This document shows positions 1 to 27,319 of a stretch of 27,319 nt of DNA, piece by piece. Numbering within the stretch: position 1 is the stretch's first letter; the number at the start of each line of letters is the position of its first letter. The notes under the pieces were generated by a model that was not told where the DNA came from, did not search any database, and saw nothing but the letters and a program-made list of their open reading frames with translations. Source of the stretch: Candidatus Heimdallarchaeota archaeon (GTDB lineage: Archaea > Asgardarchaeota > Heimdallarchaeia > Heimdallarchaeales > Kariarchaeaceae); assembly GCA_015523565.1 (NCBI GenBank), contig WAKA01000015.1, positions 1 to 27,319 on the forward strand. Direction: 5' to 3'. The position numbers and the translations under genes were made by a program.

Positions 1-1191
1 CCTTATGCCCTCGCAGAACAGGCAAAGCTTTTCTGTTTAAGACATGGAAATTACCGAGGTGCAGTCATATTCAAGGCTATTGAATCCATCCTTGCAATTC
101 CATTCATCAGCTCATCAGCTGGATTTCTTATTCTTGACATGCCCCCTGTGGATCAAGAATCACTTGAAGAATTCAAAGGGGAAATGCAGGAACAATTGGA
201 AGAAGTTGCTGAAAAGTTATCCACTATTTTGGGAAAGGAAGAGGGGCAAATGCCTAAAAAGGCAAGAGAAATGATCTCTGAGCTGATGGATGCCAATGAG
301 CAAAACCTTGCAAAATTGGATTTCAGAAACATCAGGGAGGAAAAGGCCAGGGAATTTGCCTTGCAGTATTATCAACTGGAATTCCCATTAAGACCATGGA
401 AACGAAAAAAAGCATTGAAAGAATTTGCTGAAAAGTATCACTTGGATCCAGAAGAAGCTGAATTTAATCTTATGAATATGAGTTTCAAAATACAGGCTGG
501 ACAGGAAGATGAAGACCTGATAAATAATCTTCTGATTACTGCCGCCCTAAAGGCCATTATCATGGAAGAACAAAAGTTTTCTGAATACTTCGAGGATTTG
601 GAACTCGGGCAGATCAGCACAGGTCTTGCTTTTGGTGCACGTCAATTCTTGAAAGATCATTATTCATTCAAGACCCCTTGGGAAAAACGAAAAGACAGGA
701 TAAAGAATTTCTTTATTGGTATATTTGCCTTGCCTATCGTATTGTCTCAAGATTTGTATGCATATGCAATCGGCTTTTACAGGTATTGGGTCGGACGTTT
801 TGCAATGATGAGAAGACGAAATATCCTTTCATTCATTAAAATGCGTTATCTGGAGATTGTGGATCAACTTGAAGTCATCCCTTCAAAAATAAGGGAGGGT
901 ATTGCCAAAATAAAGAAACGTGATAAAAAGACAAAGCAACAGCAAAAGCAAAAGAAGCTTCAAATCAAGAGAATCTTCCGCCAACTTGGTGTTGCACTGA
1001 TTGAGTTCGTCCTTTTGCCATTCAAGGTTGCCTATAAGTTCATTCTTTGGCTGGTAGGGCTCATATTCTCAAAGAAGGTTGAAAAGAAGGAAACTTTTGA
1101 AAGCGAAATCGCCCATGTTGCCTTGGTGTCAATGTACGATGAACTGTTCAAGACACTAATGCTTTCTTCCAGAATGAGTACTGGATATTAG
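1..1191 (+). CDS. Hypothetical membrane/coiled-coil protein, probably 5'-truncated by the window edge
   Basis: The frame of the 139..1191 ORF is open back to base 1 (PYALAEQAKLFCLRHGNYRGAVIFKAIESILAIPF...), so the true start probably lies upstream. It has Glu/Lys-rich helical segments and hydrophobic stretches (FFIGIFALPIVL; LGVALIEFVLLPFKVAYKFILWLVGLIF). No family recognised. Confidence 0.75.
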   Translation, partial: PYALAEQAKLFCLRHGNYRGAVIFKAIESILAIPFISSSAGFLILDMPPVDQESLEEFKGEMQEQLEEVAEKLSTILGKEEGQMPKKAREMISELMDANEQNLAKLDFRNIREEKAREFALQYYQLEFPLRPWKRKKALKEFAEKYHLDPEEAEFNLMNMSFKIQAGQEDEDLINNLLITAALKAIIMEEQKFSEYFEDLELGQISTGLAFGARQFLKDHYSFKTPWEKRKDRIKNFFIGIFALPIVLSQDLYAYAIGFYRYWVGRFAMMRRRNILSFIKMRYLEIVDQLEVIPSKIREGIAKIKKRDKKTKQQQKQKKLQIKRIFRQLGVALIEFVLLPFKVAYKFILWLVGLIFSKKVEKKETFESEIAHVALVSMYDELFKTLMLSSRMSTGY

Positions 1192-1235
1192 ACATTTAGA
1201 AATCCCTAAATACCTAAAACCATTCCCTTAACTAA

Positions 1236-1919
1236 ATGGCTTTACTTGAAATCTTCCTTGTTCAATTTCCAATTGGTTTTTTAACCTCACTTAGCCCTTG
1301 TCTTTTTCCATTAATGCCTTCCTACCTTGCAATCCTTGCCAAAAACAAACAAAACTCTACATTCCATGCCATCCTTTCTGTCCTTTCCATGATGGCTGGA
1401 TTACTAATCGTCTATACGCTCTTTGGACTAATTGCTTCAACTATCATCTCATTTTCTGAATTCGTGCTTGCCAATCAATCTGCCTTCTTTATTTTCCAAG
1501 GTTTGCTCCTCATTGCTATTGGGATTCTCCTTATCCACTCTCCACAAATAATACGTCGTATCCCAATTCCAAAATTTGTTGATAACATGCTTTACGGTGA
1601 ACAAACAGAAAACAATATTCTCTATACCAGCTTTCTTATCGGACTTTTTTTCACATTTATTGCTGCCCCTTGTGCAGCATCATATTTCCTTTTGTCTTGG
1701 AGTTCCGCTGCATTCCTTCCATTTCCTGAACGTTTACTTTCCTTTCTGTTCTTCACACTTGGCGCTTCTGTCCCTTTTGCTGTCATGGCTCTTCTAGTCC
1801 CTGAATTGAAAGCTACATTCATTCAATCACTCAATAAATCAAGCGAACTCCTCCAAAAGATTGTAGGTGCAGTTGTTATTCTCAGCGGATTATGGCTAAT
1901 ATTCACTCGGGGAATCTAA
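1236..1919 (+). CDS. ccdA: CcdA/DsbD-family transmembrane thiol:disulfide electron transporter (cytochrome c biogenesis type)
   Basis: About six TM helices carrying the two conserved Pro-Cys motifs: GFLTSLSPCLFPLMPSY and FIAAPCAASY. Confidence 0.88.
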   Translation: MALLEIFLVQFPIGFLTSLSPCLFPLMPSYLAILAKNKQNSTFHAILSVLSMMAGLLIVYTLFGLIASTIISFSEFVLANQSAFFIFQGLLLIAIGILLIHSPQIIRRIPIPKFVDNMLYGEQTENNILYTSFLIGLFFTFIAAPCAASYFLLSWSSAAFLPFPERLLSFLFFTLGASVPFAVMALLVPELKATFIQSLNKSSELLQKIVGAVVILSGLWLIFTRGI

Positions 1920-2284
1920 AAATTCTCAATTAAAACAATAATGAACCTGATAAATGCCATTATCGCCAAAAGCCAAAAAACAGCAATGGTCGCAAAGAAG
2001 AATTTGTTCATTTTCTCCATTCCTGTAATCAATTCGTCAATATCAGACCCAGATGTCAAAATAATGTTCTGAATATGCTTCAGAGGTGCAATGAATGTTG
2101 CACCCAATACAAATAATCCAATCCCAAAACCAAATGTTTCAAGTTCAAATGAATTTGATAATGAAAGGGTAATCAACATTGTCCCCGCCAAAAATGATGA
2201 AAATGCCAAAAGCAGTATTCTCATCACAAACTGAAGAAAGATTTTGTTTTGATCTTCTGTAAACTCAAAAGTCATTTCAATCAC
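1916..2284 (-). CDS. Small 3-TM hypothetical membrane protein, paralogue of 2277..2645
   Basis: 122 aa with motifs FEFTEDQ and NIILTSGSDIDELITGMEKMN shared with the upstream gene. It overlaps that gene by 8 bp. Confidence 0.75.
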   Translation of the reverse strand: MIEMTFEFTEDQNKIFLQFVMRILLLAFSSFLAGTMLITLSLSNSFELETFGFGIGLFVLGATFIAPLKHIQNIILTSGSDIDELITGMEKMNKFFFATIAVFWLLAIMAFIRFIIVLIENF

Positions 2285-2645
2285 CTATTATAATTTGGAT
2301 CATTGCCAAGACTGTGGTCAAAATGAAGAAAATGGAAATCACTAGAAATCCAAAATTGAACTCTTTCAATCCTTCCATTAATTCTTCTATGTCTCGTCCT
2401 TCACTTACTGAAATTTTCTTGAAATTATCTGAAGGTCTAAACAATAGCAATGAAACCCCCAAGGTTCCTGCAAATGCTATTAGATTATTTATAAGTTTTA
2501 ATGAGATTGGCTCTTTTATCATAATCAATATTGTTGTGCTTAACCCGAAAAGACCAATCAAGAAGATCGCAGAACTGAATATCATAATTTGGTTTCCAAA
2601 AATCCACATCTTTTCTGCTTCTTCATCAGTGAATTCATATGACAT
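2277..2645 (-). CDS. Small 3-TM hypothetical membrane protein, paralogue of 1916..2284
   Basis: 122 aa with YEFTDEE and KKISVSEGRDIEELMEGLKEFN motifs and three hydrophobic segments. Confidence 0.78.
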   Translation of the reverse strand: MSYEFTDEEAEKMWIFGNQIMIFSSAIFLIGLFGLSTTILIMIKEPISLKLINNLIAFAGTLGVSLLLFRPSDNFKKISVSEGRDIEELMEGLKEFNFGFLVISIFFILTTVLAMIQIIIGD

Positions 2646-2932
2646 ATTTTGAACTGATATCTAAATCATAAAAATATCTAACCATAATTATGGGATAAAT
2701 GTAAAAAAAATAAAATTATTCCGATATGTTTCCAATTTGAACTCTCGTTTATTCTCCACTTAAAGGATAGTGTCTTCATCAAATTTTGACTATTTTAAAT
2801 ATGGATTTCAATTGAACAATGTACAGTCTATTCCGTATCTCAGAAATCAAATTTTAATTATTTTGTATGTTGTTTTCATTACAAACTGAATACTATGGTT
2901 GTGGTACAAATTTAATTATTCGTTGTACTTTT

Positions 2933-4087
2933 TTATTGGTTTTTTGTTCCGCAATTATGACAAAAAATTGCTTCTTTTGGTAATTCAACTCCACAATTGT
3001 TGCAATATCTATTTTCTGGATTATCCAATGCTTGGGATTCTGGTTCAAGTGTTGTTTGGTGTTGCACTGGCTGATTTGATGAAATTAATTGATCTGTCTT
3101 TGATTTATGTTCTTTCACTTTCTTCAGTTGACTAAGGACTTTAACCTGTTTGGTTGCCTTGTCATATTCCATTGGATAGCCATAATCCAATATCAATGTC
3201 ATGATCATGTTTTCAACTTTGTTTGGATCTGCCTGCAAAATGTCACTGATCGTATCCAAACTATGGGTTGCTGGATATGGAGGTCTGTCAAGCAAGTTCA
3301 AGATACGTCTTTTAAGTTTGTACCGATTCTGCATGTTTGCCCAAGTGCCAATTGCAATTATTATGCTGAATATGACAATTCCGCCAGAATTGCCAGCAAC
3401 TCCAATGAAAAACAAAGCCAAAGCAATAATGAACCCTGCCTTGTCATTTACTGCAAAATCTTCTTCGGTAAATGTTTGCTGATTTTTGATTTGTGATTCG
3501 CTTGATGGTGACATGACCTTCTCTGGATACTTCTCTGAGTACCAAATGAGTGTGATCACAAGGAAAACAAAATACAATGGAATGGAAATTTGTGCAATCA
3601 TGATGAAAACCCCAAACATGCTTAATATTCCCAGGAAAAGAATAATTGCCATAAGGTCTGCATGGGCCAATACAATGTGAAACCTTACCTCAAAACTCTC
3701 ATTGTTTGTTAGGACTAACTTATACGTACGTCTTTCCAATGACTCAAAATGAATGACCTGTGAAGGGCTTAAGTTCTTAACGAATGTCCAATTTCCATTG
3801 GTTTTTTCCCAAAGCTCAATTTCCACATTTGGATTATTGTCATGAGAATTGCCATTGTTTTGGGGAATGGGAGCGATGATAAGTTGGGCACTGTTTCCTC
3901 CATCATATTGGAATATGTATTCTGAGGCTTTGTTGCCTTTAACAATAACCTCGTTATAATTAGGCTGGGCTGAATTGACCAAAATCATTGTTGCAGGTAT
4001 CAGCAACAAAACAAGAAACAGACCAACCTTCACAACCCATTTGAAATGGTCAAAAAATCGATCAAGGATGAATTTGTTTGTTCCCAT
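2933..4087 (-). CDS. Membrane protein with extracellular beta domain, PCI-like winged helix and C-terminal zinc ribbon
   Basis: N-terminal TM is followed by an Asn-rich beta-strand region and further TM helices. It then has SLDTISDILQADPNKVENMIMTLILDYGYPMEYD (winged-helix pattern) and a terminal YCNNCG-x9-FCHNCG zinc ribbon. Confidence 0.8.
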   Translation of the reverse strand: MGTNKFILDRFFDHFKWVVKVGLFLVLLLIPATMILVNSAQPNYNEVIVKGNKASEYIFQYDGGNSAQLIIAPIPQNNGNSHDNNPNVEIELWEKTNGNWTFVKNLSPSQVIHFESLERRTYKLVLTNNESFEVRFHIVLAHADLMAIILFLGILSMFGVFIMIAQISIPLYFVFLVITLIWYSEKYPEKVMSPSSESQIKNQQTFTEEDFAVNDKAGFIIALALFFIGVAGNSGGIVIFSIIIAIGTWANMQNRYKLKRRILNLLDRPPYPATHSLDTISDILQADPNKVENMIMTLILDYGYPMEYDKATKQVKVLSQLKKVKEHKSKTDQLISSNQPVQHQTTLEPESQALDNPENRYCNNCGVELPKEAIFCHNCGTKNQ

Positions 4088-4260
4088 AATTTACAATACG
4101 TGCATTAATGATTTAAATATTGTCATTTGTTTATCCCAAAGGGGTAACAAAATTTGTTGAATTTTATCACCTTTGCACTTGCTTGGTTCTTCCTATTTTT
4201 GCAAGAATTAACCGAACATATTTTGAAGGAAGAAATAAGAGAAAAGTTGGCGTGCTTTCG

Positions 4261-4995
4261 ATGCGTGGTGATAAAATAATGGCAATCATCCCTGCATTCA
4301 ATGAAGAGCAGGCGATTGGTAGCACTGTTGAAACTGTCAAGCCATATGTTGATCAAGTCGTGGTGGTTGATGACGGAAGCACGGATAGGACAAGACAAAT
4401 TGCAAAAGAGCATGGTGCCACTGTAATTAGCTATTTGCCAAACATGGGGAAGGGAACCGCACTATACATGGGTGCAAAATATTTCATGGAATCTGACTGC
4501 GAATTCTTGTTTACAATTGATGGGGACGGACAACACAGACCTGAATACATCCCTGAATTCATGAAAAAATTTGAGGACCCCTCGGTCGACATGGTTGTTG
4601 CATCAAGATTTGGAACTGTTGATTGGATTGAAAACATGCCTTTCATAAGAAAGCTCTCAAACTTACTCTCTCGGTTCGGACTCTGGATACTATATAATGG
4701 ATTTGTTGTGGAGGATCCGCAGAATGGGTTTCGAGCATATCGCAGACGAGCCGCCAAAATCCTTAATTTCAAGCCGAAACGCAAAGGAAGATATGGATTT
4801 GAGGCAGAAACGGAAATATTGATTGATGCAAGAATTAAGGGACTTAAGATTGAGACTGTGCATTTACCTTCAATTTACTTTGAAGACCGTGTCTCCAAAT
4901 TTTCCTTGTTCAAGGACACTTGGACAATTCCTGGTGTCATGCTCAAAAATTTTTTCAAGAGAAAACCATGGTTGTATAGACGAAATTTCAAATGA
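4261..4995 (+). CDS. Glycosyltransferase family 2, DPM1/dolichol-phosphate glycosyltransferase-like
   Basis: Motifs IIPAFNEE, VVVDDGSTD, NMGKGTA, IDGDGQH (DxD), DPQNGFRAY and FEAETEIL. I placed the start at ATG 4261 rather than the ORF-track TTG 4120. Confidence 0.88.
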   Translation: MRGDKIMAIIPAFNEEQAIGSTVETVKPYVDQVVVVDDGSTDRTRQIAKEHGATVISYLPNMGKGTALYMGAKYFMESDCEFLFTIDGDGQHRPEYIPEFMKKFEDPSVDMVVASRFGTVDWIENMPFIRKLSNLLSRFGLWILYNGFVVEDPQNGFRAYRRRAAKILNFKPKRKGRYGFEAETEILIDARIKGLKIETVHLPSIYFEDRVSKFSLFKDTWTIPGVMLKNFFKRKPWLYRRNFK

Positions 4996-5023
4996 CTGTC
5001 TTTCATAATTGCTTTAGCTCATG

Positions 5024-6463
5024 CTATTGGCGTTTCCAAACTGTTGTACCTTTAACGTCCTCTAGCACAATACCCAAAGATTTCAATTGATCTCTGATAT
5101 GATCCGCCATTTCCCAATTTTTTTCAGAACGTGCCTGTTGTCGGATCTGCAATAATAGATCCATCAGCCCTGAAAATGTCTCAGACGTCTCTTCTGTCTG
5201 TTCAAATAATCCAAGGACAGAGAGCATTCGCTTATATCTCAAAGAAATGTCAACCCAAAAAGTGCCGTCATTCTCCGTTTCCTTTCTGATTGTATTGTTG
5301 ATATCCTTCACAAATGAATGGAGAACTGACAATGCCTCAGGAGTGTTGAAATCATTGGCAAGTGCTTTTGCAAACTGGTTTTCATACATCACTCCCTTTT
5401 CTGCCAATTTCTCCAAGGCTTTTGATTTCTTGAAATGCCCCTTCTTTTGTGTCCGTGCAACCAATTGTTCCAATGTGGTCTTGAAACGCTTCATCTGGTT
5501 TTCTGCCTCTTCCAATCCTTCTTTGCTATACTCTAGGGGCTTTCTGTAATGTGCTTGCAACATGAACAGCCGAAGTGTATCCCCATCAAATCTCTGTAGC
5601 ACTTCCTTGATTGTGAAGAAATTTTTCAGGCTTTTGCTCATCTTCTCTTTGTTGATTGTCACAAAGCCGTTGTGAAGGAAATAATTTGAAAACTTCTTTC
5701 CTGTATATGCCTCTGATTGGGCAATTTCATTGACATGATGCGGGAATGCAAGATCTTGACCACCGCCATGGATATCCAACGTCTCACCTAAATAATGCAT
5801 GGACATGGCTGAACACTCAATATGCCATCCCGGTCTCATCCTTCCCCAAGGAGTTTCCCAATAAGGCTCTCCTTCCTTTGATTTCTTCATAAGTGCAAAA
5901 TCTGCCCTGTGTTCCTTTTCCAGAGGGTTTCCATCTTCTTCAACCGATTGTGATTCCTCAAGGTTGAAATTGGTCATCTTTCCATAATTCTCGAACTTTT
6001 GCACACGGAAATAGACACCACTTTCCTTGACATATGCATATCCCTTGTCAATCAATCCCTTGACAATCTCAACCATGTCATCTATATGTTCCGTTGCCTT
6101 TGGCCTGATTGTAGGCGGCAAAATGCCCAAGCTTCGGAAATCATCCTCTACACTTCTGATAATCCGTTTTGCAAGCTCTGGCACTGAAATGCCTTCCTCA
6201 TTGGCACGATTGATCATCTTGTCATCAATATCGGTGTAATTGGAAACATAGTATACCTTGTATCCAAAATACTCAAGAACACGTCGAATTATGTCAAATG
6301 CAATTTGACTTCTGGCATGACCTACGTGTGCATTGTCATAAACCGTCGGCCCACATACGTACATCCTAACAATCCCTTTCTCCAAAGGTTTGAATGGTCT
6401 GATCGAATGGGTCTGTGTATCATATACCTGCAACGTTATGTGGGCTTGCTCTTCGGCTTGCAT
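5024..6463 (-). CDS. cysS: Cysteine--tRNA ligase
   Basis: MYVCGPTVY, HVGH (HIGH), GRMRPGWHIECSAM, DIHGGGQDLAFPHH, KMSKS and a C-terminal ADHIRDQL anticodon-binding helix. Start is ATG 6463 or TTG 6484. Confidence 0.97.
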   Translation of the reverse strand: MQAEEQAHITLQVYDTQTHSIRPFKPLEKGIVRMYVCGPTVYDNAHVGHARSQIAFDIIRRVLEYFGYKVYYVSNYTDIDDKMINRANEEGISVPELAKRIIRSVEDDFRSLGILPPTIRPKATEHIDDMVEIVKGLIDKGYAYVKESGVYFRVQKFENYGKMTNFNLEESQSVEEDGNPLEKEHRADFALMKKSKEGEPYWETPWGRMRPGWHIECSAMSMHYLGETLDIHGGGQDLAFPHHVNEIAQSEAYTGKKFSNYFLHNGFVTINKEKMSKSLKNFFTIKEVLQRFDGDTLRLFMLQAHYRKPLEYSKEGLEEAENQMKRFKTTLEQLVARTQKKGHFKKSKALEKLAEKGVMYENQFAKALANDFNTPEALSVLHSFVKDINNTIRKETENDGTFWVDISLRYKRMLSVLGLFEQTEETSETFSGLMDLLLQIRQQARSEKNWEMADHIRDQLKSLGIVLEDVKGTTVWKRQ

Positions 6464-6564
6464 AACTCGAATGTTTCTCAACAATTCAATTTAATAAATC
6501 ATATCTTTGTAGGCATTAACCCTTTGCAACAAATTTTTTTATCATGGTCTCCTTTCTATGTTAG

Positions 6565-7002
6565 ATGACAACCAACCGAAGAAAGGACAGGGTTGCGACA
6601 ACTTTCTGGTTCGACAAAAAACTCAAGGAACGCCTTCAGCAGACAGCTTCAAGCATGGGATCCACATTGACTGATCTAATCAACAGGGCTGTTGAAATCT
6701 ATTTGGACAGGGGATATGTTCATGACGATGAAATGTCACAAAAAATGGCAATATCTGAAATAACCAGTGAACTTCATTCATCCACCCAATTTACGGACAA
6801 AATCAATGAACTTGACGACAAAATTCGGGGATTAAGCGCTAGAGTTCAGGCCCTTGAAGAAGAACGGCAAAAGGAGGAAAGAATCACTCCTGAAACAGTA
6901 CAGAACCAAATCAGCATTCACTTTGAATCAAAAGTTCAGCCACTTTTGGGAAGATTGAGCCAATTAATACAACGACTGGGTGAACAAGAGCAGAACAAAT
7001 AA
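6565..7002 (+). CDS. Ribbon-helix-helix (CopG-like) DNA-binding protein with C-terminal coiled coil
   Basis: RVATTFWFDKKLKERLQQTASSMGSTLTDLINRAVEIYL fits the RHH strand-helix-helix pattern. The heptad region is DKINELDDKIRGLSARVQALEEE. Confidence 0.75.
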   Translation: MTTNRRKDRVATTFWFDKKLKERLQQTASSMGSTLTDLINRAVEIYLDRGYVHDDEMSQKMAISEITSELHSSTQFTDKINELDDKIRGLSARVQALEEERQKEERITPETVQNQISIHFESKVQPLLGRLSQLIQRLGEQEQNK

Positions 7003-7022
7003 GTCTTATTTGTCTTTCAATT

Positions 7023-7979
7023 TCACTCTTGTTTGTATTTTCCCACAATGGCGGCTAATGTCTCAACTGGTGTTCCTTGCAGAATTACGCAGCTAGGTGC
7101 CAAGATAAATGGGTATTCATTTGCATAATTCCTCAACATATCCACGTTAGGAGAGGTTCCTGCAAGTAAGGCATCTGGATCCAATCCTGCCAACAATCCC
7201 CCCTTAAACAACTCATGTGCCTCCCCTATCGACGGCCAAGAATTATAGTGCCAATTGACTGAATCTGGATTGAAAATATCCACTGCCTCTTTGAAAAGTA
7301 CATTGTCTCCATGTACGTGGAGTACATTGAATTCACCTTTGGAAGCTTTGGCAAACTTCCTGTTTAATTCTAGTGCTTCCTTTAGTTGCTCATCTGAAAT
7401 GCCATTTATCCTTTCTGCCTCCTGAGTGGCCATAAAAATTCCGCTGGCTCCAGCTTCCACTCCTGCATTCATGAATTGGATGGTTACGTCTTCAACAATC
7501 TTGTATGCATCCATCACTGCCTCTCGATTTTCAAGAAAATCTTTTGTAAAGCGCTTCCCTGTTAATTTCCTCATCACCATTGTGGGAGAGAATACTGTTA
7601 GCATCAAAGGGGTATCTGGAAACTTATTTTTCAAAAGTTTGACAATTCTCAATTGATCTGCATAATGTCCATCTGTCGGATCAACCCATTGGATCTTTTC
7701 ATAGTCTTCCAATGAATTCACTATGCATTCTTTACAAGAAGAACTCCCGCTTTTTCCTTTTTCATTGCTCCCCTTCTCAATAGAGCATCCAAAATCAACT
7801 ACGGGATACCTGCCATGAAGTGGAATCTTGATGATATCGGACGGAACTGCCTTTTGAAAACTCTCTATTTCATCAACCAATTTTTCAGGCTGAAAATCAA
7901 CCTCAGGAAAATGTTGCCAAACTGAAACAAGCCTTCTGCCTGTTGTTTCCCCAAAAAGTTCTGGATAACTGTCTTTCAT
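7023..7979 (-). CDS. Uroporphyrinogen decarboxylase (URO-D)/methyltransferase-like TIM-barrel protein
   Basis: WQHF, TVFSP, AGVEAGASGIF, LHVHG, GGLLAGLD and FILAPSCV motifs. The start is set at ATG 7979 (MKDSYPE) because the longer ORF-track start overlaps the divergent gene. Confidence 0.8.
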   Translation of the reverse strand: MKDSYPELFGETTGRRLVSVWQHFPEVDFQPEKLVDEIESFQKAVPSDIIKIPLHGRYPVVDFGCSIEKGSNEKGKSGSSSCKECIVNSLEDYEKIQWVDPTDGHYADQLRIVKLLKNKFPDTPLMLTVFSPTMVMRKLTGKRFTKDFLENREAVMDAYKIVEDVTIQFMNAGVEAGASGIFMATQEAERINGISDEQLKEALELNRKFAKASKGEFNVLHVHGDNVLFKEAVDIFNPDSVNWHYNSWPSIGEAHELFKGGLLAGLDPDALLAGTSPNVDMLRNYANEYPFILAPSCVILQGTPVETLAAIVGKYKQE

Positions 7980-8078
7980 GACTGCACCTGAATGGAAGTA
8001 ATAATAAGAAACTTTTTGCAAAGTGTCTGTAGAATTGTGAAAAGAAATACATAGAATGTTTTGAACAATGACAAAACA

Positions 8079-9440
8079 ATGACTGTCTATTATTTTTCTT
8101 ATGGGGTGAACATGTCGCAAAAAATGATCGAGGCACGAAATTTGAACTTTAAGCTGATTGGGAAAGGGAAACTGGAAGACTATGCAATTACCTTCCATCG
8201 ATATTCCGCTGAATGGAATGGACTGACAGCCACATTGGAAAGGAAAGACGGTCATCACACATGGGGTGTGATCTTCGAAACTGATGAGGAAAGTATGGAT
8301 AGGCTGGATATGTTTGAAGGGCTTGAAAAAGAAGAAACAGAACGTATTAGCCTCCCCGTGTTAACAACAAAGAATGAAACGGTCATATGTGAAACTTACA
8401 TTCGTAAACATGGAACACTCCCTGATGTAGGCAATTTTTCTCTCAATTACTTAAACCTACTTCTCGAAAGCTACAAAGAGCATCACATCCCGATTGAACA
8501 ATTTGACCTGATCGAATCCAAACTGAAAAGGACATTTGTTGTAGATCGAACAAAGAGGAGAAAACGAACATTCACCCGTGGCAAATACCTGATCCAAATT
8601 GATGGGGAAAGTCTCAATGAAATTGGTTTTGATGATGGCGAGGATGTTGTTGTCGCATATCGAACAAATTATGCGCCTGCCCGTATCCAAAAAGTAGATA
8701 CGGGAATTGTCGAACCTGGCATCTGTAGGCTTGACAAGTCAATACGAAATGTCTTGGGACTTGATGAGAAAACCCTGCAACGTGCAACAGTGACAATCTA
8801 TCCCATTAAATCCCAATATATCTCTGATTATACAACTGGGGAGAAAGTGCTGAAATGGGTCCTGGCACTATTGTCATTGATCTTTTTCGCATGGATACCC
8901 TACCTGTATATCAAAAAGTCGATTTACCCACGGACATTTCTGCTGAAAGTACAAAAACTTGAATCTGACATTATCGAGAAAAACATAGCTATCGTTCCAA
9001 AACAATACCTAAAATTGATTGGCATTGAGGAAGGAAAATTCATAGACATCATTGTGCCTATTTATGTTGACGATTCGTTTTTGCTGAAATATCTAACTAT
9101 CAGGGCATTCAGTGACGAAAACATTGAGGCTTCTCCTGAATTGAAATCGCAAAAAATTTATCTTGACGAAACTACACGATCCCTTATTGGACTCCCTGAA
9201 CTGTTGACTAATGAAACGTTTCCTTTTTCACAGATCTCACCAAACCTCAATTCTCTGCTTACTGAACGGGGAATAATTTACCTTGCAACCATCCTCTTCC
9301 TTGTAGGCAGATTCCAAACACTGCTTCTCAACTTCGGAAGCTCCAACTCTATTCTTGATTTTTGGATTGCTGTCGTCTTTTCCATCTGGTTTATTGGATT
9401 TGTTGTATATTTTGAGTTGAAAAACAAGATAAGATATTGA
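8079..9440 (+). CDS. Gamma-glutamylcyclotransferase (GGCT/AIG2-like) domain fused to two double-psi beta-barrel-like domains and TM helices
   Basis: YFSYGVNM, TWGVIFE and LDMFEG (catalytic Glu position) mark GGCT. Two CDC48_N-like segments follow, with hydrophobic helices at about aa 263-284, 404-423 and 433-451 (numbered from 8061). Start is ATG 8079 or TTG 8061. Confidence 0.8.
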   Translation: MTVYYFSYGVNMSQKMIEARNLNFKLIGKGKLEDYAITFHRYSAEWNGLTATLERKDGHHTWGVIFETDEESMDRLDMFEGLEKEETERISLPVLTTKNETVICETYIRKHGTLPDVGNFSLNYLNLLLESYKEHHIPIEQFDLIESKLKRTFVVDRTKRRKRTFTRGKYLIQIDGESLNEIGFDDGEDVVVAYRTNYAPARIQKVDTGIVEPGICRLDKSIRNVLGLDEKTLQRATVTIYPIKSQYISDYTTGEKVLKWVLALLSLIFFAWIPYLYIKKSIYPRTFLLKVQKLESDIIEKNIAIVPKQYLKLIGIEEGKFIDIIVPIYVDDSFLLKYLTIRAFSDENIEASPELKSQKIYLDETTRSLIGLPELLTNETFPFSQISPNLNSLLTERGIIYLATILFLVGRFQTLLLNFGSSNSILDFWIAVVFSIWFIGFVVYFELKNKIRY

Positions 9441-9496
9441 ACAAAAAATGGTGCAATGAGAAGAATGTTCAATAAGTCCAAGCCAAATGAACGGTT

Positions 9497-10354
9497 ATGC
9501 GTGAAATCAAAAAAATATTGGTTCTAGGCTTAGGGACAATGGGTAATGGAATAGCACATGTTGCCGCACAGGGCGGATATGAAGTGTCTGCCTATGATGT
9601 CAAGCAGGAATTTCTTGACAGGGGTGTAGCTACAATCCGCAAGAACCTTAGCAGGGGACTGAAAAAAGGAAGAATCACTGAAGAGGAAATCGAGACTATT
9701 ATGTCCAGAATTTCAACCTCTACAGACTTGGAAAAAGCCGCAGAAGGTGCAGATTTCGTTATTGAAGCCGTTTATGAGGATTTGGAGACAAAAGTGAATC
9801 TTTTCCAGCAACTCAACAAGATCATGCCTGATGATGTTGTATTTGCATCAAACACCTCTTCCATTTCCATCTCTCTTTTAAGCGGTAGTTCAGGAAGACC
9901 AGAAAAATTCATTGGAATGCACTTCTTCAACCCTGTCCCAGTCATGAAATTGGTCGAAATCATTCGTGGAATACTTACCTCTGATGAAACCTATGAAGTG
10001 ACCCGAACAATAGCAGAAAAAATGGGCAAGGAAACAATTGTAGCCAAGGACAATCCTGGATTTGTTGTCAATCGAATATTGGTTCCAATGCTTAATGAGG
10101 CTGTTTTTGCATACTCTGAAGGGTTGGCATCCGCTGAAGACATTGACAAGGGAATGGTTCTTGGAACAAACATGCCTATTGGACCACTTGCATTGTTGGA
10201 TCTTATTGGATTGGACACTGCATTAATGGTCTCTGACGAATTCTACAAACAATTCCAAGACAGCAAATACCGTGTTCCCCCACTATTGAGGCAGATGGTT
10301 GCCTCTGGTCTTCTAGGGAGGAAATCTGGCCGAGGCTTCTATAAATATGACTAA
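9497..10354 (+). CDS. hbd: 3-hydroxybutyryl-CoA/3-hydroxyacyl-CoA dehydrogenase
   Basis: GLGTMGNGIA Rossmann motif, IEAVYE, ASNTSS, GMHFFNPVPVMKLVE, PGFVVNR, PIGPLALLDLIGLD and GRKSGRGFY. Confidence 0.95.
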   Translation: MREIKKILVLGLGTMGNGIAHVAAQGGYEVSAYDVKQEFLDRGVATIRKNLSRGLKKGRITEEEIETIMSRISTSTDLEKAAEGADFVIEAVYEDLETKVNLFQQLNKIMPDDVVFASNTSSISISLLSGSSGRPEKFIGMHFFNPVPVMKLVEIIRGILTSDETYEVTRTIAEKMGKETIVAKDNPGFVVNRILVPMLNEAVFAYSEGLASAEDIDKGMVLGTNMPIGPLALLDLIGLDTALMVSDEFYKQFQDSKYRVPPLLRQMVASGLLGRKSGRGFYKYD

Positions 10355-10387
10355 TCAATAAATATGACTAGGCTTCTATAAATATGA
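10333..10387 (+). repeat. Local direct duplication of the hbd 3' end
   Basis: AGGCTTCTATAAATATGA occurs at 10333-10350 and 10370-10387. ATAAATATGACTA occurs at 10341-10353 and 10358-10370. Confidence 0.85.
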
Positions 10388-10462
10388 ATAAGACAATTAC
10401 CAATCATTAAACTTAACCTATTTTACAACTTTTTATTTTTCTTCAACATGCTTTCTTGCTGT

Positions 10463-10864
10463 CTATTTGTCCTTCAATCCCAATGATGTGGTTGCTGTAG
10501 GTCCTATTGTCAGGGGTAAAATGAAAAAGAATTGGTTTGCAAGTTGTTCACCGTTTAAAGTAATTGATCCCTGATCTATCAGGACAGCCACAACAAACCC
10601 GATCATTGCCCCAACATTGCATGAAATCCATGCAACCAAGAACTTGATGGACAAAAAGCCAAAAGGTTTCTCTTCAGTGCGTGAGGCTCCAAACCATGTT
10701 CCTACACAGATCAAAAACCAAAACAATGCATTCAGTAGCGATTGAATCTGCGCAGGTGTCAATCCTCCCAGTTTCGAAATATTCAAGCTCTGGAAAATCA
10801 ATGCAGACAAAACAGTGCCCAAAGCCGCAGTCACCATTGTTATGACATAGAGAATAAAACTCAT
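10463..10864 (-). CDS. Hypothetical 4-TM membrane protein
   Basis: Four hydrophobic segments. The probable start is ATG 10864 (MSFILY); the ORF track extends to TTG 10906. Confidence 0.72.
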   Translation of the reverse strand: MSFILYVITMVTAALGTVLSALIFQSLNISKLGGLTPAQIQSLLNALFWFLICVGTWFGASRTEEKPFGFLSIKFLVAWISCNVGAMIGFVVAVLIDQGSITLNGEQLANQFFFILPLTIGPTATTSLGLKDK

Positions 10865-10943
10865 ACTTCTACCTTTCAACAGTGCAAATAAACCTTTTTG
10901 GGGCAAAAGAACAGATTTCGCATTTTCTGAGAAAATATCAGTG

Positions 10944-10953
10944 TATATAAATA
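10944..10953 (+). promoter_or_regulatory. Candidate archaeal TATA box for ndk (may also serve the divergent gene)
   Basis: TATATAAATA lies about 30-40 bp upstream of the ndk ATG in a divergent intergenic region. Confidence 0.55.
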
Positions 10954-10983
10954 GGACTCATGATTATTGCATCATGATCCAAA

Positions 10984-11433
10984 ATGGAAAAAGAATTTGT
11001 CATGATAAAACCAGATGCAGTTCAAAGAGGACTTATCGGCACCCTGATCAACAGGCTCGAAAGGACTGGACTGAAAATAATTGCCATGAAATTCCTGCAT
11101 GTAACAACTGATCTTGCTGAAAAGCATTATGAAGTTCATAAAGGCAAACCATTCTATCCTGCACTAGTGGAATTCATCACTTCTGGACCTGCTGTAGCAA
11201 TGGTTATTGAAGGGCCAGATGCCGTGAAAATCACACGGAAAATTGTTGGAGCCACAAATCCTGCAGAAGCCGCCCCTGGTACCATCAGAGGAGACTTCGG
11301 CATCAATATCGGGAGAAATCTCATTCATGCTTCTGACAGTCCAGAAAACGCCAAAACAGAAATTGCCATCTATTTTTCAGATGATGAATTGGTCGATTGG
11401 ACTCCAACTATTGCCCCATGGTTCACTGAATAA
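10984..11433 (+). CDS. ndk: Nucleoside diphosphate kinase
   Basis: MIKPDAVQRGLIG, HYEVHKGKPFY, GATNP, PGTIRGDF and NLIHASDS (catalytic His). Confidence 0.98.
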   Translation: MEKEFVMIKPDAVQRGLIGTLINRLERTGLKIIAMKFLHVTTDLAEKHYEVHKGKPFYPALVEFITSGPAVAMVIEGPDAVKITRKIVGATNPAEAAPGTIRGDFGINIGRNLIHASDSPENAKTEIAIYFSDDELVDWTPTIAPWFTE

Positions 11434-11465
11434 ATCAAAAAACATTCTAATATCAAACAATAAGT

Positions 11466-12140
11466 TCAAATGAAATCTTCCAAACTATTCTGTGCATTTT
11501 CTTTCTCTATTTTTTTTGCTGTTTTCCACCTTTTGCGTGTGATTGGGGGAAATTCCCAATACTTCAGATAATATTCCTTCAGGAATTCCTTTGCATTTGC
11601 AGGATACCCCTTGCCAAATTTTGGAAGATTTGGGAATTCCTTTGAATATTTGTCTTGAAGTTGTCTCATTTGCCTGTCTCTCTCTGTTTTTGCTATAATG
11701 CTTGCCGCTGCAACGACAATATATTTGCTGTCCGCCTTGTGTTCTGATACAACAACAGGAATGTTGAACTCTGAAAAATGTTCTCCAAATCTTTCCGCCT
11801 TAACATCAGCCGCATCCAAATACAGTTCCGAAATCCTTTTTGAATATTTCCTGATTAATTTTTTGAACATCAGCACTTCAATTTCATTCAACGTATGGTC
11901 TTCCATTAGTTCATTAATCTCTTTGGCTGAAACAACTAACGTGTCTGCAATTTCTGCAATTTCCATTATTGAATTCGCCAAATTCTCCCTTTTCTTTTCT
12001 GAAAGGGCTTTACTGTCATCAACTCCCAATTCCTTAAGAATCTCGATTTCCTGTTTTGTGCATGCCACTAAACCAATCACCAAGGGTCCAAGCACAGGCC
12101 CCCTGCCTGCCTCATCCATACCTGCAATCAAATTTCTCAA
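11466..12140 (-). CDS. rnhB: Ribonuclease HII, archaeal type with C-terminal PIP box
   Basis: GMDEAGRGPVLGPLV, DDSKAL, LDAAD, HKADSKY, VAAASIIAK and GKGYP. The C-terminal QNSLEDFI matches the QxxLxxFF-type PCNA-binding motif. Confidence 0.96.
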   Translation of the reverse strand: MRNLIAGMDEAGRGPVLGPLVIGLVACTKQEIEILKELGVDDSKALSEKKRENLANSIMEIAEIADTLVVSAKEINELMEDHTLNEIEVLMFKKLIRKYSKRISELYLDAADVKAERFGEHFSEFNIPVVVSEHKADSKYIVVAAASIIAKTERDRQMRQLQDKYSKEFPNLPKFGKGYPANAKEFLKEYYLKYWEFPPITRKRWKTAKKIEKENAQNSLEDFI

Positions 12141-12298
12141 TGTTTTTGCCTCTTATCTATCTAATTTAATACAGCCTATTATGACATGCAAAAAATTTAA
12201 CTTGTTTGTCTTGTTGAATTTGATTTTGATTGGAATAAAACAAACCTATCTGTTTACCCTTATGCCAACCTATTTGAAAAGAGACCTGATAAGAACCC

Positions 12299-13405
12299 AT
12301 GGAAACATTTGAGGTGGCTCTCCTTCATTCAGATGGCTCTGTTGAAATTAACACAATGCCAAAACCAGAATTGGAAAAAGGCGGTATATTGATTAAAACA
12401 TTGTATTCTGAAGTTTGTGGAACTGATGTACACTTGCAACATGGACGGCTTGCTGGCGTGCCGTATCCAATTATTCCCGGTCATGTGTCAACAGGTGAGA
12501 TTGCGGAAATCAATGGTGATGTCGATGATATTGATGGGATTTCCCTTCAAGTTGGTGACATTGTGACATTCCTTGATGTGCATGAAACCTGTAATAACTG
12601 CTGGTACTGTCTTGTGGCAAAAGAGACAACACGATGTCCAAAAAGAAAAGTCTATGGTATTACTTACTCTGCAAGGGATGGTCCCCTCGGTGGCTGGAGT
12701 CAATATATCTATCTAAAACCTGGAGTCAAGATAATTAGATTGCCTTCCAAAACATTTGCTAGAAAATTCATTTCTGGTGGGTGCGGATTACCTACCGCTA
12801 TCCATGCTATACAAAGGGCAAATATCCAATTGGGTGAAACTGTGGTTGTACAGGGTTCTGGACCCGTCGGATTGATGGCCGCTATCTTGGCAAAGAAAAG
12901 TGGATCATTCAATGTCATTCTTATTGGAGGCCCAAAACACAGGCTAGACATTGCACACAAGTTTGGAATTGAAACCACAATCAATATCGAAGACTATGGT
13001 GTTTCTGATAGAATTGAAAGGATTATGGAATTGACACACAATAGGGGTGCAGATAAAGTTATCGAAGCAACAGGTGTCCCTTCTGCTGTTAAGGAAGGAC
13101 TAGAGATGGTTCGTGATGGCGGTACTTACGTAATTGTCGGTCAATATACTGATGCGGGAAATGTCACACTCAATCCACACAATCATATCAATAAGAAACA
13201 TGTCACAATCAAAGGGTCTTGGGGCTCTGATTTCTCCCATTTTTATCTTGCAGTTAATTTTGTCAAACATTTTGAAAATCTCCCTTGGGAGCAAATCATT
13301 TCAAAGGACTATCCGTTGAATGAAATGAGTCAAGCACTGGATGATCTTTCGAATTATCGGATCATGAAGGCAGTGGTCAATCCCAACAAAGAGTCAGATG
13401 AATGA
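12299..13405 (+). CDS. Zinc-dependent medium-chain dehydrogenase (alcohol/polyol dehydrogenase family)
   Basis: Catalytic Zn motifs CGTDVH and PGHVSTG, structural Zn motif CNNCWYC-x7-C, and nucleotide-binding GSGPVG. Confidence 0.92.
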   Translation: METFEVALLHSDGSVEINTMPKPELEKGGILIKTLYSEVCGTDVHLQHGRLAGVPYPIIPGHVSTGEIAEINGDVDDIDGISLQVGDIVTFLDVHETCNNCWYCLVAKETTRCPKRKVYGITYSARDGPLGGWSQYIYLKPGVKIIRLPSKTFARKFISGGCGLPTAIHAIQRANIQLGETVVVQGSGPVGLMAAILAKKSGSFNVILIGGPKHRLDIAHKFGIETTINIEDYGVSDRIERIMELTHNRGADKVIEATGVPSAVKEGLEMVRDGGTYVIVGQYTDAGNVTLNPHNHINKKHVTIKGSWGSDFSHFYLAVNFVKHFENLPWEQIISKDYPLNEMSQALDDLSNYRIMKAVVNPNKESDE

Positions 13406-13485
13406 ACTTTGAAAAAACCCCTTAGTGTCTGATATTCTTGATAACATTTGGCATACGATTTCTGGTTGTGGCTTTCTTAGGTTAT

Positions 13486-14337
13486 CTATCCTTTTTTGCT
13501 GAAGAGATAATCCAGAATTGAATTCCATACGTATCCATCGTCCCTTTCCTTATTCTCAAAGTTTTCTGTATGCAACCACTGAATAAAGGCAGGCTTGATC
13601 TCATCCACCGAATTCAATGGGGATTTTACAAAGCCTATCTCATGCAATTTCCTTCCAATTTTGTAATAGAGCTCATCTGTAAGCTTTGTAATGTCTTTTG
13701 GATCCTCTCGCTCCAAAAGGGTCAGGGAATACAGTTCAAACACTCTTCTCAATTCTGCTGTGGCATTTGGATGGTCATCAACTCTGACGTCTATGTAAAC
13801 ATCGCTTCCGCCTCCATATCCCGCATTTTCCTTAAGAACTTTGATTGCCGCTGATTGCTGTCCCCGTTTGTCACCCCCTGCTTTTTGCCCTGCTTCCAAT
13901 GCCCTCATCAATTTCTCTGCAAGATCCTTGCCTGTCGAAAGAAAGGCATCCAACATTTTTGAGACAACTTCTTCCCCTGCCAATATATTCCCTTGAACCA
14001 CAACACCATCCGCGGTCACCCCTCCTGCCCATGGATAGCATTCTGAACCGGTAAAGGAAACTGCATTGCCCTTCAGGTCTACAATACCTACCTGTCTATG
14101 CTCTTTCATGTCATCCTTTTCCAACAGAATTCTTAATGCTTGATTTGCATCGGCACCCGCCTTGAGCAATTTCAATCCTGTTCTCCCATATTCAAGATTC
14201 GCCCAAGCCTGTGTTGCAATTGCTCCTGCCTTGATATCCAACCAAGGTACAACTGCCCCAACGGCTGGAAATTTACTTTGTACTGCAATCCCTATCTCAT
14301 TGGTCTCCAAATCAATTGCTACAATGGAGAATGTCAC
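13486..14337 (-). CDS. DUF1028-family Ntn-hydrolase-superfamily protein
   Basis: N-terminal TFSIVA (Thr exposed after Met removal), GAIATQA, RQVGIVD, QGNILAG, AGGDKRGQQSAA and DVRVDDH. Confidence 0.9.
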   Translation of the reverse strand: MTFSIVAIDLETNEIGIAVQSKFPAVGAVVPWLDIKAGAIATQAWANLEYGRTGLKLLKAGADANQALRILLEKDDMKEHRQVGIVDLKGNAVSFTGSECYPWAGGVTADGVVVQGNILAGEEVVSKMLDAFLSTGKDLAEKLMRALEAGQKAGGDKRGQQSAAIKVLKENAGYGGGSDVYIDVRVDDHPNATAELRRVFELYSLTLLEREDPKDITKLTDELYYKIGRKLHEIGFVKSPLNSVDEIKPAFIQWLHTENFENKERDDGYVWNSILDYLFSKKG

Positions 14338-14379
14338 AAACTTATTCCAATCTCTTTATTTTTGAACTTGTTGAAATCC

Positions 14380-15003
14380 CTAGCATGTCTCCAATAGATC
14401 TTCATAACTTCGCTTGAACACTTGGGCTTGAAATTTGAATATCCTTGTGTTATCAGCCATGATCAAATCAAAAGGCATGCCTGCTTTTTGTGCAAGGGCA
14501 TATACAAAGTCTTTTGCATCCCATCCATATTTTGTGGGAACGACTGGAAGCAATAATCCTGAATACGGCGGCGATTCAACCATTAACCCGTCCTTCCCCA
14601 CTTCAATCTGCTCTAATAGATTTTCCAAACTGTCATATTCAATCCTTTGCATTTCTGACAAGATTTCCAGCTCAATGGTCATTTCATCCAGTTCTTCTTC
14701 CTTGACTGGCAAAAATCTCGGATCATTCATCAAGGATGCATGGGTGGCATGTGCAATTGCAATTCCCAAAGGATAGACCGCTCTGGGAAGACCTATGCAT
14801 CCTCTGAGGTTCTCGTTCCCTTCCGAATCCCTCAGGTAAAGTGTGACAAACACTCCCCTTTTCTCCTTAAAGTCATCGGGAAGTTTGTCCAAATCTGGTT
14901 CATATCTGCTTTTGTCACTTATGTACTGATCAATGGCTTTCTTGATGATACAAAAGGCGACTTGCTCATTTTCCTTTGAAATAACAAGGTATTGTTGAGA
15001 CAT
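14380..15003 (-). CDS. AMMECR1-domain protein (AmmeMemoRadiSam protein A-like)
   Basis: RGVFVTL, LRGCIG, DPRFLPV, GKDGL, GLLLPVVP and QKAGM. The start is placed at ATG 15003. Confidence 0.92.
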   Translation of the reverse strand: MSQQYLVISKENEQVAFCIIKKAIDQYISDKSRYEPDLDKLPDDFKEKRGVFVTLYLRDSEGNENLRGCIGLPRAVYPLGIAIAHATHASLMNDPRFLPVKEEELDEMTIELEILSEMQRIEYDSLENLLEQIEVGKDGLMVESPPYSGLLLPVVPTKYGWDAKDFVYALAQKAGMPFDLIMADNTRIFKFQAQVFKRSYEDLLETC

Positions 15004-15110
15004 CGTATAATATTTGAAACTGTACAATAAATACCCTGTGAATGGGGAATTTTGACATAGTTATCTTTTCCTCCTAAAAATTTTAATTCAATAAATGGGC
15101 ATTATACATA

Positions 15111-16274
15111 ATGGATTTTTCCATAGTTGATATGCCACTGCAAAAGGTCAAGGAAATCGCTTCCATTCCAAAATTGAATGAGTTTATCTACGGTTGGAAA
15201 CCTCTAAACCTTATTTTGCATTATATTTCCCATCCCCATGATTGGCAATATCAAGGTGCCATATTTTGGCTTCTGCTCACAGAAAACAAAGCGTACTATG
15301 TTACGACGCTACTAAGGAAATTCAAGATGAATCAATTGCCTACCAGTTTATTGGAATTCCTTTTTGACAAATGGAAAGATAAGAAAACAACAGAGGTTGA
15401 ATTCATTTTTGACAATATCGTCCGCCTTTGTTCAATTTCCAAACAACATCCTCATTATATGAGATTTCAACAGCTATTAAAACAAATTGTCAACTGGAAA
15501 ATCAAAAATTCCACATTATGGTCTTTGGATCCTTCTGTTCGAAAAATCAGGGATTTCAACATTATTCTGGATCTTGTTTCAACACATCGTGTACCGCTTT
15601 GGGATTTTGATTACCTGTTCAGTGAGGAAGAATTGGCTCTGCTCCTTCTGGTCGCACCTCAATCGCAGATTCCACATATAAGGCAGAAAATCGCCCGTTT
15701 AAGATATCGGATTGAAGATCATTATTATTGCGAGAATTATGACAACCTGAAACGGATGAAAAAAAATGAATTGCTTTACCTGTGTCGGCGGTATAGGTTG
15801 AAACGATATAGCCATCTCAACAAATTAGGGATTATGCATCTCCTTTTGACAAACATTCCCTCAAAACCTGGTGATCCCAAACCAGTTGAATATAAAATTT
15901 ATTGGCTTGAGGATCATGACTTTTTTGAGAATCTCAAGGCACTCAAAAAAATGTCAAGACGTACTTTAATTCTCCTTTGCCATAAGTATTGGATAAGGCT
16001 TGGTTATTTCTTGAGCAATTGGGACCTCATAAAGTTGCTATTGGATCGTGGCTATTCAACAGACAGTAAAAACCAACCAATTTGGCAAACTTACTGGCTT
16101 GAAGATCACACCCTTGAAGAAAATTATGATAATATGGCTCAAATGACTCGGAGTTCGCTTATCAAAATTGGAAAGAAATATGGAATTACAGGTCTCACAA
16201 AATTAAGAAAAAATGTTATTATCCTCAAGATTTTGGATAGATTCACTAGAGGTGAATATTCCTTGTATGATTAA
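15111..16274 (+). CDS. Hypothetical basic protein with three ~65-aa repeats containing Rho_N/HEH-like helical motifs
   Basis: Repeats begin YRIEDH (aa 199), YWLEDH (264) and YWLEDH (328). Each is followed by an M-x4-L-x3-(C/G)-xxY-x(L/I)-x5-L-x-K/N-type helix-extension-helix pattern. Confidence 0.75.
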   Translation: MDFSIVDMPLQKVKEIASIPKLNEFIYGWKPLNLILHYISHPHDWQYQGAIFWLLLTENKAYYVTTLLRKFKMNQLPTSLLEFLFDKWKDKKTTEVEFIFDNIVRLCSISKQHPHYMRFQQLLKQIVNWKIKNSTLWSLDPSVRKIRDFNIILDLVSTHRVPLWDFDYLFSEEELALLLLVAPQSQIPHIRQKIARLRYRIEDHYYCENYDNLKRMKKNELLYLCRRYRLKRYSHLNKLGIMHLLLTNIPSKPGDPKPVEYKIYWLEDHDFFENLKALKKMSRRTLILLCHKYWIRLGYFLSNWDLIKLLLDRGYSTDSKNQPIWQTYWLEDHTLEENYDNMAQMTRSSLIKIGKKYGITGLTKLRKNVIILKILDRFTRGEYSLYD

Positions 16275-16328
16275 TTTTCCCCATTCTTTGTTGAGAAGGC
16301 TTAAATTTTTCATTGGAATTGCAAACAT

Positions 16329-18233
16329 GTGAAACAAAACCGAAACGACATGTTTCTTGTTACAATTGTCTTATTGTTTTTAATTCAGTCCATTACCAAC
16401 CTGATCAAATCAATTTATTTGATAGACCTCCTGAATACACAACTTGATGCGAATGTGTTGGGACTCCTCTTTCTTTTTGGCTCAATTTCCCTTTTTATCC
16501 CTCTTGATGATGAAATGATGCAAAAAATTACACTGTCGACAGGGATTGCATTCCGTCTTGTCTACCCTTTTTTTGAGACAACATTAAGGCTTATCCTATC
16601 TGGCTTTGCTGTTTTCCTGTTCATGGCAGGAACCCCTCTGCTCATAAGAAACAAAAGAAACGTGCTTCCAAATGCAATGGCGATAACCATACTTCTTTCG
16701 ATTCTTTTCAGAAGTGCTGGAATGACTCTTGATCTCTCCGAAATCGGCTGGGGTCAGATAGTGGCTTGGATCCTCGCAATTTTCGCTTTATATGCAATCT
16801 TGACTGATTCTGCACTTTCAGAAACCTACAATGGTGAAAATTCAAAGAGAGATGATAATGATGAAAAAAATATATGGTCAATCTACTCTTTTCTCGGAAT
16901 TCTTACTCTTGTGTATTTTGCCTATGGAAGTCCTAGTGTACTTGCAAGATGGGTTGACAGCAATTATCTTTTGATAATGTCTCTATTGCTTTTGTCCATT
17001 TTATTTTTTGTCTTTTCAGAACATTTTATGCTTAGAATCTACTCGAACTCCAGAATCCTTTTGTTCTCCAATTTTCTATTCCTTTCATCTTTGGTGGGCA
17101 CAATCCTTCTCAACCAAGTCCATTTCATTGATGAGGTTGGTGCCGCTCCTATTTATGCGCCTGCAAGTAATCTGCTGAATAATGGTGTTCTTTATGTGAA
17201 TCTTTTGTTTTTTCATGTTCTGCTTTTCGATTTGAAGACAATTTCAATTGGATTCCCCTATTCAAGGCAGTCGTTGGCAAAACATTTTACTATGGCTACC
17301 TTTATTTTCGTTGTTTTAGTCTTTATGAACATCTTCAGCAATGTTTGGGGTTATGTCGATCCTGTAAGCGGATACTTTAGGGGATTATTCTGGCTTCCCT
17401 TTGCCATTGCCACCATCCTTGTTTTCCCTGCTACCTTAAGGTCACACCCCCTTCCTAATGGGATTTCCCTATCCACAATCATATTGGTTCTATTGCTATC
17501 CCTTTCCTCTGTTGCATTTACCTTCTCATTTAATCGACCATTGACAGATACTTCCCCTAATCTTACTGTAATGACATTCAATATTCAACAGGGGACTGAC
17601 GCGGGGGGAAATTTCGGCCTCAAAAAACAACTTGACGTCATTAAATCCTTGAACCCTGACATAATTGGTTTGCAAGAATCAGATATCGCAAAAATAAACA
17701 CTGGGAATGTCGATGCAGTTAGATACTTTGCAGAAAACCTTGGATATTATTCTTACTATGGTCCCAAAACCGTGATGCAGACTTATGGTGTCTCATTGCT
17801 CTCCAGATATCCTATTGTTGATGCAAAAACATTCTATACCTATGGGGACAAGGATGAAATCGGCACTCTCCAAGCAAAAGTGGATATCAACGGTCTCATT
17901 GTCAATGTATTTGTCAATCATCCCGCTGGAAGCCAAAATGCAAAATGGGATCACCTTAACGCTGTTCTAAATGCAAGTGACCCCGAAACCTTTACCATCC
18001 TCATGGGTGATTTCAATTGGGATGAAACATCAAGCTTCTATAATAGAACTGTAGTTGATTATTTGGATACATGGAGGACTCTCTATCCCAATGGCAAAAA
18101 GGATGGTTTAAACATGTCTCGTACAATTGACCATATTTTCGTCTCGAAAAAATTCACCATTCTCAATGCAGATTACATAATGCAATCATACTCTGATCAT
18201 CCTGCCTATGTTTGTGAAATTATCCCAGCGTGA
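16329..18233 (+). CDS. Multi-pass membrane protein with C-terminal EEP (endonuclease/exonuclease/phosphatase) domain; Cwh43/PGAP2IP-like
   Basis: About 400 aa of TM helices, then VMTFNI, IIGLQESD, SLLSRYPI, MGDFN, IDHIF and SDHPA (EEP motifs). The segment GNVDAVRYFAENLGYYSYYGP resembles the Cwh43 C-terminal domain. Confidence 0.85.
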   Translation: MKQNRNDMFLVTIVLLFLIQSITNLIKSIYLIDLLNTQLDANVLGLLFLFGSISLFIPLDDEMMQKITLSTGIAFRLVYPFFETTLRLILSGFAVFLFMAGTPLLIRNKRNVLPNAMAITILLSILFRSAGMTLDLSEIGWGQIVAWILAIFALYAILTDSALSETYNGENSKRDDNDEKNIWSIYSFLGILTLVYFAYGSPSVLARWVDSNYLLIMSLLLLSILFFVFSEHFMLRIYSNSRILLFSNFLFLSSLVGTILLNQVHFIDEVGAAPIYAPASNLLNNGVLYVNLLFFHVLLFDLKTISIGFPYSRQSLAKHFTMATFIFVVLVFMNIFSNVWGYVDPVSGYFRGLFWLPFAIATILVFPATLRSHPLPNGISLSTIILVLLLSLSSVAFTFSFNRPLTDTSPNLTVMTFNIQQGTDAGGNFGLKKQLDVIKSLNPDIIGLQESDIAKINTGNVDAVRYFAENLGYYSYYGPKTVMQTYGVSLLSRYPIVDAKTFYTYGDKDEIGTLQAKVDINGLIVNVFVNHPAGSQNAKWDHLNAVLNASDPETFTILMGDFNWDETSSFYNRTVVDYLDTWRTLYPNGKKDGLNMSRTIDHIFVSKKFTILNADYIMQSYSDHPAYVCEIIPA

Positions 18234-19555
18234 TTGATGTGACTGACAAAATCCCTATTCCCAAAGAACTGCTTGAATGGACTATGCATTTCCCCTCATA
18301 CTATCTCCCCCTAAAGGATTATCCGCAAAAAATCCTCAAACAAATGCTCGCAGTAAGGGATGTTAAAATGGATTTTTCAAAATTCATGGAAATCGTGCAT
18401 GACATGTTTCAAGAAAAGATTCTTAAACATGGGATCCGCCTTTCACAAGAAGGTCTGAAAGATACAGGCATTATGGAACATTATTTCATCGACAAAATTC
18501 CTTCGCTCTATCCTGGAAAATTCATTAAAAAAGGGGATAAATGGGTTTTGAGAAGCATTTCCGCAAACAGGGAAAAAAACCTTAAAATGCTTTTTAGATA
18601 CCCCTTGGAAAACAATCAAATCAATTTCAAAAAAACAGTCCATCTTTTAAACTTCCTCCAAATCTGTAATACCTACCTGCTTCTAATAATGGTGCCTGAT
18701 CCAAAAGAAATCACTCCCGAAGAACTTGTCGTTGTCTCATCCATTACTGTCTTGCTCTTTCATAAGTATAGGCACCTGTTCCAATTAGCGCAGGGCAATT
18801 TGGAATTAGCCTCAATCTATTCATCCTTGATAACTCCCATCCTATACTTAGTCGAGCTTACTGGCAATCAATATTTCATGAACCTTGCATTCACCTTTAT
18901 TCTGATATTGGAAAGCATTATGTATACACAGGTAACATTCCATCAAGTCAACGCATTTTTGAGTCTTATCCCTGAACTCCATAAAATGAACCTTGGTTCC
19001 TCTTCCCTTGATGCTGTCATTGAGCTTCTGAAAATCGAGGGACATTTACCTCTCCCGACAAATATCCAAAGAAATTTTCATTCTCCACATACCGTCAACT
19101 TTACACATATCCTCCTGTCTGAAAACAAATTATTGCTCTCCTATAGGTGGAATGATGCGATTTTTCTTGGAAAATTGAATGGAAAATACGCATACCTTTC
19201 TTCAGAAACATTTTCCTTCAGGAAACAAGGGTATGATGTCCAAATTATCGGTTTTGAAAAAGTAAAAATTATGGATGCCAATTTTTCCCAAGTCCGAACC
19301 AGCCTTTCATTTCGAAATATCGAGATCCTCCCATATCTTCTCCCCAATCTCCCCAAAAAAAGTCCCCTTTTTGTCAACCCATTTCATACCCTTGTCGTTA
19401 ACTCTAAAACACGATTGGATATTGAAGAAGCAAAATATGTTGTTCAATATGACAACGATTTCTCTTATGTCATCCATGTAAACAGCCTTTCGCAAATCCC
19501 CCAACTCCATGAAAAACTAACTGCATTGGATATTGAGGATATATTTCTTGTTTGA
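18230..19555 (+). CDS. Hypothetical protein (441 aa), translationally coupled to the upstream EEP membrane protein
   Basis: Long ORF whose GTG start overlaps the upstream TGA (GTGA). It has a helical hydrophobic middle and a beta-rich C-terminus. No family recognised. Confidence 0.7.
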   Translation: MIDVTDKIPIPKELLEWTMHFPSYYLPLKDYPQKILKQMLAVRDVKMDFSKFMEIVHDMFQEKILKHGIRLSQEGLKDTGIMEHYFIDKIPSLYPGKFIKKGDKWVLRSISANREKNLKMLFRYPLENNQINFKKTVHLLNFLQICNTYLLLIMVPDPKEITPEELVVVSSITVLLFHKYRHLFQLAQGNLELASIYSSLITPILYLVELTGNQYFMNLAFTFILILESIMYTQVTFHQVNAFLSLIPELHKMNLGSSSLDAVIELLKIEGHLPLPTNIQRNFHSPHTVNFTHILLSENKLLLSYRWNDAIFLGKLNGKYAYLSSETFSFRKQGYDVQIIGFEKVKIMDANFSQVRTSLSFRNIEILPYLLPNLPKKSPLFVNPFHTLVVNSKTRLDIEEAKYVVQYDNDFSYVIHVNSLSQIPQLHEKLTALDIEDIFLV

Positions 19556-19627
19556 CCTTTTTACCTTCTTATCACTTTTCCACAGGGTAGTGAAAAAACT
19601 TTTTAACCTTCGTTGGAAAAAACACTT

Positions 19628-20716
19628 ATGAAAACTCATGCTCTAGTAATCCCCCTTTTAATCATTTTGATGATACAACCCGTATCTGGTCTTGAATTTG
19701 GGGTTAAGGAAGGAGATTCAATGTTTTTCGATCGAACACAACTGACAAAACGCATTGATTTCAAAGGAAATACATCCGAAATATTGTCCGAACTGGAATT
19801 TGAACAAGATGGAAATATTTCTGTTACTATTGACAGAATAGGCAATCAACATGTCATTGCAAAATACAGTTATCAGGATGGAATTTTCCATGAGGAAGAC
19901 AAAAACGCCAGCTTTACAACTTATGCAGGCTATTTTGACAGCTCAGTCTATATTCTAATATTGGGTTTGGATGGCAATGCATGCCCGTTCTTGAATTTTG
20001 ATTTTCTGCTGTACCCTGTTTCTGACATAAAGAATGATTGCATACGTGCAAATGTCATGGCTGGTTTACGCAATTCAAAAAATGATTTTGGCATTGACGT
20101 GTCTGCATCAATTGATTCAAAGGATTTTGTATTTAAAGAGGCGATCTCCTCAGTCAAGGTTTCCCTTTCATTTCTCTATCAGGCTTATAACCCTGATATC
20201 AGCACAAATGTTCTGTCCATGTTGGACGATATTTTTGTCAATATCAAGACAAGTGTTTACGGTGCATTCAATGAGAATTATATGATTGGCTATTTCCGCA
20301 CCATAACTATGACTGTTGTTGGTTCAATCGACAAAATCATAACTTTACCTTGGTCACGAGAATATCCCCATCCCATAGATACCTTATATAATTCGACCGA
20401 GGCCATTCTGATTGACCCAACAACAGGATGGTTTGATGAGGTTTTCACCAAAAATCAATATTGGAGCGTTTTTAGAGATGAATTTGACGTAATTACTGCT
20501 CGTTTCAGAACTTTTGAGGATCACATCTTAAGGGAAGGAAAAAGCAGTTTGGTTTTTGACCTTTCAAAATTAAAACCTGAACCAATCACTATTGTTGTTT
20601 CTAGTAATGAAACTGTCACTGTTTCCCAACAATCCCTCTCTTACCAAATGCAAACAATTGTTTTCTCACTGGCTTTTGTCACTGTTTTCATTGCATTGTC
20701 CAAGAAGAGAAAATGA
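19628..20716 (+). CDS. Secreted/cell-surface protein with signal peptide and C-terminal membrane anchor
   Basis: MKTHALVIPLLIILMIQPVSG signal peptide followed by FGVKEGD, several NxS/T sequons, an S/T/V-rich linker, and terminal TIVFSLAFVTVFIALSKKRK (TM plus basic tail). Confidence 0.82.
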   Translation: MKTHALVIPLLIILMIQPVSGLEFGVKEGDSMFFDRTQLTKRIDFKGNTSEILSELEFEQDGNISVTIDRIGNQHVIAKYSYQDGIFHEEDKNASFTTYAGYFDSSVYILILGLDGNACPFLNFDFLLYPVSDIKNDCIRANVMAGLRNSKNDFGIDVSASIDSKDFVFKEAISSVKVSLSFLYQAYNPDISTNVLSMLDDIFVNIKTSVYGAFNENYMIGYFRTITMTVVGSIDKIITLPWSREYPHPIDTLYNSTEAILIDPTTGWFDEVFTKNQYWSVFRDEFDVITARFRTFEDHILREGKSSLVFDLSKLKPEPITIVVSSNETVTVSQQSLSYQMQTIVFSLAFVTVFIALSKKRK

Positions 20717-20719
20717 AAT

Positions 20720-21196
20720 CTAATTCTCCCTCAATTTTGCAATGAATTCCATCAATCTATCTTCATTGTCATTGATGTCAAAAAAATCAAATATCCCAAA
20801 AGACATGCACTTTCGCCGTATCTCCTCAAAATTTTCTTTTAACTCAATATCCATGCAGTCTACAGAAACTGCAATTTTTGCCTTTGGATATGTCCTCCTA
20901 ATCATCAATACCAAGTTTTCCAATTCTGAAACTGTTTTCATTGAATCAATTTGAAGAATGACTGCATTTGTGCCAATAAAGAATCTCTTTAGAATTGGTC
21001 TTGTCCTGTCAGAAAGATAGACATCCCAGATATTCACCAATACCTTTTCTCCTTTCATTTCCATTTCTTTTTGCCTATAATCAAACCCTGTCTCTGAAAG
21101 GTCTTCTCTCAAAAAATAGCTTGAAATGTGCCTTGAAAGCCTGTTTTTCGTAAAAGGTTCTGAAGAAATGTATGAGATCTTGACTTGTGATTTCAA
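20720..21196 (-). CDS. Degenerate Rab/Ras-like small GTPase-fold protein (probable pseudoGTPase)
   Basis: The order and spacing of KISYISSEPFTKN, TGFDYRQK, VNIWDV, RFFIGTNAVILQID and VSVDCMD mirror Rab G1-G4 and RabF regions, but the nucleotide-binding residues are substituted. Confidence 0.75.
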   Translation of the reverse strand: MKSQVKISYISSEPFTKNRLSRHISSYFLREDLSETGFDYRQKEMEMKGEKVLVNIWDVYLSDRTRPILKRFFIGTNAVILQIDSMKTVSELENLVLMIRRTYPKAKIAVSVDCMDIELKENFEEIRRKCMSFGIFDFFDINDNEDRLMEFIAKLREN

Positions 21197-21241
21197 TTTG
21201 CTTATATTACCTCGACAAAAAATATAAGCTTTCTAGAATTT

Positions 21242-22612
21242 TCACCGATCGCTTTTTTCCCATAGGTTTTTCATGACCATGATCGATGCTATGACTCCAT
21301 TCTTGAAATATTCTATGTCAAGATTTTCATTTGGTGCATGATTGTTTTCGTCTGGAAGTGCATAAGGAACAAGAAATGTAGGTGACCCTAAAATTTTTGG
21401 AAAAAGGTAAATGGGAAGAGATCCTCCCAATCTTGGCACCAATATTGCAGGCTTTTCAAATCCTTCTTCCAACCCTTGCTTGATTATTTCCAAATGTGGC
21501 GATATCAATGATGATTGTACCGGTTCCATTGACGCTTCAAATTTCACTTTCACATATTTTGTTATCCCATTTTCTTCTGCCCAATTCATGACATGGTTCT
21601 GGATTTTTCCTTTTATTGTTTCTGAATCCATGTTTGGCACCAGCCTACAATCAACTGACGCCTTGGCGATACCTGGAATTATTGTCCTCCTGTTCTCATC
21701 AACCCCTCCAGCTTGTAACCCATTAATATTGAATGTAGGATACATTTGGTTTAGGTACTTGTTATCCTTTCCATCGATGTATGGTGCGGCAACAATCCCT
21801 CTCCCTTGAATGATTTCCTTATAAATTTCCTCAAGATCATTCAAAAACTCTAACTCTATCTCACTAGGTTCACCTACATCATCATAAAATCCTTCAACTT
21901 TGCATCTACCGTTTTGCTCAACCATTGAATTCAATAACTTGACAATCTCAAGGACGGCTGACCTGCCAATCCCTCCAAAATTGCCAGAATGCAGATCCTG
22001 TCCAAAATCAATTGTGATTTGAAATCCCAATATGCCCCTCACAGAACCAACAATTGTAGGTCTTCGCATGTGCAATGCAGGTCCGTCTGATACAATGATG
22101 AGGTCGCTTTCCAGTTTCCTTCTGTTTTTCTCAAGCACATTTTTCATGGTGAACGATCCCCTCTCCTCATCCCCATCCAAAATGAATTTAATATTTAATC
22201 CCTCATGGATCTCTGGCATTTCCTCCTTCAAGTACCTTAGTGCCAACAGATGCGCATAATGCTGTCCCTTGTTGTCTGCGCTTCCTCTTCCCCATAATTT
22301 CCCTTCCGATATCCTTGGTTCAAATGGTGGATACTGCCATAACCTTAAATCCCCTGGCGGTTGTACATCATAATGTCCATAAATCAATATTGACTTGCCT
22401 GATCCTTCATTGTTGGCAATAATGACTGGATTTCCTGATGTCTCTATTGCCTGTGGTTTCAATCCACCCTTTTTCAGCAGTTCTTGTGCGAATTCTTTTG
22501 CATTTTCAATGCCCTCCCTATTTGCACTGACACTTGGGATTTTGACATATTCCTTCAATTCCCCTTGCCAGTCAATTGTATCCATCCATTCCAATATCTT
22601 GTTTCTCAACAT
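21242..22612 (-). CDS. M20/M25/M40-family metallopeptidase (dipeptidase/ArgE-DapE-like)
   Basis: YGHYDVQP, GRGSADNKG, DGDEERGS, DLHSG, GGSLP and HAPNEN. Confidence 0.94.
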   Translation of the reverse strand: MLRNKILEWMDTIDWQGELKEYVKIPSVSANREGIENAKEFAQELLKKGGLKPQAIETSGNPVIIANNEGSGKSILIYGHYDVQPPGDLRLWQYPPFEPRISEGKLWGRGSADNKGQHYAHLLALRYLKEEMPEIHEGLNIKFILDGDEERGSFTMKNVLEKNRRKLESDLIIVSDGPALHMRRPTIVGSVRGILGFQITIDFGQDLHSGNFGGIGRSAVLEIVKLLNSMVEQNGRCKVEGFYDDVGEPSEIELEFLNDLEEIYKEIIQGRGIVAAPYIDGKDNKYLNQMYPTFNINGLQAGGVDENRRTIIPGIAKASVDCRLVPNMDSETIKGKIQNHVMNWAEENGITKYVKVKFEASMEPVQSSLISPHLEIIKQGLEEGFEKPAILVPRLGGSLPIYLFPKILGSPTFLVPYALPDENNHAPNENLDIEYFKNGVIASIMVMKNLWEKSDR

Positions 22613-22645
22613 TTGAAATGTAATTTCAAGTTGAAGTCATCAATC

Positions 22646-22777
22646 TTTCCATTAGACTAGTTTCCTATTGGATAAAAGAGGCAATTCCCATTGGATAAAA
22701 AAAGCTAGTCTCCTATTGAATAAAAAAAGGAGTTCTCCATTAGATAAAAAGGAAATTCCCATTGAATAAATGAGAGG
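22646..22777 (+). repeat. Tandem array of five imperfect ~22-25-bp direct repeats plus one partial copy
   Basis: The core YCYATTRRATAAA has its ATT at 22667, 22690, 22715, 22739 and 22761 (partial copy at 22651). Each core is followed by an A/G-rich tract. The array lies between divergent genes. Confidence 0.88.
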
Positions 22778-22883
22778 TTTTTTCTTTATCTTGAAATCCA
22801 TTGTCGGCAGATCCCTATGAAAAATAGCTCGATGATGCAATGTTATCGCAGGACTTAATTAACCAAATGCGATATGTCAATTA

Positions 22884-23459
22884 TTGTATTTACTAGGTCA
22901 TACTGCAACAGGAGTTATGCTGGGATTAATTGCCAACAAAATTACAAAAAATGAGTCAAAAAAAACGCCTTTCATAGGTGCCTTCTCTGCTATGATCCCT
23001 GACCTTATTGACAAACCTATAGGATCCATTTTCTTCGGGACAGGTAGGTGGATTGGTCATTCACTTCTCTTCATCAACCTTTTTGGCTTAACCCTTGTCT
23101 TGACGAAAGACTTTTGGATATCCAAAATGGAAAGATATTTTGGGGACATTCCATCTTTTACCCCCTATTTGATATGGATCGGTATGTATCTGCATCTTTT
23201 AGGTGACATGCCTACCATATCACCAATCGTCATTTTTTGGCCCCTTTTAGGTGATTTTCCCATAGGGCACACCAATGATTTCCTCAAGGGAATCCAAAAC
23301 CCAATCACGGAAATCACTGAAGCAGCAGGGTTTATTTTCTATGTTTATTGGGGATGGAAAGAACAGTGGAAAAGACAACATTGGCTTTATTTCTCCATTT
23401 TCATTCTTGGTTATATGTCACTCTTTCTCTTGCTATGGATTTTACTTGTTGGTTTCTAA
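22884..23459 (+). CDS. Membrane-bound metal-dependent hydrolase (YdjM/DUF457-like)
   Basis: GH near the N-terminus, PDLIDK, GHSLL and LHLLGD motifs within TM helices. Confidence 0.85.
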   Translation: MYLLGHTATGVMLGLIANKITKNESKKTPFIGAFSAMIPDLIDKPIGSIFFGTGRWIGHSLLFINLFGLTLVLTKDFWISKMERYFGDIPSFTPYLIWIGMYLHLLGDMPTISPIVIFWPLLGDFPIGHTNDFLKGIQNPITEITEAAGFIFYVYWGWKEQWKRQHWLYFSIFILGYMSLFLLLWILLVGF

Positions 23460-23549
23460 ATCATTACTCTTTCATTTTCCGTTTCTCAGCTGCCAATAAC
23501 TGAAAGTACGAATTTTTTTCGCTTTAGTTCATTCTCAAATCATGATATG

Positions 23550-23556
23550 TTTAAAT
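23550..23556 (+). promoter_or_regulatory. Candidate TATA box for the RtcB-like/GDPD operon
   Basis: TTTAAAT lies about 27-33 bp upstream of TTG 23583, typical spacing for a leaderless archaeal transcript. Confidence 0.45.
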
Positions 23557-23582
23557 TCCAAAGATAAAAAATAACGAAAGAG

Positions 23583-24842
23583 TTGATTAAAATGCTCATA
23601 AAAAAAATTGAGTTGGGTTATTCCAATGCCCATCCCGAATTCCATCCTTGGATTGAAAAAGCAAGGGCAAGGATATTCTCCATTGCCGCAGGAACCAGGA
23701 TGGGAATGGTCGCTCCAAGAATCATGGAGATTGGCTATGCAAAGCTACTTTATGCCGCAACTGAACTTGGTGTTGACATTGATTCAACTAAAACCTTTGT
23801 TTTCTTTGCTCCTGATGGGACTTGCTCTCTCAATATTGAACGTACGAAAAGGGGATTTTCTTATGGGGGCATCCTTTCCACCACGTTTGATGGATTGATG
23901 GGAACCAATAACTCAATGCCTAACGGCTGTGGGTTTTCAATCTACAAGTTGAATGAGGATATCAATGATGAAACTCTCATTGAAAAAATGAAGGAGGCTC
24001 AATGTAGGCTTGGTGAAGAAGAACTGAAACAACTCGGCAAAGGGAATCATTTTGCAGGCATGTATCGTGTCAAGGATCCAGTCTCTGGAGAAGACCTAAA
24101 TATGAGGTATCTTGTTGTTCACTGTTCAGGTCATGTCGGTGGTGAATTGCTGTATTTCCCCGATACATGGCTTGCTGACAAGGAAGGCTTCCATAAGATT
24201 GAAACTCCCCATGGGCCGATCATCTTTTTGGAAGGTGAGGCTAGGGGGCTTTATGTGAATCAGTTCAAGAAAACTGAAGCATCAAATTCTCAAAACCGTG
24301 ATCACACAGCCTCAGAAATATTCCATGACTTGGATTTTATCAGGTTGGAAAGCATTACCCATCAAGGACTCTTGGATAATGGGAAATACCATCTGATAGG
24401 TACACAAAAGCATGACAGCATGGCTCCAATCGCATTTAATCCCGAAGAGGGACTTGTTGCGGCAATCCGTCGCCACAATCTTTCCAAAGAATTCTTGGAC
24501 AATTGGGAACATGGTCAGAGGGCAAAAGACTTTGGAATTGAAAAAGAATTGATGAACCTTGACATAACCCCGCATGGTGGAGGATATGAATCTAGATTTC
24601 CCATAAACTACTTGAAAGTTAACCTTGACAAAAATGGTATTGCTTCATTTGATATGCAACTCAAAGATAAACATCCCATGAATTTCCCCACCTTCAGGCA
24701 TGTCCGCGAGTGGTTGACTTATCGCAGAAAATGGGAAATAATGAGGGTGGTGGCTAAGACTGATTTGGCTGATATTCTGTTTGACCTTGAACCATTAATG
24801 CAAGTTTATCCAATAAAATCAATCCCTGGTGGTCAAGGATGA
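23583..24842 (+). CDS. Divergent RtcB-fold (RNA 3'-phosphate/5'-OH ligase-like) protein
   Basis: Collinear RtcB motifs: APDG...FSYGG, PNGCG, QLGKGNHF, VVHCSG, NR, THQ, PHGGG, TYR and LEPL. Start is TTG 23583 or ATG 23592. Confidence 0.78.
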   Translation: MIKMLIKKIELGYSNAHPEFHPWIEKARARIFSIAAGTRMGMVAPRIMEIGYAKLLYAATELGVDIDSTKTFVFFAPDGTCSLNIERTKRGFSYGGILSTTFDGLMGTNNSMPNGCGFSIYKLNEDINDETLIEKMKEAQCRLGEEELKQLGKGNHFAGMYRVKDPVSGEDLNMRYLVVHCSGHVGGELLYFPDTWLADKEGFHKIETPHGPIIFLEGEARGLYVNQFKKTEASNSQNRDHTASEIFHDLDFIRLESITHQGLLDNGKYHLIGTQKHDSMAPIAFNPEEGLVAAIRRHNLSKEFLDNWEHGQRAKDFGIEKELMNLDITPHGGGYESRFPINYLKVNLDKNGIASFDMQLKDKHPMNFPTFRHVREWLTYRRKWEIMRVVAKTDLADILFDLEPLMQVYPIKSIPGGQG

Positions 24843-25558
24843 AAATTATTGCACACAGGGGCGCTTCAGGTGATTACCCAGAAAATACTCTCTTGGCATT
24901 TGACAAGGCTTTTGAAACAGGTGCTGACATTGTAGAACTGGACGTGCAATTCACAAAGGACGGTTGTCTTGTCATATTCCATGACAGGGATGCCTTGAGA
25001 GTCGCAAATGAACCACGGGGCATGATTGAATTGTCATTGAAGGAAATAATGGACTTGGATGTAGGAAGCTGGAAGGGCTTTCAAAATATTCATATCCCTA
25101 CTCTCAAAGATGTCTTGGAAAGAAAATACAAATCTCTTATCATTGAATTGAAACCCCAGAACCACCCAATGGAAAACAACTTTGCCCTAGAGAAAAAAGT
25201 TCTCTCATTATTGGAACAGTATGGCACAGATCTGGGCGCGGGATACTTGTCTGTAAGAACCATTGAATCATATGATTTCCTTAAGGAACATTGTGATTAT
25301 CCAATAGGTCTAATGCAAAAGAAACGACCTCCTAAAGAATTTATCTCATTGGTGAATGATCATCAAGTGGAATTCTCCCAAATCAGATGGAAAACATTCA
25401 ATGATGCAGATTGGCAGTTGCTTAAGGATAGCGGCAGTAAAATCACTGCTTTTTTTGCAGATAATGAAGAAGAATGGAAATTTCTTATGAATATGGGAAT
25501 CTATGGTATCCTGACAAACTATCCCCAACGGCTCAAGAACTTTCTTTTGACTCTGTGA
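24839..25558 (+). CDS. Glycerophosphodiester phosphodiesterase (GDPD/UgpQ-like)
   Basis: IAHRGASG, PENTL, VELDV, VIFHD, IPTL, IELK and GILTNYP. Its start overlaps the upstream stop (ATGA). Confidence 0.93.
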   Translation: MKIIAHRGASGDYPENTLLAFDKAFETGADIVELDVQFTKDGCLVIFHDRDALRVANEPRGMIELSLKEIMDLDVGSWKGFQNIHIPTLKDVLERKYKSLIIELKPQNHPMENNFALEKKVLSLLEQYGTDLGAGYLSVRTIESYDFLKEHCDYPIGLMQKKRPPKEFISLVNDHQVEFSQIRWKTFNDADWQLLKDSGSKITAFFADNEEEWKFLMNMGIYGILTNYPQRLKNFLLTL

Positions 25559-27137
25559 CCCCACCTGTCTTTGACTCAATTGCCTGCTTTGATCCCTTTT
25601 CAATCAAAAATCTCCCGATTTCTTGTGTCAAGCCCGTATTCACAAAAAATTCACTGACCACAATAACTTTGCAATCTGGTTTCTCATAGATGTCTATTAT
25701 ATTGAATGAATTCCCCTTTGATGATGTTATGTTCTTTGATGCTATGGTTCCGCAATTTGAAAAAATGGTATCCCCAACCCTCCAACATCCCGATGTGTTT
25801 TTTGATCCTGTCAAGACAAGATTCACACCCATTCCTATCAAAAATGCCATTGTGTCTCCTGCATCTTGCAATTCTGCACTGTGACGGGTTCGAGGCAACG
25901 GTATCAATGTGTGATGGAATGCCACAACAGAATTTTTGTTGGTATGGGAAAGTTCCTCCCTTATCCTTCGTAAACTTGATCTCCCTAAACGCCCTTCACT
26001 TTCATCAAGTATGCAGGTGTTGATTCCCAGAACCTTTATGGTGGTATTCTCAAACATGGGGTTAGTCGTCCCAAATGTCTTCCTGAACATTTCATACCCC
26101 AACGGATAATAATCCCTCGGACCAGGAACAATCAGCATGTCATGCTTGATTTGATTCAAATAAACCTGCGCCATCTCAAATTCTTCCATGAAAGAGGAAT
26201 TTGTGACATCCCCGCAATGGATCACCAAGTCACAATTCATGAAATTCAGCATTGTCACTGCCTTTGCATAAGCCTTTGCATCAAATGTGTCATATGAAAA
26301 CTCTGTGTTGCCTATTTGGATAATGCGGGATGTCGGTACAGTCATCCCCTTTACACGATCTGGTGCCAAAGAAAGGTTTGTTTTTCCTGTATATCTTGTT
26401 ACCTGCCTAGGGGGTGTCTCATTGAGTTTCACTATTTTTACGACTGCTTCCTTCATCTGCCTGTCATAATCTATGACTGTGACTGAATATTCTTCCTTAT
26501 ACCTTGTCTTCTTGCATGACATTGTCCCGCAGTTGACAACCAATGTAGAATAATCACTGTCAGAAAGCAGATATACATTTGAAATATGCCGATGACCATT
26601 GATGACCATGTCCACATTGGTGTCCAAGATTGCCTTGATCACATCCCCTGCATCCGTGATTGCACTCCTTTCCCTTCCTGTATAACGAATGGGTAAGGTT
26701 TGATGGTGGAATGCCAAGATTTTCACCCATTCATCATCCAGTCCCTCAAACTCCTGATAAATTCGCTTGATGCCCCCCTCCCCAATCCTGCCTGTGTTCT
26801 TATCGGGTTCATTCGAATCCAATCCCAAAATCTTGACTTTCTTGTCCAAATCATTATGGAGAAAATACCTTGGTCCTATGAACTCTTCCCATAGAAGGTC
26901 TCCAACATTCTTTACATCATGATTCCCTGGAATATAAAGGACTGGCTTCTTGATCAAAGGAAGATACTTCTCTGTTGCCGATTTGTATTCATGAAGTGTT
27001 CCTTGATCTGTCAAGTCACCTGTGAACAGATAATAGTCTGCCTCCGTTGAATTGATGATGTCGACACCCTTGCGGAACATCTCCTCATTGAACTTGCCCC
27101 CGATATGCACATCTGAGAATACAACCAACCGCATCAT
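25533..27137 (-). CDS. Tandem calcineurin-like metallophosphoesterase (CpdA/Icc-like): domain 1 intact, domain 2 degenerate
   Basis: Domain 1 has SDVH, TGDLT, PGNHD, AFHH and GHRH. Domain 2 has GNTE, CGDVT, PGPRD, AFHH and GSKN. The 3' end overlaps the GDPD gene by 26 bp. Confidence 0.9.
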   Translation of the reverse strand: MMRLVVFSDVHIGGKFNEEMFRKGVDIINSTEADYYLFTGDLTDQGTLHEYKSATEKYLPLIKKPVLYIPGNHDVKNVGDLLWEEFIGPRYFLHNDLDKKVKILGLDSNEPDKNTGRIGEGGIKRIYQEFEGLDDEWVKILAFHHQTLPIRYTGRERSAITDAGDVIKAILDTNVDMVINGHRHISNVYLLSDSDYSTLVVNCGTMSCKKTRYKEEYSVTVIDYDRQMKEAVVKIVKLNETPPRQVTRYTGKTNLSLAPDRVKGMTVPTSRIIQIGNTEFSYDTFDAKAYAKAVTMLNFMNCDLVIHCGDVTNSSFMEEFEMAQVYLNQIKHDMLIVPGPRDYYPLGYEMFRKTFGTTNPMFENTTIKVLGINTCILDESEGRLGRSSLRRIREELSHTNKNSVVAFHHTLIPLPRTRHSAELQDAGDTMAFLIGMGVNLVLTGSKNTSGCWRVGDTIFSNCGTIASKNITSSKGNSFNIIDIYEKPDCKVIVVSEFFVNTGLTQEIGRFLIEKGSKQAIESKTGGVTESKESS

Positions 27138-27319
27138 TGTTACTAAAGCCCACTGTGATTTAATTATATTTCACCCAAAATATACTTTTGACAACAAATT
27201 ACACAAAAAATCACTGATTTGTCAACCCTCAACCTTTGTTTCCTTCATAGAATCATCTATCCTCACTGTCCATCTTTTCCAACACTCGTATTTTTATTTA
27301 AAATTATAGGAAATGATAT

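Follow-up and report, generated by a model that had tools for sequence, protein, structure and literature searches.

Two Cdc48-N-type barrels joined to a GGCT-fold domain and a membrane hairpin: P0001, a member of a very rare family in a Heimdallarchaeota contig

Cdc48 N-type barrels have been described almost exclusively in AAA+ unfoldases, where they form the platform for substrates and adaptors. The gene at positions 8079-9440 on the forward strand of the window, the whole stretch of 27,319 nucleotides that was analysed here, raised the question of what such barrels might do when they are ATPase-free, duplicated, membrane-anchored and joined to a GGCT-fold enzyme with a putative role in the cleavage of small molecules or isopeptides. 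The gene, designated P0001, is a single open reading frame with the start ATG at 8079 and the stop codon at 9438-9440, coding for 453 amino acids, as was derived from the ORF list, the translation and the orthologues, which are 445-463 amino acids long and come from three other genomes of the same genus or from metagenomes. An upstream TTG start at 8061 was unsupported, since the homologues begin at the equivalent of the ATG.

The product is a five-part chain, consisting of a GGCT/AIG2 domain, a first double-psi beta-barrel (DPBB 1), a hydrophobic kinked helix, a second barrel (DPBB 2) and a two-helix hairpin. This architecture was obtained in an AlphaFold2 model built from 27 homologues (pLDDT 91.9, pTM 0.88), which was used in place of a model from 3 sequences only (pLDDT 47). 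An AAA domain is absent from the 453-residue protein, both by Pfam profiles and in the model, in agreement with an earlier note on this DNA which had claimed that no AAA ATPase is present. A homodimer prediction for the full-length protein gave a score of 0.00, which is no answer and counts neither way.

The N-terminal domain (aa 1-150; 8079-8528, forward strand) was assigned to the GGCT/AIG2-type gamma-glutamyl cyclotransferases by Pfam, phmmer, VIA-align and the family motif table. It scored above the Pfam cut-offs for AIG2_2 (PF13772; 36.9 bits, cut-off 27) and GGACT (PF06094; 33 bits, cut-off 22.8), and human GGCT (2pn7) was matched by phmmer at E 3e-10, with the Glu of LDMFEG aligned to the catalytic Glu. 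This residue, Glu80, occupies the position of the catalytic Glu of human GGCT as given by the comparison of 2pn7 with the E-to-Q mutant 3cry, and the cavity motif YGxN is represented by Tyr8-Gly9-Val10-Asn11. The domain superposed on 2i5t with a Z of 20.3 and an rmsd of 2.0 for 148 of 169 residues (VIA-align), and on 3cry with E 1.6e-12 and a TM of 0.74 (Foldseek). Active members of the GGCT fold have been defined by a YGSL-type motif and a catalytic Glu, both located in the cavity (10.1101/2025.01.15.633182). From sequence and model, aa 1-150 are predicted to be a GGCT-fold domain in which Tyr-Gly and the catalytic Glu are intact, as the earlier note had proposed. Matches in PHROGs were confined to this GGCT part, and the matches in a viral fold library were GGCT-only proteins.

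The GGCT domain is followed by two segments which had been noticed as similar to each other and read as double-psi barrels resembling the N-domain of CDC48/VAT. The similarity is genuine and beyond chance, with a profile-profile comparison of the two by hhalign giving 95% probability and E 3e-8. In the model, each segment forms a complete barrel, with p97, Cdc48 and VAT N-domains as best matches, so that this reading was confirmed at the level of the fold. DPBB 1 (aa ~152-247; 8532-8819, forward strand) was delimited by AlphaFold2, VIA-align and hhalign, and DPBB 2 (aa ~284-388; 8928-9242, forward strand) by VIA-align, Foldseek, hhalign and invariant columns. DPBB 1 superposed on the p97 N-domain 6hd3 with Z 8.7 and rmsd 1.8 for 86 residues, on the CDC48A N-domain 9uw1 with Z 8.5 and on the designed barrel 7dww with Z 8.6 (all VIA-align). 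For DPBB 2, the values were Z 8.8 and rmsd 1.9 for 86 of 87 residues of the designed barrel 7dvc, Z 7.9 for the VAT barrel 7dbo (both VIA-align) and TM 0.77 for 7dg7 (Foldseek). Against a Cdc48 N profile built from 24 aligned N-domains of Asgard Cdc48 proteins, hhalign gave 85% and E 6e-6 for segment 1 (70 columns of ~85) and 61% and E 8e-5 for segment 2 (74 columns of ~85). However, the Pfam profile CDC48_N (PF02359) matched P0001 in two stretches with 20.3 bits (E 6.5e-4), below its cut-off of 35.1 bits. The barrels of P0001 are thus of the Cdc48 N-type by fold and profile, and stand outside the curated CDC48_N membership. A reading as AbrB/SpoVT swapped hairpins was ruled out, since each segment alone is a complete barrel covering 86 of 87 residues of monomeric double-psi barrels; a MazE_antitoxin match was obtained for one relative only, at E 0.046. 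Within the family, DPBB 1 carries a family-specific Cys216 in a CRLD motif and Arg223, while in DPBB 2 Glu300-Lys301, Gly315, Gly319, Asp363 and Arg367 are invariant, and Arg285 and Arg342 near-invariant.

The helices identified earlier, one between the two segments and two behind them, were all recovered. The chain ends in a two-helix membrane hairpin (aa 390-418 and 424-451; 9246-9431, forward strand; AlphaFold2 helices and hydropathy) with hydropathy peaks of 1.94 and 2.37, preceded by a near-invariant Arg397 and followed by a basic tail, ELKNKIRY. This hairpin is present in every complete family member. The helix between the barrels (aa 253-281; 8835-8921, forward strand; AlphaFold2 secondary structure and hydropathy) is kinked, its parts 253-268 and 272-281 being separated by a Trp-Ile-Pro break, and its Kyte-Doolittle peak is 2.06 in a 19-residue window. 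It stands for P0001, but was refined to a clade-specific insertion, found in P0003, P0005 and P0007, weak in P0006 and missing from most of the family. By hydropathy it resembles a true transmembrane segment; if it is one, the positive-inside rule would set the GGCT domain and barrel 1 on the side opposite to barrel 2.

The homologues were collected by an exhaustive profile search and a search with the C-terminal module, word-based searches being swamped by GGCT words. Two members, P0006 and P0007, consist of the barrel-2TM module without GGCT, and in two others, P0015 and P0025, the GGCT domain is degenerate, having lost the motif or the Glu. The barrel-2TM module therefore has a role of its own, and its conservation is at least that of the enzyme domain (66% versus 62% overall). 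In G287 and P0021, the barrel-2TM module is joined in one chain to a second GGCT-like domain, which is divergent (hhalign 88.6%, E 2.7e-6, with YG and Glu aligned); in G028 this domain is encoded by a separate gene adjoining that of a protein with three CDC48_N repeats and 2TM. In this G028 barrel protein (L060, 715-1776), CDC48_N scored 70.4 bits and above the cut-off. The GGCT fold and the barrel-2TM module are evolutionarily coupled, by fusions with two GGCT lineages and once as neighbouring genes. A seemingly split gene in G018 was discounted as such, its cause being a scaffold gap of 10 N. In line with the earlier note, in which the architecture was not recognised, a literature and database search led to no characterised family and to no paper describing such a domain order. 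P0001 belongs to a very rare, unstudied family. Within it, P0001 is a solo form that is fixed in a single Heimdall genus and carries an additional hydrophobic helix where one barrel is joined to the next.

In four bacterial contigs (L010, L048, L061 and L062), a RimK-family ATP-grasp gene is located directly upstream of the family gene on the same strand, with NCBIfam rimK_fam as the best match of the ligase (E 4e-17 to 4e-12). These loci form two homologous pairs, and the ligase was present in 4 of ~18 informative contexts. An ATP-grasp partner was not found at nine extra metagenome loci. The P0001 gene itself has no ATP-grasp neighbour, being adjoined by URO-D-like and 3HCDH genes, and a search of the window's genome (90% complete) for a homologue of the operonic ligase found none. 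The glutamyl bonds made by RimK-family enzymes are typically alpha-linked and not open to cleavage by a cyclotransferase; LysX, which makes a gamma-linked bond, is the exception. The position of the ligase next to bacterial members points to a membrane-associated gamma-glutamyl system of the make-and-break type. It also lends indirect support to the enzyme for the removal of peptide tags which the earlier note had put forward as one possibility.

The reading that we favour, to which we give somewhat less than an even chance, is that of a membrane-tethered "breaker" of gamma-glutamyl amides, with barrels that serve to hold its substrate, a peptide or a protein. The gene product would then be a membrane-tethered gamma-glutamyl cyclotransferase. 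The hairpin, with basic residues at both ends, would anchor the protein, probably with the soluble domains facing the cytoplasm, and the barrels may act as non-catalytic binding modules for a peptide, a protein or a membrane-associated ligand. The GGCT domain would attack a gamma-glutamyl-amine bond in which the alpha-amine of the Glu is free, and the products would be 5-oxoproline and the liberated amine. In the four bacterial relatives, the upstream RimK-family ligase could be the "maker" of a BtrJ/BtrG-type make-and-break pair. The extra middle helix of P0001 would be membrane-embedded, with the side faced by the barrels unchanged. A bolder form of this proposal, which we consider rather doubtful, places the protein as the eraser half of a new system for reversible glutamyl tagging at the membrane of prokaryotes. 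Here, a RimK-type ligase would gamma-link Glu to amines of a peptide, a protein or a lipid. Just as Cdc48 N-domains recognise adaptors, the Cdc48-N-type barrels would bind the tagged molecule, from which the cyclotransferase would then cleave the tag as 5-oxoproline. In Heimdall, the copy would be lineage-fixed and have an endogenous membrane-associated target.

The distribution of the family bears on a different proposal. Only 22 representatives were found among 1.84 billion proteins, and the family occurs in 7 of 400 Asgard genomes and in 1 of 401 Anaerolineae, the G028 cassette being present in 1 of 25 genomes of its genus. Its presence in both Asgard archaea and bacteria means that it does not count as a eukaryote-like signature protein. 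This extremely sporadic occurrence in bacteria and archaea would suit a membrane effector of conflict systems, in which the two barrels and the hairpin form a trigger-gated membrane-perturbing module: the barrels would sense a foreign or modified peptide, the hairpin would oligomerise and damage the membrane, and the GGCT domain would be a second effector or a sensor of the gamma-glutamyl signal of the ATP-grasp partner, with the Heimdall copy domesticated or resident. The existence of the barrel-2TM module without GGCT and the strong conservation of hairpin and tail are consistent with such a role. By impression, bacterial neighbours also often resemble genes of the conflict or mobile type, namely a Cap2-like ThiF protein, Prok-JAB, an HTH-Peptidase_M78 protein, RloB with AAA_21, PemK and PIN-HicB pairs, nSTAND1-WD40, Imm5_like, an integrase and an ECF sigma factor, and DUF4062. 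However, PADLOC-DB 2.0, which covers described systems only, gave no match for P0001, three relatives, the G028 barrel protein or three ligase partners, and no copy was found in the plasmid and phage collections searched. In addition, the P0001 gene lies among housekeeping genes (URO-D-like, 3-hydroxyacyl-CoA dehydrogenase (3HCDH), NDK and RNase HII) in a neighbourhood which is syntenic and stable within the genus, and Tyr-Gly and the catalytic Glu are both retained in 12 of the 14 GGCT-bearing family members, P0001 included, which suits an enzyme better than a mere sensor. We regard the effector as unlikely, though as the alternative to be taken most seriously.

The retained residues also weigh against a protein without turnover, one that serves as a scaffold or receptor at the membrane and whose GGCT domain is a pseudo-enzyme or binds a ligand. 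The cavity of this domain would bind a gamma-glutamyl compound or 5-oxoproline, while the barrels would recruit partners to the membrane as the Cdc48 N-domain does adaptors. GGCT-fold domains without activity do exist, namely crTP part 2 and YtfP (10.1101/2025.01.15.633182), the motif or the Glu is lost in P0015 and P0025, and in all matched solved complexes the Cdc48 N-type barrels serve as binding modules. Yet P0001 and 11 other members keep both elements, and its GGCT domain lies above the Pfam cut-offs and fits active human GGCT closely; this possibility appears improbable. Least probable of all is a housekeeping enzyme of the gamma-glutamyl cycle, sited at the membrane as the organism's GGCT for gamma-glutamyl amino acids made by gamma-glutamyl transpeptidase and imported: in the window's genome, where a gamma-glutamyl transpeptidase is also encoded, P0001 was the only match found for PF06094, and its neighbours are housekeeping genes in stable synteny, but sister genomes have an extra stand-alone GGACT-type gene of 122-139 amino acids (the window's genome being only 90% complete), no family member was found in 8 of 8 genomes from other genera of the same taxonomic family, a PxpA-type 5-oxoprolinase subunit was not found in the 90% complete genome of the window, and the two conserved barrels and the GGCT-less forms are left unexplained.

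The tiny size of the family, the clade-limited middle helix, the divergent second GGCT-like domain and the four upstream RimK-family ligases are new. Barrels and GGCT have been coupled in three separate ways, by fusion with two GGCT lineages and by gene adjacency, and the family is a clean natural case for what Cdc48-N-type barrels bind alone. Given the link to the RimK family, two genes suffice to test for a gamma-glutamyl modification of the make-and-break type.

Compared to known systems, aa 1-150 share fold and active-site layout with human GGCT/C7orf24 (2i5t, 2pn7, 2rbh, 3cry) and with B. subtilis YkqA (2qik), with VIA-align Z values of 20.3 for 2i5t and 19.1 for 2qik. The third motif residue is Val in P0001 and Ser in the comparison with human GGCT and YkqA, and both these proteins are soluble and have neither barrels nor membrane segments, unlike P0001. 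With the N-domains of Cdc48, p97 and VAT (6hd3, 9uw1, 7dg7, 7dg9, 7dbo), both barrels have the full double-psi topology in common, and the alignment covers both halves, including the loops of the hydrophobic-Arg-hydrophobic-Asp and LG-x-x-GD type. P0001 differs from Cdc48, p97 and VAT by its tandem barrels, its membrane anchor and the family-specific Cys216 (barrel 1) and Glu300-Lys301 (barrel 2), and it lacks the beta-clam (CDC48_2) subdomain and the AAA+ D1/D2 ATPase rings. Three canonical Cdc48 genes are present at other loci of the window's genome.

The deepest relatives of the window's family are the G028 cassette (L060, with CDC48_N x3 and 2TM followed by GGCT-like) and the fused forms of 632-658 amino acids (G287 L059 and P0021). 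They share the plan of GGCT fold, Cdc48-N barrels and hairpin, and are uncharacterised as well. Their GGCT-like domain belongs to the other, divergent lineage, their barrels are nearer to canonical CDC48_N (70.4 bits), and in G028 the parts are split over two genes, unlike in P0001.

The pairing of an ATP-grasp ligase with a GGCT-fold enzyme, as in the four bacterial relatives, is also found in butirosin biosynthesis, where BtrJ is reportedly (Llewellyn and co-workers in 2007) the ATP-grasp half of the BtrJ/BtrG pair. BtrG takes off a protective gamma-glutamyl group by cyclotransfer (10.1101/2025.01.15.633182). The bacterial relatives have their RimK-family ligases and no evident biosynthetic cluster, and the P0001 gene is without a ligase neighbour, whereas BtrG is a soluble protein encoded in an aminoglycoside cluster. 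In contrast to BtrG, the enzyme of the present family bears barrels and a membrane hairpin.

The gene at positions 8079-9440 of the forward strand (ATG at 8079, stop codon at 9438-9440; ORF list and translation) codes for a protein of 453 amino acids and is real and conserved, with the parts that the earlier note had listed. An alternative TTG start at 8061 would add six residues; orthologues start at the position of the ATG instead. Residues 5-139 match the Pfam models AIG2_2 (36.9 bits against a cut-off of 27) and GGACT (33 bits against 22.8), and human GGCT is the closest solved protein by sequence (E 3e-10). Within the LDMFEG motif, Glu80 was aligned with the catalytic Glu of human GGCT, the residue replaced by Gln in the 3cry mutant. 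GGCT came first in the Foldseek list for the AlphaFold2 model, and in VIA-align, which was run independently of Foldseek, the domain matched 2i5t with Z 20.3. The GGCT domain is intact, as had been claimed. In the window's genome, of which the assembly is 90% complete, PF06094 gave one match only, the gene under study; a gamma-glutamyl transpeptidase is encoded, and PxpA was not found. Sister genomes contain an additional small stand-alone GGACT-type gene.

With three close homologues, AlphaFold2 gave an unusable model (pLDDT 47); with 27 aligned sequences, a pLDDT of 91.9 and a pTM of 0.88 were reached. This model consists of the GGCT domain (aa 1-150), barrel 1 built from strands and helix (about aa 152-247), a helix (aa 253-268) followed after a break by a second one (aa 272-281), barrel 2 (about aa 284-388) and two C-terminal helices (aa 390-418 and 424-451), so that the predicted hydrophobic helix between the barrels and the two after them were all recovered. 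On the sequence level, two stretches together matched the Pfam model CDC48_N below its threshold (20.3 bits, E 6.5e-4), and weak matches to the designed double-psi beta-barrels (DPBBs) 7dww and 7dvc fell exactly on the two segments which the earlier note had read as CDC48/VAT-N-like barrels. After GGCT, Foldseek identified p97 N-domains and isolated DPBB domains of VCP-like ATPases, among them 7dg7 (TM 0.77, rmsd 2.7, 22% identity) and 7dg9 (TM 0.79), and designed DPBBs with TM 0.80-0.82. In VIA-align, barrel 1 matched the p97 N-domain 6hd3 (Z 8.7, rmsd 1.8, 86 residues) and the CDC48A N-domain 9uw1 (Z 8.5), and barrel 2 matched 7dvc (Z 8.8, rmsd 1.9, 86/87 residues) and the VAT barrel 7dbo (Z 7.9). 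Against a profile of 24 Cdc48 N-domains from the window's genome and its relatives, barrel 1 scored 85% (E 6e-6) and barrel 2 scored 61% (E 8e-5), and the profiles of the two barrels matched each other with 95% (E 3e-8). Both the observation and its structural reading are therefore confirmed, and both barrels are of the Cdc48-N type by fold and profile. The architecture, which the earlier note did not recognise, is described neither under Pfam or NCBIfam names nor in the searchable literature.

An exhaustive profile search with residues 150-453 among 1.84 billion proteins identified 22 representatives, and further singletons of 419-453 aa were present in metagenomes. The common plan in the family alignment is GGCT, barrel 1, short linker, barrel 2 and two-helix hairpin, in 410-460 aa. 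The hydrophobic helix that separates the two barrels is confined to the window's clade and to two GGCT-less proteins of 310 aa (P0006 and P0007), which were placed with this clade (support 95/95). At one locus from the same genus (genome G003, L006 964-3890), a GGCT-less 310-aa member is flanked by genes for a DtxR-like metal-dependent repressor and for a P-type ATPase and preceded by a metal-type ABC permease, a context unlike that of the window. Invariant or nearly so are Arg223, Arg285, Glu300-Lys301, Gly315, Gly319, Arg342, Asp363, Arg367 and Arg397. Cys216 in barrel 1 is found in all core members and is Ile in the deepest ones, as in Cdc48. Of the 14 members with a GGCT domain, 12 retain Tyr-Gly and the catalytic Glu; the exceptions are P0025, in which both are missing, and the degenerate P0015. 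One homologue is named plainly 'gamma-glutamylcyclotransferase' at NCBI.

The gene is present in all genomes of the window's genus and in none of eight searched genomes from other genera of the same taxonomic family. The distribution is very sparse (7/400 Asgard genomes, 1/401 Anaerolineae), and no plasmid or phage record of the family was found. A split gene in one genome (G018, contig L009, ORFs of 170 and 270 aa) was rejected as an assembly artefact: the GGCT and barrel regions of this Heimdallarchaeota homologue lie on either side of a 10 N scaffold gap at 4013-4022. In metagenome contigs of one study (L074 3234-4528, also L075 and L076), the gene is frameshifted after about residue 145, with ORFs of 145 and 233 aa in different frames, either as a pseudogene or by a shared assembly error.

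The neighbours of the window's gene code for a URO-D-like protein (divergent), a 3-hydroxyacyl-CoA dehydrogenase, a small membrane protein, NDK, RNase HII and an alcohol dehydrogenase; this neighbourhood suggests no operon partner. The same order was identified in a relative with a 61%-identical protein (GCA_003696825.1), whose NCBI label 'Methanobacteriota archaeon' looks outdated or wrong, because the window's genome groups at order level with another genome, titled 'Candidatus Heimdallarchaeota archaeon'. Two nearby proteins had no Pfam match, one of 145 aa (6565-7002, forward strand) and a membrane protein of 147 aa (10463-10906, reverse strand), the latter with a counterpart at the same place in a relative's syntenic locus.

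A divergent GGCT-like domain was also identified in fusion with barrels and hairpin, in proteins of 658 aa (genome G287) and 632 aa (P0021); in hhalign it matches the family's GGCT domain at 88.6% (E 2.7e-6), and its YG and Glu line up with those of the family. In a further genome (G028), this domain is a separate 300-aa protein (L060 1794-2696), encoded 18 bp downstream of a 353-aa protein (L060 715-1776) in which CDC48_N matches three times (70.4 bits, exceeding the cut-off) and which ends in a two-helix hairpin. Among 25 genomes of the genus, just one was found to carry this two-gene cassette. That the module is fused with two GGCT lineages, and is elsewhere encoded next to such a domain, argues most strongly for a functional association of enzyme and barrel-hairpin module.

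Glutamate ligation is an activity of the RimK family, and gamma-glutamyl removal one of the GGCT fold. BtrG is a documented remover of a protective gamma-glutamyl group (10.1101/2025.01.15.633182). In four bacterial contigs, an ATP-grasp gene lies directly upstream of the family gene on the same strand, with gaps of 5-80 bp (L010 with P0018, L048 with P0014, L061 with P0015 and L062 with P0025). The best NCBIfam match of all four proteins was rimK_fam (E 4e-17 to 4e-12), under the trusted cut-off, and the proteins fall into two pairs of homologues (27% identity, E 2e-32; 46%, E 5e-77). The ligase is absent from about 14 other informative contexts, including that of the window; in the window's genome no homologue of it was found, and the one canonical RimK-family gene lies away from the gene under study. 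The ligase link is partial and confined to part of the family.

Just upstream of the pair in L061 (588-5716) are genes for a Prok-JAB protein, an HTH-Peptidase_M78 protein and a protein of 577 aa that carries a ThiF/E1 domain at its C-terminus, in a Cap2-like layout; these genes may mark one end of a conflict locus of the CBASS-like or ubiquitin-like kind. Other bacterial family loci contain RloB with AAA_21, PemK and PIN-HicB, nSTAND1-WD40, Imm5_like, integrase and ECF sigma, or DUF4062. These conflict-type or mobile genes and the sporadic distribution keep alive the explanation that the family consists of defence or effector proteins; however, PADLOC models gave no match. In two Anaerolineae-like contigs (L008 6875-7501, L073 1698-2306), a convergent gene for a PBS-lyase-type HEAT-repeat protein lies downstream of the family gene.

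The C-terminal hairpin is flanked by Arg397 at one end and a basic tail at the other, with an uncharged loop, which would fit an in-out-in hairpin with cytoplasmic soluble domains. In most of the family, both barrels must be on the same side, because a short linker joins them. The inserted helix of the window's protein has a hydropathy peak of 2.06, sufficient for a membrane-spanning segment, and its more basic flank is the C-terminal one. Taken at face value, these features would put the GGCT domain and barrel 1 on the outside of the cell, an improbable location for this 250-residue N-terminal region, which lacks a signal peptide. The helix is therefore probably re-entrant or packed in a bundle.

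The best reading of the protein, put slightly below even odds, is a membrane-tethered enzyme which would cleave gamma-glutamyl amides and whose Cdc48-N-type barrels would hold a substrate or partner; some family members would be paired with a glutamate ligase. In comparison to Cdc48, p97 and VAT, the window's protein contains neither the beta-clam nor an ATPase, and its barrels score under the Pfam CDC48_N cut-off.

Follow-up and report, generated by a model that had tools for sequence, protein, structure and literature searches.

A Rab-like small-GTPase homologue with degenerate nucleotide motifs, probably a stand-alone pseudoGTPase, in one genus of Heimdallarchaeota

Here we describe a Ras/Rab small-GTPase homologue from a Heimdallarchaeota genome whose nucleotide-binding motifs have degenerated throughout its family, and whose gene is probably a functional, stand-alone pseudoGTPase derived from a Rab-like protein and acting as a nucleotide-independent (class i-type) binding module. 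PseudoGTPases are an established and mostly eukaryotic class of proteins (PMC12490416, PMC5593906), and those of class i, in the scheme of Stiegler and Boggon (2020) as relayed in PMC12490416, neither bind nor hydrolyze nucleotide. The gene lies in a stretch of 27,319 nucleotides that was analyzed as a whole (contig WAKA01000015.1 of assembly GCA_015523565.1, hereafter the window). A first-pass annotation of this stretch had read the gene product as a retained G-domain fold serving as a nucleotide-independent scaffold. That reading is supported by the evidence given below, with the absence of nucleotide binding and the scaffold role predicted from motifs and conservation.

The genome that contains the window (G000) has a size of 3.57 Mb in 233 contigs, is about 90% complete, and carries about 30 Ras-superfamily genes. 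To our knowledge, the small GTPases of Asgard Archaea form large, eukaryote-like expansions whose partners and cellular roles are almost entirely unknown. The Asgard origin that the first-pass annotation had proposed for the contig is supported independently by these roughly 30 genes, and by the deposition of another genome of the same genus (G002) as Candidatus Heimdallarchaeota archaeon. It rests mainly on the whole genome and less on the pseudoGTPase gene.

Reading frame, homology and predicted fold

The gene, characterized by Pfam and PDB matches and an AF2 model, occupies positions 20720..21196 on the minus strand, with a TTG start at 21196 and a stop codon at 20720-20722. The open reading frame listing and translation give a protein of 158 amino acids without an internal stop, so that the intact, domain-sized frame claimed earlier is confirmed at its exact coordinates; the strings quoted from it (SSEPFTKN, ETGFDY, KVLVNIWDVYLSD, FFIGTNAVILQID and DCMD) are all present in the translation. 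In favor of the TTG start, the G002 orthologue begins with ATG and has an N-terminus as long as that of the window protein (orthologue alignment A1). Between the pseudoGTPase gene and the stop codon of the M20 peptidase gene upstream of it, the sequence reads as an intergenic, A/T-rich spacer of 45 nt (21197..21241, minus strand) that contains a GAGGT and two TATA-box-like elements, CTTATATTTTTT and TAATATAA. The TATA-like elements may constitute a putative promoter of the gene.

By profile and pairwise comparison, the window protein is a homologue of the Ras/Rab small GTPases. The Pfam Ras model (PF00071) matches it with 24.4 bits against a cut-off of 21.6, and matches three full-length orthologues with 22.5-27.9 bits, each above the cut-off by itself. 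The Roc model (PF08477) gives 26.8 bits at a cut-off of 27, and 26.5-34.9 bits across the sequences scored in that comparison. This search against Ras and Roc models was among the checks put forward by the first-pass annotation, and with Ras above its cut-off it places homology to small GTPases beyond chance. Among PDB sequences, phmmer found 207 matches to the window protein, with Rab35, Rab43, Rab30 and Rab12 first (E 1e-5 to 1e-4); the matches also include Ypt1 and Sec4, the top group lies at E 1e-5 to 1e-3, and the alignments span the alpha1 to beta4 region. Using hhalign, a profile of five family members was aligned to a profile of 18 canonical Rab-like paralogues of G000 with a probability of 98% and an E-value of 2.8e-13 over 127 columns. 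An ESM Atlas feature search with the pseudoGTPase returned generic 'G domain' or EutP-like clusters alone (0.85-0.91).

A small-GTPase fold is also predicted, as the structure-prediction check suggested in the first-pass annotation was meant to establish. The AlphaFold model made from the single sequence has a pLDDT of 59.7, yet most of the beta/alpha order is visible in it. The AF2 model made from alignment A2 reaches a pLDDT of 94.3 and a pTM of 0.90, and is drawn toward the canonical fold because the 41 rows of this alignment are mostly canonical GTPases. It contains a six-stranded beta sheet and five helices that can be superposed on solved small GTPases. Foldseek matches of this model include Rab1, Rab8 and Rab3 at TM 0.78-0.81, and an independent search of 48,161 PDB representatives with VIA-align gave Rab3C as the best match (Z 16.2, rmsd 2.7 A, 154 of 158 residues). 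In the latter search, structures of Rho, Ras and Ran come within about 1 Z of the Rabs, and the fold alone therefore cannot specify a Rab. The CENP-M, AAGAB and p190 pG domains are absent among the best 50 matches of either fold search, which has no bearing on relatedness.

Nucleotide motifs and the pattern of conservation

The claim that all G-boxes are altered stands for G1, G3, G4 and G5, which are degenerate, but needs qualifying in that every family member has D58 and D113, and three of four members keep T36 of switch I. The former G1 or P-loop (residues 12-19; 21140..21163, minus strand), located by alignment to canonical paralogues, is SSEPFTKN in place of GxxxxGK[ST]. The canonical paralogues have G-x4-G-K-T at this site and the relatives GTKTKINQ, GTKSRTEQ and SNIPDTGK, G1 being readable in the four full-length family members only. 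The P-loop Lys position is thus K/N/E/G across the family and the Ser/Thr position N/Q/Q/K; the one Lys that was said to be kept is present in the window protein as K17, but is N, E or G in its orthologues. Switch I, canonically TIGxDF, is ETGFDY in the window protein, and its Gly and Asp occur in all members.

The former G3 at the start of switch II (residues 56-61, IWDVYL; 21014..21031, minus strand) keeps D58 and has L60 for the Gly of DxxG. Where canonical proteins have WDxAGQ, the window protein has WDVYLS and its relatives WDV[YVL][LVC]S, with the Gly replaced by L, V or C and the position of the catalytic Gln occupied by an invariant Ser (S62). The former G4 (residues 110-116, VSVDCMD; 20849..20869, minus strand) was placed using MAFFT and hhalign, both of which set the invariant D113 opposite the Asp of NKxD. 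Canonical GNKxD corresponds to VSVD in the window protein and to [VA][SVA][VI]D in its relatives in the MAFFT alignment, while hhalign leaves the Asn and Lys in a gap. The earlier pairing of NKxD with DCMD was off in register by three residues, because D113, the first letter of that string, is what the profile and MAFFT alignments set opposite the Asp; the loss of the motif is unchanged. The former G5 (residues 139-143 by alignment; 20768..20782, minus strand) is DINDN for ETSAK, with ITDGD, ESEGN, QFSGA and VTEGD in the relatives, and the want of a clear SAK remarked on before extends from the NDN of the window protein to the whole family.

Wherever a member covers these motifs, it has lost GK[ST] and SAK, as well as both Gly and Gln from DxxGQ and both Asn and Lys from NKxD. 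By comparison, G1 is intact in all 29 of the other Ras-superfamily open reading frames of G000, and so are G3 to G5 where aligned, with one variant G4, leaving the window protein as the sole fully degenerate Ras-family frame detected in this genome with PF00071. It also has no prenylation tail, as the first-pass annotation had pointed out, a trait that does not set it apart because archaeal Rab-like proteins in general have no such C-terminal tail (PMC4915359; PMC10933270).

Conservation within the family follows a different pattern from that in canonical paralogues. In the 18 canonical proteins, the columns without any variation are precisely the G1, G3, G4 and G5 residues; the pseudoGTPase family, in which five sequences make per-site conservation coarse, has 26 invariant columns and none of them in the former G1 or G5. 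They include G49, W57, D58, V59, S62, T65, I68, R71, F72 and G75 in the beta3-switch II-alpha2 region, A78, V79, L81 and D84 in beta4, and I99, R100, T102, P104, K107, I108, A109 and D113 from the end of alpha3 into beta5. The former P-loop (0.27), the former G5 (0.28) and alpha5 (0.28) show the lowest mean pairwise identity, and beta4 (0.67), beta5 (0.57), alpha1 (0.56) and switch II/alpha2 (0.51) the highest. That the former P-loop and G5 are least conserved is as expected if nucleotide binding has been lost, and this inverted conservation is the strongest sequence-level argument for a nucleotide pocket that would now be unused.

The same pattern shows a constraint that now falls on the fold and on the interswitch and switch II, in partial overlap with the RabF positions, which are where Rabs contact their regulators and effectors (PMC4915359). 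The RabF1 to RabF5 consensus (IGVDF, KLQIW, RFRSIT, YYRGA and LVYDIT; the motifs of Pereira-Leal and Seabra, so far as PMC4915359 sets them out, together with general knowledge) corresponds to TGFDY, LVNIW, RTRPIL, FFIGT and LQID in the window protein.

Distribution, evolutionary rate and gene neighborhood

The family consists of five sequences, found in three of the four species of one Heimdallarchaeota genus and in two metagenome relatives. When 1.84 billion cluster representatives were searched exhaustively with HMMER, only four family relatives came out below an E-value of 1e-10; in a word-index similarity search, the pseudoGTPase matched itself alone. Whole-genome searches found orthologues in G001 and G002, both with 41% identity, and none in the remaining 43 of the 47 genomes of the order, across which scores against the family profile drop from 244-266 bits to 50 bits. 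The orthologues that the first-pass annotation had proposed to look for thus exist, in G001, in G002 and in the two metagenome relatives. No copy was found in G003, a genome of the same genus, either genome-wide or at the syntenic site, and the gene is therefore dispensable in the lineage of this well-assembled genome (93% complete, 10 contigs). The best matches outside the family, P0006-P0008, were rejected as special relatives, being tandem canonical Rabs with scores summed over repeats. Most likely the family originated, or at any rate persists, in a single genus-level clade of Heimdallarchaeota and nowhere else.

At this syntenic site of G003 (L111, contig C8, 4472-5817), downstream of the M20 peptidase gene, the place of the pseudoGTPase is taken by unrelated reading frames, which inspection of the translations by eye suggests to be uracil phosphoribosyltransferase-like and DnaQ-like exonuclease frames.

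In a quick maximum-likelihood tree, the pseudoGTPases form a monophyletic clade (SH-aLRT 100) on a stem of 2.76 substitutions per site. Constrained trees that unite the family with paralogues L015 and L016 (p-AU 0.75), or with L001, the most Rab-like paralogue of G000 (p-AU 0.70), are not rejected, and both have a likelihood above that of the quick free tree. L015 is the best paralogue match of the family profile (50 bits) and has an RKRFFxG segment in common with the family. 'Rab-like' is used here as a provisional label, the best-scoring one.

Evidence for selection comes from all ten pairs of family members, in which pN (0.21-0.43) is 2 to 4 times below pS (0.69-0.93). Nei-Gojobori ratios, where computable, are 0.07-0.32 and are to be read as upper bounds, since dS is saturated in most pairs and a proper estimate of dN/dS is out of reach for the same reason. 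Since pS is saturated and pN lies well under it in each pair, the purifying selection among orthologues that was put forward as a check is borne out. The open frames are intact in four independent lineages with saturated synonymous sites, and frames kept over such divergence together with pN below pS argue against a decaying pseudogene. At the same time, of the Ras-family genes compared between G000 and G001, this one evolves fastest, with 41% identity against 60-97% in 25 pairs of canonical GTPase orthologues. A burst of divergence, with purifying selection now keeping the pseudoGTPase, is the most likely history.

The gene neighborhood gives no consistent functional clue. Tail-to-tail with the pseudoGTPase gene lies U367 (19613..20716, plus strand), which encodes a protein of 367 amino acids that has a signal peptide at its N-terminus and is anchored in the membrane by its C-terminus. 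Its family, with counterparts at L032:1957-2994, L051:5454-6494 and L052:334-1416 (all minus strand), is fast-evolving (26-28% identity within the genus), has a C-terminal transmembrane helix with a KKRK tail, and is without a Pfam family. The convergent pair is present at four of the five loci (the window, L032 of G001, L051 and L052), and it has persisted through a local inversion, since the window carries the block of two genes in the opposite orientation to G001 and L051. The U367 family was not found in G002 or G003, and the G002 copy of the pseudoGTPase has a different gene context. Because the two genes are convergent, they are not co-transcribed. U367 was discarded as a partner, being almost wholly extracellular with about five cytosolic residues, convergent, and not found in G002.

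A second neighbor, of 441 amino acids (window 18230-19555, plus strand), belongs to a family of cytosolic proteins of 320-485 amino acids that occurs in all four species of the genus (also L032:10-1389, L103:1417-2874, L104:1423-2376 and L051:1961-3316) and has a conserved N-terminal half with the motif DK[IL]PS[VL][YF]PA.F. The 441-residue protein has no Pfam match and no ESM Atlas match. Only in G001 does a member of this family lie next to the pseudoGTPase and on the same strand as it, and the family was set aside as a source of partners given its presence in G003, which has no pseudoGTPase, and its location on another contig in G002. Complex predictions for the pseudoGTPase with this protein (A3, A1) scored 0.00 in two runs without controls, a result that counts neither way.

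L024 (G000:C219:15218-15433) and L027 (G000:C122:31177-31464) are G-domain proteins of 238 and 255 amino acids with intact G1, G3 and G4 and an insertion of about 60-80 amino acids between the P-loop and DxxG. They may belong to 'Rup3', a Heimdall-specific group for which an Asgard Arf preprint mentions expansions within the GTPase domain. Listed together are the loci G000:C122:30175-30681 (minus strand) and 31177-31464 (plus strand), and G001:C13:19716-20222 (minus strand) and 20713-20937 (plus strand). L012 (G000:C177:23285-23785) and L014 (G000:C106:1121-1621) are Rab-like GTPases with long extensions that are conserved in G001, one N-terminal, Glu/Lys-rich and about 140 amino acids long, the other C-terminal and about 120 amino acids long, coiled-coil-like or of low complexity.

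Predicted function and comparison with known pseudoGTPases

As a stand-alone pseudoGTPase, the protein would have its ancestor among the Rab-like small GTPases of the Asgard expansion and would have kept the G-domain fold. With its phosphate-, Mg- and guanine-binding residues lost, it most likely would bind no nucleotide (class i), and would most likely serve as a constitutive, switch-less protein-binding module that contacts its partner through the former switch face. Constraint has left the nucleotide pocket and now bears on the beta core, the interswitch and switch II/alpha2 (WDV..S..T..I..RF..G), as well as on the alpha3-beta5 junction (IR.T.P..KIA), partly overlapping the RabF contact positions.

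It is conceivable that the G domain still binds a nucleotide or another ligand at a non-canonical site, as would an atypical GTPase or a pseudoGTPase of the class ii/iii type. It would then accept GTP, GDP or some other phosphorylated ligand despite having no Walker A motif, and perhaps only with residues supplied by a partner. The invariance of D58 and D113, the switch I Thr in three of four members, and the one or two basic residues plus Thr or Ser in each former P-loop speak for this reading. We nevertheless consider it unlikely, given that a working phosphate site should be the most conserved part of the protein, which holds for the 18 canonical paralogues, whereas here the Lys and Ser/Thr positions of the P-loop are unconserved (K/N/E/G and N/Q/Q/K) in a segment of 0.27 identity, G4 has lost both Asn and Lys, and nothing of SAK is left. 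A further reading is that of an obligate subunit: the protein would be the dead half of a heterodimer with an active small GTPase, regulating or localizing the live half by the logic of Rag or SRP/SR instead of binding an unrelated client. The interswitch and switch II are the usual contact surfaces in Ras-superfamily complexes, their residues are retained here, and some 30 live paralogues are available in the genome, but no GTPase gene adjoins the pseudoGTPase at any of the five loci, and such pairing strikes us as distinctly improbable.

A functionless relic, a duplicated Rab-like gene drifting to loss, would account for the fastest rate among Ras-family genes between G000 and G001 (41% identity), for the narrow distribution, and for the gene not being found in G003. 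It is contradicted by full-length frames in four independent lineages at saturated synonymous divergence with pN 2-4 times below pS, and by 26 invariant columns, well-conserved core strands and full-length members that pass the Pfam Ras cut-off, so that we regard decay as very improbable. A nucleotide-independent pseudoGTPase under selection thus remains our preferred reading, and a more specific version of it, in itself doubtful, is that a Rab-like switch was turned into a permanent 'on' or 'off' mimic, a decoy that occupies a Rab regulator or effector through its RabF/switch face. The targets might, as speculatively, be sought among roadblock/longin-type GEFs or GAPs, or a TRAPP-like factor.

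If such a decoy exists, it would be a dominant one that occurs naturally in the small-GTPase network of a prokaryote, and would give a handle on the partners of Asgard Rabs. It would imply that pseudoGTPase-based regulation is older than eukaryotes, arising by an independent conversion in a lineage close to the archaeal ancestry of eukaryotes. The case of this pseudoGTPase is a modest one, its family being limited to one genus and its gene dispensable in a sister species. A switch-less G domain with a constitutive partner would be an experimentally convenient bait for the regulators and effectors of Asgard GTPases.

With the Asgard Rab-like GTPases described so far (Thor-Rab; Surkont and Pereira-Leal 2016, PMC4915359; Tran et al. 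2024, PMC10933270), the window family has in common its superfamily, fold, size and lack of a tail, and it keeps part of the RabF motifs (TGxD[FY] for IGVDF, xVQ[IV]W for KLQIW and [FY][FY]xG for YYRGA). Unlike them, it is degenerate in all nucleotide motifs (G1 and G5, G3 at its Gly and Gln, G4 at its Asn and Lys), evolves much faster, and is confined to one genus-level clade. Another close parallel is offered by the class i pseudoGTPases of eukaryotes, including the psGD of AAGAB/Irc6, CENP-M, pG1 and pG2 of p190RhoGAP and the G domain of the dynein light intermediate chain, which likewise keep the G-domain fold and have lost the G motifs. They serve as nucleotide-independent protein-binding modules, the use that is predicted for the window protein, which differs from them in being a stand-alone, single-domain, archaeal protein. 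In the literature searched, no paper joins 'pseudoGTPase' and 'Asgard'. No specific sequence relationship to the eukaryotic pseudoGTPases is detectable, which points to an independent origin from an Asgard Rab-like paralogue. The cycle of paralogue birth, degeneration and re-use that lies behind the CENP-M, AAGAB and p190RhoGAP domains would then also run in the archaeal relatives of eukaryotes.
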